A stretch of 64,000 nucleotides of DNA from Elsinoe ampelina (taxonomy: Eukaryota), in contig ML992501.1 of NCBI GenBank assembly GCA_010093995.1, forward strand, positions 2,235,320 through 2,299,319, in the 5' to 3' direction. The notes beneath the pieces were generated by a model. The model was not told where the DNA came from, did not search any database, and saw only the letters and a program-made list of their open reading frames with translations. This document shows positions 1 to 64,000 of the stretch, piece by piece. Numbering within the stretch: position 1 is the stretch's first letter; each line of letters starts with the position of its first letter. Position numbers and translations under genes: made by a program.

Positions 1-736
1 ATCTTAGCCCAATCCGCCAATTGAGACCCGCAATGCGGAGTGGCCATGAAAATTATGCCCCTTGTCGCCTCAACGATGCTTTTGAGATGCGGCTCGGCGC
101 TGTTCTTCGAGTACAGAAGCATCTGGATGACATGTCAGCTGGAGATCGGTGAATCATAGTTGCATGGCATACGTCCTCTACTACCAGTCCACCAAGACTA
201 TGAGCAATGAAGAACAAAGGTCGATCGGCCTGTGTTTTGTTGTAAGTATCGGACGATTCTTGTGCGACTTCAGAGTCGCCTCACCTCGCCTTCCGAGTCT
301 CGCTCATGAGCAAGGCTCGTAAGGAACGTTTGTGCATGGTCGCCTATCCTGCTTTGCGACACTGTGGACCACATGTGGCCAACGTCTGCATCGTAGCCGT
401 AAGTGAAAATGCGGGCATTTGGAAAATCACGTGGCAGCAGTTGCTCCGGCCAGAAACAAGATGTTGACCGATGAGTCCAAGTCGTCTCGCGATCACCGGT
501 GAGCCCATGGACCAACACTATGCTGATCTTGTCAATCATCGGAATATATCACATATCGACTCTGGAATGTCTTACTCTACTGCTCGGTTCTTGTTCGCTG
601 GCTCGCTGCACTGGAACATACCAAGCTCACCTCGCGGTCTGGCGGGAAGCTCCACTTCAGAACCACTTCCATCTTTCTCCGCATTTCGGCTCAGCTTCTT
701 CGGCTTGTCTTTCTTTTTGTCGTCTTTGAACGGCAT
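1..736 (-). CDS. SesB-like / PGAP1-DUF676-type alpha/beta hydrolase (lipase-like); 3' part runs off the window
   Basis: Spliced model from ATG at 736 with three GT-AG introns (~525-575, ~232-284, ~123-173): MPFKDDKK...NRAV-D-IVLVHGLTGDRETTW...FWPEQLLPRDFPNARIFTYGYDA...RPLFFIAHSLGGLVVED...TRGIIFMATPHCGS. The VHGL, TYGYDA, AHSLGG (nucleophile elbow) and TPHxGS motifs are typical of fungal SesB-like hydrolase domains. Confidence 0.85.
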
Positions 737-1533
737 CTTGACGTGCAGTGCGGGGTCACCTCCAACCGACTGTTAACAGTGTAAGAGGAAGATATATTCG
801 AGCTTGCGAGTTGACCGACTGAGCCCGTGTCTGCAATTTGAAACTGATGTAGAGGGCGCAGGGATAGTGCGTATCTATTCTGAGCACCTAGGGATACTCG
901 AGTGACCTTTTCAACAAGGATAGCAGGCTATGCAGACTACTGCAAGACCCATACAGACGGCCACATGCAGGCGTGTTTGCTCCCACGCAGCTCGCATTTC
1001 TTCCGCGGACCCCCAGCTTCTCATTGGGCAGTAGAACTTTGCCTTCTTTTCGGACGACATCAGCTGTGCTGAACTATTGAAGCCACATCGGTTGATGCGG
1101 CAGCCTCACTTTCAACAGCGGCTTGTCGCGAGCTGCGCTCGATAGTGCACACCATCTTCTGGGTAGTGCCGTTTCATGCCTGCAGGGAAGACTTTGGCTG
1201 GGACCTCAGCCCAAGCGCGCGGACCAGGTTACAGCGATTTGAAATGACGCTCGGCGAGGTTACCTGGATTCAGCCAATGATTGCGAGACCGACAATGCAC
1301 GAAGTTATGGCTGCAGGATTCACAGGTCTTCAGCCCATAAGCAGACCTCAGCCGGGGTCATGGAAAGGCACAGTCGTACGTTGCGCTGAAGGTCCATGGT
1401 GAGAAGGACCGACGCCAATATGTCTTAAAAGTGTCCTTGCATGTCCCGCCCAGGAGGAAGCGAATCAGTCATTCATGAAGCTCGCTGAAAGGATACCGGA
1501 CGATAACACAGACATACAAATGCTGGCCCAGTA

Positions 1534-4500
1534 ATGGAGAATCTCCGGGACAAGAAGAACTTCATTGTCGGCGGCCTCAGCAATGTAGGTCAGGCCTTCC
1601 AGGGGAACAGCATTGGCGTATTCCAGCAAACCGGTCAGTCTTTCGACTCGCTGTTGGCTTCCTCATCACTGACCATATTCAAGTCACTGCTGATCATGTT
1701 AATGAGAAGTTAGAGCAGTGCGTCGCTGCTCTATTCTCCACCGATCCCAGAAACACACGCAACACTCTGATAAGATCACATTATCAGTTCACCCACGAGA
1801 CCTGCCAGTGGATACTGCACAATGATGTCTTTCAGCGATGGTTCCAGGGCGAGCCACAGGAATCGCCACTCATTTGGATTTGTGACAAGCCAGGGCAGGG
1901 GAAGACAGCAATGGCGATTTACATTAGCAAACACCTCGAAGAAGTCTACAACGGCGATGACAACACCTGGGTTCTCTACTACTTCTGCGACGCGAATGAC
2001 GAACGGCGCAACAATGCCGTGTCAATCCTGCAGGGTCTCATGTACCTACTCTGCAAGAGAAGTCAAGGGCTAGCGTCAATTCTGTACGATGAATACAAAA
2101 TCCAGCGAGATCAACTTTTCCGCGAGCAATCCATGGAGACCCTCTGGGATGTTTTCAAGAACATGCTACGGGCTTGTGACGCGGAAAAGATATACTGCGT
2201 CATCGATGGCGTCGATCAGTGTAAAGAAGATACACTGAGACCTTTCCTGAACATGCTCAGCGAGTACTTTTCGTCGACCTCGTCAGAGTCAACCGTTCCG
2301 CCACCAAAACCCCTCGAGTCTAGAATTGCGGGCAGGGTCGGACCAGCTGTACGGCTCCTCGTTTCCAGCCGGCAAAGTCCGAGATGCATTGAGGAGGAGC
2401 TCGGTAAATACCCCAGGCTCGAGTTGCAGAGAGAGGTCGTCGACATGGGACGATTCATCGAGGCCAGCGTCGACAAAATATCAGCAGAACGCGAAGTGAG
2501 TGGCAAAGCCGACACTGAGACAAACGAGATCATCAGACAAACGCTTGCTGCTGGTGCCGAGCAGGGATACGTCTGGGTCAGCCTTGTGGCCGAGAAATTG
2601 TCCGGTATGAAGCAAAGTCAGGTTAGACGGGGCGCGGCAAAAATACCTCGCAGCGTTGACGAGATGTATTTGCAGACCTTACACGAAATCCCGTCACGAC
2701 AACGATCCGCTGCAGCTGCTCTGCTCATGTGGGCTGCCTTGTCGGAGAAGTCGCTCACGGTCTTAGAGTTGACCAAAGCCGTCAAGTACACCACGGGCAA
2801 GCCCTGGACGGTGAAGGACACCAGACGAATCTTGGACACCTCGAGCAGTGTAGTACGCCAGCATGCTAAGTACGTCAACTTATCCCACGCTTCCGTACTG
2901 GACTTTCTACGTGGCAAGGAATCGATACTGAGATTCGACAAGGACCTCCAAAATTTCATCATTGAAGAAAAAGAGGCACATGCACGTATGACAAATGCAT
3001 GCATCGCATATCTCCAGGCTAGTGGGAATCTGAAGAAAAGCAGGAGGGTGAAGATCAAGGGCATCGAGACACTGAGCAAGGAGGATAAAGCGTTCCTGCT
3101 CAAACACCCCTTCCTCGAGTACGCCATTGTGCAGTGGCCTTGGCATGCTAAGAAGGCTAGCATCGAGGGTACTCGCTACGATGTTCCCTTCTTTGAAGAA
3201 GATTCGATAAGGCGCCGTCTTTGGTGGGAGAGTTACTGGATTTCCTCACGGAGCTGGTGGTTTGCGTGGAAGTTCACCACTCCGGGTGACTTCTCACTCT
3301 TACATGTCGCCGCATTCTTCAACATCATTCCTCTGGCTCGACACATTGAGCGGAAAGGCCTCTTACGATCGCTCATCAATGCGGAAGATCATCAAGGTCT
3401 TCAACCCTTGAATTGGGCAACGGAAAATTGCCAGACCGAGATGGTGGAGTGGTTACTACAGCGTGGCGCTTACGATGAGGAAGCTTTACGACAAGCAGCT
3501 AGAACAGGCGACATCTCCATCATCAAAATGCTACTGCAGAATAGGCAAATCGCAGAGCATAACAAAGCTGGCAAGGTGTCATCCAGCTCGCCATCATTTA
3601 GCCCGAACTTGTTCAACTCTTTCAGGCGGGCGACACTAACGACCATCTCGGACTTGGCCAAGAAGTATGAAAGCCATGAAGACGAGACTCCCTCTGCATT
3701 ATCACCCCAGATCAGAGGCTATGGCGAGACCAAGTCAGAATCACCCCTGCATATCGCCGCGACTTATGGACACCGCGAAGCCATCGAGGTGTTCCTCACA
3801 AATGGAGAAGATGTCCACAAGACCACTGATGGAGGCTGGACAGCTCTACACAATGCTGCATGGTTTGGTAGAATCCCTGTCATTCACCGGCTCGTCTCCG
3901 CCAAGGCAGATCTCATGGCCCCGACAAACGAGGGCTTGACCCCCCTCCACTGTGCAGTCAAAAACCAAAAGCTTGAAAGCGTACAAGCTCTACTCGCATA
4001 CAAGCAGAAGGTTGACATTGAAGCCAAAGACAAGTACAGAAACCGACCTCTCCATCTCGCATGCAAAGTCGGCAACCTGCCGATCATCAAGCTGTTCCTG
4101 GACCACAAAGCAGATATAGAAGCGAAGATGCCGCCCGGCTGGACACCCTTGCTCTGGGCTTGTAGTGCAGGACAGCGCACGGTTGCAGAACTGCTACTCG
4201 AGCGTGGAGCCGACGCCAATGCTAAATGGATTCAGCTGACAAGTGACTCGAGGAGGATTGAGGTCGGTGCGGTCCAACTGGCCAGAACATATCGCCATGA
4301 GGATCTGGTCAGAGTCTTACAAGGCTTCAATGCTGCTGAGACACAGGCGGTGGACAACGAGGAAGTGCAGCAGATTGTAGCTGAGGAGACAGTCATTGAA
4401 TCGTACGAGGTCCCTCGGATCGAGGATCTCGCTACCGGCCCTGCAGTAGCACTGCCTGCGGATGATACAGGCGCAGACGAGGCCGAGATGGATGAGGAGG

Positions 4501-5357
4501 ATGCTGACGACGACACGAATAGCTCGGAGGACGACGGGATCGACGCTAACCCAGGAGAGACTGCTATCACATCACTGGATCACAATTCTGATGCGTCCGG
4601 GCAAAATGAGCCTACGCCCATTCACGGTCTTGGGATCTTGGAAAGCGATGAGCAGACCTTGAATTTCGCGGGGAAGGAACAACGGCAGAGTTCAAGTCAC
4701 ATTGCAGCCTCAACATCGATTTCATTACCGCACCTGGGTGACATTCCTCTTCAACCCGAAACGCCCCCGAAAACGGATGGCACGCCCTCTTTCAATCAAG
4801 CAGGCCTCAGTATCCCTAGGCGGCCTGTCTCTGGCGCGCCTACACCACCGTATCCATCCTCGAATCAGCTATCCACCACAACACCTCCTAGAGACATTAC
4901 TGAAACCCTCTCGAAGGCACTACAGCAGCACGACAGTCCACTCCCAGAAGGACCACGCGACAGTCCCATGAGTGGCGCCACCTCGACACCGTCACCACCG
5001 ATGGACCAACACAGATCGTCCAAACCAGACCAAAGCCCTTTGGCCGGCTTCACAAGCATCAAATCCAAATTCAGCCGGCGCGAAGCCGGCAACATCTTCA
5101 ACAAGAGATCGAACTCCGAGACCACCAACGACACGGCTGACCGATGTCCCATACCGGCCACCGTCCACGAGGTCCCACAGCTCGGCCCAAGTGCCTCGAG
5201 CAGTCCGACGCCTGCGGGTGAAGAAGACAAGACGACCACGACGGTCAGGAAGCCGCTGTTGTCCAGCGCTTTCAGCGATACTGCTGTGACGCTTACCAAG
5301 GGACTCAAGATGAAGTCCAGGCTGTTAGGGCGGAAGACCTCGGAGGGAGCAGGATGA
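1534..5357 (+). CDS. Fungal NLR (STAND) protein: short N-terminal motif, NACHT, helical region, ankyrin repeats, long acidic/Pro-Ser-rich tail (~1257 aa spliced)
   Basis: Exon 1 1534-1633, intron 1634-1683 (GTCAGT...CTGAC...AAG), exon 2 1684-5357. Pre-NACHT LFSTDP...ETCQWILHNDVFQRW, Walker A LIWICDKPGQGKT, VLYYFC, Walker B IYCVIDGVDQC, LLVSSR, HASVLDFL, PFLEYAIVQWPWHA. Ankyrin repeats SPLHIAA, TALHNAA, TPLHCAV, RPLHLAC, TPLLWAC. The ORF-track start at 1911 misses the P-loop. Confidence 0.9.
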
Positions 5358-5853
5358 GGAAGGCGCGATTGGATTACCGTGATGAGGAAGGCGTGATGGG
5401 GAAGGCGTAACGAGCAGGGTATGGTGCGATCTTTTTGCTGTCTGTTTTGGCATTTCCTGGTCTTGATTCTGCTGTGTGAGATGACAACTGGCTGGGTATG
5501 AGGTGTATACTGGAAACTGCAGAACAGAAAACTTCGCTGATTAGTAGGGAGATGGTGTTCAGGAGGAGATAAAAAAAAATTCGCTGGGTACTTCGCCATC
5601 AGCATGCTTTCGAAAAGACAGTCATTCTTCCACAGTCCGACCTCAGATATCGCATCTGAGCACATATCCATGCCGAGGTCAGATGAAGGCGGATCTGGCT
5701 CCGGTGACCACCAGGTTTGTTACTCGAGATGTGCTAACTATCATACCAACTGCGTCGATCGATTGCACCTCACTCGACGGAACTCGCTACATGACGTATA
5801 CCTGCCTGCCTCCCCACGCGCTCAGTCATACCACATTCCTCACTTAACCCCTC

Positions 5854-8800
5854 TCACTGCCCCCAAACCGACGACTTGACACTCTGAAACGTCGACGACA
5901 CCGCCCCCGTCACATCCGACCCCGCACCACCATCCTCCCGTTTCCTCTGCCCAGAAAGCTTCTCTGTCAGCGCGTCTTTCCACGAATGCGGCGGAAGCAA
6001 ATTGCTCACCTCCATTTGAATGCCCCTATGCAGATGCACCAACCAATCGACGTAGCTCTGCGCCTCGCCGTTCCTGTCCTCGTACAACAAGCGGGCGAAC
6101 TCGAATTCCGCGCCGTCGAGACCCTGTCGTGCTAGCTGGATGGTCATGCCTTTGCTGCCGCGCGTCATTTCGAGGTATTGGATGATGTTTCGCACTTGTG
6201 CGTTGAGGTGGGTTTCGAGGATCGGCAGGGCAGACATGAATGGGTCGAGGTCTTGGAGGCCGTTGATGCCGGGGCCGAAGAGGTCTTCGAGGAGGTTGGG
6301 GGAGACTTGGGCGTGTAGCCAGATGAGGCATGTTTGGCCGTCGTCGACGATGTAGACGCCTCCGTCCTCGACTTGGGAGAAGCTAGCGCGAAGGGCGTGA
6401 GGCATTGTCAGGTGGCCATTTTCATTTGCAAAGCCGTCGGCTGGGTCGAGGTTGTGGATGCCGATGATGCGAGGATAGAGGTAGAGAGAAAGCTCTGTGA
6501 GACCCATCGCTCGAATCATCCGTACGTCGTGCACTCGTCGATCTGATGGCTCGCGACCGCCCTTGAAAGCCCGTGACTTGACAAGGCCGAGGACGTACAT
6601 AGAGAGCTCCTTGAGGTTCTCAGGCAAGACCAATTGTCCGGGAGGATGTGAGCCAGAAAAGTTTCTGCGATAGCCTGCGAGGATGTCGATTGTCTTTTCT
6701 GTGAGTGTGTTCCGGATATCTTTGACCGGCTTCTCAGTGACACGAGCTGCTGCTTCCTTCGCAATGATGCCAACCACAGCATCCTGGTCTACGAGCTTCA
6801 TGGCTTCAACAGCACCTTCACTGACCGAGGCGACGAAGTTGCTGCACCGTACCCGTCTCTCGCCACTCGCTGTAGTGTATAGCAGAGCCGACTGGAAGTG
6901 AGCGTCCAACTTAGGATCGAGCTTACCGTCATAAGTGAACACCACGCCGAGTGCCTTGTCCTGGTCAATGACGCCAATCTCGAGATCAGCACCAAAGGTG
7001 TGCTGCACAAAATTGCCATGATACGCAGATATTTGCAGCCCGTTCGAGCATCGGACTTTCATGAGAGCTTGGAAACCGGTATCTCGTGTCACAGTGTGCT
7101 TTATCTCCTTTGCCAGCTTCAACAGATCCCGTGGGGCGTGGAAATTGGGATAGTAGTAGATCTCACCACCAGTGGTCCCTGAGACGTGACCAATTGTGCC
7201 GAGGTCTAGGTAACCGCCACTTGGAGCAGCCATGAAGAAGTCCACGCCGATACCCGCTTCGACCATTTTCGAGGCGCACTTTTTCCATTCCGGATACTCC
7301 GTTGTGAACAGCTTCTTCTCCAGTTCAGTGTCCGAAGTCTGCTGAAGATCTCGCATGTAAAGTCGTCCTGGACCTTGCGTGGGCAGAGCAGATACCGAGC
7401 AGATCACCTTGCCACCTGTCGGAGTCAATGCCGCAAGGGCCGCCTCCAGAGTGGGTAGAAGTGAAGGATCTGGGCGTGGTATCCGAGAAAACATCTGGGG
7501 AATCTGTCGAAGTAGGTTCGTGATGATGGTTTTCGAGGGTGCCGGGTCGACAAAGAGGCCCTCGCTAAGGGGAACGAATGGCTCGGCAAGATCAGAAATG
7601 ATGATCATCTGCGCTTGTTCCAGCCGCGGGCTGATGTTGTAGAACTGTATCTCACGGTCGAAAGTTACGATTCCCACTTTGGCGCCTGGTGGTAGTCTTA
7701 CTGATCCACCTTCTGCCACCTCCTCTCCCTCTTCGGGAAATAGCGAACTGAGAATGCCCTCGCAGACGCCATGTAAGAAGCCTTTGTTTACAGCTTCGGC
7801 ACTGACATCAATCAAGAACAGCCAATTGATTGGCACTGGCTCCTTCGACCAGTACTCGCGGGGCACAGTGAATTCCACAGTACCTAGCATGAGTTCTTGC
7901 CTCTCTGCACGATCGACGCGTATGCCGCTGGGATCTGTCGGTGCAAAGTAATTAGATGGCACATCGTTCGGGTGCGTGCACATGTTGCAGACAAACTTGT
8001 TGCCACCAGCCTTGAAGATCATGAAGGGATTGATGTAAGCTCGACACCGCCGACACCTCGGTGGGCCTTCGTTGCCGAAATCGATGACTGGGATCGCTTG
8101 CTCGCCCTCTTGCAAGGGTGCCAAAGGTTGCAATATGAGTCCGAGAGGAAGTCCTGTTGATGCTAAAGCGTCTTGAGACGCCGGTATGTTGTTCATGGTG
8201 AGACGTGCATATTTGGGTGAGCAGTTCCCTTGGTCGAATGCGACGAATGGCACAGCAGCTGGCGGCGGAAGATGTTGTTCCATGGTAGGGTAGATGTGTT
8301 CCAGGTAGTATTTCGCAGGGAAGTCCCGTGATCGTGGTATGCTCGGTATTTGGTCTGGGTCCACTTTCCCCTGAGCTGACGCTGACCCGGGCGCTCCTAC
8401 GACTGCAGCACCCGGTGTGACTCCGGGCTGCACCGGAGCTGGGGCCGCAGCAGGTTGCTGTTGAAACTGAGTCGCCGGTGGAGCATACTGACTGCCTGCC
8501 GATGGCAATCGCTGTGACATGTACGGCCCTCCTGCACCTGGGCCAGCTATGTCCCCGTAGGGCGAAGCCACAGGCGGTGCGCCATTCGTTGCTTGTGGGC
8601 TCGGTGCTGGCTGCTCAAGCTGATGGTATGCATGTCTGTCCTTCTTTTTCCGCGGCGCCATTACTCCGGCCCCTCCACTGCCATCCAGACTCATCTGTCC
8701 CATCTGACCGCTCAACTGTCCCATACCTCCTTGCGCCTGCTGGCCGTACTGTTGCTGTTGCATGTTGGAATCGGAGCTTGGTTGTGGAGGGAAGTAACTG

Positions 8801-9009
8801 CCTGGTTCGCCAGGAGCCGTCAATGGCGCGGATGTAGGACCTAGGCCCGGAGGATGTTGTGAGTAAGACGAGCCTGTTTGTTGGTAGCCGCCCGGGCTGG
8901 GAGCTACAGGATATCGATTTTGCGGCTGTTTCTTTCTGGGTGCGAATTCGTCTCTTGGTGTGCTTGTCAGGCTGGATATCAGCGGAGAGCCCAGGGCGAA
9001 TTCTCCCAT
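5854..9009 (-). CDS. SEC24: COPII coat subunit Sec24 family (Sfb3/Lst1, SEC24C/D-like)
   Basis: Zn finger PPRCRRCRAYINPF...FVCNMC, trunk WLFLIDVS, beta-sandwich MKVRCSNGL...GERRVR, helical GQLVLPENLK, gelsolin-like region, Pro/Gln-rich N-terminus. Likely in-frame 51-nt intron at 5959-6009. True 5' end uncertain. Confidence 0.93.
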   Translation of the reverse strand: MGEFALGSPLISSLTSTPRDEFAPRKKQPQNRYPVAPSPGGYQQTGSSYSQHPPGLGPTSAPLTAPGEPGSYFPPQPSSDSNMQQQQYGQQAQGGMGQLSGQMGQMSLDGSGGAGVMAPRKKKDRHAYHQLEQPAPSPQATNGAPPVASPYGDIAGPGAGGPYMSQRLPSAGSQYAPPATQFQQQPAAAPAPVQPGVTPGAAVVGAPGSASAQGKVDPDQIPSIPRSRDFPAKYYLEHIYPTMEQHLPPPAAVPFVAFDQGNCSPKYARLTMNNIPASQDALASTGLPLGLILQPLAPLQEGEQAIPVIDFGNEGPPRCRRCRAYINPFMIFKAGGNKFVCNMCTHPNDVPSNYFAPTDPSGIRVDRAERQELMLGTVEFTVPREYWSKEPVPINWLFLIDVSAEAVNKGFLHGVCEGILSSLFPEEGEEVAEGGSVRLPPGAKVGIVTFDREIQFYNISPRLEQAQMIIISDLAEPFVPLSEGLFVDPAPSKTIITNLLRQIPQMFSRIPRPDPSLLPTLEAALAALTPTGGKVICSVSALPTQGPGRLYMRDLQQTSDTELEKKLFTTEYPEWKKCASKMVEAGIGVDFFMAAPSGGYLDLGTIGHVSGTTGGEIYYYPNFHAPRDLLKLAKEIKHTVTRDTGFQALMKVRCSNGLQISAYHGNFVQHTFGADLEIGVIDQDKALGVVFTYDGKLDPKLDAHFQSALLYTTASGERRVRCSNFVASVSEGAVEAMKLVDQDAVVGIIAKEAAARVTEKPVKDIRNTLTEKTIDILAGYRRNFSGSHPPGQLVLPENLKELSMYVLGLVKSRAFKGGREPSDRRVHDVRMIRAMGLTELSLYLYPRIIGIHNLDPADGFANENGHLTMPHALRASFSQVEDGGVYIVDDGQTCLIWLHAQVSPNLLEDLFGPGINGLQDLDPFMSALPILETHLNAQVRNIIQYLEMTRGSKGMTIQLARQGLDGAEFEFARLLYEDRNGEAQSYVDWLVHLHRGIQMEVSNLLPPHSWKDALTEKLSGQRKREDGGAGSDVTGAVSSTFQSVKSSVWGQ

Positions 9010-9584
9010 AATTCAATTGAAAGAGATCGCGATTCAGCTAAGCAATGCTTGAAGCTCTCCGCGGCCCATACATTTTTTGTAACACGTAGTCGAAATGTCC
9101 AAGGAGTGCGGGCAGTCCAATCGATGTCGTCTGGGCGATCGCTATCGTGTAGAGGTGACACTGGCCCCGCGCCGAGAGCGTAAAGAGTCGGAGATGGTGT
9201 GAATTTGATCAAAGGGGAGTGATATGGAGACGTGGAACTTTCATGGTTGCAGGTACCGCCAAGACACAGCAAGCATTCACACGGCTTCCGGAGTCACAAT
9301 GCCCGTTGCATATCAACCTCTATTTTGGGAACAGGGACGCATTATTGCCATCACGTTCTGATCTGTACAATGATGACTTCAATAGGTGCAAAAGCCAGTA
9401 AAGGTGCTCATGTCCGCGCGGCTAACGTGCATTCGCCTTGCGAGATACTATCTGAAACCCAAAGCCTCTATCATCCTCAAAATAGTGACCGAGATGCTGT
9501 CATGAATCGTGATCATTACATCCCCTTTCCCCTCAGTGAATTCATCCCTAATGCTCCAGAACTGTGCGCACCGACCACTCAGAA

Positions 9585-10176
9585 TCATTCGGGGAAGGCC
9601 CCAGGGTTGCTGGGAGCTCTATGGGCCGCAGGTCGAGAAGCATGCAAGCTCTGTCCGGTGCTAACGCGCGATACACCAGGACTGGAAGGACCAGACGAAG
9701 ATCCAGAAGACTTTCCTTGCTTGCTAAGAGCCTTTTGACGGGCTTGTTCTTCCTTGTTCCAGAACATTGACTTGTAGGCTGGCATGGACGAGAAGTTCCA
9801 TGCTTTGACGAGGTAGCTAGTTGTTGTGTTAGGAAACGTTCAGGCTGCATTTCATGGTGGCGAACTCACTTCTGCTGTCGATCTGCAGCCTCCTCTGCGC
9901 TGACCTCCTTGACGCCGACTTTCATGCCGTCTTTGGTGAAGACCACGTTCTTCTTCTCCATCTTTCGCATGCCGCGGTCTGCCATCTCATTCGACCATGT
10001 GTAGATCTGTGCAGCCTAGTCAGACGAGAGTCTCTGGGAATGGACCCTGAAGCCCAGTAGAGAAAGCATTTCAAGGCATGAGAAGTGAAGTCACTGACCT
10101 GATAGCCAAAGTAGGCTCCCACACCGATAAAGGCAAACAGAAAGATCAAAGGCAGTAGATTCTTGAAGGCGCCCAT
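9585..10176 (-). CDS. Small single-pass membrane protein of unknown function (3 exons)
   Basis: Introns 10007-10098 and 9817-9869 have GT-AG ends and join three ORF fragments in frame: MGAFKNLLPLIFLFAFIGVGAYFGYQ-IYTWSNEMADRGMRKMEKKNVVFTKDGMKVGVKEV...NYLVKAWN... Confidence 0.75.
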
Positions 10177-10790
10177 ACTGAGCACGCGACGGAGATGCGT
10201 TCGCGGGGCTGAGGTTCTGGTACGATAATTGTTGTCCTGGTAGCTCGAGTATCAGCTCCACAGGCCCACTGAGATCAATTGGAAGAGTTGAAAATCAAAA
10301 GAAAAACGAGCAATGTGTAGAAGAAGGTAAAACCCAACACAAAGTGAAGCGTCACATGCTGTGCCCTTTCGCAACAAACCATTTCACGTGGCCCGAGCTC
10401 GTGAGCCGAACGATCTTCGCTACCCAGGGAAGACCAGCGAAAAAAAAAGGGTCAAGCGAGGGGCGGCCCGGAAATGGCCCTGAAAGCTTGATGCACTATT
10501 TTGGCAAATGCCAACACAACCCGACTAAAAAGGCGACAGCATTTTTCACCCCCCGCCACGTAAAGAAGAATACTTTGGATGATAATGGCAGGTAGTGATG
10601 ATAGTGATATTACATTAGAGATATGGTTACGTCCGGCAAGTAGACCACCTTACGCCGCGCAGGCACAACTGGGTATCAGATGCAAAGCAGCACGCTCGCC
10701 ATCTCATCGTTAATAAAACAAAGGAAACCCGCTTCAACGCTGCAATACCTTCCTGAACCTCTCGAGAGTCTTCAGCTTCGTCTTCAGCGC

Positions 10791-13355
10791 CTAGCCTTGC
10801 TTATCCCTCCTCTTCTTCGCCTTCCACTCCGCCTTCGCCACCCTCATCAGCAAATCCTCATCCTTGATCGGGATCCAGCTCGTCAACACCTTCATGGCGT
10901 TCTCGAAATCCGAGTCCAGCAAGATATCCCTCGTAGCATCAATCAGCGCCGCGCTAGCAGCGTGCAAAACATCAAGTTCCGCCCCATCAAACCCTTCCTC
11001 CCCTTCCTTGACCACCTTCCCCTCCCCATCCCCCAAAAGCATAAACACATCCCACACCCTCAACTGCGCGGGGAAGGGTATACTCATATTAAACAACGTC
11101 AAATACCACCTCGTCCCATACGCGGTGCCCCCGATCCCCAACTCCTCCAGTTTCGCCTTGACCTCCCCCCTCAACCATCCCCCCTCGAACTCCCCTAACG
11201 CCTCCATCAACCCCCCAAATCCATGCGCGAACAGCTTCTTCAACCCCCTCAACTCCCACAGCCGCACCATCATGACAAACGCCATCTCCTCGTCGAAATA
11301 ACACAGCAACGTCGTCGCCAAACTCGCCATGCCCTGCACGTACCCCGTCTCAGGGAACTTGAGCGCAATGCCATGCAGCACGCGGAACAACAACCTCTGC
11401 CCGCCCCTGTAGCGCTTGCGGAACATGACATGCATCCCGATACTCCGCGGGACATCGACGTCGATCTGGACGTCGTCGGCGCAATTCTCGCCCTGCAGGC
11501 GGTGGAACTCATCGATCAACTCCTCGTCGGTCTCGCCTACGTCGCGTCTCCGCTGGCTTTCGGCAAGGAAAGCGTGCCATGCCGTCGCTCGCCAGCGATC
11601 CGGGATGCCCTTCCACACGCGCCCGACCAGACGCGGATCGTGCACGTCGAAGGTGAAGGCCATGCCGCCTCCTTTGCCTTCTGCGCCGGGTCGGCGTTTG
11701 GCCATGCGTCGCCATTTCTCCTCGCGGGACCATTCGCGTCGGCGCAGCTTCTCGTCGGTGCGTCCGCCGTCTTCGGCTTCGGCAATGGATTCGAGTCCGG
11801 GGGGGAGGGTGAGCATGTCGCTTGCTTGGTCCATGAGGCGGCCGTAGCGGCCTTTGACTTCGAAGAGGGAGGAGCTGGTGCTGCGGAATGAGCGGACGCT
11901 GTTTTGGGTGCGGAGGGAGCGGGCGTCTTTTCCTGCTCCGGGTTTGGGTGGCACGGAGCGGGATGAGCGCTTGGTTGCGACGCTGGGGCCGCGACGGAGA
12001 GTGCGTTTCCTTCGGGGAGTATCGGCGACGATGCGGATGGAGGTGGAGACTCGTTGCATGCTGGATCGGGGAGCTGCTGTGGAAGACGTAGATGGGCGTG
12101 CAGTGGATGGACGATTGGAGCTCGTGGAGGTGCGGGATAGAGTGACGCTGGGCACGATGAAGCCGTAGCGGTCAACATCTCGAGCGGAGATGTCTTCGAA
12201 GTCTTCAATACCACCGGCTACTTCGGTGGAAGTCCGTGGAATCGAGGGAAGGCGGGAACCATTCGAAGGTCGGATGCGAGTTTTGGACGACGTCTTGCGG
12301 TGCTTGGGAATAGCCAGGGATGTGCTGTCTGGTTCGGGTGTTGTTGCTCTTTCTGTCATGGTGGACTCTGGTGTAATTGGCCGTATTGTGTTCTCGACGA
12401 TTGGGGAGGTGGTCCAGTCTGCTGCGTTCTCGTCGCCGTGATCATACATAGATCGCAGGCGAATGGAGTATGAGATCTCTTCTGCAGATAGCACGCGGCC
12501 TCCTTCTATCGCTGCTTGCAGCATGTGTATGCTTGGTTGCCGTCGTCCTGCTTGTAGTCGTTTTGGGCTCTGAGGTATCTCTTCCTGCACCGCAGACACC
12601 TTGGGAACGCTCTCTTGCGGAGCATCCTGTTGTACTTCCGACTTTTGCTCCTGTTCTGGCACTCTGATCTCAGGTAGCTCCGTGCTGCTCTCCTCCTTCT
12701 TCTCCGCCTCCCCGGTCAACAGCCCCTCCCTCTTCCCTCCAAGCAGCACACTCCCCCTGTTCGAGAACTCCAAATTCCCCATTCCACTCAACCCTTCCAG
12801 CTCTCCCTTTGGTATCTCCATGCTTATTCCATGAAATGACCTGATCCTCACGTGCTGCGGCACAGGTGGTGTCTCCTCCCTCTCCCTCTCCTCCAAAGCC
12901 TGCCTGACTTCGTCCGGAACACTCTTCTTCCTCAAGCGATTCTGCGCGGGCGAGCCACTCAGCCGTCGAAGTGAGGGCGACTTGCGTAGTGAGCTGAGCG
13001 TGCCCCTAGACGGCTGCCGAGGAAGTTCCGCTGGAGGTACAGCAGGAGCAACAACACCCGAGTTGCGCGCCCCGGCGTAGTCCTCGAAACGGGCGGTCGA
13101 GTGACTTCGCTCGATGGCCGAGTCGCGCTTGTCACTTGCGTGGGAATCCGGTGACCCAGCGAGGAGAGATGGGGACGTTTCTGGAGTCGTGGGCTTCGCG
13201 GGGAGAGTTGAGTGTTTGGACGAAGGGGGGGTGGTCGGCGTCGGGGTCTGGACTGCTGCTTGCGTGCGGAGAGACTTTAGCAAGTTAAAGTCATAAGGCG
13301 TTGGAGGTCTGTCGGCCGAGTCTGTTTTGCGAGTTGAGATGGTTTCGACGTCCAT
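10791..13355 (-). CDS. TBC-domain Rab GTPase-activating protein
   Basis: 854-aa ORF. C-terminal RVWKGIPDRWRATAW, QIDVDVPRS (Arg finger), GYVQGM (Gln finger), TRWYLTLF, LRVWDVF. Long disordered N-terminus containing DRYGF. Confidence 0.92.
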   Translation of the reverse strand: MDVETISTRKTDSADRPPTPYDFNLLKSLRTQAAVQTPTPTTPPSSKHSTLPAKPTTPETSPSLLAGSPDSHASDKRDSAIERSHSTARFEDYAGARNSGVVAPAVPPAELPRQPSRGTLSSLRKSPSLRRLSGSPAQNRLRKKSVPDEVRQALEEREREETPPVPQHVRIRSFHGISMEIPKGELEGLSGMGNLEFSNRGSVLLGGKREGLLTGEAEKKEESSTELPEIRVPEQEQKSEVQQDAPQESVPKVSAVQEEIPQSPKRLQAGRRQPSIHMLQAAIEGGRVLSAEEISYSIRLRSMYDHGDENAADWTTSPIVENTIRPITPESTMTERATTPEPDSTSLAIPKHRKTSSKTRIRPSNGSRLPSIPRTSTEVAGGIEDFEDISARDVDRYGFIVPSVTLSRTSTSSNRPSTARPSTSSTAAPRSSMQRVSTSIRIVADTPRRKRTLRRGPSVATKRSSRSVPPKPGAGKDARSLRTQNSVRSFRSTSSSLFEVKGRYGRLMDQASDMLTLPPGLESIAEAEDGGRTDEKLRRREWSREEKWRRMAKRRPGAEGKGGGMAFTFDVHDPRLVGRVWKGIPDRWRATAWHAFLAESQRRRDVGETDEELIDEFHRLQGENCADDVQIDVDVPRSIGMHVMFRKRYRGGQRLLFRVLHGIALKFPETGYVQGMASLATTLLCYFDEEMAFVMMVRLWELRGLKKLFAHGFGGLMEALGEFEGGWLRGEVKAKLEELGIGGTAYGTRWYLTLFNMSIPFPAQLRVWDVFMLLGDGEGKVVKEGEEGFDGAELDVLHAASAALIDATRDILLDSDFENAMKVLTSWIPIKDEDLLMRVAKAEWKAKKRRDKQG

Positions 13356-14170
13356 GGCTGGCCGATGTGAGGTGCCCCTGTCTGTGCTGCGAGGGCGGGT
13401 TGTCGTAGGTCAAATACACGTTCATCTGGCCAGCTGGGCTGAGGGGATTGCTCGGGCTCGTTCAGCCGGCGTCGAATTCAGCTGATTGAAGCGAGCACGT
13501 TGAGGCCGTAGAACAGGAGGCTGTCCGGGCTGAAGTTGTAAACGGATGGGGAGAGGCATGACCTTTGCTCCAGAGTGGGCTCAAAAGCAATTGCTGGTCC
13601 TGTTCCTGAGCATTGGTCATGTTCGCAGACGGCTTGTGCGAGTCTATCACAAATAAAGTCGCACTAGCTGGAGCCGAAGCAGCCCCTGGAAATTGCAACC
13701 GAAGATCTGGTTGCGGGCATGCTCCAATTGGGAAATGTCTTTGATTTGCTCTGCCAAAACAGTTCACCTCGTGCGGTGCGAGCACAGGTGCAAGATTATT
13801 ATGGAGCAGCACTCGGAGAGCAGCGTCGTCCGCCATGAAAGCTGAGCTTCTGCAGCATTTGACAGTCACGCCCACAACGTTGACAGCAATCTCACAAGCT
13901 TCAGATTCTTCGCTACACTCGATGACAGAAAACGAGAACATTTCATCGTCCGACGCATGACTGAACAATGCATCGCTTCGTAATACCCTATGCAGATGTA
14001 AAAGCAGTCGCTGATCGTAAGCATTGCGCCATGTGCAATTTCAAAGACCTTCTCATCATCCCCAATGCCATCTCTCCCTGCAAAGCGTTTTATTATTATG
14101 GACACGGCTCGTTCTTCAGCTCTGCCTGATGACTGCAAGAGCAAGCAGTCACGTCGAATCGTCCTTCTCT

Positions 14171-15037
14171 TCAAAGCCCTAGCTTAGCCTTCTTGATCCT
14201 GGGAACGATACCCACAAGGACCAGCACACTGCTGACCACGAGAGCCCACAGCTGCATCTTCAACACGTTCTCGTTGAAACCAGTGTATGTAGCCGCGCAG
14301 ACCGTGGCCAGCAACAGCGTCAGCACCAGATATCCCGACCACCTATGGTATTTGTACAAGCTCTTTGCGTTGTCCACGCTCCCATACAGGCCAGGCAAGA
14401 AGTACATGGTCGCTCCGACAAAGGCTTGTATGCCAATGAGAATGTAGGTGGTCAGACCTAGGATGGCATGAGGTGAGACAAAGTGCTCTCCGTCATGGTC
14501 GAACTTGTTGTACTCGATCACTACCAGGCCAGCGATGGCGGAGAGGACGGCGATGTTGTTGAAGCCCGAGTGCCAGTATGTGCCAATACGTTTCTGGTCT
14601 TTCGTAGCTGTCGGTTGTACGACCAGTATTGCTTGGACGAAAAAGACTACCGCGGCCGAGTTGAGTAGCTGTCATGGCTGTCAGCGGAGCCTGTGGAAAG
14701 AGACGGGTGACATACAGGATGCGCTGAGAAGAGCATCAGGTCATTCGAAAAGACTGCTCCCCATACTATAGCTGCCAGCTGAGGGGTGATGTCAACAAGC
14801 TGCTATGAGCTGTAGACCACAAGTACTCACAACCCATACACCCGCCTGCGTAATGACCGCTGTGCCTGCACAATCGTATCAGTACCCTCTCCTCCATGTC
14901 AAACACGTGTGAAACCCACCCAACACCAAATTGTTCAACACCGACTGCTGCGGCGGCTGCGTAGCATCTCCCGGCCTTCCCAGCAGCGGCTCCTGCTCTG
15001 TGCTAATCGTCTGCTGCCCTTGCTCTTCGTAAGACAT
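14171..15037 (-). CDS. Cytochrome b561 family membrane protein (multi-exon)
   Basis: ATG at 15037 (MSYEEQGQQTISTEQEPLLG...). Spliced His-bearing TM helices FSAHP-LLN, YWHSGFN, HFVSPHAILG, YKYHRWSGY. Confidence 0.8.
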
Positions 15038-15682
15038 TACTGCGGCGTAGCTGTTTCAAACAAGAGATCTCCAAAGAGCTAGAAAACTCAAAGACAAAAG
15101 AAGAACCAACGGCAAGAAAACCCCCTCCAGTCCACGACCGCCCGTGGATGACTTCGCGCAAACGACAGAAAAGGTGGGGGTCCCAACAATGGCGTGTCCA
15201 AATGGTGTCGTATTTTTCCCTTCCGATGCAGCCGCAGTGCAAGATCTATAATTTATTATCAGATTGGGACGGGGCGACGCGTCGTGATTGGCTACAGCAC
15301 AGTTCGCAGGCGGGATGGAATGGCAGATGATGTGGTCGTGGGCAAATCACAGGGCGGGGATTGTCAGCTGCTGGTCACGGAGCGACGGGGGTGCGGAGAA
15401 GGTTCTGTCGTCATGAAGTGAGGCTGCAGGATATGGCGTGGTTTGGATGTGAGATCTCTGGCGTGGAATGCGATTGTGCATCAGAGTGGTTCGTGAAGAG
15501 GGTCCGAGTTGCCATATTGATGCCTGGGATGGGAGCAAGAGTGCAGACAAGTGGATAGTGCCGGGAGAAATTCAAATGAGCATTTTGATGCGCTACATCG
15601 CTGGTGAAAATATTACAAAATGAAATAGGTGGTATCTAGGGCGCCTCCCGGGCAAAATCAACAAACATGTTCCAATCGGGCT

Positions 15683-17450
15683 CTACGAAGATCCACGCTC
15701 GACCTTCTCGTATGCCTCGGCGTGACGGTCGCCGGCGACGCCGTTGTGCTGCTCCCCTGAAGCGCTTCCGCTATCGCTTGGCTCCTTGCCCTCGAGCATT
15801 TGGCTGTGCTGGGGAATACCGTGGCGGTCGCCAACTGGCACGCTGTGGTCGTTGCCAGCCTGGTCGGCCTTTGCGGGAGTCCAGGCAAGGTAGTCACGGC
15901 GCACCTCAACGTAGTCGTAAGCGAACTCGCCCATCTGGTCGTCGTCCATACCGAGAAGCTCGGCCTCGTCAGAAGCGCGGAGCTTGAGGCCAGGGATCTT
16001 GTCGATGGCGAAGGCGATGAGAGCAGACACGACGAAGGCCCAGCCGGAGCAGGCGCAGATGTAAGCAATCTGGATGTAGAGCTGCTTGTAGTTCTGGTCG
16101 AGGAAACCATCATATGGCAGACCAGTGTTGACGCCGTCGAGACCAACAATGTAGCTGGCGCCAAAGAACGCGTTGAAGATCAATCCAACAATACCGGCGA
16201 TACCGTGCTCAGCGAAGACATCCATGGAGTCATCGATCTTGATCCAGTACTTGACTGTGATGCTGTTAGCATTCTGTTTGATTCATGTCAAATCCGTGTT
16301 CACTCACTCTTGGTGGAGAAGTTGGCAACGATACCAGTGACGATACCGAGGATGACGGAGGCCCAGGGAGGGATGAAACCGGAGGCAGGTGTAGCGGCGA
16401 CAAGACCGGAAATGGTGCCAGAGCACCAACCGACCATAGACCACTTGCGGGCGAGTCTCCAATCGAGCAGGACCCAGGTGATGGCAGCGAACATGGCAGT
16501 CAAATTGCTGTTCCAGCAGGCCATGACAGCGCGAAGGTTGGCACCGAAAGCGGATCCACCATTGAAGCCGAGCCAGCCAAACCAGAGGAAGACAGTGCCG
16601 AGAGTGATGAGGGATACGTTGTGTGGACGGAAGTTCAACATCATCTTTTCCTGGCGTCTGCCTAAAACCATGGAGTAGGCAAGCGCAGACATACCAGACC
16701 CGATCTCGACAGGGCCTCCGCCGGCGTAGTCGAGGACACCGTAGTTGAACGCCCAACCGTTGATGTTCCATACCCAGCAGGCAATCGGGCAGTAGACGAG
16801 AGTGGCCCAGAAGAAGGTGAAAACCATGGCTGGGATCAGACGACCGCGCTCAGCAACGGCACCCATGATGATGGCAGCTGTGACGGCGCAGAATTGCATC
16901 TGTTCATCAGGTTAGAGCTTGCTCGATCTCTTTCCTCAAGCACTACTGACCTGGTAGAAAGCGTAGAGAAGATCCGGGACAAGGGGACTGCCCTGGCTGG
17001 GCATGGCGAGTGTGTTCATGAGACCGAATTTCTTGAGATCACCAATGAATCCGTTGGTCGCGTACTGGCTGAATGCCAGAGAGTAGCCCCAGAAGTACCA
17101 TTGGAAAGTGATGACCGAGAGCGAACCCATGCATGCCCAGAGCATGCTCAGGGCAGATTTACGACGGGCTAGACCAGAGTAAAGGAAACCGAGACCTGGC
17201 ACCATTACCAACACCATCGCCGAGGAGACGAGAATGTAGGCCTGGTCGCCAGATTGGAACCATTGATTCAAGTTTTCAGTCGCTGTAGAGATTTGTTAGT
17301 CAATCTTGTCGTGTGATTTCGAGACTCGCGAGCAATTCAAGACTGTCGTCGCCGTCATGATGTGAAAGTATGATACATACTGGAATCACCTCCGAGATCG
17401 GGATTGGTGCCATTGAACTCGGTCGGCGCACCGACGAAAGCGTACGACAT
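15683..17450 (-). CDS. Ammonium transporter, Amt/Mep family (4 exons)
   Basis: ATG at 17450 (MSYAFVGAPTEFNGTNPDLGGDS). Motifs MVPGLGFLYSGLARRKS, GAVAERGR, LDYAGGGPVE, FLWFGWLGFNGGS, GLVAATPASG, DVFAEHGIAG, GMDDDQMGEFAYDY. Glu in GPVE suggests the Mep1/MeaA-like subtype. Confidence 0.95.
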
Positions 17451-17602
17451 GATTGCTGATTCTCCGCAGTGTCGTTAAGAGAAGAAGGACCGTCTTCACA
17501 AACAGAAAAGACCTCGTAGGTGTCGAGTAGGGCGGGAAAATAAACGACGACCACGACTGATCTTCGCGAACGGCGGAGGGTACGAGATGTACTTAAAGGA
17601 CC

Positions 17603-18615
17603 CGATAAAGATTAAAAGCACGGGCGAGACCAAAGCTAAGGGCACCACCCACAGGCCGGTCGATTGGGGTTCAGCGGGTCCTGGTTTGGGTAAAGGCCAA
17701 TGATGCCTGGCTCTCTCGGAGCTGTCGCGTGGTCTCTGCTTGAGGCAAAGGGAGAAAGAAAAGTACGGCACTCTAACGGGAGGGAACGGGTGTAGAGGGA
17801 GACGCAAAGGTTATATCAGATTTCCATGACCGTTTTCTCGTACGTCAATAGATAGCAGCGCTGAGCACTCCTCATCAATCCCTCCCACCACTAGAGAGGA
17901 GCCACAATGGGGCCTCGCATCAGATCGAACTGTGCTTCCTCAGAGATATCCCTGCTCGCGTGGCCCGGTGCATCGAAACCCCACGGACCGCCGCAATTAG
18001 AGCTGTCTTCGTGGTGGAATTTTCCTTATCTACGCCGCTTGCCAAGACGTTTGAGCCATTTCAGAGACACCCATTCGGCGCCGCAGCGTGGATCGTATTT
18101 TTGTTCTTTCTCCTCTGCCGTTGCCTCAACACGCTAGGATGAGCTTGGCAGAGTTCGTGCGTATGATGAGTGGATCGATCGCATATGGTGGTACCACTGT
18201 AAGCCCATGGGGTGGTCTACATCCCTATCCTATTGTTATGCGACAGGAACAGCAGAGGAGGCAAAGTACTCCTTCACGTATGGCAGCCCGTCATTTGACC
18301 ATTCGGCTGACTGCTGTGCTACATTGACAGAGAGCCCTAAAGTGCCAACGTGATGGCATTTGGCCCACGTTGCAGGGGCTCCCTGTGACAAACACGGCAC
18401 TCGTTCCATGCACTGTCAGCATGGCTCAAACTCGCTTCAAAGGATGTGATCGTCTACAGTCTCGATGGTGGATACTGATACGCGCCGCCGAGTCGCTTGT
18501 GGCACATCCAATTCCAATTGTCATGGACGCATTTCCTGACGACGTTATCAGAGGACGTCGAGATAAGTCGAGTGAAATCAAGACCGTGATTGGCTGGCTG
18601 AAATCGAAAAGATAA
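17603..18615. promoter_or_regulatory. Possible AreA/NIT2 GATA sites upstream of the ammonium transporter
   Basis: HGATAR matches at about 17603, 17850, 18026, 18545, 18561 and 18610. Nitrogen-catabolite control of Mep genes is established, but the enrichment over chance is modest. Confidence 0.3.
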
Positions 18616-19415
18616 GAGCTCGTCCAGAAGAGCCTAGCGTCCCAACCTGTTGGCTCCGAGGTCTCGAGGCAGGAACCCCGGTCCGTAACTGCCACAGCCC
18701 ACCGACATCGGCCGGGCCCACTTTGAGGCGCATCATGACATGTGCCAACGACTGACGTCGGGGGGAAAGTTTCATCCTCAACCACATTCGGTCGTCTTCC
18801 GGGAAGAATCCGGAATACTTGCCGGCAGTCAGTCTTCAACGGTCTCAAACATGCCACGAGTAGAGACAGAGCAGAAAGGAGTTTGGCTGGTGGGGTCAAA
18901 AGTAAACTGCACAGGTACCTAAAGCGCCTCGTGGTTCCTGCGCCAGAAACTTCCGATCATGCAGATGGTGCAGGATTGATATCGACGACACTCTATGATT
19001 GGACAGCACGACCACGACATCATTAGCCTTCATGCGAAGCATAGGCGAAGAAACCCACGATCTCCGCGGACCAGAGTACTGGGCCCCCACGCGGTCCACA
19101 GGTAACGCAAACATCCATGTGCACTGTAGATTGTGGCGCGAGTCAATGTGACCTCGAGCCTTGCTTCCATTCAAACGGGAAAACGTAATCGTCTCCTGTC
19201 CGTGGCTATTCTGATCCCTGTACGCCTTGATATTGCTCCTTGAGCATGCATGCACCGTCGCCGGCGCGGGTATCTTACAAACAACGCAAATGAAGTGGTG
19301 ATCGTGGTCGAAAATAGAACCTCCTGCTGCGCAAGTGGTCATCCTGTCCCAGATCACCGGGACTCCCTTCCCGTTCAACGCCCAGAATGAGATCTGCCCT
19401 TACTTCTTGGTAAAT

Positions 19416-21700
19416 CTACGTGCCGTTCTGTTGGTGTCCGTGTCCGTAGTGCTGTAGGAAAGCTTGAAGTGCGGCAGACTGATCATGACCCGCCTGAGCT
19501 TGGCCTTGAGGATACTGGCCGTACGGGTGGTATCCGTGCTGACTCTGAGCGGCGAACTGCTGACCTTGCTGCTGGCCTTGGTAGTATTGACCTTGAGAAT
19601 ACGGATCCTGCTGACGCTGTCCGGCGTATTGCTGGCCTTGATACTGCTGAGCTGGAGGCTGCTGCTGAGCTCCAGCCCAAGCATTGGCGTACGGCATGGC
19701 AGGAGCCGATCCAGTATGGTGTTGAGCATATCCCGGAGCGGAGTACGCTGGAGCCTGCTGCTGGTAGACGGAAGGACTTGGTGTCTGCTGGTATGCATGG
19801 GGCCAACCCGGAGGGGGAGGAGGAAGGTATTTGAGAGCCTCAGGATCGATCCGGGAGCCAGGCGGAGGCGGTGGGATGATGGCAGGGTGGCCAGCATATA
19901 ACTGAGCTGTAGGGACTGGGTTGCTTGGGCCACCACCAGTGTTATAGCCGGGGTTGTAAGTTCCGCCACGATTATTGCTCGAGTTATAGCTACCTCCTCG
20001 TCCTCTGCCACCACGACCTCCAGAGTCTTTCCCATGACCGCCACGACCCCTACCTCGACCACGGCCTCCACGACCACTATCCGAGCCTCCTCTACCACCA
20101 GGGGCGCCAGGGTAATTGTCCGGACGGACCAGTGGTGTGTACATCTCGTCACCGTCCGAATCATCCTCGTACTTGATTAAGTAACGCTCCGGTTTGATGT
20201 CGGTCTCCGCGTCCCCGTCGTAATTGCGCCCAGCATGGCCGTAGCTGCGACGCTCATCGCCATCGTCTCTAGCCGGCATGTATTGTTCCAAGAAGTCACG
20301 ACGAGTCGCCTGTTTGTGATTGAGCTTCTTGTACTTCTTCCAAGCAGACTCTTTTTCGTCGTCGGAGAATTCCTGTTCGTCCTCTGGCAGCTCTTCGTCG
20401 TGTATATTGGACGCGTCCGTCCCTTTCAGACCGCGCAGGGGCTCTGTGAAGACAAAGGTAGAGTGTTTCTCGACGTAGAATATCTTGGTGTCTTTCTTGA
20501 TGCCCATGTCCTCCATTTCCTGCTTGTTCGTGAAGGCGACTGTGTATCTTGGATCTGTGACTCTACCAATAGCCTCCATGACCGCGCCGATAATGGTTCG
20601 GTTCTCCAGGCAGAGCGCTGAGCCTGACTCCACGACTCTGAATTCGCCCGAAGTAAAGGCTTTGACGACCGCAATGTTGTCCACGCTGAGCTCTACCAGT
20701 CCCAGAGGTACGATGCGCATGTCCGGTGTGAGAGTAATGTCTGGTTTGGCAATGATCTCGTCTGGCTTCTCGTTCTTGGTCATGAGGCCGCTTTTGTTGC
20801 CGCCGCCCGCGTTAATCTGTCCATCCTCGTCATTCTCGTGCTCGCCAGCCATAAGCATTTTCGCGATAGTGGCGGGGTCGAGCTTCTCGTATTCATCACC
20901 GGCTTCATCACTCTCGTCGCTCGAGGAGTCGCTTGATGAGTCTGAGGTATCCATGGCATCGTCGGATGAGTCTAGCTCCCATTCCGCTTCAGGGTTGTTC
21001 TTGTTGGCTGCACCAGCTTCGAGGAATTCTCTATCAGGCGTGACCACATTTTTGCTTCCAGTTCCATGCTCTTGCTTGCCGATCGTGGGTTCCTCGTCAG
21101 ACTACGGGCGCAAATTTTGTCAGCAAGCAGGTTCCCTCTTCTTTGCAGGGGCAAGTTTACCTGATTCTTCCCTGAAGATACCTCACCATCGGTCTTCGCG
21201 CTCACAGTTGGTCCGGCAAAATCCTTCATCATTAGGTCGAAATCTCCAGGTGAGGGTGTCGGTGTGTCTGGCAGAGCGATTGGTATCTTAGCAGTACCAT
21301 TCGTCATAGTCTGATCGTCGGGAAGTGTTGAGGTCTGAGCATTCTCCTTAGGTGGCAGCTTCTCCAGTAGTTCCGCGGGATCCATGGGAGTGATTGAGGC
21401 ATTCTCGGCGGCGGGCAAAGCGGCGGCGTGGGGGGCATTGGCTTGCGAGGTCACACACTTACCATCTACACTGTTTGAGGCCTCTTTATGAGCCACATTC
21501 TCCTCCACAGATGCGGCATTGATCTCCTTCTTCTGATTTGCAGCAGCCACAGCAGGTGTTGCAATCTCGGTTGGTGGATCACTGTTGACTTGTTCGTGGT
21601 TGGAAGTGTTCGCCTTCTTGCTTGCTTCGAGCAATGCGTCGGACTCTGCGTATATCTCGTCGAACTCGTCAAAATCGTCCGCCATGACTGCATCAGACAT
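19416..21700 (-). CDS. NAF1: H/ACA snoRNP assembly factor Naf1 (Gar1/Naf1 domain)
   Basis: GSALCLENRTIIGAVMEAIGRVTDPRYTVAF...KGTDASNIHDEE...EFSDDEKE, acidic Ser tract, RGG boxes, Pro/Gln C-terminus. One intron near 21105-21160 joins ORFs 20972-21700 and 19416-21047. Confidence 0.9.
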
Positions 21701-21953
21701 AGTTGCTGTCGAGTCAAGTGTGAACGAGTGGAATATGGTAGAAAGTGAAGTTGGAGAAATGACGGATGATTATTTTTTTTCTGAGATGCGGCGACGCGAA
21801 GCTTTCGTGCGGGGAAATGATCGACAGTCTCTGGCGGGCTAGCGCGGATCTCCCGTCGCCCTTTTCGGACGCAGTTCAGGCCAGCTAGATATAGATCTTG
21901 TTGCTCAACACTTTGCTATTGACTCTGCACAACAAACAATCGGTGGCGAGACT

Positions 21954-24039
21954 ATGCAGCGTCCTGCTTTCCGGCAGAAGTACGCTGGATACAATCAGAA
22001 CAAGCAAGGCACTGGAGAGTACTCGAATAATGCTGTCAATCAGTCAGCACCAAGACAAAGCTATGTCGTCAACCCCAAGATGACACAGGAGGAGATCCAG
22101 CAACAAAGCAACGAAGAATCCAGAGCTGGCAGAGAAAGGTCAAAGTTTATGAGGACAGAGATCTTCAAGAATGCGTGCGTGTACCAACAACCTGAAAGCT
22201 AAATTCTGTAGTAGTCCTGACGCCCCCTAGTGAGAAACGACGAGACTTTACCTTCTACTACTTCAAGCCGTGGCAAGTCTTTGTTGCTTTTGCGGTGATC
22301 AACACAATCGCCGCTGTCTACTCGCCCATACAAGATTGCGATGAAGTCTTCAATTTCTGGGACCCGACGCATTACCTCAACTACGGATATGGCTTTGAGA
22401 CCTGGGAGTACTCCCCTGAATTTGCCATTAGAACATGGGTTTATCCAGGTCTCAATGCTATCATTGTATTCTTTGGACGGGTGCTTGCATTCTTTGCGTC
22501 GAAATCGTTTCAGTTCTATCTATTACGATTCGTCCTGGGCTTGTCCTGTGCCGTTTGTGAAACACGTCTTTATACGGAGATATGCCGGGTGCTTCACGCT
22601 CGAGTAGGACTATACTTCGCAATCATCATGATCACCAGCCCGGGCATGTTCCATGCGTCAGTGGCACTCTTACCATCCAGCTTCGCAATGTACACGACTA
22701 TGCTCGGCATGGCCTCATTCCTGGATTGGAGAGGGGGTCCCAACACCGCCTGGGCGATCTTCTGGTTTGGTCTCGGAAGCACTATCGGCTGGCCCTTTGC
22801 AGGCGCTCTGATAGCACCCTTCATGCTCGAGGAATTTATCGTGGTCATCACTGCGGGCGAATGGCAGGATCTTGGCATCAGAACACTGTATGGATTCACT
22901 CGCGTAGCGGTCGCTGCCTTCTTCCAATTCTTCGTTGATCTGGCTTTCTACCACAAGTACGTCTACTTTCCCTGGAACATCGTCAAATACAATGTGCTCT
23001 CGGCAGTCTCTGGCAAGGGTCCAAACATATTTGGTACAGAGCCGTGGCATTTCTACATCCGCAATCTTCTCATCAACTTCAACCTCTGGTTTCTCATTGG
23101 CCTACTTGCCATGCCACTTCTGTTCTACCAGGAGTTTATCTATCGCAAGCCAGCGACAAAGACTTCCTACATTCGAAACTTCACCTTTGCAACTCCCATG
23201 TACATGTGGTTGGTTATATTCACCATTCAACCTCACAAGGAAGAACGCTTCATGTATCCAATATATCCAGCAATCGCCCTCAATGCAGCTTTGGCGTTGC
23301 ACGTCTCTCTCATTCATTTGAGCTCTTCCGGCGGATCATCTGTGGTTAGCATCATTCCAGCTCGTTTTCGTGTGCTCATAGCAGCTGCTTTCACCATCAC
23401 TGCCGCCCTGCTTGGAGCATCTCGCACTCTTGGAAACGTGCAAGGCTACGGCGCACCACTCAGTGTATACAAGCCGTTGCACAAACCTGGATTCACTCAC
23501 CCACATGACACAGTCTGTCTCGGTAAAGAGTGGTATCGCTTCCCCTCGTCCTTTCATCTCCCCCAGGGCGTCAAGGGGAAGTTCGTCAAGTCTGCATTCG
23601 ACGGTCTTCTTCCAGGACACTTCAGCGAAGCACACGTTGGTGGCTTTGGTCTGTTCCCAGGCGCCTGGCTCATCCCACCCGGCATGAACGACGAGAACAG
23701 AGAAGATCTCGGAAAATACGTAAGTGAATGATCAGGAGCATCGTTTCCAAAGGCAAGACTGACAACGTCCAGACCCAAGAAGACCACTGCACCTTCTTTG
23801 TAGACTCGAGCCTTCCAGGCGTCCCGGCCTCTGGTCTCGAGCCAGACCGCGTCCACGATACGGACAACTACGAGCAGGTCTACTGCGAACTCTTCCTTGA
23901 TCCTGTCAAGACGGGAACGCTAGCTAGACTGCTCTGGGTACCGGACTGGGATATCATACCTGAGCAGTACCGCAGGAAGTGGGGCAAGTACTGTCTCTTG
24001 AAGCGCAAGGGCAAAGTCATTGTGGACGAGGATGACTAG
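21954..24039 (+). CDS. ALG9: Dol-P-Man-dependent alpha-1,2-mannosyltransferase (GT22)
   Basis: IQDCDEVFNFWDPTHYL, ETWEYSPEFAIR, LPSSFAMY, QPHKEERFMYP, CLGKEWYRFPSSF, GMNDENRE. Introns near 22175-22230 and 23720-23773. Confidence 0.93.
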
Positions 24040-24489
24040 ATGCTCCATTTGACGGCACAACGAAGGCGCCTGGGTGGACATCGGATGCTAAAAAGTATAG
24101 ATTAAAGGTTTCTAGCATGGCGGGGTCGATATCAGAGTTGCGGTACCGCTACCGGGCTTACCGCATTGGGTAATTTTAGCCCATGTCCAGGAGGGGCATA
24201 GCGATATGGTCGAGATAGCGGTACGGCAAGACATCTGGGGATCGTATGAATATTACCTTACGCGCACTGCAATTCTTACACCCTACATGTTCATACACGA
24301 CATCGCTGGCTTGCGGCGAGCCAAGCAATCAAGCGTGACTTCTACAGTAAACCACACTATCAAGTTGACAGAGAGCCAACAACTGGTGTGTCACAAGTCG
24401 CCATTCTAGCAATATACCGCACAGCCATCCAGTCACAGTGGGATCCAACAACTAGAAAGCTGCCCTTCCCGGGCCACCAATCCACCAGC

Positions 24490-25810
24490 ATGACTCTCCA
24501 CGACCTCAACACCAACATCAACGCCCTCTACTCTCTCCTCCCCCACTCCCCCATCACCAACCACCTCTCCATCCTCCTCCTCCTCCTTCCCCTCCTCACC
24601 ATCCTCCCCCTCTTACTCCGCCGCTTCTCCAATCAGCCTTCCAAACCCGTCTCCACCCCCACCGCACTTCAGCCTCGCAAACCGGGCACCTGGCCCCCCT
24701 CCCCCTTCACCCGCCCCGCTCCCACTCCCTACCCCTCCTGGTCCCTCACCACCACCCCTCCTCTCCCCTACCGCCCCTTCCGCCACGGCCCCAAGTACAA
24801 CATAACCATGGGCCTCCGCCCCATGCACTGGGACGAATGGATCGAGCTCGACAACGAGTACCTCTCGTACCACGCCACCAAAGCCGCACGCATCGCCTCG
24901 CGAGGCGCCAAATGCTGCCGTACCTCCGTGGAGGACCCACGGGTTTTCGACGGCGCGGTGGAGTTGTGCGAGGAGTTGGTGTCGTATCTACCGGCGCGGT
25001 ATCCGTCGTTGTTTCGCGCGACGGGGCAGGGGAGGATGGTGAATCTGGCGACGGGGGAGAGGTTTGATGTGCGTGAGGGGGAGTTGACGGTGGATGGACG
25101 GAGGGAGGATCCGATGATGTTGGCGGCGAGGATGGTGCAGGATGATTTGGCGATTATGTTTGAGGGGGAGGATGGGGGGTATTATTTGCGGGCTGGGGCG
25201 GTGTTGTTGGCGGGGTTTTGGAGGTTGGAGGATAAGTTTGGGATGGGGTTGAGTGAGATTCATACGAGGTAGGTGCTGGCCGATGGGGAGGTGAGGGTGT
25301 AAGCTGATGAGTGGTAGTGGTGATGTGCCTGGGTTCAAGGAGAAGTTGGAGAAGGGGATGGTGAATTTCTTCAGGAGGATCAAGCCTGAAGCGCCGGTGT
25401 TGAGGAATAATTACTTTATCCAGGTGGATGATCAGTTGGCTTGGTCGAGCAGTATTGGTGAGGAGGATGATCCGAATACTAGCTGGGATACGGCCGAGGC
25501 GAACAAGGCCATTGAGCATCATTACTTCCGGACGGAGCGGCAGAGCTTGCGTAGACTACCACGGTCTGGTGGTGTCGCCTTTACGATTCGGACATACTTC
25601 CAGCCAATTACGGAGATCGTCAAGGAGCCGTATGTCCCTGGTCGACTGGCTTCTGCTGTACGAAGCTGGGGCGACGATGTGAGCAAGTACAAGGGTAAAG
25701 CGAAGTATGGGGATGTGCTGCTCAAGTACCTCGATGAGAAGCATGAAGAGCAGGTCCGCAACGGCCTTAACGTGGAAGTAGAAGATGAGGTGCGCAAGTA
25801 CCCATTCTAG
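24490..25810 (+). CDS. DUF3445 / heme-dependent oxidative N-demethylase alpha-subunit-like protein with N-terminal TM segment
   Basis: PLPYRPFRHG...ITMGLR...WIELD, MVQDDLAIM, AGFWRLEDKFGMGLSEIH, RNNYFIQ, FRTERQSLRRLPRSG..FTIRTY. One intron near 25269-25316. Confidence 0.85.
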
Positions 25811-25849
25811 ATATGCATGTCTCATTCAGATCGTTGTTGGATCGTGATC

Positions 25850-26916
25850 TCAGCTCAGCCCTGGCCAATCTGTCAAGGTCAGCATTTCTCTAGCATCCTT
25901 GGTCATGCAAGTTACCGAATGTAGTCCTCTCTGCATTCCTATGAAGGACTTTCACTTGATCGCCCACATTGATTGTGCCCTCTCCTGATCCTCTTGATAA
26001 GAACGAGTACCTGCCAAAAACCGGACTCCACTTCGCACCAGCATCGACTCGGCGATCGGACTGAAGCTTTTTGAGCACCTGCCCACTCTCACCTTCCCCA
26101 GCTTTGCCAGTAGCATAGTCGATGTTGATACTCTTGCAACGAACGCAGTTGTGTACAAGATCCAGCTTGATATCTCCCACCGATATTTCAGACCAGTAAT
26201 CCTCCTCCCAGGCTTCTTCAGCGCCATCGACGACAATATTGGGTCGAAACTTGGTGATGTCCATTTCCTCGCCATTGGTAAGTCTGCCAGAGACGTTGCG
26301 TAGGGATGTTCGCGACACCACCAGGTATGGGGCACAGTCCGCGAAGGTGATCTCATCCTTGGCGTCTCCGGATATCAGACCAGTAGCCCATGACGACCAG
26401 CTTTGTTGGCCGTTCGCACCAGATTTCTTAGTGGAGGAGAGAACGCAACGTCGGTTGTCACCTAGGTACAGCAGCTTCGTGGGAAAGCCGAAACACTCTG
26501 AGAACCAGTCGTTACATTCCGAGCCCATGTCGTATCCTGAGGTGGGCGATTTGTGCATGATGATATCCACAATGTCGAGACCGTCGATGCTAGGGAATAG
26601 CGGGAAGGTCAAAGACGTCTCCGGTCTGCCAGGAGCTCGATGCGTGACCGTGAGCTCGTCAACACCACTTTCGCCACCTCGCTGAATGGAAGGGTAGAAC
26701 AGGACAGCCTCGGGGAAGTGCGCGACGTGGATATTCTTTATTCCATCTGGAAGGACTTTGACGAGCATAAAGCGCCGATCGAAACTAAGGCCATACTTCG
26801 TAGCTTCTGCGGAAGACAGCTCCAAGGGCTGGAGGGCTTTGACGGGATAGGCGTAGATCTCAACTTGTCAGCGGCGCATGTGTGAAGCTGGAGCTACCTA
26901 CTTTCTCGACATACAT
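25850..26916 (-). CDS. MOSC-domain protein (mARC/YcbX-like molybdenum-cofactor protein)
   Basis: Spliced MYVEK-IYAYPVKAL...FDRRFML, WFSECFGF, ITFADCAPYLVVS, KFRPNIVV, NCVRCKSINID. A short terminal exon gives ...RTTF-DWPGLS*. Confidence 0.88.
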
Positions 26917-27206
26917 GGTGACGGAGTTACAGACTTGGTTTGATTTGGGGCACTGAACCTATGTTGGAGAAGTCATGAAAGAGATGGTGGCATCTACAGC
27001 GTCCCCACAAGAACGCCCGTCGTGCACGTGAACGTCGCCTGACCACACCGTATAGACAAGCACAACGACGTTAGATAATGGCATGCCAGGGATCAAGAAT
27101 AGACTGCAAACATGTGTACGCCGTAGCAGTGATATACGGGAGCAGTTCTCAGAACGTACGTAAATGCTGGTACATTTCCTGCCTAAAGTAGAGTGCAACT
27201 ATCTGG

Positions 27207-28676
27207 TCAAGTCTTCGCGACAAATAGTGCTTGCTCAGTAACTTTTTTGTATCCATTCAGCAGGATCCGCAAATCACTACCACCGGTACCCTCTACACGG
27301 TCCGACTGCAGAGTGTCCGTGTCGTCGTCCTTGCTTGTGGAAGCCAGTTGCTTGACCTTTGCAGCTTGTGATACCACAAACAAGCTAACAACCTTGAAAT
27401 GTTCCGTTCGAAAAGCTGTCAGGGCCTTGAGGACTGCGTTGTAGGCATTCTGTAGGTCAATCGCAAGGTCTACCTCCACGTTGATACACGGGGCGCTCAG
27501 TGCCAGTACCAATGCCCTCACGGGTGAATTGGATCTGACCTCTTCGAGCTGGGTGCGCACTTCCTCGGAGCAGACCTCATTCAGAGAGATATTAGACAAT
27601 GCTTGGATAAACGACCTGTGGCCACGTGGCATGTACTCTCTAACATCTTCCCTGAACGAGCGATGCTCTCCAGTATGGTCCAAACCTAGGAATGCATCGA
27701 GTGACTGCAGGAGTGGAGAAGCGGCGGCAGTTGAGCCTCGAAGGTGCATTACAGTGTTGCGGTCGTCTCCGAGGTCGTAGGTCCAGCCTTCAGGAGGTGA
27801 GCCCGCGATCCATGGTCTCTGAACGTTGTAGAAGTGATGAGGGTCACAGGTCGAGAAAAGATCAGAGATGTGACGCCTCATGCGGATGACTGTCTCTTCA
27901 ATAAGCAGTAGCTCCCCGGTAATAGCTCTTGTCAGATCTGTGACATCGGCCAGGCGAAAGTGTGAGCTAAACGTCCGATGAATGGCAGCGAGAATCGGTG
28001 CACCTTCCAGTTCCACTTTCACAGAGCTTGCATCAAACGCGACTTCGGACTCGTGACCGGTGAACGTTTCGGAGATCTCAATGGTATCTGATGCTGGCAA
28101 AATTTGAGTTGGGCATGTCCAATTCCAAAGGATCTCCGAGGTATACGACAAGACCGGTTTTACGCCTAGCATATCAGCAATGTGGATCCATGGGAGTGCT
28201 ATGGATGTCGGGACAACGACCGAACTAGTGTTGTTGAGACTGTGTAAGTAGTAGTGCCCAAGCATGCACAGGACGACATGAGCACGTCGTAGCAAGGCGT
28301 CGTTGCCAAGTAGAGCTTTCGACGGCCGAGCAATTATGGGAAGCTAGAACAGGTATTTAGTGTCATGACACTCTCAATTGACCTTGTCAGGCTCACCTAC
28401 TTGACGAATCGAGGCCCTCCAGGATGAACACGAGGCAACAGCAGCTGATGCATCTCCTTGATGATCAAGCCTACTCAAAGCTGCTAATTGAGAATTGCGT
28501 GCAGACTGTAGGGCGATCTCCCAGATATACTCAGGTAAAGAAGCTGGCAATGCGGGTGTGCCTTTGGCTGGGACAAATCCAGTAGTCAACGAAACACCAT
28601 AATCATCGTACGTGGCAGATTGCAAGCCAGTGTTGTCTACCTGTGAACGCATGGCCTCTGTGTACGAAGAGAGCAT
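27207..28676 (-). CDS. Indoleamine 2,3-dioxygenase family heme protein (divergent), 2 exons
   Basis: YGVSLTTGFVP, LRRAHVVL, LGVKPVLSY...LWNW, TFTG..SE..F, FYNVQRPWIAG, SPLLQSLDAFLG, REYMPRGHRSF, FRTEH (proximal His), GTGGSD. Intron near 28344-28398. Confidence 0.88.
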
Positions 28677-29512
28677 CCATCACGAGCGAGCATTGCCTTG
28701 ATGTTTCTTTGAGATTTCTTGTTATCGGGAGGAGTGATTACAGGGCGTGAAAGGGCGTCGACTTGGGAAGTGCGTGTCTCGGATATGCTACTGTGGCGCA
28801 TGCGATGGGAGATCTACGTCCCGTGACCTGCGGCTCTTTGATGCCCGAGGACGTCTCCCAATTGCACGAGAGACCGATCAGTGCGAGGGAGAGGAGTGGT
28901 CTGATCAGAGAACGAGAAGCTGGTCATTGTGGAGCAGATCGGACAAAATGCAGGCACAAGGTGGGATAGACATGCAGTGCACAGCCACCCCTTACCCAGA
29001 GAACCCTGTTCATCGACCAATCATATCGTTGCTCTTAACGAGCGTCCGTGGTGATGCTTCTCTGACCAAAACGCTTTTCACGAGGATACCATCAAGTTTC
29101 AAAAACATGTAACCGAAGCCCACAAACACGACCTGCTTTCTCTTTCACTCTGATCCATCTCCACCTCAAGAACCTCAACCACCTAAGATCCCTGCCATGA
29201 CACTCGTGTATTACGCAACAGAGGACTCGATGACACGCCAGACAGCCCCACTGTCAGCTTGATGCAACCGCAAAGTCGCTCTTCCGAAGTGCTTGCAGCC
29301 CCTCCCAATACCAAGGCACGCCGCCTCGGTCAGTCAGCACCACCGCCCAACGACAATCGTCGCTCAATATCCTTTACTCTCACCACGTTCGCGTGTCTCC
29401 ACTCTCTTTAATCGCGACATTCCGAAGTCCCACAGTCGAGCTCTCCATCCGTCACCGTCATCGCATCACCCCGCTTCTCCGTCACTAAAGCTTGACCGAA
29501 ACACGGCGCAAC

Positions 29513-31448
29513 ATGGACGAGACTGCGCGCCTGCGCAGGAAGGATACCACAAAGGGCCCGCCTTTGCGCATCCTCAGTCTGGATGGCGGTGGAGTGCGCG
29601 GCTACTCCATGCTCATCATTTTGCAAGAGTTGATGCACAGGACATTCGTCGAAACAGAAGGTCGGGCACCAAGAAGACACGAGATCCCTCGACCATGCGA
29701 ACATTTCGACCTGATCGTGGGAACCGGCACAGGAGGACTCATAGCTCTCATGCTGGGCAGACTACGACTGGACATCGACACGTGCAAGGACGTCTACGTG
29801 CGCATGACGAGAAGGGTTTTTGAGACGGACAAGACCTTTGCTGGCATACCTTATAGAGGAACCTTGTTCAAGGCGAGCAAGCTGGAAGAAGCTATTCGGG
29901 AGTGTGTCAGTGGTCACACCGTCGACGGGGAGGAGGGTAACGATTCTGTCGCAACTGCAACTCCCATGTCACCCGACATACCCAGCAGTCGCACTTCTTA
30001 TGCTAGTCCGCAAAGAAGCCCAAGTGTCGCCAGCAGATACAGCCAAGTCGGAATGAGTCCGATCATACCACGAGCCAGTCGATGGGGTAATCCGAACGCT
30101 TTATTGTACGATATGAGGGAGAACAGGACGAAAACAGCCGTGACAGCTGTCTACCGAGGCACACCGAAGGGTGCACCAGCCGCCCTGCTGAGATCTTACG
30201 ACTCTCGAAAGGAGCCGGCCCCCGAATTCAATTGCACAATTTGGCAAGCTGGTCGCGCCACGTCCGCGACAGGACTTGCATTCAAGCCAATACAGATTGG
30301 CCAGTCAGTCTTCATTGATGAAGGAGTTGGCAAGTACAATCCTTCGCCACAAGCCCTCGACGAAGCGATCCTCAACGAATGGCCGGGTCGAGAGGTCGGT
30401 GTGATGGTCAGCATCGGGACTGGTAAGCGACCAGGAGGCACCAATGCTCAACAACACTTGTGGTGGGAGAGCTTTGTCGGTGGCGCTATGGGCGACTTTG
30501 CCGAGGCACGAAGGCGACTCATAACAAAGATCGAAGGCTGCGAGGAAACACACCAGTACATGATGAAGGAGCATCTTTCAAAGCGAGGCGTGAATCCAGA
30601 GAATTACTACCGCCTCAACGTCGAAGTCGGGGTTGGCGAATTCGGAATGAATGGTAAGTTGCGTCTGAAAATGTGCCATCTCGAACCTCACTGACGCTCT
30701 CACAGAATGGAATAGACTGTCGGAAATATCGACAAACACACGCATGTACCTCGCACGAAAAGAGACGACGTCAATGAACATGCAAGCAGCAGCGAAAATG
30801 GCAAAGATCCACTTCGCAAAACGCCGTCACGATAGACATGCATCGACGAACAGCATACAAGGTGGCCAGGAGAGATGGGACCGCCCAGTATCTTCGTCAG
30901 TCATGCCACCACCATCGAATCCGCTGGCTGTTGAGCTACCTGGTGAAGATGTCATACCCGGCGTGCACACAGTCCTAGGACCTCGACAATATGTCCATCG
31001 AGGATCATTAGCGGACGCCAAATACACGGTGGTACCGGAGGAAGACTATTCAGAACCGATAGACTCTCCGCAGCACCACCAGCAAGCTCCGTATGGTCCG
31101 GACTCATATCGACAATCGTGGCGACCGAGTATGGACGGTCCAAGGAGGTCCGACGGATCATCAACGATCACGGCATCGCCGCGGGTCAGTTTTGAAAAGC
31201 CACCATCACCAGCTTCGCAACGGCTTTCACAAGCTTCACCACCAAAGAATTCGCCGCCGCCCATCCCACCCAAGACGCCACTTCCCTACCCTGATACCGA
31301 CCAGCCTCCCCGGACTTTCACGAACATGGGTAATCTAGGACGGTACGGTGCGCCGCTACCATCGGCCAACAACCTCCCGTATCCTGACACGGATGGACCT
31401 CCACCTGTTGTCAACGTCGCGCGGAAACCCGAGTTTGGAGTACGATGA
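29513..31448 (+). CDS. Patatin-like phospholipase with Pro-rich C-terminal tail
   Basis: LRILSLDGGGVRG, HFDLIVGTGTGGLIA, WQAGRATSA, FIDEG, VSIGTG, YYRLNV. Intron about 30654-30705. Confidence 0.9.
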
Positions 31449-34400
31449 GCAGAGAGTCTACACTCCGAGACTATGATGAACCAGCTTCACTAATGCCGGA
31501 ATGATTTGGGCAAGCATTTTTGCATACTGACCGGGGGTTTATGAACACTCAGCATCTATGATTTCACGAGATATCCCACACGCAAAGCATGAACAAAGTA
31601 ATCGGCGACGCAAGCATGTAATCTGAAAGCATTGATTACCCACATAATCATCCACCTGTCTTAGCCTCCAACGTTCACAAAGACATCTGTGCTGACGAGG
31701 ATGCAATCCACCACACGGGAGAAGGGCTTGTGCAGCTTCTCTCCTGCAGCCATGCAGCCATCCGCTGTCATTGACAGCTCCATCTGAGAGTATCTCCCGC
31801 TCCGTATTCCCGCCCTGGATCTCCCCCTGCAGTGACAGCAAAGCACTCAATTGGAAACTTTACGATCGACCTTGTCATATGCAAATTCTGAAAGAGTCCC
31901 GAACTTGTGCCGGACGATGTTCGAATGCCTCATCAGGAACAATTACGAGTCCATATCTTAGTCTGAGCATCACAAAGTGCTGACGAAAGCGCTGTCTTGA
32001 CTAGTGTGCGTTTGCCCTAGGGTATCCGAAACGTGCTCTAGCCTTTCGATGGTGGCCACAGTGGGAGTGCGCCACGACTCACGGCATCTGCCTTTAACAG
32101 CTTATGATCAGCCTCAACATGTCATGGCCTGCTTTCTCGCCGAGACACCCCGCAACGTCAGATCTGGACTCCTGTCAAAAAACGGGCATCCCCGGCAAAA
32201 CAGCTTCAGCCCGGTCAAGATGCTCTAGTCTCTGAGCGGTAAAAAGTCCCCAATACGGACTGGATCGGCTGGGGGGACTACCATTTCTGACCTGTCGAGC
32301 TCGAGCATCAAAGCGCCTTTTTGGTAGGCAGGAGATATGTCATCGTGCTCCCCATACATCGGGTGAGGCGCCCATCGACCCTTGCCCTCGACGTCAGAGC
32401 AGCCGCTTTCAATCTCGCATGGGACGTTTAAGGAAGTCGCGTTGGATGTTGTCGAGAGTAGCAGTGTTTCAAAAGTCAACGGCAACCACCGGCCGGTAAA
32501 GGCTGCCCTCTTGCCCTGCTTCTTACCTGCTGGCTACGGAAGGGATCGAGCTTGGACATCTGGTTCGGTTGATCAATCCGTTCGATGCTCCACGCTGGTG
32601 AAGGTCGAGCCATGGACCGTTTCGGTAGCTTAATCAAAAAAAAGGCGCTTTTCGCTTAAGTCGCCCTTTGACAGCCCTCCCACGGATCAGATGTCTGTCT
32701 CCCACGGGAACAGATGCATGCCATATTATTGCCTTTTCCCAAAGCTCATGCAGGGCTTTCCCCTGTCATCGGCGACCACGGCCTGTTTGTAGCGGCCGCT
32801 GCATGTGCCTGGTCGGCTCGTCAGTGACAGTTCAGTTGGGAATGTGCCCCCAAGCACGTTCCTCCGTGGCCTGGATCACGGTCTGTCAATCCTGCACCAT
32901 CCCGATCCGTCTACTGCCAGGCACCGCGCTCCATCCTTTCGTGATGGGCAGAAAGGAACAACGTCTCCTGCACGACTATGGAAATATGTCACAGGCACCG
33001 AGCTACAAGAGCCGTCCTGGAGTACATGGCTCCGACCCATGACGGGGATCCACCCCATGAACGGCCCGCTTTTGCACCACTACTCTCCAGGCATCATCCC
33101 TCATCTCCCACCATGACTCGCATTCCTCAATATCCAGCAATGTGTTGGAATGCGATCCCAGAGGAGATCATGACCCGGTCATGGGAACGGGGAGGATTTG
33201 GCCCTTTCCCTCGGATCAATACTGTTTTTGGTACCTGGCTGGCCCAAAATCTCTTTTTTCGACCACCACCAGCCACTGCATTTTGCAAGACTGTCACGCA
33301 GCGGGACGATCTCGAGGCAAACGACGTTCGCTTCGAGCTTCTCTGTGCGACCATGTGCACCTACGACTCTGCATTTCGCCAAAAGATCAAACGACAACGG
33401 AGCTGTTGCACTTGCGGCGCTTCACGACAGGTGAGCATAGTCTGGCCTGAAATCACATCTGGACAACGTCTTTTGTTTCACCATGTACTGTCCCATCAAC
33501 GTCCCAACCCGTCCGTGTACCTTGACCACTATAGCACCAAGGCACCACCGTGGTTCCCTGGAGGTCATAGCATCCCTCTCGCTGGATCGAAGCTAGATCT
33601 TGACGTGCCCCCTGTAGCCATCTCTCTCGACCGCCTTTCGTGCATAAAGCATCTCACGACTAAGAGTCAGGCGAGCGGCGCCACATCCGAGTTCACCCTC
33701 GAGCTACTTTTGGTGGAGCGCAATCTCTCTCCATCTAGTTGATGGGAGAAGAATGTGTGTGTGTGCTGCAATGACAAGCCATGTCGGCCCTTGTCGACGG
33801 TTCGGTCCCAATCGTCGTTCACGTTTTGTGCATCCGACGTACAGTTGAAATTGGCCTTGCCGCTGCCATCAACGTCTCCCGCAGACGTTACACCCGTCAT
33901 CTCTCTTGCTCCAACATCTCTTTGTCTGATGGTCACGGTCATGCTCGCCTGCCAATCGCATGCTTCTGTTCAACTATCTCTGAGCTCCAAAGGGCGTACC
34001 GTATATGACGCTCGACCTGCAGTCCGGACGACAAGGCCGTTCTTCTTGACTCGGTCCCGAGCCCAAAGAGGTGGACATACCTCTGCTGATCATACATAAG
34101 AGGACACTGGTTATCTCACGCATCCAGAAAGGATCTCATCGCTCATACATTCTCTTTACCGTTCCGGGTCGAGGAAGCGAAAGGGAAGAAACAGACAAGA
34201 TCTCGCATCTGTGACGATCACGCTTCGAACTTCCACTCCCGTTTCCTGCATCTCCAGAAATCCAGAATTCGAAACTCTGGCCGACCCTCCACCGCGTGGC
34301 TTGCTGATTGGTCTGCCAGACTATTGCAACACCAGCCATCCAGAACCTGCGCCCATTCCAGCATCAGACAGCATCGAGTAAGGCGTCCGCCCGGCCTCTT

Positions 34401-35073
34401 CGTTTAGCCTGCCGTCAGACTTTGGATAGCTCGTGGACGCAAAAGGAATCTCATTACCCGAGACAGAACACGCGCGTGCAACCCACAACCTGACGATCCC
34501 AGCGCGTGGTCCTGCGGTGGTCCCAAGGAAGGGCAGCCCAGAGAACCCAGCAATCAGAAACTGGCCTGTCAGAAGGCTGTGCGCATCACTTTCCACAAGC
34601 GCCGACGATCGACCAGCCAGCGGGAAGCCCGCAAATTTGCCTTTAGGCTTCGCCATTTGGCCTCGCACGAGAAAAAGAGAGCCCACTTGCCACGGCTCGT
34701 CTTTCCGTCGGCGTTCCCTGCGTGGCTGCTCGTCAATGCAACCGGGCAGCGGGGCACGTCACCCAGGCTTCAGATCTGCACTCCCGTCATGTACGTTCTT
34801 TCCATCATTCGTTAAAACTCTAGCTGCTTCCTCCTTCCGCTTGTCTATCACTCGTACATACCGGCATGCGCTCCTTTTGATACTCCCCCTTTCCCAATCA
34901 GACACGTCTTGATCTTCCGTCTGGAAGCTCTACTCGTGTTCGCCCTCTCCGTTCGCGTGTAATTCCGGTTCAGTAATTACACACGACACGCGACTGGGCG
35001 TTTTGTACAACCATGTTTGATTGACACGTTCTCGACTTCTTTCTTTACATTTGCAGCTCGACATCTGCCCGAC

Positions 35074-36483
35074 ATGCTGCTCACACTTTCCCAGCAGTCA
35101 GGCAAGCCTGATTTTGGGGGCCGGTCATCGCATGATTACTCTTCACCGCCGCAACCACATCACAGCTCTCATTTCTCGCCACGAAGACACGTGGACCACG
35201 TGCTCAGTGGTTTACCGCAACACAACAGCTACGTGATGTCGACTTCCCATAGAGGCTTACCGCCTCCATCGTCCATGGCCCTGCCGGAACCGAATCGACC
35301 GCAACAACAACCACAACCTCCGCCTCCACCACCTCCACCACCACCTTCGAGTCTACAGCAGCAGCAGCAGCAGCCACAACCACAGCTTGGATCCATGCCA
35401 GCACCCCCTTCACAGTGGTCCGGAGGCGAGGAGTCAATGAGGCACTGGCTGAGCACCAAGGCGGAGGAGGAAAGGACCAAGCAGGAAGAGGAACGACGGA
35501 GGCAGGAGGAAGAGCGGACGCGGCAGGAATCCTTCAGGCTCGAGCAGCGCCTGGTGGAGCAATCCATGCTGAGAGAGTCGATGAAGGGAGGCGTCCCACC
35601 ACACATGATCCCGGTCATCTTTGCTGGCATGGGAGGGCCGAATCTCGTCAACGCCAGTGTCGACATGTTGCACCAATACGCCTCGCAGCTGCAGGCGAGT
35701 CAACAACAAATGCAAGCACTGGAATTAGGACCAGAGCAGCCTCGGGACACCCGAGTGAACCCTCCACAACCGTCATATCAGACACCTCAGCAACCAGCAA
35801 CGAACGCGCCGGCCCAGCCACCACCTCCACTTGCACAACATCAAACGACGTTCTCCGCCTATGGCTCCTCACAACGACCGAGCATTCCAACATCTGCTCC
35901 TCGATCAGTTCCGGCATCTGGCCTTTCCAGGATCAACACGGTTGATATTGGTCAGCCTAGTAGCACGGCGCCAACAGCAGCGCATCACGCGAACCCGTCA
36001 CATGTCGGTCAGTCCGAGCAGGCGACTTCGTCACCTTCGATATACTTTCATCACTGGGTTCCGCCAGCTACACAGGAATCCAAAGGCAATCAGCCACCGA
36101 CGCCGTCCGGCAGGAACGAGCCAAGCTCGGCTCACCCGTCTCATGGCGGTGAAGGGGATTACAGAGACTCACCTCGGAAGCGAAAAGCTATTGGTGGGCA
36201 TCACCCGCATCCTCCGCCTTCACAGACATCTCCGTCGTTCTCCAGTCAATCCAGCAATAGAAGCAGAGGCAACTCGAACGGCCACATTCGGTCACGCAGC
36301 AACAAGTCGAACGAGGATCAGTCCGAAGCAGCACGCAGGCCGCCGAGTCGACGGGACAGCGTTGCGACGCAACCCAGGATTGTGCACGAATCTGGCTACG
36401 GGCCACCAGATCCACATTCGCGGCCACCGTCACATGCCAGCTATCATCACTCACCTCAACCGCGCAGGGACCACGCGCGGTAG
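35074..36483 (+). CDS. Pro/Gln/Ser-rich protein with a short charged coiled coil; function unknown, possibly regulatory; 5' end uncertain
   Basis: Long ORF with poly-P and poly-Q tracts, an ordered block MRHWLSTKAEEERTKQEEERRRQEEERTRQESFRLEQR...GGVPPHMIPVIFAG, SPSIYFHHWVPP, and a basic NLS-like PRKRKA. Confidence 0.75.
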   Translation: MLLTLSQQSGKPDFGGRSSHDYSSPPQPHHSSHFSPRRHVDHVLSGLPQHNSYVMSTSHRGLPPPSSMALPEPNRPQQQPQPPPPPPPPPPSSLQQQQQQPQPQLGSMPAPPSQWSGGEESMRHWLSTKAEEERTKQEEERRRQEEERTRQESFRLEQRLVEQSMLRESMKGGVPPHMIPVIFAGMGGPNLVNASVDMLHQYASQLQASQQQMQALELGPEQPRDTRVNPPQPSYQTPQQPATNAPAQPPPPLAQHQTTFSAYGSSQRPSIPTSAPRSVPASGLSRINTVDIGQPSSTAPTAAHHANPSHVGQSEQATSSPSIYFHHWVPPATQESKGNQPPTPSGRNEPSSAHPSHGGEGDYRDSPRKRKAIGGHHPHPPPSQTSPSFSSQSSNRSRGNSNGHIRSRSNKSNEDQSEAARRPPSRRDSVATQPRIVHESGYGPPDPHSRPPSHASYHHSPQPRRDHAR

Positions 36484-37364
36484 TTAATACCCGTCCAACC
36501 CACAAGCGGCAGCAACAAAGAGCCAGCTTCCCCGACTATGGATCCTTAGCAAGAAGCATGATACCCAGCACACGATCGGCCAGTCATTGTACAACATCTG
36601 CAAATTTCAATTCATTGGCATTGAGAAAGTCGGACGGAAGAGCGACGAACGAACGCAAGCATTTGACTTTTCTTGTTAGTCATTCTCCCTTTTCTTGAAC
36701 AAAGCGAGAGAAATGGAGAGAAAGGTTTTTGTGATACCCGGCGAGTCCGAGGACGAAGCTCGGACTCTTGCCTCCATCGCATTTCGAGCATTGTTTTTTC
36801 GCCACTTGGGAAAGTGGCGCCGTCGGTGCGCAAGCAGGATTCTTCGGAGTCGGGGAGCGGCCATGTACAGTAGAATAGGAGAAGCATGCGTTTTCTTCTA
36901 CCAGGCCACAGAACCGGCTTGGAAGCGCAAGGGCTTGTTGTTATTCTGGGAAGGCAGTAATCGACTCTAGGCAAAAGGGTCGCGTCAGTCGCTACATAAG
37001 TTAGATTCAGGAATACCCAATCAAAGAACCACTTTTTTTTCCGACACCATCTGTCCTCTTTGTCTCGTTTCCCCATTCGTGCCTCTGCGCTAGCCTCTCG
37101 CCCTTCCCAGCTCCCAGGAGCAGGATTCGGCCATCCCGCTGGATCCGACCTGCTGGATCAAAGAGGATGGTAGCGCTGGGCCTGAGCATCCTGCCAGCAC
37201 AAACACGATCCACGGCCTCATCCGAACAGGTCGACTGTCGAACTCTCGGCGCCGAACTTTTTCCAGTGCCCGATCTTCAGCTTGTGTCGTCTTGCAGCCT
37301 GTTGCAGGCAGGATTTGACGACGGCCACGCGCCAGTTTGAGCTGATCTGATGCCGATCCGTCTG

Positions 37365-37384
37365 TCAATCAATCAATCAATCAA
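37365..37384. repeat. (TCAA)5 microsatellite
   Basis: tcaatcaatcaatcaatcaa read directly. Confidence 0.8.
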
Positions 37385-37860
37385 AGGGACATGCGAGATC
37401 CGTGCTCATCTCGCTCGTTCGCAGCTGGCAAGACTCGGCGACGTTTCGGGTGCCTTGTATGGATGCCTTGGCTGCTTGAGACGTCTTGTAGCAATATCAG
37501 TCACCTGACATGAGGCAATACAGCATCGCAAAGGCACATTACCTTCTAGCATTCAAGCCCTGTTGCGGCTGACATGGACTCTTTCCCCTCAGATCACCTC
37601 CCGGCATCCGAGTCAAGGGGAAAACATTCTTCCCTCCGCTTTCCCCACGACGACATTCGTCCGATACTATTGCCTCCCTACCAGTCCAACTTTTCGACCT
37701 GAAAGAGACTTCTCATCGGGGTCATCTCCATGTGGAGACGCCGCACTTGGACATGGTCGTTATGGTGCCTCGCTAAAATATGGCCATATAGGCGAGAGGA
37801 GCAGAGGTAGGACTACATAAGTGGGTAACGCACGCTCGGTTCTGTGTCCCAGTCTTGATC

Positions 37861-38649
37861 TTCACTCGAATACCAGGCACATTCGATGACTGCATTAAGT
37901 TGTGGGTCCAGAAGCCGGCGAATGCCACCGTCGGCGCAGGTCTGCCTGTAATGCTCTATATCCATGTATGTCACCATTCCTGGATATCAAGGAGATATCA
38001 GAGCTGATCGTGTCACAGAGTGGAGGTCTCCAGTACAGTGCGGCTCCCAACAACGACTTTAGCCACTGGGTAGGCCAGAGCCAGGACTTCATCGCTGTCA
38101 ACGTCGGCTACCGCGTAGGTGCACTCGGTCTCATGGCTCACCCATCGCTTCCGTCTGCCAACGCTGGTCTACTCGACCAACGTCTTGCACTCCAGTGGAT
38201 CCCCCAAGTAAGCTCCTCCCCTCGTTTCTCCCTGCTCCATCCCTGACTCCCCCTCCAGCCATTGGCTCTAATTACAACGGCACCACCTACCCCCTCAACT
38301 ACGTCCAACACTCGGCCGACAACTCCTACCTCCAAAACGCCACCTCAGTAATGACGGCCTTTGAGCTGAGCGCTCCATTGCCCTGGAATGGCGGGCCTAC
38401 ATCGGCTCTTTCATCCGTACCGGCAACCCGAACTACCAGAAGCTCGCAACGGCGCCGACGTGGCCTAGCTATGGTGCCTTGGGGGACTACGTGAACTCGC
38501 CGGTGAGGTTGGTGCCTCAGTCTGCGTTTGCGAGTAATGCGGATAAGGGGTTGAGCACGAGTACGCAGGTGGAGGTGGCGCAGAAGGCGCAGTTGGAGAG
38601 GGAAGATTGGTGGACTGGGGAGGAGGTTTTGGACAGCATTAGGCTGTAG
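37861..38649 (+). pseudogene. Type-B carboxylesterase pseudogene (internally deleted, frameshifted)
   Basis: DDCIKLWVQKP...LPVMLYIH-(intron 37966-38018)-SGGLQY...AVNVGYRVGALG...NAGLLDQRLALQWI then jumps straight to C-terminal sequence (HSAD...AYIGSFIRTGNPN...WPSY). The GxSxG catalytic region is absent and a TGAGC duplication at 38362-38371 shifts the frame. Confidence 0.8.
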
Positions 38650-39521
38650 GGGTGATACCTTGGTCTGATGATGCTGTGATGAAAGGGAAAAGGGGACATA
38701 TCATGGGAGAGGTGTGCTCGCATGCGATAAGGATGTGACGGTTGAAATTACAGTATAGTCTATAGTGTATACCATGTCTTGGTGCTCGTTACGGTCGTCG
38801 GCCGCTTGACAGATCCAAGTCATCAGACTCGCCTATTTCAGCACATAAAAGGACATTTAGTAGTAGTTCACACTCCTATCCCATCGATTGAGCTCTACAC
38901 TCCTCCTTGACCCATCAATCTGAGAACGCACTGACCTGATCTCTTTCGGGGACTTCAATGCAGATCTTGCTCTTTCGCTTCATCTTTCCTCGCACAGAGA
39001 TCGACGCGAACAAGAAGCGAACAACGAGCAAATCTGTCCTTCGGCCAGTCCGAAACCGTCATCCCTGCCCTCGCCATCCTTCACCACGTGTCTCTTCCGT
39101 CCGCTGATCAGCTCGCAACCCTGGTCGAAACGGCAACTTCCCTCGCATGGCAATCTATCGGGATCGACTGGCTGAAGATCTTCGTTTACCGCGAACTTTG
39201 ACGAACTCGTCCATTGATCAATCCTGCATCATGCAAGCCTAACGATATCGTCTCTCTCGGAACCGGACAACGCGATAGAAGGTGGTCATCACCCGCAGAC
39301 CATTGGACGCCTCCATCTTCCACCTCGCTGGACACAAACCAGCGCCACGAAGCGCCAGCGTAGCATCAAGATCCCACCAAGTCGGCCAGACACAGTGAGC
39401 CATCCCACCTCTACAGCTTCCAGAACACCCTTTACTACCAGTCGGGAAATTTACACCATTCCTGTACCACAAGGGCAAGCTTCTATTCCCGGCCCACATC
39501 CACATTCCTCAGACCAACCCA

Positions 39522-40693
39522 ATGCGTCCCCTCGCATGCCGCTCCCTCTCCCGCCTCCCCCGCCCACCCACCCTTGTGACACCCCTCTCCACCCTTCCCC
39601 GTCCCCGTCCCCTTCCCCCACCCTCCCCCCTCCCACCACCCCACCGCCGCCCCTCCTCCTCCTCCCCCTCCTCCTCCCGCTGGAAAACCCGCCAATCCAC
39701 CGACCCCTACGCCGCCTCCGCCCGTCTCTCCTCCCTCAAATCGCGAGCAGCCTACAAGCTCCTCGAACTGGACCAACGCCACCGCCTCTTCCGCCCCGGG
39801 CAAACCGTCATCGACCTCGGTTTCGCGCCGGGAGCGTGGAGCCAGGTCGCGGTGAGCAGGACGAGGCCGGGCGGGAGGGTCGTGGGGGTCGATGTTATCC
39901 CCGCCATGCCGCCGAGGGGGGCGAGTAGTATCCAGGGCAATTTTTTGAGTGAGGAGGTCAGGGGGGAGGTGAGGCGGTTTGTGGGGAGTTGGGGACGGGG
40001 GAGGGCGGGGGCGGGGAGGGGAGGGGGGCTGTTGGGTGGGGAGGATGGGAGGGGGGAGGTAGGGGGTGGGAAGGGAGGGGTGGAAGGTAAGGCGGAGGGA
40101 GAGGGTGAGGGTGAAGAGAAGGGAGAAGGGGACGGAGATGGAGTGGGAGAGGCGGATGGAAAGCGCAAGGACAAAGGCACCGTCGACGTCGTGCTAAGTG
40201 ACATGTCAGCGCCCTGGCCGCTGGCGAGCGGGAGCTGGATCAAGAGCGTTAGTAACCCTTATCATAGGATGATGAACACGAGCGGCGTGAGCTTCAGGGA
40301 TCACGCGGGGAGCATGGTACGTCCTTGTCCCTCTCTCCCCAACCCCTGTCCCCCTTCATCGACCATGACTGACCCGCGTCAGGACCTCTGCCTCGCGGCT
40401 CTGACGTTCTGCTTCGACACGCTCAAGACAGGCGGGCACTTTGTCTGCAAATTCTACCAGGGAGCAGAGGAAAAGGCATTCGAGATGAGACTCAAGAAGC
40501 TGTTTGAGAAGGTCGTGAGGGAGAAGCCTGATGCTTCGCGCAAGGTCGGACTGGACTGGACATGCACGGCGAGGGCTCCCGACTGACATGCATTCAGGAG
40601 TCGAAAGAAGCCTACTTCGTCGCCCTTCGCCGCAAACCCGACGTCTCACGAACGCTCATCTTCCCTGAAGACACGGCCACGGAGGAAATTTGA
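39522..40693 (+). CDS. MRM2: FtsJ/RrmJ-family rRNA 2'-O-methyltransferase, mitochondrial type
   Basis: KSRAAYKLLELD, VIDLGFAPGAWSQVA, VDVVLSDM, FVCKFYQG, KPDASRK-ESKEAY (K-D-K-E tetrad). Introns near 40317-40382 and 40545-40598. Arg/Ser/Pro-rich presequence. Confidence 0.9.
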
Positions 40694-40787
40694 AGAGACA
40701 TCATCGTATTCATACACGTTAACCAACAACAATCGCCCTCTCCCACCGCTGACACCACCTCCTTCCCTCCGAAGCCAGGTCTCCTCC

Positions 40788-42633
40788 TCACTTCAAAAAA
40801 CTGGCCCCCGCCTTCCTCTCCCTCTTCAAAGGACTAAACACAAACCCATCCTCACTCCTCTGCGCGCCCCTCCCCACTCCCCCGAGGAAACTCCCCCTCG
40901 CCAACCCCAACCCGCCCGCCAACGGCCCCATCTTGCCCCCCGCCACACCGCCGAACAACCCCCTCCCCCCACCCCCGCCCGGCATGGCTTTCACAGGCGC
41001 ATCGTCCTCCTCGTCGAACAGCGTTCTACCCAGCCCGCCGAGCTTGCGCGCCTTTGGCTTCTTCTTCTTCTTCGTCTCGACCTCGCCTTCCGGGTCGAGG
41101 GCGAAGGCCGCGAAGTGCGCGAGGGATTTGCGCATTTTCTTCTGCGGGCGGGGGTTGGGCACGGGGGCTTTGTGGGGTGAGATGGGCTCGGTTTCTTCTG
41201 CGACGGGTTGGAGGGGGATCTTGGTGGTTTTGGCAGTGAGGGTGGTAGGAGGTTTCTTGATGTTTTGTTTGGTCGAGGGGACGGGTTGGAGGGGTTTCTT
41301 GGTGGCGCCGGTCGGGCTGGTGGTGGTGGGCATGTCGGCTTCGGCTTCGGAGGCGGAGGAGTCGTCCTTAGCGGCGTCTGGGCTGTCCGGGGCGATGCTC
41401 ATGGTGCGGTTCAGGAAGGGGGTGATGGAGAAGGAGGACTTTTCTCCTACGCTGGCGCCTTTGCGGGCGCGCTTGGTCGGGGCGTCGCCTGGTGTGCCGA
41501 GGGTGGTGGCGTCGGGGTCCATTTGGTTGGCGGCGCGTTTGGTGCCTTGCTTGCCGGCCTTCTTCGCTGCGGCGGCGGTCGACTTTGCAGCGTTGGGAGC
41601 GGCAGTGGCAGCTTGAGCTGCGGCTGCTTGGGCTTGCTCGAGAGAGGTCTCGGTCTCATTTAGGCGGTCCTTGAGAGTTCTCGTCCGGTTCTTGTACTGT
41701 GTCAACTTGTCCTCGAGGACGGTCTTGGTGCCCTCCCAATCCTTTTGTGCTTTTTGTAATGCCTTTTCTGCTTTGATCTTCTCCTTTTGTTCCTTGGCAA
41801 GATCGCGGGCAAGTGCTTGAGCGCGCACTTCTGCCTCGGCATTCTTCTCCACCTTGTGCGTTTCCGCAGCGGTGTCACGAGCAGACGATTTCTTAATCTC
41901 GTCCAGCTCAGCTTGCATCTCCTCGATTGTCTCCTTCGCACGCTCATGAAGACGCTTCTCCTTGGCCAGGGACTTCTTCAGATTCTCCATCTCATCTTCC
42001 TGGGCGGCCTCAACCATGGTGTTGCGTCGTTTAGCGAGGGCTCGCTTCGCATCGCGTTTGGCGTTCTCAAGATCGACTTCCATCTCGCTGATCCTGCGCT
42101 GAAGTCCGAGCTTGTCAGTGAGTAGGCCTTCATTTGCAGTGGCTTGAGTGCGAAGATGCTCGATTTCTGGCTTCAAGCGTGAGAGTTCGTGTGTCAATTC
42201 GAGCTTCTCAGTCATGATCTTGCTGGTGTCTGTGGTGAGGTTCTTGAGGGCTTTGCTTTCGGCCTGTAGCACAATTAGAATGTGATGATATCCCTATACG
42301 AAGGCGACTGACTCGTAATGATGAGACTTCTTGTTCCTTTGCCTGCAGCTCTTCTTCCAGACCATGCACTGCTGCCTCTGCCTCCTCCGCTCGCAACAGA
42401 TGTTCGTTCATCATGCTCTCCATTTTCTCGCAGCGCTCCTGCTCAGCCGACAACAGATCGCGCAGCTCAACATTGTCGTCCTCCAAGACATGGTTGTCGA
42501 ATCGCAATTTGCGGATGCCCTCTTCCTTAGCAATGATGTCGACCAAGTGAACGCTCCTCTCGTACTTCAACTCCAGGGCCGCTGTATGTAGTGAATGATC
42601 GTAAGTATGCATTGTATATGCAACAGGCGCCAT
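40788..42633 (-). CDS. Long coiled-coil protein with basic, low-complexity C-terminus; function unknown
   Basis: Two exons (intron about 42265-42312) join the 148-aa and 494-aa ORFs. Heptad-rich N-terminal ~330 aa, then FSITPFLNRT, RKLGGLGRTLFDEEDD and FSPLKRERK. Confidence 0.8.
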
Positions 42634-42878
42634 CGCTGGCAAAAGGTCCTGCAAGACTCAAAAATTCGTTGCCGCGCAATTAGTGCTGGGTTTGAAGTTC
42701 GACTGTTGTCGCGACGCGGAAACACTGATGTGGGAGTAAACACTGCACGGTGGTCCAGATATGCTGTTGCGCAGATCGCCAAGAAGTTCAGGACAGCTTG
42801 ACAGCTCTTGCATCTCGAGCTCCAATTTGTAGGATTGCAAGCTGCACTACATAGGCCCACAGTGCCATTGACGACACA

Positions 42879-44026
42879 ATGCGCCTCATCAACATCTTGG
42901 CAGCCTCGCTGCTCTCTCTAGGAGTATCAGCGGCTAAGCAGTCAGGCTCGGAGAAGTTCGCCGACTACCACTCCCGCCAGGTCTCCAAATCGGCGCCATT
43001 GAAGCTCACGGATGCATCCTACAGCAAGCTCACAGGTCCGCCGCGAAACTACTCGACCGCTGTGTTATTGACGGCGCTTGATCCACGATTCGGATGTCAA
43101 ATGTGCCATGAGTTCCAGCCAGAATGGGACTTGCTAGTTAAGAGTTGGACGAAGGGAGATAAGAAGGGAGACAGCAAGGTGGTTTTTGGCACACTGGACT
43201 TCTTGGATGGCAAAGGAACGTTCCAGTCGGTATGTCTTTGTCAAGGCTTCCAGTATGATTCGACATCTGACGAAGGGGTAGTTGCAATTGCAAACCGCAC
43301 CAATCTTGCTCTTATTCCCTCCTAGCGAAGGACCATATGCCAAGGTGGATGGTCAGCCAAAGAGGTTGGACTTCAATACTGGGTGAGTAAGGCGGTAATG
43401 GTATAGGTTAGACGTGACTGACATGAACAGATCACCTTCTGCCGACTCAGTGCATCACTGGATCTCGAGAGCGCTCCCACATGGGCCGCATCCACGATTT
43501 GTTCGACCTATCAACTATGTCAAGATTGCAATCACCACAGTCGCAGTACTAGGCACGCTCACACTCTTCGTTGTTGCCGCACCATACGTCCTACCGATTG
43601 TACAAAACCGGAACCTGTGGGCGGCACTCAGTCTAATTGCCATTCTGCTCTTCACAAGCGGTCACATGTTCAATCACATTAGAAAGGTACCATATGTGGC
43701 TGGAGACGGCAAGGGGAAAGTTTCGTATTTCGCCGGCGGCTTCCAGAACCAGTTCGGTCTTGAAACCCAAATTGTGGCGGCTGTGTGTAAGTTTTACCTT
43801 TTGAGCGGAAACAAACATGTGATTCCGTATCTGACACATCCCAGACGGCGTTCTTGCCTTTGCCACAATCTCCCTTGCTCTCAAGGTACCACGCATGGCG
43901 GATGCACGGATGCAGCAAATAGCAGTCTTCGTATGGGGAGGCGTGGTCTTCGGCACGTACAGCTTCTTGATGAGCGTCTTCAGGATCAAGAATGGGGGTT
44001 ATCCGTTCTGGCTGCCACCTTTCTAA
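42879..44026 (+). CDS. OST3: Oligosaccharyltransferase subunit Ost3/Ost6 (MagT1/TUSC3 family)
   Basis: Signal peptide, thioredoxin-like CQMC, FGTLDF, FTSGHMFNHIRKVPY, QFGLETQ, C-terminal FRIKNGGYPFWLPPF*. Three introns. Confidence 0.92.
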
Positions 44027-44791
44027 ATTACGGCATTACATTGCCGGGTGTGTCCGACATGTTTTGATGGATGCAGAGCATTGGTGGAAACTCATGGATG
44101 TGTACAATCAGACCTGCATGGCGTGGGAGCCTCGGAAGGAAAGGAAAAATGTACCTCTGACCAAGCCGAGGTGGACACTGGTAGTGTGTAGTGTAGCCTT
44201 TGTCGAAGAAAAGCCACAATGATGCTATAAAGCCAGGCACAATTTGCAGCGCCTGGACAACCATGTGGTCCCCCACTTGCTCCGTGCTGCGAAGCTTTAA
44301 TTGTGCCCGGTGGGGGATGCGCTTTTGCGGTCAAGTTGCGGAGGAATGCGGGGTCGTCCACGATATTTGCCGCCAAAGGGTGAGCAAACAAAGAAGGTGC
44401 GTGATCTGCAAATTCTCCAGAAGCATCCACTCGGTTTTGTCCCGACCACAGACATGCTCTCCCTGCTTGATCAAAATCTTCCGACTGTGGTGGATCTGCA
44501 ACACAATTCCTTGGACTGGAGGGGGCAAATATGCCGACCACGAGTGCAGCCGCCTGTCCGGTAACTCCTTTTGGTTCGAGCACGCGCTTGGAAATGAGGC
44601 CGTCTCTGGGTCCAGTATTATTCTCCGACTGACCTTGGCTGACCCATATCTATGTCTTTCGGCGAGAAAGTGGGCGAAGAAGATCGTCCTATATAGTATG
44701 GTCGTCCGCACCAGAGGTAAATCTTGGACTCCTATCCCACTTCGATACTCCTAAACTCTCCTCTCTTTGACCATCTATACACCCAATCATA

Positions 44792-45982
44792 ATGAGGTGG
44801 ACCACAGCTCTGCTGTCCTTGGCAGCCAGCACACTTGTCGCTGCACAAGGTACTCCCGTCGAGCGTCCTCGGCCTGTTCAGACCTACTCCGGTGTGGTCA
44901 TCTATCAGCCTCCAGTCAACTATACTGAGCCACGTACACTCTATGCTCGTACCCTAGAGATCAAGGAGAAGGGTAAGAACGTTCTCCTCGCCACATGGGA
45001 GAACTACCTACCCAACAACAACCCCAACCCATACTATCCAGTCTACGAGTCGTTGGACAACGGCAAGTCATGGAAAGAGCGGTCACGTCTATACGACCAG
45101 GTCAACGGATGGGGAGCCCGATACCAGCCATTCATCTACCAGCTACCTGATAACCTGGGCCGCTTCCGCAAGGGCGATATCCTGATTGCTGGCAACTTCA
45201 TCCCGCAGGATCTGTCCCAGACCAAGATCGATATCTACGTCTCCAAGGACGGCGCCAGGACCTGGAAGTTCGTCTCCTCCGTCGCACGCGGTGGTGAGGC
45301 CATTCCCAACAACGGTCTTACTCCTGTCTGGGAGCCTTTCCTCTATCTCTACAAGAACGAGTTGATCTGCTACTACTCCGACCAGCGCGACTTTGTCAAC
45401 AATGGTCAGAAGATGGTTCACCAGACTTCAACCGATCTCCTCAACTGGGGTCCTCTTCGCAACGACGTCGCCTATAACAACACCGAGTGGCGCCCAGGCA
45501 TGCCCATCGTCAGCAAGCTCCCCAACGGCAAGTTCCTGCTCACCTACGAGTTCTTCGGTTCCGTCGAGGGTGGTTTCTCCGTCTACACTCGTCTCGCCGA
45601 TGATCCACGCAACTTCAACGAGGCACCAGGCACCGTGCTCCGCGCCACCGACGGCACCATTCCTCGCGGCTCTCCTTACAACGTCTGGACCCCCGTCGGA
45701 GGCCCCAACGGTACCGTCATCGTCAGCTCTGGTGATGCCCCAGAAATCTTCCTTAACAGGGGTCTCGCTGAGCCAGGTACTGCATGGGAGAAGGTCTCGA
45801 TCCCGTCAAACACAAGTTACACCAGAAGCTTGAACATCCTCAAGAGCGATCCTCGGGCACTTCTTGTTGTTGGTGGTGGTCTTCTCCCTGGTCAGCCAGG
45901 CGTTGAGAACAACAGGGTCGATGCCACCCTCTGGGAGGTCCCATCGGCGCCCAAGAAGAGGGCTGCTGCTTTTGAGGCATAG
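44792..45982 (+). CDS. Secreted GH93 exo-alpha-1,5-L-arabinanase-like glycoside hydrolase (BNR/Asp-box propeller)
   Basis: Signal peptide, LYART, LLATWENY, Asp-boxes SLDNGKSW and SKDGARTW, PVWEPFL, YYSDQRD, RPGMP, LTYE, GSPYNVWTP. Confidence 0.88.
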   Translation: MRWTTALLSLAASTLVAAQGTPVERPRPVQTYSGVVIYQPPVNYTEPRTLYARTLEIKEKGKNVLLATWENYLPNNNPNPYYPVYESLDNGKSWKERSRLYDQVNGWGARYQPFIYQLPDNLGRFRKGDILIAGNFIPQDLSQTKIDIYVSKDGARTWKFVSSVARGGEAIPNNGLTPVWEPFLYLYKNELICYYSDQRDFVNNGQKMVHQTSTDLLNWGPLRNDVAYNNTEWRPGMPIVSKLPNGKFLLTYEFFGSVEGGFSVYTRLADDPRNFNEAPGTVLRATDGTIPRGSPYNVWTPVGGPNGTVIVSSGDAPEIFLNRGLAEPGTAWEKVSIPSNTSYTRSLNILKSDPRALLVVGGGLLPGQPGVENNRVDATLWEVPSAPKKRAAAFEA

Positions 45983-46363
45983 GTGCTCGACTCGTCATAT
46001 CACAGTAGATATTGTATATACGCGCAATGCAAGATATGTGAACAAGTAGTTGACTTCCATTACGTTTCACTATATGAGCTGAACTACCAAATGCCCTCTG
46101 CTTGACCCCGGGTAATCCAACCATGAAGCGATGACGTCGTCCGCTTCCGATGCCGAAAAAGGTTCAATCATCCCGTCGGTCACGCAATCCTCCGGGCCGA
46201 GCGCCCGTCAAATCAGAGCGGGGCAGTATCAAAAACGTGGTGAGCATCGAAAGGGTCAAACAAGTTTGCGCCGACCACATTGTCACCACCAATTCCTCAT
46301 CTCCTCTGATACCACTCTCACAAACCATACCTCTAGTACCTCCTCAAACCACAATTCACCAAA

Positions 46364-46891
46364 ATGAAAGCCTACTGGTACGACAACCTCCCCGGCGACC
46401 AACGCGCCCCGCACGACTCCGGCCGTACCGTGGCCCCCACCTACCTCTCCAACCTCGGCATAATCCACCACACCATCACGTCCCCGTCCGACGTGGACCG
46501 CATCGCCAACGAACGCTCCTACTCCAACCGCGACGAAATCACAATCTCGCCGACCACGCTGCCGAACTACGAGGACAAGGTCAAGATGTTCTTCCACGAG
46601 CACCTGCACGAAGACGAGGAGATCAGGTATATCATGGACGGCGGGGGTTACTTTGACGTGCGCGGCGAGAAAGACGACTGGGTGAGGATAAGGTTGGAGA
46701 AGGGGGACTTGATGATCATGCCCGCGGGGATATATCATCGTTTCACGACCGATGAGGAGAATTATACAAAGGCCATGAGGTTGTTCAAGGATCAGCCCAA
46801 GTGGACGCCGCTCAATAGGGGGGAGGAGACGGACGGGAATGAGTATAGGAGGGCGTATTTGGAGGAGAGGAAGAGGGCGGCTGTGCATTAG
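46364..46891 (+). CDS. ADI1: Acireductone dioxygenase (methionine salvage)
   Basis: [39 protein letters not shown]. Confidence 0.96.
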
Positions 46892-47185
46892 AGTGGGAGG
46901 GAGGACATGAATTGATGATAATCAAAAATAGACGAAGTAAGTGATCCGAAGCACATTGAACGTTGGTGAGAAGCTGCAGGCATTGGTGGGTATGAAGTAG
47001 GATACAGCGAGACTCGATTAAGCATAATGCAGTCTATGGTCGGTTTTTGTCTGCAACCCAAAACGCCGGCGTATGTCCCTTCTTCGTGATCCCTCGACCC
47101 GGGGAGGTGCCGTAGTCATTACGGCTGGGTCTCGCCTGCGAGATCGTTCGTGTGATGCGTGCTACTCGTGCTATAGATGATTTGT

Positions 47186-49190
47186 CTAGGGAACGGCGCC
47201 CATGGACACCATCTTCTTCCGGAGGTAGTTCTTGTACGCTCCGATGGAGCCATCCCACCGTCTGACCGTCTTGTTCTCGCAGACCATAATGTCCTTGGCG
47301 ATCTTGTCGAGCAGACTGTGTGTTGTTAGTGCGTGATTCTGAGCATGTTACAATGATTAGGCTTACCGGAAATCGTGAGATACTACAACGACACCTCCTG
47401 AGAAAGCATTGATGGCATCTGCCAGCGAGTCGATGGTGGGAATATCCAGACCGTTGGTAGGTTCATCCAGAAGCAACATGTTGGGCGACTCAATAGCGAG
47501 AAGAGCGAACACGATTCTGCTCTTCTGACCTTCCGAGAGTGTGCCCATCAAGGCAGTCTGTGCCTCACCACTGAGACCGTAGCGACCAAGCTGTTGACGC
47601 CAGTACTGGTAGTCTTGACTGGTTGAAGCAAACTTGTCGCGCACAAAGTCCAACGCAGATTTGTTCAGGTCGAGCTGCTCAGCCGAGTGCTGCGAGTACA
47701 TGCCGAGCTTCAAGTGGGTGTGACGAGAGACGGAACCACTGGATGGTGACAATTGACCGGTGAAGATCTTGAGGAGAGTAGACTTGCCGACACCGTTGGG
47801 TCCAACCAAAGCAGTTCTGGAGTCCATGTCGACACCAAAGTCGAGATTCTCGTACAGGTTGTCCTCTTTCTTGCCGGAGTAGGCGAATGTGACGTCGTCG
47901 AGTGAAAGCACAGGAGGTGGCAGCTTCTCAACATCGGCGAAGCGGAAAGTGAAGACACGATCTTGGTGGACTGGCTCGATGAAACCATCTGCCTCCATCT
48001 TGTCCAAAATCTTCTGTCTCGACTTGGCTTGCCTGACCAAGTTGGCGTATGTACCGGCCGAAGCGATGAACTTTTTGATGTGCTTGATTTCGTCTTGCTG
48101 CTTCTCGTATGCCTTTTGCTGGTTTACCTCCATTTCCGTACGGGTCTTCATGTACGAATCGTAGTTACCTCCGAAATACATGAGTTTCTTCAATCTCATA
48201 TCGATCATGTTTGTGCAGACGCCGTTCAGGAAGTCCATGGAGTGCGAAACGAGGACAAGTGTGCGGTCCCACTTCTTCAGATATTCTTCGAGCCACACGC
48301 AGGCTTCGAGATCCAAGTGAGCAGTGGGGTCGTCGAGCAGGAGGAGAGAAGGCTTAACGAAGAGCGCCTTGGCGAGCGCAACTCGCATACGCCAACCACC
48401 AGACATGTCCTTTGTTTTCTTATTGATAGTCACCTTGTTGAAGCCGAGACCAGTGAGGATGAGGGAGGCACGAGTGTGGAAGGTAGAAGGGTCCATGGTG
48501 TCCATGTGCTTATTCTGTCAGTTTGTCTGGCTTTGAGACATGTCACAGGGGACTTACCTCGTAGATGGCTTCCAGACGTGGATCATCAGGACCGTCGTTC
48601 TCCAGAATCTTTTCCGTGAGCAGCTCGAGCCTCTTGAGTTCCTCCTCGGCCTGTTTGACAACCCACTCAAGAGCACCCAAGTTGGTCACTGGGGCACCCT
48701 CGTTGAGAAGATAGATGTCGATGTGGTCTGGGAAGGGGTACTCGCGAGCAGCGATGGCTTTGAGCAGAGTTGACTTTCCGCAACCGTTCTCTCCTAGCAG
48801 ACCATACCTGCGACCGTAGGAAACTTCCAGATTTGTGTCGTTGAAGAGAACTTTGCCGTGAAAGACGAGCGACGCAGATGTGATCTTGACGTCCCTGCTG
48901 GCTTCCAGGGATGCCAGTACACCTGTGGTGACACGGTCGGAGATGCCATCCTTGTCTTCCTGCAGACCGAGCTTCTTGATCTTCTCGTTGATGACGGCCT
49001 CACCCTCATCATTCAGCTCCTGTCCGTCGGCGTCGATGAGAGGCGGTGTGTCATCTCCATTGACTGAGGAGGCCTCTGAACCATTCTTAGAGGCGTTCTT
49101 GGATGCCAGCTTGGAGGCAGGAGTCTTCTTTGCTGGCTTGCCGTCGGCCTCGCGCTTGGCCATGCGGGCGGCTTTGCTTGCGGACACCAT
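47186..49190 (-). CDS. ARB1: ABC-F family ATPase (ABCF2/Arb1), 3 exons
   Basis: Two ABC domains ([46 protein letters not shown]), no TM segments, ends [16 protein letters not shown]. Confidence 0.95.
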
Positions 49191-49962
49191 GATTGCGGTG
49201 TTTGTATGAAGTGTGTGTGTTGACGAAAGTCAAGAAATATCGGTTTACAAAATTTGAGAGGGGCACAGCGAAAGAGGCTGACGGTGAAGCGTGGGGCGGG
49301 GCGGCAGCACCCGGGACTCACAACTCGGCCTGAAACTGTGAAGTGACCAAATACGCGCCTCTGCGCATTTATTTCGGGCATCAATGGCTATCGATTCACG
49401 GATGAGGCAGAGTACCATACTTACATCTTTGTCACTGCAAGGAGCGGCCTGCACGACGCCGCCGCATCAACCCCAACCGCATTTATCGGCCATAGACCCT
49501 ACAAAGACAGACCAGCTTTTCGCAGCCACCTGATTGGCCAAAGTCTGCAAAAAGTTGCAAGCAGAGGCCCTGCGTCGCACAAGATCGATGTATCAGTCAG
49601 CTGCAAGTCAAAAGATGCAGGCTCGAAGCATTCCTGCTTTTACTGCTCAGCGATCAAGACGGTCCAGGCATACTTCATGTGAACCACTCGAGGTTTGCCA
49701 GCTCCGGAGGCGAACCACCCCTGCCGAATTGGGAAATTTTAGCCCCTCGATAAGAGCTGTGAGACCCCGCCCCCGGCCATGATTCTCTCTGTAGCTCCAA
49801 CATGAATTCCTGGCTGGACAGCACATCTTCGGTAATTCTAGTCCGTCATTGGAATAGCCGCTGGTGATTTGTCTTGTAGGTGTCGACAAGTATTTCTATA
49901 TCCTGTCGATCCCCATCTTCCCTTCCTCTACTCCTGTTCTCACCTCCAGATACATTCTCAAC

Positions 49963-52156
49963 ATGCTCGAACGTGTTCAACAACTCACAAACCACCTGAG
50001 CGGTCAGGTTGAGCCCTCACACCCGCTAGATCCCCTATCAGCTAGTGAGATCAAAAAGGCAGTAGAGGTTGTCAGTGCCACGCATCGTGGTCTCTTCTAC
50101 AATGCCGTCACATTACAGGAGCCGCCCAAGGCAGAGATGCTCGCCTACCTCGCCGACCCGAAGAACACTCCCCGTCCAGCCAGAATAGCTGACGTCGTGG
50201 CAATTGGAAGAGGTAGCAAGGTTTACGATGGTTTGGTGGATCTCGAGACAGGCACAATCCTTCAATGGGAGCTCACAGACGGCGTCCAACCTCTGATTAC
50301 AATGGAAGATCTGCAAATTGTGGAGACAGTCGTGCGCAAGGATCCCAAGGTCATTGAGCAATGCGGCATACTTGGAATTCCGCCACAGGACATGTACAAG
50401 GTCTACTGCGATCCGTGGACCATCGGATATGACGAGCGCTTCGGCAGTAAAGTCCGTCTTCAACAAGCGCTCATGTACTATCGTCCTCACGTGGATGACT
50501 CTCAATACACATACCCACTCGACTTTTGTCCCATCTACAATGCAGACACACAAGAGATCATGCACATCGATGTCCCGCCTGTACGGCGTCCCTTGAACTT
50601 GGCACCCCCCATCAACTATCACGCCGACGCCATTGAAAAGGAGGGAGGCTTCAGGACCGATCTAAAGCCGATCGAGATTACCCAGCCCAAAGGTGTTTCC
50701 TTCACGATAGATGGCCGCACACTCAAGTGGGTGAACTGGTCCGTACACATTGGCTTCAACTACCGGGAAGGTATCGTCCTCAGCAACATCACATTCAATG
50801 ACAAGGGTACCGTGCGACCGGTTTTCTACCGTATCTCGCTGGCAGAGATGGTCGTTCCGTACGGCAACCCCGATCACCCACATCAACGCAAGCACGCTTT
50901 TGATTTAGGTGAATATGGTGGAGGCTACATGACCAACTCCTTATCTTTGGGCTGCGATTGCAAGGGTGCGATACATTACATGGACGCCGACTTTGTCAAT
51001 AGAGCTGGTGAGCCACAGACAATCAAGAACGCCATCTGTATCCACGAAGAAGACGCCGGTATTCTGTTCAAGCACACCGACTTCCGTGACGAGTCCACCA
51101 CTGTCACACGAGCTCGCAAGCTTGTCATTTCACAGATCTTCACCGCCGCGAACTATGAGTACTGCGTCTACTGGATCCTACACCTTGATGGCACCATCCA
51201 GCTCGAGATCAAGCTGACTGGTATCCTCAACACCTACGCTCTCGCACCTGGCGAGTCGGCCGCGCCGTGGGGCACAGAAGTCTACCCCGGCGTCAATGCC
51301 CACAACCATCAACATCTCTTCTGCCTGCGTCTCGACCCCAACATCGATGGTCCCAGCAACACAGTCTACCAAGTCGACGCGGCCGTTCCCGACGCTCCCG
51401 TCGGCAGCAAAGAGAACTTCTATGGCAATGCCTTTTACGCAAAGAAGACCAAGCTAGCCACCCCGGAGACCTCCCGCAGCGACTACGACGGCAACACCTC
51501 CCGTACATGGGAAATGTGCAACGAATCCAAACTCAATCCCTACAGCAAGAAGCCGGTCAGCTACAAGCTCGTCTCACGTGAAGTGCCACCCCTCCTCCCC
51601 AAAGAAGGCTCCCTAGTCTGGAAACGCGCCGGCTTCGCCCGCCACGCCGTGCATGTCACAAAATGTGCGTGCCTACCCCCCACCTTCCCCTTCCCTCTCC
51701 CTCCCTGACTCTCCCCTCACTCTCCCGTACCCCCACTGACCCTCAATTCCAGACGACGACTCCCAACTCCACCCCGCCGGCCGCCACGTGCCTCAAACCT
51801 CCGGCACCCCCTCCGCCGGCCTCCCCGCCTGGATCGCCGCCAACCCCACGGCCGACCTAACCAACACCGACGTCGTGCTCTGGCACACCTTCGGACTAAC
51901 CCACTTCCCGTCGCCGGAGGACTACCCCGTCATGCCCGCCGAGCCGATGACGGTTCTGCTCCGGCCGAGGAATTTCTTCACGCAGAATCCGTGCATGGAT
52001 GTCCCGCCCAGTTATAGCAGCACGCCGAGCCAGGTCAAGGCGGGGAGAGGGGGCGTGATGGGGGTCGTGGATGGGGTGTCGAGGCTTGCGTTTGGAGGGG
52101 CAGGGGGGACGGGGACGCAGAGGAAGGGGGGCAGTAAGGGGTGTGGGAACTGTTGA
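49963..52156 (+). CDS. Copper amine oxidase (TPQ-dependent)
   Basis: HPLDPLS, KHAFDLGEYG, SLGCDCKG, TAANYEY (TPQ consensus), HNHQH copper ligands, HFPSPEDYPVMP. Intron about 51665-51752. Confidence 0.95.
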
Positions 52157-52669
52157 TCGAGGGATAAGGTGATTGGCTGTGGATGAGCGGCTAGTTATGA
52201 AAAGATTACATGCATGTCCTCAGATTGTGTTCACCGCCCGGTGATCTGGCGCTCACGCGGCTTGGGCTCGCTGTGATGTCCTCGCTGCTGGTGACTTGAG
52301 TCATGCAGCTGCACGCACATGTCTAGCTCGCCTGCAGGACGCTGGCGAAGCATATGCTCCACGCACCCGGTCACCGGCACCCGCTCTGGGTCTATCACAC
52401 CGCCGTCAGGACGCCATGTGGCGCCGTCACGGGCAAGCACATGCACGACACGTGCGACCGGCATGCAAAAGGGGGACGAGAATTGATTGCCGGCATGGAC
52501 CCTGACGACTAGTCTGGCACTAAGGAGCTTGATTCTGACGACGTGTGGTGGTGGGTTTTCTGGTCGTGAAAATGAAAAATTCAACGGGCTCGGAATGATA
52601 TTGACCCTGATGACAAAATCGAGTGAAGATACAGAAGATCAGAAAGCCGTCTCGAGGTAATTGCGATGT

Positions 52670-53291
52670 TCAGTAATCCAGTGGACTGGAATACTTTGCG
52701 CTCGCTGCCCTGTATTGGAGGGGATACTTTTGCGCTGCTCGCTGGTTCAATGCCCTGAACAAGTCAGCATCCTGTTTTCTGCATTTGACGATATACATAC
52801 GTGACTCTTCCCTGCGTCCAGGCTAGCTCTCTCTGTACATCTCTCGCCGCCTTGAGTCCATCTCGAAAGTTCGTTTGAGCGGCGGCCAGTCTTCGTTGTG
52901 CCAGCGCCTGCAATTCGAGTAATTCTCGCTGTTTGGCATTGAGAGCACCGCTGGTCTGCGCCTGTGTGGCGAGTGATCGGTCGAGTGGTGTCGGGTCGAT
53001 GGTCGAGGAGAGGCGGTCGGACATGTACTCGAGCAGATCGACAGAGGAACCGCCTGTGCTGCTGGTATCATAATCTGAGGAGGAGGCTGAGAATGTGCCG
53101 CCGCTTGTAGTGATGGACTCGGCCCGTTCTGGAGAGGCCGAAGGGACTCGACGATGAATCAAAGGCTGGACATAGGTGGCCGGAGCATAGTAGGGCTGGT
53201 ATGGTGACGTGGTCGCCGGAGCTTTGGCGGCGGTAGAGAAATGAGGCGTGGCTGAGCTTGAGTAGTGGGGTGTCTGGTAAGTGGGAGGCAT
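52670..53291 (-). CDS. KXD1: KxDL-family BLOC-1/BORC subunit
   Basis: DPTPLDRSLATQAQTSGALNAKQRELLELQALAQRRL...ARDVQRELAWTQGRV-intron-ALNQRAAQKYPLQY. Ser-rich N-terminus. Confidence 0.75.
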
Positions 53292-54529
53292 GATGGGCGA
53301 ATGATATGTCAGTGTAGTGCAAGCTTGATTTGAGATTGGGTAGCAATGCTTGTCTAAGTTCAGGTGGAGTGAGAACAAGGTCGGAAGAAGGAGATTGCTC
53401 AACGAGCTCATTTTATAGCCTACTCAGATGCGCCAATGCCGTAGCATGTGCCGTCTCATGCTTGGTAGTGGCCGATGAATGGTCCTTCTATCAATGATAC
53501 CCCGCTCGAGTCGTCGGATGAATGTGCTAGGCAGGTGCTATATCTCTAGCTTCGTTGGCATCAGCGATTACCTTTGGGTATGCAGCGGGCCGAAGGAAGG
53601 CCGGCTAGAGACCATGATGATTGGACACTCCAAGGGATGTGGAATGAAGCTATCTTAGTCTTTCCCCGTTGAAGACGAGATGGGGTAAAGAGACCAGGGA
53701 GCTGTCCGGGTCAATCCTGGTTCGGCCGCGAAGGAAGTCGATCCGCAGGTGTCAAGAAGCAAGGTGCATAACCGACGTGCATGCCCAAACATCTGACCGT
53801 TAGGCCATGTGTGGTTCTCATGCAGGATTTGAAAGGTTCTGCATGGCTTGCGGCTTGCATGGGCAGCAGAGCGAGCTCGATCCGCCGTGTAGCTGTCTGT
53901 CAACCACCGAGTCGTGCAAATAGGCCCAATCGCGTGGGAGGATAGAAGATGCAACCATGCATTAGCTTCAATGACAACTCAGAAGGACCCTCGGCACGCC
54001 AACGGATACGTGGAGCTCTGAGAAATCAAGCGGTCAAGAAATGCGGACGAGGATGGGAAAAAAATCGCAGGGAGTGAAGTCGCATTGCTGGGCGCTTTGC
54101 GATTGGCTGCGTATGGTTGGGCATTCAGGCAGGGCATCAAGACGAGTGGTAGATGTTGCATTGAACACAGCATGACGGTAAGGCGTGTGTAATGGTAATC
54201 ACGCGAAACCTGTGTGTACACTGGACAATGTATGACCTGTAACTGTCATTGTGCTAGGTAGCTATCTACAGATGGGAGCAGGACATGTGGATACCGCAGA
54301 GCTTCAATGGTAGCGGCCATTACATCGAAGCATATGACGAAAATCGTCGGGCTTGACTGACAACAGGGGGCACTTGATAATGGATTAACAAATATGTTAT
54401 GAGAAACGAAAGTCTGTCGTCCCAGGACGGTACCTGCGTCCCATCTCAGTCATGTCTCGTAGCTTCGTCATTCGTAACATCCGCCGGGCCAGGCTATCAA
54501 GCCTTCTCGACATGCATGTCAAGACAGCT

Positions 54530-55093
54530 CTAATACTCAGATGGCGGCTCCGAAGTTCCACTCTCCTCCGAAGTCGCGAAGCTGCCTGAGGGGCTGCTGA
54601 CTGGTGACGTCTCGGGACTAACAATGTAGAGCTTGTCGTATGTGCCGAAGAGATTTCGACTCCAGTAGACGTTGGAAGGAAGGCGTATCGAAGCGAGTGA
54701 AGAGTTGTAGTTTGGAAATTCGCGGTACTTCTCGTGCTCGTACGGCATGAAGAGGTCGTGACGCTTAACTTCGATGTACGTGGTTCTCTTTGGTATTGAC
54801 ATCTTGGTGACCCTCAGGCTACGATCTGTAATTCAGATTAGAAAGGCTGCGAATCAAGGCAAAAGGCCGGTTTACTTACTGCGATCGAGTGCCTCACAAA
54901 GCGCTTGTTGAGTCGTCTTCTCCACGGACATTCCGTCATTCCACCGGTAGACAAGGATGGGAGACGGGTCTTCGGAGTCCAGAGCGTACCGAATAGCGCT
55001 GCTCGTAGAAGTGTTTGAAGAATTTGTTTGCCATGTCGGCTGCGTGTTGGTGGTAAGACGACCAAGGGCCGGCTCCTCGTTGTGGTTGCTCAT
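54530..55093 (-). CDS. Hypothetical two-exon protein (~170 aa), no recognised family
   Basis: Canonical intron (GTAAGT...CTAAT...TACAG, about 54826-54879) joins ORFs 54872-55093 and 54530-54802 in frame. Confidence 0.55.
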
Positions 55094-56975
55094 TGCGATG
55101 TGAACAGTAGGAGTTTTCGATTAATCGAAGGGGGTGAGGGTATGTGATGATTGCGAGACGGTTAATAGAGCAGAAACCAGGATATAAAGGTCACGTCGCT
55201 TGCGCCGTAAAGGTGGTTCGACTGGCTCGGAGTAAGGCGGGCGGCAGAGCCACTGCAGCCACTCCAATCGAATCGGGATGCGAACAAACCTCAGGACCAA
55301 GCTGTGCGAGACGGCGATGATGTGGAATCTTTGCGGGTTGAAGAGAGGATTGGACGAGAAAGAACGAGAAATGCACAATGGGAAGCGCCTGGAAGTGAGG
55401 CGATACTGACAGTGATCCGTGCGTCAGCAGGGCGGGAACTGAGGAATCAAGCTGAGTTGGGGCGCAGCCACCAGGCATCCTCCCGCGTCCTGCTCAGCCG
55501 CACCATGCTGACACGTTTGTCGCATTCGGGCATTCGACACCACTCATTTGTTCTTGGTGCTGTGTTTCCGTGCATGTGCACAAACAAGACGCCGCAAATG
55601 TCGCCGCTATGAATGACGATTGCAATGACTGTTTCTCGTGCCGCCAGACCGAATATAAGGTGTATATCGAGATGACGCTGCATGAGTCAAGCATCACCTT
55701 TGAGTCTTCCATACGAGAGCGACATGTAAGGGGGCGAGAAGCCCATAGAAGTAACATTATCGTATCATTCGAGCCGATTCAACGTTACCACTTGCGCATT
55801 TTTCATGTCCTGTCGTAACTCAACGATGGCTAGGTTGCTGGAACTAAGGTATCGCTCCCGGTAGGCTCCGTCGTATGGGGAAGTCCTCCGCACCAGAGCA
55901 AAAATTTTCTTTGTGGGTCGCTTTATTGCTAGCATAATATAATTTAATTTGTACCCCCTCTACAACAACAGGGCACATGGTAAGATGATCTGATCACCTT
56001 CCATCCGAGCATCTGTTAATCCGATTCAGGTCTAATGGCTATGATTCCTTCTTAGCATACTTTCGAGTCTCCTTTGGAGGGGGTTCCCGGTTCGTACAGT
56101 AGCAATTACTCACACAACATCACAACTAATAAGCCTAGGTTCAATTCCGGGTGTGTCCACAAGCGGCTAATGCCATCTTTTTGCTCATACCCAGAATCTT
56201 TTCTTTCAATGCTTTGGGGTTGGTATAGAATGAGCGGTGTGAGTTGGTGTAGCAAATGTGTGGAAGCGTGTGACGGAGCTTGGCGGGCCTTGGACGGCTT
56301 TGGGCCCGAAGCCCCAGCCAATGAAAACAACCGCCTTCCACGACAACTTTTTGTCCCTGATGTCTTCTGCAATGGATTCCGACTGTTCTGAATCGCATGG
56401 CGAAACAACTGTCACGGTATGATGGCGCACTGATAAAAAGGAATGGTGTGCCTCCTACATTGGCGACTTTGCTCTGAGCAAGATGACGCGGGGTCTAAAA
56501 ATAAGCTCGTCAGCGGGACAGAGCCGTGCCGCGCCCGAGCCACAGTCGGCAGGAGTTACATGTGGAGCTTTCGTTGGTTGTGGGGAGCTCCCTCTGTTGT
56601 TTTCCTGGCCTTGTCCGTGAGGGCGTGAGCGACTGCGCCTAAATTTCACCTTACCATCGTTACTACAGCACAAGGTGCTATCAAATCCAATCTCCAGACC
56701 TTGCCCTGGACTTGTGTTTCAGCTTAGACTCTCTATTGACGCTCGCTACTCCCAAACTGACAGAATCTGCCCGGCTCCTGTAGCCCGTCGCAGCGGCCGT
56801 CTCGCTCCAGCGCTTCGGCGACTCCGCTCTATTTTGCCTGACGAATTGCAAGTCACACCTTGTCATGTAGGCAGAGCTGCGCTTCCATAAAGCTAAGCAA
56901 GCTGTCCTTACCCACGCCGCCGACCTGGACTCCTTACCCGTCAACCCCTGGGCTTTCCTCAAGCCACCTGATCCA

Positions 56976-58928
56976 ATGCCGTCAAACACCAGAAACATAA
57001 AGGGTCCCACGGAAACGGAAGCAGCAACTGCGACGGTAGAGACCACTACTACCTCTAGTTCTGGTGGTGGTCGGAAAGGTCCTATCACGATGGCAGCCGC
57101 GACCGGACTGCAACCTTCTCCCCACGGATCTCCAGATCGCTCTGGCAGGACGTCACCTGGTACAGGCCAATCCCCTGTGAGAGGCGACGTGACATCGCAG
57201 GATTGGAGGAGAGCCCGCTTGTGGATCAAGGATGTGAAGGATCCGTGGGATCCTTGTATCCTCACGCTGGACGGTGGAGGTATTCGAGGTTTCAGCAGTG
57301 CTCTGATATTGAAGAGACTAATGGAGGAGATCTACAAATGGGAGAAGAAGCTTGAAGAGCAGGAAGGCACGCCCACACGCGGCGATCTGACAGAACTCAC
57401 CCACGAGCTGGCAGTACCAGCCTCCGACAGCTTACCAGAAGACGACGAGCTGGTAGTCCCAACCTCTGGCGACTTACTAGAGAACGACGATCTATCAAGC
57501 CGTAGCAAATTGCCAGCCTCAGCGGACGAATTACTACCCTGTCACTACTTCGACTTCATGTATGGCACGAGCACTGGAGGCTTGATAGCAGTCATGCTTG
57601 CTCGTCTGCGCATGAACATCAGCCAATGCCTCGAGCAGTATCGTATAGTCGGAGACGAATTATTCGGTCACAGAAAGAGCATAATACCTTTCATGACTAA
57701 GTACAGATGCGAGCCTTTGGAAAGGGCCGTGAAAGAGCTTGTTGCAAAGAGAGATCTGGGGCACATACACCCGTGGGACGAGGAATTCCGCCGTCGTGCT
57801 AGTGTTCACGATCATGATCACGATTATCTCGACGGCCGGACTCAACTTGCTCCAGACGGTGTCGATGCTCGTGATATGGCTGCCGGTAGCACCGGTGCAA
57901 GCTTCAAAGCTGGTGACCTAGCCCCCGGCAGCCCAAAAGCGAGCTTCGACGCAAGGTCTCAGGTCGACAGCGTCTTCTTGCCGCATCTGACGTCGGAGCC
58001 AGAGCGAATACCGAAGATGACCGACAGCATAATCTCTCGAAGCACAGCTGCCGAATCAGACTCGCCGCGCTGGAATCCAGACGCACCACGCGTATGTCAG
58101 TCATGTTGCTTGACAGCTATTCACAATGGCACGGTCCAGCGAGCACACCTGCTCAGATCTTATCCTCATAGATACACCCGAGATCTGCCCGCGTGGATCA
58201 CTCCATACAATTCTGGAGCTGACAAGCTCGCCATTTGGCAGGTGACTCGAGCGACGAGCGCCGCTCCTTTCTACTTCGAGATGCTGGAAGCCATCGTCGA
58301 GAATGAGAAGAGGGGCCACAAGGACGGTGGCATCAGAGAAAACAACCCCGCTGGTGCTGCGTACAGTGAATTCGTCTCACTATATCCCAAGAAGCAGAAG
58401 CCGGCTCTTATGCTCAGTATTGGTACTGGACGAACAAGCACATCACCTGATGGCTTCATGTCGGCCTTGCCCTGGCCATTCGGTCATGTGACTCTACTAC
58501 GCAAGATGGCCGAGAACATCTCGGTGATCCCACACTTGCTGGTCAAATACACTGAAAGTGAGGCGAAGCACGAGGAGATGGTACGATATGCCCGAGGTGA
58601 GAATACCTGGTACAAACGCTTGAATGTGTCGGAAGGTCTGGAAAATATGCCACTGGATGACTGGACCAAGGGAAAATACGAAGGCAAAGTTGTTCCAGGA
58701 GGTGCCTCGCTCTCCCGTATGCACGAAGCCACTGATCGATATCTATCACGGGACGTCGACGACCAGATCGAGAAGTTCGTCGCGCCCAAAGATATGATTG
58801 AGCAACTCGCGGAAAAGCTTGTAAGAGTCCGTCGAGCACGCGAAAGGCTTGGGGGCGAGAGATGGGAGACATTCATTGGACGAGGCCTTCGGGAGCGCAT
58901 GGTACGCCAAACCATCGAGACAACTTAA
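56976..58928 (+). CDS. Patatin-like (iPLA2-gamma-type) phospholipase
   Basis: ILTLDGGGIRG, FDFMYGTSTGG (catalytic Ser), RATSAAPFYF, KDGG (catalytic Asp), NNP, LSIGTG, YKRLNV. Single exon. Confidence 0.92.
   Translation: MPSNTRNIKGPTETEAATATVETTTTSSSGGGRKGPITMAAATGLQPSPHGSPDRSGRTSPGTGQSPVRGDVTSQDWRRARLWIKDVKDPWDPCILTLDGGGIRGFSSALILKRLMEEIYKWEKKLEEQEGTPTRGDLTELTHELAVPASDSLPEDDELVVPTSGDLLENDDLSSRSKLPASADELLPCHYFDFMYGTSTGGLIAVMLARLRMNISQCLEQYRIVGDELFGHRKSIIPFMTKYRCEPLERAVKELVAKRDLGHIHPWDEEFRRRASVHDHDHDYLDGRTQLAPDGVDARDMAAGSTGASFKAGDLAPGSPKASFDARSQVDSVFLPHLTSEPERIPKMTDSIISRSTAAESDSPRWNPDAPRVCQSCCLTAIHNGTVQRAHLLRSYPHRYTRDLPAWITPYNSGADKLAIWQVTRATSAAPFYFEMLEAIVENEKRGHKDGGIRENNPAGAAYSEFVSLYPKKQKPALMLSIGTGRTSTSPDGFMSALPWPFGHVTLLRKMAENISVIPHLLVKYTESEAKHEEMVRYARGENTWYKRLNVSEGLENMPLDDWTKGKYEGKVVPGGASLSRMHEATDRYLSRDVDDQIEKFVAPKDMIEQLAEKLVRVRRARERLGGERWETFIGRGLRERMVRQTIETT
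57405..57488 (+). repeat. Imperfect 42-bp tandem duplication inside the patatin CDS
   Basis: ELAVPASDSLPEDD / ELVVPTSGDLLEND, also alignable at DNA level. Confidence 0.75.
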
Positions 58929-59018
58929 GCGGATAAGGCTCCCAAAGTCACCAGGACCAGCGATCTATTCTACGCCAAGATGCCACTGTCTGTCCTGGTG
59001 TTACTGCAGCGACGTTTA

Positions 59019-60065
59019 CTATGCCTTCACATGCAAGGGCATTGCCTTTTCGTGGATGATGTCAATCGACTCCTGCGCACTTCCATCTAGCACTTCGGCG
59101 GCAGCTCTTTTCTTGAATGGCTTGGTGAGCGGCCCTACTTCAATACACTCCCCACCTCCAGCACAGCCGTGCATGCATTCTTCGAATGACGCGACGACAT
59201 TCTCCATCGGTGTCAATAGCCCTTTCGCTCCGGCCTGTTGATAGAATCCTTCACTCGAAATCGACGTCTGTACGATCATTGGGCATACTGCATTGAGACC
59301 GATGCCATGCTCAGCAAGGAACTTGCCGTACGATCTCACAAAACCTACCACACCATGCTTGGCGGCGGTATATATCGGTAATGTTGGGACGCAATAGAAT
59401 CCGCAACCAGACGCAGCAAGAGCTATACTCCCTCGGAATCCGTCTTCGAGAGGCTTCTGGCGTCGCATCTGCTGGATCGCTAGAGCAGCCGTGTACAGTG
59501 GTCCGTTCAAGTCGACCTCGAGTGTTTTTAGATCTGGCTTCACGAAAGACGTGTCCGAATCCTTCTCGTCCGCACCAAAGCGAGGGATCCATGGTCTCTC
59601 ACTTATGCCTGCGACAGCAAAGACATGGTCGATTCTTCCACCAACGAAAGGCTGGACTGAATTGAAAGCTTCTAGCTGAGAATCCCAGTCCGAAACATCA
59701 ACCTGAACCGCCAACGCGATCCTTTCATATTTCGTTCCAGAAGAGGTGCAAGACGCTTCGTGTGCCTCGTTCAAAGATTGTACATATGCATCAGCAGCAG
59801 GAAGGTTGATGTCTGCGACGACAGTTTTGATCCTTTGCATAGCGTTTCAGCATTTTCATTCCGCATAGCGTTTGATATCACATTGGCACAGAAATAGTCG
59901 TAATGAGATAATGAATCACGTACCCTTTCGATACCAGCATCTGCACCACTGCTTTGCCGATACCACTGGCGCCACCTTCAAGTTGTCAGCATGGCTACTT
60001 GAACCGAGGCGGCGGAATGATCTACCAGTGACGTACGCAGTCTTCTGTACCTCTGCCATGACCAT
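59019..60065 (-). CDS. Short-chain dehydrogenase/reductase (15-PGDH-like)
   Basis: Spliced MVMAEVQKTAYVT-GGASGIG (TGxxxGxG), VVADIN, VDVSDW, IDHVFAVAGI, catalytic YTAAK, LNAVCP. Two 5' introns. Confidence 0.9.
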
Positions 60066-60429
60066 CAGTAGAAATCATCAGATGAATTTCCTTAACAAGA
60101 GGCTTGGAAAGGGTCACCTCTATGAACACAGACCCCGCACAACCAAATGGAGCGGGGCAGCTGGAGGCGTCCGGCTAACCTTCCTCAACCAGAGCTTGGC
60201 ATAGTCTTTCTCAGCATATTCAAGACAATCAACCAAAGGCTGGCAGCGGCGAGCTTCATATACACATTCAACGTCTCCTCGCCATACTGCCAAGCGCACA
60301 TTGCGCCGAAGTCTGGAACACGCATGATGACACTCCCCAGCACCTCACCTTGAACAGGTGGGGTACATAAACTCACCTCCACCCCAGCACGCACCCTTTC
60401 ACTCGCGCCGCCAGCAGACCCCGCCGACC

Positions 60430-61388
60430 ATGCCCGAGACCTATGACCACGAAGGCAAGCCCGTCACCCACGGCCGCGCTCGCATCAATGGCATCCGCAT
60501 GCACTACATCACCGCCGGCACCGGACCCTCCTTAGCCCTCCTCCACGGCACCCCCAAGACACACTACTACTGGTACCGCCTCGTCCCCCTCCTCACACCG
60601 CATTTCACCGTGGTCGCCCCTGACCTCCGCGGCTTCGGCGCCACCGACAAGCCGCCCGCTAGCGAAGGCTACGACAGCGGCACCAACGCCTCGGACGTCG
60701 CCCTCCTCATGAGCCAACTCGGCCACGAGAAGTTCTACGTACACGGCGAGGACCGCGGTGGCTCCTACGCCTACGCCCTCGCGGCCCACTACCGGGACCG
60801 CGTCGTTGGATTATCCTTCTGCGAGATGCTGCTCTCCGAGGATCTTACGCGGCAGACGTACTTCACGCAAGAGAACATCAGCGCGCAATACGAGCAACGC
60901 GGGGTGTGGAACTGGCATATCCCGTTTTTCTGGATGCCTCATGTCCCGGAGATGTTGATACAAGGTAAAGAGAGGGAGTTTTGGACAATGTTCATGGTGC
61001 AGGAGTGTTATAACCCGGATGCGTTGGAGGAGGGGGCGGTGGAGGAGTGGATTAAGCAGGTGAAGGCACCGGGTGGGTTGAGGGGGGTGTTGGAGACGTA
61101 TAGGAGTCATTGGAAGAATATGGAGGTCGAGGAGGAGGGGTTGAAGGTCAAGTTGCCAGAGAGGATGAGGGTGCTTACTGTGGGGGCGCCGGAGTGAGTA
61201 TTTACCTTTGGTTTTTAGAGGGAGAGAAGCTGATGGGTGGCAGATTCTTTGGACCACTAGTTGAAGGGCAGATGAAGAAGGCGGCGGAGAAGGTGTATCA
61301 TGCTGAGGTTTTTGAGAGGTGTGGTCACAGTCTGTCTCTGGAAGCACCGGATCGGATGGCTGCGGTGTTGCGGAAGTTCTTGGAATGA
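60430..61388 (+). CDS. Alpha/beta hydrolase, soluble epoxide hydrolase / haloacetate dehalogenase-like
   Basis: LLHGTP, VAPDLRGFGATDKP, HGEDRGG (Asp nucleophile), WHIPF, CGHSLSLEAP. Intron about 61194-61243. Confidence 0.88.
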
Positions 61389-62478
61389 GAGGCTTGGTTA
61401 TACGAGTAGAGGAGGACGGTCAACTGTCTCGTGATCTTGCAGCTGGGTTCAGCGAGCCCGCAACAGCCGGCATGATCCTGAGCCAGGATGCCGCCGCATG
61501 GCATTGCTCTGGGTCGGAGCCGCGTTCATGTTGTTAGACACGGCTCGGTTATCACGCTTCATCTTTTGCCCGACGGAGCTTGGTTACTTCAAGCATTTTG
61601 CTGAGATGCCTCGGTCCATGGCTTCGACAAAATAAAGTGGACCTTTGACCCACCTCGACAGGTTGTGCCATGATTATTGAGCGATCCTAGTAGCATCCTC
61701 TGCCCTGGCGGATCAGTAATTGAGACTGAATTGGACTGTAGAGTGTAAGGTCGCGGGTGAAGAGACAAGACATATAAATAGCCACCCCCGTCGCGTGAAG
61801 CAGTAGTTGTTCCATTTGACACGCATCAAACCAGTGGATCGGAAAGGACAAGCTTTGTGGACGTCACCGTGGCAGAGACAAGCTTTGTCTTGATTTGCGC
61901 CACCCGAGAGGCAATTTCACCTTATGACGACTTCCCCTCCGCTTTCTCTACCACCTGCCGTCACAGCCGGCCATGCATCCGGTGCTTGTTCACGGCCTGA
62001 AAGGCTTGGTGATGAAATACACTGCTAATCTCGACATGAGGCAGCTAGATGCTGGAAAGCAGAAGTTCTCCCCAGGAATGACAGCAACGCAGGCTCATGA
62101 TCATGCAAGACCACGTGGATGGGACCTTCAAAGTCTGCATCGAGAGATGCATATGCGAGATGCCTGCAACGATAAGATCCGCACGCGGACTACTGATGTC
62201 CTAACCCCGTTCCTCGGCCGGTTGAAGGAGAAGCAAGAGTGGTTCGCGGATCGTAAGTCTCCAGGCACGCCGGCACGACAGTCAATTTCATCACACCCAA
62301 TCCATCACGATCGACGCGACACGGCTCGAGGCCAATTCGACCCCAGAGTCACCGTCTCCGGATTTGCTGGAGAGCATGTAGATAAGTATCCGCATCCCCG
62401 TGGGACAGAGTATACGGGGTGTAGAGGTCTGGTCCTTTCCTTCTCGTCTCGTTACCTTTCATTGTCCTACCACCCATC

Positions 62479-63711
62479 ATGTCGTACGACCCAATGCATC
62501 GTCTGAAGACCAACGACATGGAGATTGGTGCTACCGAAGCTGCTGCGAAGCACTTCGAGCGCCATCTTGTAGCCACCAAGCCAGTCTCCCAACGCAAGCT
62601 CAACTTCGAGCGATCCCGGCCACGGTGGTTGCGTGAGATGCTCGCCGAAATGACCGGGGTCTTCTTCTACGGTCAGTCTCTCCGTGTACACACATCCACT
62701 CACCACTAACAATCACCAGTCTACCCCGGCATCGCCGCCACAGCCTCCACCTTCCTCAACCAAATCACCATCGAAAATGCTACCACGCTCCCCAGCACCC
62801 CCAACCCCGCCTTCGGCTCCATCTTCCAAGTCGGCTGGGCCTTCGCCCTCGGCATCGCCTTCGCCATCATCGTCTGCGCCCCCACCTCCGGCGGACACTT
62901 CAACCCCGCCATAACAATCTGCTTCGCCGTGTGGCAAGGCTTCCCCTGGAAAAAAGTCCCCTACTACATCTTCTCGCAAATCTTCGGGGCCTTCCTCGCC
63001 GGCCTCCTCGTCTACGCCCAATACAACCAACAAATCACGCTCTACACGTCGCAAGTCGTGGCCGAAGGCATCGGCCCAGTCTTCAACGGCGGACCAGCGA
63101 GTATCTTCTGTGTCTTCCCCAGCGGACCCGCAGCTTACCCTGCCTCCCACACGCAATCCCCCGGCTTCCTCTTCCTGATCGAGTTCTTCGTCGACTTCTA
63201 CATCGGCATGATCATCTGGGCCTGCCTCGACCCGGCCAACCCTTTCGTATCCCCGCAATCCGCCCCCTTCGCCATCGGTCTCGCCTACGCCGTCATGGTC
63301 TGGGGCTTCGCGGGCGTCACCATCTCGACCAACCTGGCCCGTGACCTGGGCACGCGTATCGTGGCGGCGATCTTCTTCGGCGGCGACGCGTTTGCTTACA
63401 TGACGTATTCGCCCATCAGTATACTGGTGAATGTCCCCGCGACCCTCTGTGCCACGGCATATTACGAGTTGGTCATGCGGGATAGTTTGCAGAAGATTGG
63501 CAAGGGGGCGGCGGTGCATGAGGGGGGCGAGGAGGGGTTGGCGTTGCATTTGACCAAGAGTGGGATTCCGATGGAGAGGGATGGGATGCCGGTTATGGAG
63601 AAGGGGTATACGAATGCTGTGGAGAATGGGTATGCGAATGGGTTTAGTAGCGCGAATGTGAATGGGGGCACGAGGCACAGGGGTGGGGAGGAGGTGGAGG
63701 AGCAGGTTTGA
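62479..63711 (+). CDS. Aquaglyceroporin (MIP family)
   Basis: REMLAEMTGVFFY, intron 62672-62719, SGGHFNPA, FPWKKVPYY, second box NLARD, six TM helices. Confidence 0.93.
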
Positions 63712-64000
63712 GTGGTGGGGAAGGGTAGGTGAGATGTCTTGCCTGGGTGGCTGTAGGAAAAACGAGATGTGGTGTAGGGAAATGTAGATGTGCCTTTGCA
63801 ATGCTTGGGTATCTCAAATGCAGTAGAAGTGCATGCAACTTTTCATCCTTTCCAGCCGGCCAGCCCCTGTCAAGTTCGATCACACTCTCCTCATGCTTCC
63901 CCTTAACAACGAAGACGACTATTCCTCCTCATCACTGGTTGCTTCGTGATTGCCTTTGTCGAACTTGAATCGGTCAAGCTTGCTCCTACTGGTCGTGTTC

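Follow-up and report, generated by a model that had tools for sequence, protein, structure and literature searches.

According to the excerpted text of PMC3321046, SesB homologues with PP or sigma extensions adjoin STAND/NLR genes, loci without sesA exist, and the extensions resemble each other more closely inside one cluster than from one orthologue to another. Via PP, an NLR activates both a HeLo-like protein and the lipase SBP, as described in the available parts of PMC5485727 and bioRxiv 10.1101/2020.07.22.215483. In a 2022 paper (PMC9815663), SesB-like domains are described as having a "more indirect" link to cell death. As given in the excerpts of PMC3321046, the 2012 PP consensus reads FxGx(x)NxGLQLxGxNxGxL; the sigma motif covers ~40 residues with three repeats of GxGxQFNxx and/or GGTQNINT; and HRAM is a 21-residue unit with N1, N18, G10 and G17, hydrophobic residues at positions 3/6/14/16 and a positive charge at position 13, two units of which are found in the effector. 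PUASM, FxGxGxQxxGxGxF, occurs only with PNP_UDP effectors (PMC9815663).

We analyzed a window of 64,000 nucleotides from Elsinoe ampelina, at whose left end a SesB-like hydrolase gene and a NACHT-ankyrin NLR gene diverge. The preliminary description, made from the letters of the window, had placed their start codons at 736 (minus strand) and 1534 (plus strand), and both positions stand. It had also proposed that the pair forms an amyloid-signaling module, a reading that is supported by the motif match, adjacency, and co-variation described below, with amyloid and the NLR activation step suggested by analogy. We likewise regard the locus as a two-gene NLR/effector module of the fungal amyloid-signaling type, with a probability of about 0.72. 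The features are as follows.

1..122, minus strand: hydrolase exon 4, truncated at residue 192 by the left end of the window.
123..172, minus strand: hydrolase intron 3, 50 nt; joint 122>173 in X2 contig.
173..229, minus strand: hydrolase exon 3, encoding AHSLGG with the nucleophile Ser144.
230..284, minus strand: hydrolase intron 2, 55 nt; joint 228>284 (cut +1) in X1 and X2 contigs.
285..522, minus strand: hydrolase exon 2, residues 54-133, with the HGLTG oxyanion-region motif kept in homologues.
523..575, minus strand: predicted hydrolase intron 1, 53 nt, GTAAGA..CAG; from the P0003 gene model and frame.
576..736, minus strand: hydrolase exon 1, residues 1-53 plus 2 bases; tblastn of P0003 identical over 1-53.
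737..1533, no strand: divergent intergenic spacer, 797 bp.
1534..1633, plus strand: NLR exon 1, residues 1-33 plus 1 base; spliced X1 contig joins 1466-1632 to 1683-2304.
1558..1626, plus strand: codons of the N-terminal amyloid-like motif, NLR residues 9-31, NFIVGGLSNVGQAFQGNSIGVFQ; motif HMM E 5.9e-14.
1634..1683, plus strand: NLR intron, 50 nt, GTCAGT..CTGAC..AAG; GT..AG joint in X1 contig.
1684..5357, plus strand: NLR exon 2 to the stop codon; open frame 1686-5354 is P0002.
1797..2405, plus strand: NACHT-type nucleotide-binding domain, P0002 residues 38-240; Pfam NPHP3_N 7.7e-33.
1893-1907, plus strand: Walker A GQGKT of the NLR, inside the NACHT-type domain.
3747..4226, plus strand: ankyrin repeats, P0002 residues 688-847; Pfam Ank_2 5.2e-40, Ank 3.2e-38.
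4383..5354, plus strand: NLR C-terminal tail past the ankyrin repeats, long, S/P/T/D/E-rich, and without a Pfam match.

The deposited product of the minus-strand gene, P0003, has 376 residues, and residues 1-192 match the window exons without mismatch (tblastn of P0003 on the window). As anticipated, the C-terminus lies outside the window: the DNA for the remaining 184 residues (193-376), among them the C-terminal motif at 339-365, lies to the left of position 1, and their sequence is that of the deposited gene model, for which orthologues are the sole corroboration. Support for the exon-1 peptide comes solely through homology to the orthologues P0004-P0006, whose N-terminal peptides it resembles; splicing across intron 1 was not seen in the transcript contigs, and X1 contig 467-666 is unspliced there. 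Runs X1 and X2, which both lack intron 230..284, stem from two studies.

The minus-strand product is a stand-alone DUF676/SesB-like alpha/beta-hydrolase. Pfam DUF676 scores 31.5 bits (cut-off 20.3), the GxSxG elbow is present, and residues 39-324 adopt an alpha/beta-hydrolase fold in the structural model (mean pLDDT 82), while the tail at 325-376 has a pLDDT of ~50 in the AlphaFold model and no structure. The best Foldseek matches are lipases, thioesterases, and a phospholipase (top 6wpy, 1.4e-9), and one homologue, P0118, is called sesB-related by its source. Ser144, His278, Glu247, and Asp98 are all present, each at least 94% conserved (~230-260 aligned homologues), with S144 found in 244/254 and H143 in 252/254 homologues; H59, G60, and G63 are conserved among ~250. 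Judged by these residues, the enzyme is predicted to be catalytically intact. The possibility, also raised in the preliminary description, that this gene is itself a full NLR in a head-to-head NLR pair was rejected, as its 376 residues hold one hydrolase domain and a disordered tail.

The plus-strand gene runs from the ATG at 1534 to a stop at 5357 with a single 50-nt intron and encodes 1257 residues. NPHP3_N scores 114 bits (cut-off 24.8), and the Pfam NACHT model reaches 22.3 bits, under its cut-off of 26.7. Across 12 orthologues, neither the Walker A GQGKT nor the DGxD box varies, G72, K73, and T74 (P0002) are invariant or nearly so, and the tails are similar with small conserved islands. 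Ahead of its pre-NACHT segment the protein has just 34 residues, which match no Pfam family. The X1 transcript contig is colinear with the genomic sequence from 1466 on, contains an in-frame stop 10 codons upstream of the ATG, and shows no upstream coding exon that could supply an effector domain; the intron of the neighboring Sec24 gene was removed in 4/4 runs. The product is thus a NACHT-ankyrin NLR, a P-loop NTPase followed by repeats, without an N-terminal effector domain, as had been proposed.

The spacer between the two start codons is presumed to be a shared promoter region. X1 contigs span 919-1376 and 1466 onward, and a short out-of-frame uORF has its ATG at 1520. A metagenome contig that carries the same pair (L001) has a spacer of ~780 bp, which shows no similarity to that of the window above 10-base words.

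A G/N/Q-rich motif at the hydrolase C-terminus, alignable with NLR residues 8-33, had been predicted from the window, and it is present: residues 340-357 of P0003 (NFMIGSQSNIGQVFQGNN) align with NLR residues 9-26 (NFIVGGLSNVGQAFQGNS) with 11/18 identical and 15/18 positive positions. The BLASTP E value of 6e-7 comes from a single pairwise comparison, and such statistics are fragile on short, compositionally biased segments. The motif can be written N-F/Y-x-x-G-x-x-x-N-V/I-G-Q-V-F-Q-G-S/N-N-x-G-T-F/Y. It is a unit of ~23 residues (length 21-25), rich in G (17%), N (16%), and F, S, and Q (10% each) and nearly devoid of charge and proline, and the disordered hydrolase tail holds a single copy. 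Across all six reading frames of the 64-kb window, the pattern has no second match beyond 1558..1626. An HMM built from nine instances matches just those nine among 337 proteins (next best E 0.32); on 79 metagenome loci read in six frames (1.07 Mb), it finds both expected L001 sites (hydrolase C-terminus E 1.3e-8, NLR exon 1 E 0.024) and a single weak match elsewhere (E 0.7).

The motif fits none of the PP, sigma, HET-s, and PUASM consensus patterns in the literature. Sigma was rejected, as G.G.QF and G[GST]TQN are absent and there is a single unit. HRAM, read against its quoted consensus, has a similar N..N spacing, but the G positions are shifted, position 13 bears no charge, and the hydrolase has one unit. 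For PUASM, the pattern is absent from the motif alignment and the effector is DUF676, not PNP_UDP. The closest candidate is PP, and the motif may be a divergent member of this RHIM-like family rather than a separate family, only the species being new. When aligned with the 2012 consensus, the instances keep F/Y-x-G, N-x-G, and G-x-N-x-G-x-hydrophobic with glycine spacing of 5, 5, and 4; PP also sits near positions 5-9 of NLR N-termini and is also tied to pore-forming and enzymatic effectors, a SesB-like lipase among them. The defining PP core, from the pseudopalindrome NxGxQxGxN, is absent, however: the center here is G-Q-V/A-F-Q-G, in which a pair of hydrophobic residues separates two glutamines, and the patterns N.G.Q.G.N, G.Q.G.N, and N.G[LIVMFA]Q[LIVMFA].G.N match 0/9 protein-borne instances and no terminus in 337 proteins. 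Pfam gives no match to the motif peptides even at E up to 10, with short models run without a positive control. The 2022 census of amyloid motifs from fungal NLRs (PMC9815663) scanned NLR N-termini with the PP profiles NLR07 and NLR39 and lists the Elsinoe orthologue PSK36145.1 as noasm (S1 Table). We consider membership in PP itself unlikely, though the most serious of the alternatives. The locus is apparently a module of a known kind whose motif, on its residue pattern, would be an uncatalogued PP-like variant.

The gene pair and its shared motif recur in Elsinoe, Elasticomyces, and the L001 contig. The two genes are consecutive in Elsinoe australis (B9Z65_5959/5960, PSK36144.1/PSK36145.1) and Elasticomyces elasticus (LTR17_008049/008050, KAK5735516.1/KAK5735517.1), have consecutive accessions in a second Elsinoe australis assembly (TKX20440.1/TKX20439.1), and lie head-to-head in L001, whose flanks differ from those of the window in having no Sec24 and no RabGAP. 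In 4/4 pairs, the NLR motif is closest to the hydrolase motif of its own neighbor, and the true NLR-hydrolase pairing scores top among 24 permutations (n = 4 pairs; p at best ~0.04). Mean motif identity is 0.45 within pairs, only 0.38 in both Elasticomyces and L001, compared with 0.34 for cross-species NLR-hydrolase and 0.29 for NLR-NLR comparisons. A one-residue insertion is common to the Elsinoe partners, and FQN replaces FQG in both L001 partners. Since 6/10 identical motif residues of the L001 pair use different codons, the likeness is kept at the protein level. Both the retained adjacency and the co-variation go the way the preliminary description expected of a signaling pair. Among 11 close NLR orthologue models, eight (P0014, P0016-P0018, P0020-P0023) begin past the motif; for P0017, the L001 protein and the only one of these whose DNA was checked, the DNA reveals a missed upstream motif exon, and we found no good GT-AG intron in L001 joining this exon to the NACHT frame.

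A shared segment of this kind could also be a non-amyloid short linear motif, such as a peptide for docking or dimerisation or a localisation signal that both proteins have, with no prion-like templating. Amyloid is a matter of inference here, and the low-confidence, unstructured tail in the AlphaFold model would fit any disordered linear motif. However, the placement at the extreme N-terminus of the NLR and the extreme C-terminus of the neighboring effector, the length of 21-25 residues, the G/N/Q/aromatic composition without charge or proline, and the within-cluster co-variation are all those of the validated HET-s, PP, sigma, and PUASM systems, and we hold this explanation to be very improbable. 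Chance low-complexity resemblance between mere neighbors, to which short and biased segments with their fragile statistics are prone, is hardly credible given four independent pairs (two Dothideomycetes orders and a metagenome contig) with this motif at both corresponding termini, partner-specific changes common to both members, the absence of HMM matches elsewhere apart from the weak ones given above, and a pair that stays together while its flanking genes differ.

For the amyloid-signaling module that we favor, amyloid formation, templating, and the hydrolase output would by analogy follow the NWD2/HET-S, sigma, and PP systems. The ankyrin repeats would sense a ligand and trigger oligomerisation of the NACHT domain, which may gather the N-terminal segments so that they fold cooperatively into a cross-beta nucleus. 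This nucleus could template the hydrolase tail into the same fold, and the polymerised hydrolase, active or relocalised, would degrade lipids, leading to regulated cell death or a related defence response. To our knowledge, activation by polymerisation is a mechanism established for no member of the SesB-like hydrolase class.

All-in-one SesB-like NLRs use the same hydrolase family, many being listed as SESB-LIKE NACHT ANK/WD in the 2022 table (PMC9815663), and many among the best 150 representative P0003 matches are proteins of 700-2000 residues with the hydrolase match near the N-terminus. They fuse the hydrolase N-terminally to NACHT/NB-ARC and repeats, whereas here the genes are separate and the short motif is the sole link. 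NWD2/HET-S of Podospora anserina, as far as the excerpted sources describe it, likewise consists of divergent adjacent genes, with one motif copy at residues 3-23 of an effector-less NLR and asparagines ~17 residues apart. Its effector is a HeLo pore-former with two copies, in contrast to the hydrolase with one, and compared with the HRAM consensus, the glycines here are offset by one, the positive charge at 13 is missing, and hydrophobic positions 6 and 16 are not kept. The sigma locus of Nectria haematococca (sesA, sesB, het-eN) shares more in its excerpted description: a SesB hydrolase beside a NACHT-ankyrin NLR with a common terminal extension, an NLR motif exon upstream of a short 5' intron often overlooked in annotation, sesB loci without sesA, and extensions that co-evolve within clusters. 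Its three-repeat motif differs from the single ~23-residue unit found here, which has neither the GxGxQFNxx nor the GGTQNINT submotif. The PP cluster (Chaetomium globosum PNT1, HELLP, and SBP; Podospora anserina PNT1/HELLP) is similar, in the parts of its description available, in pairing an effector-less NLR that has a ~20-residue motif at its extreme N-terminus with an adjacent SesB-like lipase that carries the motif C-terminally, in single, G/N/Q-rich copies with similar G and N spacing. Its NLR is NB-ARC-TPR rather than NACHT-ankyrin, and it includes a HeLo-like partner, whereas no such partner was seen here, with no further motif copy across the 64 kb of the window or the 22.8 kb of L001; its core is G-hydrophobic-Q-hydrophobic-G, where the Elsinoe pair and its relatives have a second glutamine.

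The window is fungal, with open frames broken by GT..AG introns of 50-55 nt, and the neighbouring genes encode Sec24, a RabGAP, Naf1, and Alg9. Gene reading placed the two genes of interest as follows.

736-576, 522-285, 229-173, and 122 to the window edge, minus strand: exons of the SesB-like hydrolase gene, ATG at 736
1534-1633 (exon 1) and 1684-5357 (exon 2), plus strand: NACHT-ankyrin NLR gene, ATG at 1534, intron 1634-1683, product of 1257 aa

When the second hydrolase exon was compared with longer proteins only, 10 of 40 candidates reached E ≤ 0.001. The top match, P0003 (376 aa), is the window's own product: its residues 1-192 follow the window exons without mismatch, and residues 193-376 are encoded by DNA left of window position 1, such that the C-terminus is known from the deposited gene model and from orthologues. 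The suggestion in the preliminary description that this gene might itself be a full NLR was abandoned, as its product has only 376 aa. P0003 belongs to DUF676 in Pfam (31.5 bits against a cut-off of 20.3), with weaker matches to Abhydrolase_6 and PGAP1. An AlphaFold2 model built from 81 homologues (mean pLDDT 82) places an alpha/beta-hydrolase core at residues 39-324, followed by a tail (325-376) with a pLDDT of about 50 and no secondary structure. Foldseek ranks 6wpy_A highest for this model (1.4e-9), and the leading matches comprise lipases, thioesterases, monoacylglycerol lipase, and phospholipase PlaB. Across 268 aligned rows, Ser144 (AHSLGG) is kept in 244/254 homologues, His278 in 228/229, Glu247 in 255/257, and Asp98 in 243/259; with all four residues present in P0003, the hydrolase looks catalytically competent.

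The NLR matches NPHP3_N (7.7e-33) and has a GQGKT Walker A and ankyrin repeats (Ank_2, 5.2e-40), while the Pfam NACHT model remains below threshold (22.3 versus 26.7 bits). Past the repeats, a tail of about 320 aa rich in S/P/T/D/E (window 4383-5354, residues about 935-1257) has no Pfam match. A consensus of 12 orthologues shows small conserved islands in it, LxGLGIxEE and GRFxxxRxxSWK, the latter repeated in some orthologues. NLRs do not usually extend this far beyond their sensor repeats.

The hydrolase tail (...ASNFMIGSQSNIGQVFQGNNWSGNF...) and the NLR N-terminus (MENLRDKKNFIVGGLSNVGQAFQGNSIGVFQQT) share a G/N/Q-rich motif. As the preliminary description had anticipated, the two can be aligned: by BLASTP, hydrolase 340-357 and NLR 9-26 are identical at 11/18 and positive at 15/18 positions (E 6e-7 for this single comparison). 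No second match to the motif pattern was found elsewhere in the six frames of the 64-kb window; a third motif-bearing gene may lie to the left of it. A complex prediction for two copies of NLR 1-33 with two of hydrolase 325-376 scored 0.02, a value that speaks neither for nor against an interaction.

None of the sequencing runs with matching contigs is recorded as RNA, yet the contigs carry removed introns, and one of the runs, X1, may be the same sample as the assembly source. The Sec24 intron 5959-6009 is spliced out in 4/4 runs, the hydrolase intron 284-230 in X1 and X2 (two studies), and the hydrolase intron 172-123 in X2. The NLR intron is spliced out in one X1 contig, whose two blocks correspond to genomic positions 1466-1632 and 1683-2304. 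Within it, an in-frame stop lies 10 codons 5' of ATG 1534; the NLR therefore begins MENLRD in that transcript. The contig holds no upstream effector exon, in agreement with the earlier claim that the NLR lacks an N-terminal effector domain. Against a tidy gene picture, X1 contig 467-666 keeps the predicted first hydrolase intron. The transcribed 5' leader of the NLR contains a short uORF (ATG 1520, four codons and a stop) that runs out of frame over the start codon (window 1520-1534). One transcript-like, unspliced X1 contig covers the middle of the spacer (window 919-1376). It may represent an extended 5' UTR belonging to one gene or the other, non-coding divergent transcription, or DNA/pre-mRNA carry-over. 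Single transcript contigs run from the NLR gene into Sec24, which is convergent with it (window 5357-5854), among them X1 contig 2841-5958|6010-9195, which suggests that the 3' ends of the two genes overlap or closely abut.

A search for NLR relatives scored 8000 candidates, of which 77 passed E ≤ 0.001; 11 of these are full-length orthologues (P0013-P0023) of 38-48% identity. The motif stands at the start of 3 of the 11 orthologue models, P0013 (Elsinoe australis), P0015, and P0019 (Elasticomyces elasticus); the other eight start at or past the pre-NACHT helix and lack the motif exon, and censuses of predicted proteins will therefore undercount the motif. The corresponding search with the hydrolase found 215 matches at E ≤ 0.001, 120 of them listed; among these listed matches, only the tails of P0003-P0006 and P0139 end in the motif, and many other homologues have different G/N/Q-rich C-terminal segments. 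The named motif carriers are all Dothideomycetidae, of the orders Myriangiales and Mycosphaerellales. The expected conservation of gene adjacency was borne out in two E. australis assemblies, in the LTR17 pair, and in L001, a metagenome contig. The named neighbours are as follows.

B9Z65_5959/5960: PSK36144.1/PSK36145.1
Second E. australis assembly: TKX20440.1/TKX20439.1
LTR17_008049/008050: KAK5735516.1/KAK5735517.1

Other segments recur among the relatives. Five stand-alone SesB-like hydrolases (P0093, P0096, P0102, P0116, and P0125) share the C-terminal segment G-N-V-I/V-T-G-x-V/F/I-N-N-Y/H-x-G-G/S-K...G-N/S-N/T-F-Q-G-P/N/S-V-x-F, which the N-terminus of a Lomentospora NACHT-ankyrin NLR (P0024) resembles. 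Further SesB-like tails are of the types GGK-x-hydrophobic-QGxN... and GGP-I/V-F-x-G-D/N..., and SesB-like effectors seem to have many motif variants beyond the reach of simple PP and sigma patterns. Patatin is another fungal NLR effector domain, and the window has two Patatin-like phospholipase ORFs, at 29492-30694 (plus strand, 2.7e-15) and 56976-58928 (plus strand, 1.7e-16); their neighbourhoods revealed neither a NACHT/NB-ARC domain nor a shared motif.

Metagenome contigs were scanned with the NLR alignment and 79 loci (1.07 Mb) were kept, including L001, which encodes the orthologue P0017. A motif HMM, built beforehand from nine instances, was run on the six frames of all 79 loci. In L001 it matched twice: where a hydrolase gene on the minus strand ends (GNYYQGSMHNVGQVFQNSTFGTFQMGRS, E 1.3e-8), and on the plus strand in an exon that opens with ATG about 130 nt 5' of the P0017 frame (MTNYFTGKITDVQAAFQNSPIQTFIYS, E 0.024); over the 79 loci, just one further, weak match appeared (E 0.7). 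In L001 the two genes likewise stand head to head, and the roughly 780 bp between them share only words of 8-10 bases with the window's spacer. Sec24 and RabGAP are absent from the flanks of the pair, and the 22.8 kb of L001 hold no third motif copy. No convincing GT-AG intron was found between the motif exon and the NACHT frame. In this stretch (L001 9868-10110), the P0017 model begins MYKHQ within the pre-NACHT region and misses the upstream motif exon.

When 11 instances were aligned, all four NLR motifs were closest to the motif of their own neighbour. The true pairing has the top summed identity of all 24 permutations, which, for a small sample of four pairs, supports the proposal that the motifs co-vary within pairs. 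Mean identities were as follows.

Within pair: 0.45 (pairs 0.48, 0.56, 0.38, and 0.38)
Cross-species NLR-hydrolase: 0.34
NLR-NLR: 0.29
Hydrolase-hydrolase: 0.47

Both Elsinoe partners have a one-residue insertion, and both L001 partners have N for G in FQG. The L001 partners use different codons at 6/10 identical residues; the likeness is therefore kept at the protein level and does not stem from recent DNA copying.

Since architecture, placement, composition, and co-variation fit validated fungal systems, we read the pair as an NLR/effector amyloid-templating module, with the hydrolase as its sole identified effector; by analogy, the NLR motif would form amyloid and seed the hydrolase tail, giving a hydrolase output. 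A further and more novel reading, held at a probability of about 0.45, is that the motif is an uncatalogued amyloid family with the core G-Q-V/A-F-Q-G-S/N-N-x-G-T-F/Y, on a pair kept head to head in at least two Dothideomycetes orders while its flanks changed. If so, such stability in a pair with a lipase as its single effector would argue for a conserved role in defence rather than in fast-turnover allorecognition, and the pair would offer a clean system for probing SesB-like hydrolase action once polymerised; one NLR and one lipase are among the simplest settings for learning how these effectors act.

Lipase-plus-NLR clusters are already known for PP and sigma, according to the portions of PMC5485727 and PMC3321046 used here. 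A 2025 methods paper, in the part used, counts four or five fungal NLR-associated motif families (HET-s-related, sigma, PP, and PUASM 1-2). The 2022 census applied 16 motif profiles to every NLR N-terminus, and its S1 Table gives the Elsinoe orthologue PSK36145.1 as N-terminally unannotated, not-clustered, and noasm; the supplement files searched, a part of the full set, contain neither PSK36144, TKX20439, nor TKX20440, and the portion searched has 0 occurrences of canonical PP core strings (PMC9815663). Six motif strings had no match in full-text literature, and the census S1 Text and.hmm/.fa files may hold or rule out the motif. Pfam has no match to the first 34 NLR residues, even with E allowed to reach 10; no amyloid-motif family, sought as a positive control, is among the 25 Pfam families listed for 81 SesB-like homologues, and negatives from Pfam's short amyloid models thus stand without one. 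PP and sigma patterns matched no motif instance, and none of 337 proteins gave a terminal hit.

As described in the parts of the sources used, sigma comprises about 40 residues with three GxGxQFNxx / GGTQNINT units (PMC3321046), the HET-s type is a 21-residue unit with N1, N18, G10, G17, and a positive charge at 13 (PMC3321046), PUASM is FxGxGxQxxGxGxF and confined to PNP_UDP effectors (PMC9815663), and PP is FxGx(x)NxGLQLxGxNxGxL or NxGxQxGxN with a G-hydrophobic-Q-hydrophobic-G core (PMC3321046, PMC9815663, bioRxiv 10.1101/2020.07.22.215483). Judged by eye on published consensus strings only, our motif is like PP in its F/Y-x-G ... N-x-G ... G-x-N-x-G-x-aromatic spacing and unlike PP in its center, G-Q-V/A-F-Q-G. 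We take it to be a new family or else a PP derivative whose core has been rearranged. In both cases the motif would extend the sequence space known for signalling amyloids, help to train detectors that now miss it, and allow a test of how far the RHIM/PP core can vary with templating kept.

What the first reader, a model, noticed from the sequence alone, without database searches (positions are those of the whole stretch)
1534..1633. Hidden first exon of the NLR encodes a putative amyloid signalling motif not assignable to a known family
Seen: exon 1, absent from the ORF track, encodes MENLRDKKNFIVGGLSNVGQAFQGNSIGVFQQT and splices in frame via a 50-nt intron to the NACHT exon. The core NFIVGGLSNVGQAFQGNSIGVFQQ has no Pro or charged residues, and hydrophobic residues alternate with G/N/Q/S. 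Established: this position and composition match fungal amyloid signalling motifs (HRAM, sigma, PP/RHIM-like). Inference: it is a beta-arch-forming motif, possibly a new family, and its own exon makes it an exchangeable module.
Basis: partly seen in the sequence, partly recalled or inferred. Interest (0 to 1): 0.75.

Follow-up and report, generated by a model that had tools for sequence, protein, structure and literature searches.

The report
Fungal receptor–lipase pair, unclassified shared motif
A small overlooked first exon gives a fungal immune receptor a short peptide that is repeated at the tail of the lipase-like enzyme encoded next door, the layout fungi use to switch on a partner by amyloid templating, and this peptide fits none of the written signatures of the known motif families.

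Summary
Confirmed and extended. Exon 1 (1534-1633) splices in frame to a NACHT-ankyrin NLR; an RNA-run contig shows exactly this junction. The pair recurs in five loci, and cognate partners match best (1 of 120 permutations). This is the known sesB/het-eN architecture. The motif fails the written PP, sigma and PUASM cores and half of the HRAM positions tested, has no Pfam hit, and a 2022 survey's 16 profiles left the Elsinoe orthologue unlabelled. It keeps PP-like flanks and an HRAM4-like Q-G, so a divergent member of a known family is not excluded; the published HMMs could not be run. Amyloid formation is inferred, not shown. 'Exchangeable module' is unsupported: the exon stays with orthologous NLRs and no third copy was found in the genome. 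This scan noted the pair here (e1-7558522) and a similar pair in another genome (e1-7586242). New variant of a known kind.

The parts
1534..1633 (+). NLR exon 1: 33 codons plus 1 nt; carries the motif (core about 1558-1629)
   Evidence: translation; junction in RNA-run contig; related N-termini in P0001, P0004, P0007, P0026/L005
1634..1683 (+). 50-nt phase-1 intron, GTCAGT...CTGAC...CAAG
   Evidence: phase-1 intron after the motif also predicted in L005 and L006
1684..5357 (+). NLR exon 2: NACHT-type domain (NPHP3_N E 8e-33; NACHT 1.4e-4, below cut-off), ankyrin repeats, acidic/Pro-rich tail
576..736 (-). SesB-like alpha/beta hydrolase exon 1 (ATG 736, 798 nt from the NLR ATG, head to head)
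   Evidence: same 376-aa length as database protein P0035; intron 523-575 not seen spliced
285..522 (-). hydrolase exon 2
   Evidence: intron 230-284 spliced in runs X1 and X2
173..229 (-). hydrolase exon 3 with the AHSLGG nucleophile elbow (Ser144)
   Evidence: intron 123-172 spliced in X2
1..122 (-). start of hydrolase exon 4. The gene continues about 600 nt beyond the window start; the last exon (L001 1255-896) ends with the matching motif, whose first Asn is at G000:C1:2234828
   Evidence: last intron predicted (homology, P0035) but not seen spliced
1475..1534 (+). 19-codon upstream ORF (ATGs at 1475 and 1520) whose TAA overlaps the NLR ATG (TAATG); role unknown, overlap not found in L005 or L006
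   Evidence: X1 contig begins at window 1466

Best explanation
A two-gene NLR amyloid-signalling module. Shown: the spliced NLR starts with a short uncharged G/N/Q/S-rich motif. The divergently transcribed SesB-like hydrolase ends with a matching motif, and the two co-vary across fungi. Inferred from the NWD2/HET-S, PNT1/HELLP/SBP and het-eN/sesB models: ligand binding by the ankyrin repeats oligomerises the NACHT domain; the clustered N-terminal motifs nucleate a cross-beta fold; that fold templates the hydrolase tail, clustering or unmasking the enzyme (Ser144, Glu247 and His278 are invariant in A2) to give a defence or cell-death output. The motif, N-h-h-x-G-x-h-x-N-h-G-x-h-F-Q-G-x(3)-G-T-h (h = hydrophobic), is most likely a family or subfamily not yet described (about 0.6 of this reading).
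For: Pair match: score 68, 11 of 18 identical, 0 of 10,000 shuffles in each of 4 schemes; best non-self piece among 3,427 six-frame pieces, next best 33. Adjacent locus tags in Elsinoe australis (B9Z65_5959/5960; second strain TKX20439/20440) and Elasticomyces elasticus (LTR17_008049/008050). Head-to-head pairs in L005 and L006. All 5 cognate pairs beat 5,000 shuffles each, and the cognate assignment is the best of 120 permutations. Both Elsinoe partners share a one-residue insertion; both L005 partners read FQNS where most read FQG. Flanking genes differ from the window's in 2 of 2 loci with DNA while the pair is kept. PMC9815663 names the paired occurrence as the identifying criterion.
Against: No experiment or beta-arch predictor was run. 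PMC8086366 reports a computationally picked sigma-like peptide that did not aggregate. Cognate preference is not perfect: the window's peptide scores 69 on the Elasticomyces tail against 68 on its own, and the L006 NLR peptide scores 50 on the window's tail against 46 on its own. Five related pairs are not independent and no tree was built. The hydrolase's last intron, which joins the motif exon to the enzyme, was not seen spliced; antisense joints were seen there instead. The L005 NLR copy has 2 charges and a Pro, and P0007 has a Pro. Six of the 9 closest NLR hits show no motif; their models appear to begin at or after exon 2, and their DNA was not seen.
Confidence: 0.82

Rival explanations
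1. Same mechanism, but the motif is a divergent PP (Ses_B) member whose central triplet has gained a residue.
For: PP also sits on SesB-type hydrolases. A loosened left flank [FYLI]xGx(1-3)Nx[GA] matches 5 of 10 instances and the right flank GxNxGxh 4 of 10.
Against: NxGxQxGxN and G-h-Q-h-G match 0 of 10; Q sits directly before G/N in 11 of 11. No PF17046 hit. NLR07/39 profiles did not label PSK36145.1. Caveat: Pfam also missed P0288, whose tail looks PP-like by eye, so the Pfam test has no working positive control.
Confidence: 0.15
2. Same mechanism, but the motif is a single-copy, uncharged HRAM variant close to HRAM4, which has Q just before the conserved G.
For: In HRAM numbering (PMC4518210): hydrophobic 5 in 10 of 11, 10 in 9 of 11, 16 in 10 of 11; Q18 in 11 of 11; G19 in 8 of 11. 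Single-copy HRAM-like NLR12 motifs occur on enzymatic effectors.
Against: Position 3 N/Q/H 0 of 11; position 8 is G in 11 of 11 where HRAMs are hydrophobic; G12 0 of 11; R/K15 0 of 11; almost no charges for salt bridges. Single copy in each effector tail. NLR12/13/40 did not label PSK36145.1.
Confidence: 0.13
3. The motif belongs to a minor published motif with no written consensus (NLR34, NLR39, PF01048_015) or to a bacterial BASS family.
For: These logos are figures or HMM files that could not be read.
Against: All 16 NLR-side profiles were run on PSK36145.1 with no hit. PF01048_015 is reported only with PNP_UDP effectors. The BASS3 core G-h-Q-h-G is absent. The Elsinoe copy has an insertion, so its miss may not extend to the window's copy.
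Confidence: 0.1
4. The shared peptide is a non-amyloid interaction motif, or a relic of fission of an ancestral hydrolase-NACHT fusion.
For: The profile search returned many long proteins (>700 aa) with the hydrolase at the N-terminus, and fused SesB-like NLRs are abundant in the literature. No fold evidence was obtained here.
Against: The genes are head to head, not collinear. The motif is kept and co-varies while the adjacent linker diverges. The motif HMM finds no internal copy in any long fusion among 297 sequences. A 24-residue G/N/Q-rich piece is unlikely to fold as a globular domain (inference).
Confidence: 0.12

Closest known systems
het-eN / sesB / sesA locus of Nectria haematococca (sigma motif; Pfam NACHT_sigma PF17106)
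   Same: NACHT-ankyrin NLR next to an alpha/beta-hydrolase gene; shared terminal motif; motifs more alike within a cluster than between orthologues; 5' intron overlooked in annotation (PMC3321046)
   Different: No GxGxQFNxx or GGTQNINT sub-motifs, no threefold repeat, about 24 residues against about 40; no SesA partner recognised in the stretches looked at
PNT1 / HELLP / SBP with the PP motif (Pfam Ses_B PF17046; RHIM-like)
   Same: SesB-type lipase effector; motif near the NLR start; similar length; FxG..NxG and GxNxG flanks in some instances
   Different: Defining G-h-Q-h-G centre absent in 10 of 10 tested; the centre is G-x-h-F-Q-G; no HeLo-like partner recognised
NWD2 / HET-S and the HRAM1-5 motifs
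   Same: Divergent gene pair; single motif at the NLR N-terminus; hydrophobic 5/10/16, G19, and Q18 as in HRAM4
   Different: Effector is a hydrolase, not HeLo; single copy; invariant G at 8; no R/K15; essentially uncharged
PUASM (NLR32)
   Same: Short uncharged G-rich motif on an enzymatic effector encoded beside the NLR
   Different: FxGxGxQxxGxGxF absent in 10 of 10; PUASM is reported only with PNP_UDP

Membership tests
NLR amyloid-signalling gene pair (architecture) | NLR with a short N-terminal motif in place of an effector domain | tested here: met
NLR amyloid-signalling gene pair (architecture) | same motif at the C-terminus of an effector encoded by the adjacent gene | tested here: met
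   5 of 5 pairs examined
NLR amyloid-signalling gene pair (architecture) | motifs more alike within pairs than across | tested here: met
   best of 120 permutations; 2 of 5 rows have a higher non-cognate score; relatedness not corrected
NLR amyloid-signalling gene pair (architecture) | beta-arch / cross-beta fibrils and templating | not testable with these tools
   no ArchCandy, PCFG or ASMscan available; needs experiment
PP / Ses_B | core NxGxQxGxN (G-h-Q-h-G) | tested here: not met
   0 of 10
PP / Ses_B | flanks FxGx(x)NxG and GxNxGxL | tested here: inconclusive
   loosened patterns match 5 of 10 and 4 of 10
PP / Ses_B | Pfam PF17046 match | tested here: inconclusive
   no hit, but no positive control rang
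sigma | sub-motifs GxGxQFNxx / GGTQNINT repeated three times | tested here: not met
   0 of 10, also for loose GxGxQ; PF17106 no candidate in the genome
HRAM / HET-s | hydrophobic at 5, 10, 16 and 18 (Q in HRAM4), G at 19 | tested here: met
   10, 9, 10, 11 (all Q) and 8 of 11
HRAM / HET-s | hydrophobic at 8; N/Q/H at 3; R/K at 15 | tested here: not met
   0 of 11 each
HRAM / HET-s | two repeats in a HeLo-type effector | tested here: not met
   one copy per tail; hydrolase effector
PUASM | FxGxGxQxxGxGxF with a PNP_UDP effector | tested here: not met
   0 of 10; effector is DUF676
16 motif HMMs of PMC9815663 (NLR05-44) | domain E-value <= 0.01 | not testable with these tools
   HMM files unreadable; indirect: authors' table gives orthologue PSK36145.1 'noasm'
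BASS1-10 | family profiles | not tested
   only the BASS3 written core was tested and is absent; logos not visible
SesB-like alpha/beta hydrolase | AB-hydrolase fold with nucleophile elbow and catalytic His | tested here: met
   DUF676 31.5 bits over cut-off 20.3; S144, E247, H278 invariant in 6 of 6; triad assignment is inference

The most novel reading that the evidence does not exclude
A fifth fungal amyloid-signalling family, tied to SesB hydrolases. The strict form seen here would be one branch of a wider set of unclassified G/N-rich hydrolase tails across Pezizomycotina (L006 pair; P0039, P0040, P0042, P0045, P0051, P0056, P0065). It was missed because gene models drop the tiny NLR first exon, and it mixes PP-like flanks with an HRAM4-like centre, so it may link those two families.
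Probability: 0.45. Interest if true: 0.66.

Novelty: new variant of a known kind. Interest (0 to 1): 0.52.

Why it matters
Only four fungal signalling-motif families are described (PMC12261475), against ten in bacteria. A conserved, co-varying receptor/enzyme pair with another motif gives two 24-residue peptides that can be tested directly. It is also a one-receptor, one-hydrolase system for asking how amyloid templating controls a SesB enzyme, which I did not find settled in the passages read. It also shows a survey bias: 6 of the 9 closest NLR database models lack the N-terminal piece, so protein-based motif counts are probably underestimates.

Tried and rejected
Pfam on the peptides and tails: no motif family. 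PF17046 and PF17106 on the own genome: no candidates; these negatives lack a positive control. ESM Atlas with the tail and the 33-mer: no usable hit, which says nothing either way. A protein search of the genome with the 33-mer found only itself and missed the known partner, so it is insensitive. A homologue search with the hydrolase's last exon found only the genome's own protein. String searches of the 2022 supplements for motif words and accessions were blank or irrelevant; files 2 and 8 are cut, and a PP control word also gave 0, so these blanks are uninformative. The profile search of 1.84 billion proteins was run with the whole-hydrolase alignment, not a motif-only profile; of its 150 listed hits none added a strict-family motif, so occurrence on other effector domains is untested. 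The run search listed no holder on record as RNA. One search took the L006 tail in the wrong frame; corrected. PDB sequence search: one weak esterase hit (6wpx, E 3e-4). No fold or complex prediction was sent, because the tool text says filaments are rarely worth a job. Exon shuffling as an explanation was rejected for lack of evidence. Literature searches showed no paper describing this motif; the library lacks most subscription papers.

Full report
OBSERVATION. A 50-nt intron (1634-1683) joins it in phase 1 to the long frame ending at 5357, giving 1258 aa. That frame holds a NACHT-type domain and ankyrin repeats. Four public runs guessed to be RNA were laid on the locus as assembled contigs. 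One (X1) has a contig skipping exactly these 50 nt with GT..AG ends; the other three have no cover there. Other GT/GC-AG choices are possible on paper, but this was the only joint seen in the NLR part covered. The 24-residue core has no charge or proline; its hydrophobic pattern is irregular rather than strictly alternating.

THE PARTNER. 798 nt upstream, on the other strand, a five-exon gene starts at window 736 and runs about 600 nt past the window start. My splice model gives 376 aa, the same length as database protein P0035. It is a DUF676 alpha/beta hydrolase, and one homologue is named sesB-related by its source. Two of its four introns were seen spliced; the first and last were not. Its last exon ends in NFMIGSQSNIGQVFQGNN, against NFIVGGLSNVGQAFQGNS in NLR exon 1. 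That is 11 of 18 identical, score 68; 0 of 10,000 shuffles reach it in each of four schemes, and it is the best non-self piece of 3,427 six-frame pieces from the window and two adjoining stretches (next best 33). A DNA pattern built from the two copies finds only these two places in the 28-Mb genome at up to one mismatch. A local motif HMM finds no other copy in 6,408 pieces from 30 sources, including 25 of the 48 NACHT-type matches in the genome.

CONSERVATION. Of the 9 closest NLR hits (30-49% identity), 3 begin with a related peptide (P0001 Elsinoe australis, P0004 unnamed, P0007 Elasticomyces elasticus). The other 6 appear to begin at or after the exon-2 boundary; a cluster mate of one (P0026, Extremus antarcticus) has a shortened copy. 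Of 120 hydrolase hits listed, 5 carry the strict motif at the C-terminus: the genome's own, Elsinoe, Vermiconidia, Elasticomyces and Saxophila. The Elsinoe and Elasticomyces genes have consecutive locus tags. A metagenome scan returned 2 loci, both head-to-head hydrolase/NLR pairs with a motif on a separate first exon and a predicted phase-1 intron: L005 (NLR 99.9% identical to P0026; GT or GC donor, both phase 1) and L006. No neighbour of the window's pair matched in either locus within the flanks held. For the five pairs, each match beats 5,000 shuffles, and the cognate assignment is the best of 120 permutations (299 against a mean of 220), though in two rows a non-cognate tail scores slightly higher. 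Both Elsinoe partners share an inserted residue, and both L005 partners share G-to-N after FQ. The pairs are related and no tree was built. That the named genera with the strict motif are mostly Dothideomycetidae is my recollection; the paper's table gives only Dothideomycetes, for Elsinoe.

THE MOTIF. Eleven strict instances (5 NLR-side, 6 hydrolase-side) align as N-h-h-x-G-x-h-x-N-h-G-x-h-F-Q-G-x(3)-G-T-h. One G and the Q are invariant, the central N is in 10 of 11 and the F in 10 of 11. The HMM scores members 29-59 bits, largely by construction, against at most 4.7 for reversed sequences. The L006 NLR peptide scores 12.7, P0122 8.7 and the L006 tail 7.8, a weak bridge to a looser class of tails. 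The L006 tail resembles P0040, P0056 and P0039 most; the NLR partners of those proteins were not seen.

FAMILY. Written signatures: PP FxGx(x)NxGLQLxGxNxGxL and sigma GxGxQFNxx/GGTQNINT (PMC3321046), PP core NxGxQxGxN and PUASM FxGxGxQxxGxGxF (PMC9815663), HRAM positions (PMC4518210). PP core, G-h-Q-h-G, sigma and PUASM match 0 of 10 instances tested. Loosened PP flanks match 5 and 4 of 10. HRAM positions 5, 10, 16, 18 (as the Q of HRAM4) and 19 are mostly met; 3, 8, 12 and 15 are met in 0 of 11; position 20 in 4 of 11. Pfam gave no motif hit, but without a working positive control. The best external test is the 2022 survey, which scanned all NLR N-termini with its 16 profiles and lists the Elsinoe orthologue PSK36145.1 as not clustered, 'noasm'; its partner PSK36144.1 is absent from the files searched. 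That copy has an insertion, so the miss may not carry over. The motif therefore works like an amyloid signalling motif by the field's pairing criterion, fails a defining feature of each named family, and resembles PP and HRAM4 in parts.

MECHANISM. Shown: splicing, the pair, conservation, co-variation, and invariant Ser144/Glu247/His278 in six aligned hydrolases. Inferred from the known systems: ligand-induced NLR oligomerisation, amyloid nucleation by the N-termini, templating of the hydrolase tail, enzyme activation, and a defence or death output. The ligand and the substrate are unknown.

EXCHANGEABLE EXON. Not supported. The exon position is conserved, but the motif stays with orthologous NLRs, and no other NLR examined in the genome carries it. 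The looser L006 motif could be divergence or a swap. An overlooked 5' intron was already noted for het-eN.

PAPERS SEEN. PMC9815663: outline, sections 6, 19, 24, 28, 48 (part 1 of 2), 61; S3 Table whole, S5 Table and S1 Text part 1 of 3 each, string searches of the supplements (S1 Table and S2 Data are cut); HMM and FASTA supplements and figures unreadable, and these bear directly on novelty. PMC5485727: parts 1-2 of 4. PMC12261475: part 1 of 6. PMC3321046, PMC4518210, PMC4986451, PMC8086366, PMC12881547 and bioRxiv 10.1101/2020.01.06.895854: passages only. Searches showed no description of this motif; the library is incomplete.

EARLIER NOTES OF THE SCAN. e1-7558522 noted this same pair from the neighbouring window. 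e1-7586242 reports a similar unclassified pair in another genome; whether it is the same motif was not checked. Neither counts as evidence.

VERDICT. Real feature; known architecture; motif probably undescribed. Amyloid-signalling pair 0.82; new variant of a known kind; interest 0.52.

Noticed in passing
L001:800-1701 (+), mostly just outside the window start: Two GT..AG joints on the + strand (introns L001 1264-1321 and 1399-1449) in run X1 indicate a spliced antisense transcript over the 3' half of the hydrolase gene, including the motif exon; no ORF over 44 codons in the part examined.
   Followed up: partly
window 1475-1536: 19-codon upstream ORF whose stop overlaps the NLR start (TAATG); overlap not present in L005 or L006.
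   Followed up: partly
window about 1880-2225 (NACHT): Non-canonical nucleotide-binding motifs: P-loop reads DKPGQGKT (D for the first G, also in 7 of 10 relatives) and Walker B reads IDGVDQC (Q in place of the usual E in 5 of the 9 relatives where this motif was captured). Hydrolysis may be altered; not tested.
   Followed up: partly
C-termini of P0039-P0294: Many SesB-like hydrolases end in varied G/N/Q-rich 20-30-residue tails (several recurring types, e.g. P0099/P0100/P0212, P0107/P0112, P0045/P0051/P0065); 0 of 183 short ones match the strict PP, sigma or PUASM patterns; P0288 looks PP-like. Possibly more unclassified motifs.
   Followed up: partly
L005:4947-4998: The full motif in L005 needs a GC-AG intron; the database model P0026 uses an upstream GT donor that truncates it.
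   Followed up: partly
window 2841 onward: A 6.3-kb X1 contig of high mean depth starts in the middle of the NLR and runs on towards the convergent Sec24-like gene (5854-9012, -; name recalled), suggesting overlapping transcripts.
   Followed up: no
L001:1-450 (-); window 10791-13409 (-): A ribosomal uL15/L28-like gene lies within about 450 nt of the hydrolase stop, and a TBC-type GAP-like ORF lies further along; both names are recalled from the translations, not from a call.
   Followed up: no
G000:C2:1442410-1443992: A second SesB-like hydrolase match lies directly upstream of a NACHT-type match on the same strand, probably a fused hydrolase-NLR.
   Followed up: no
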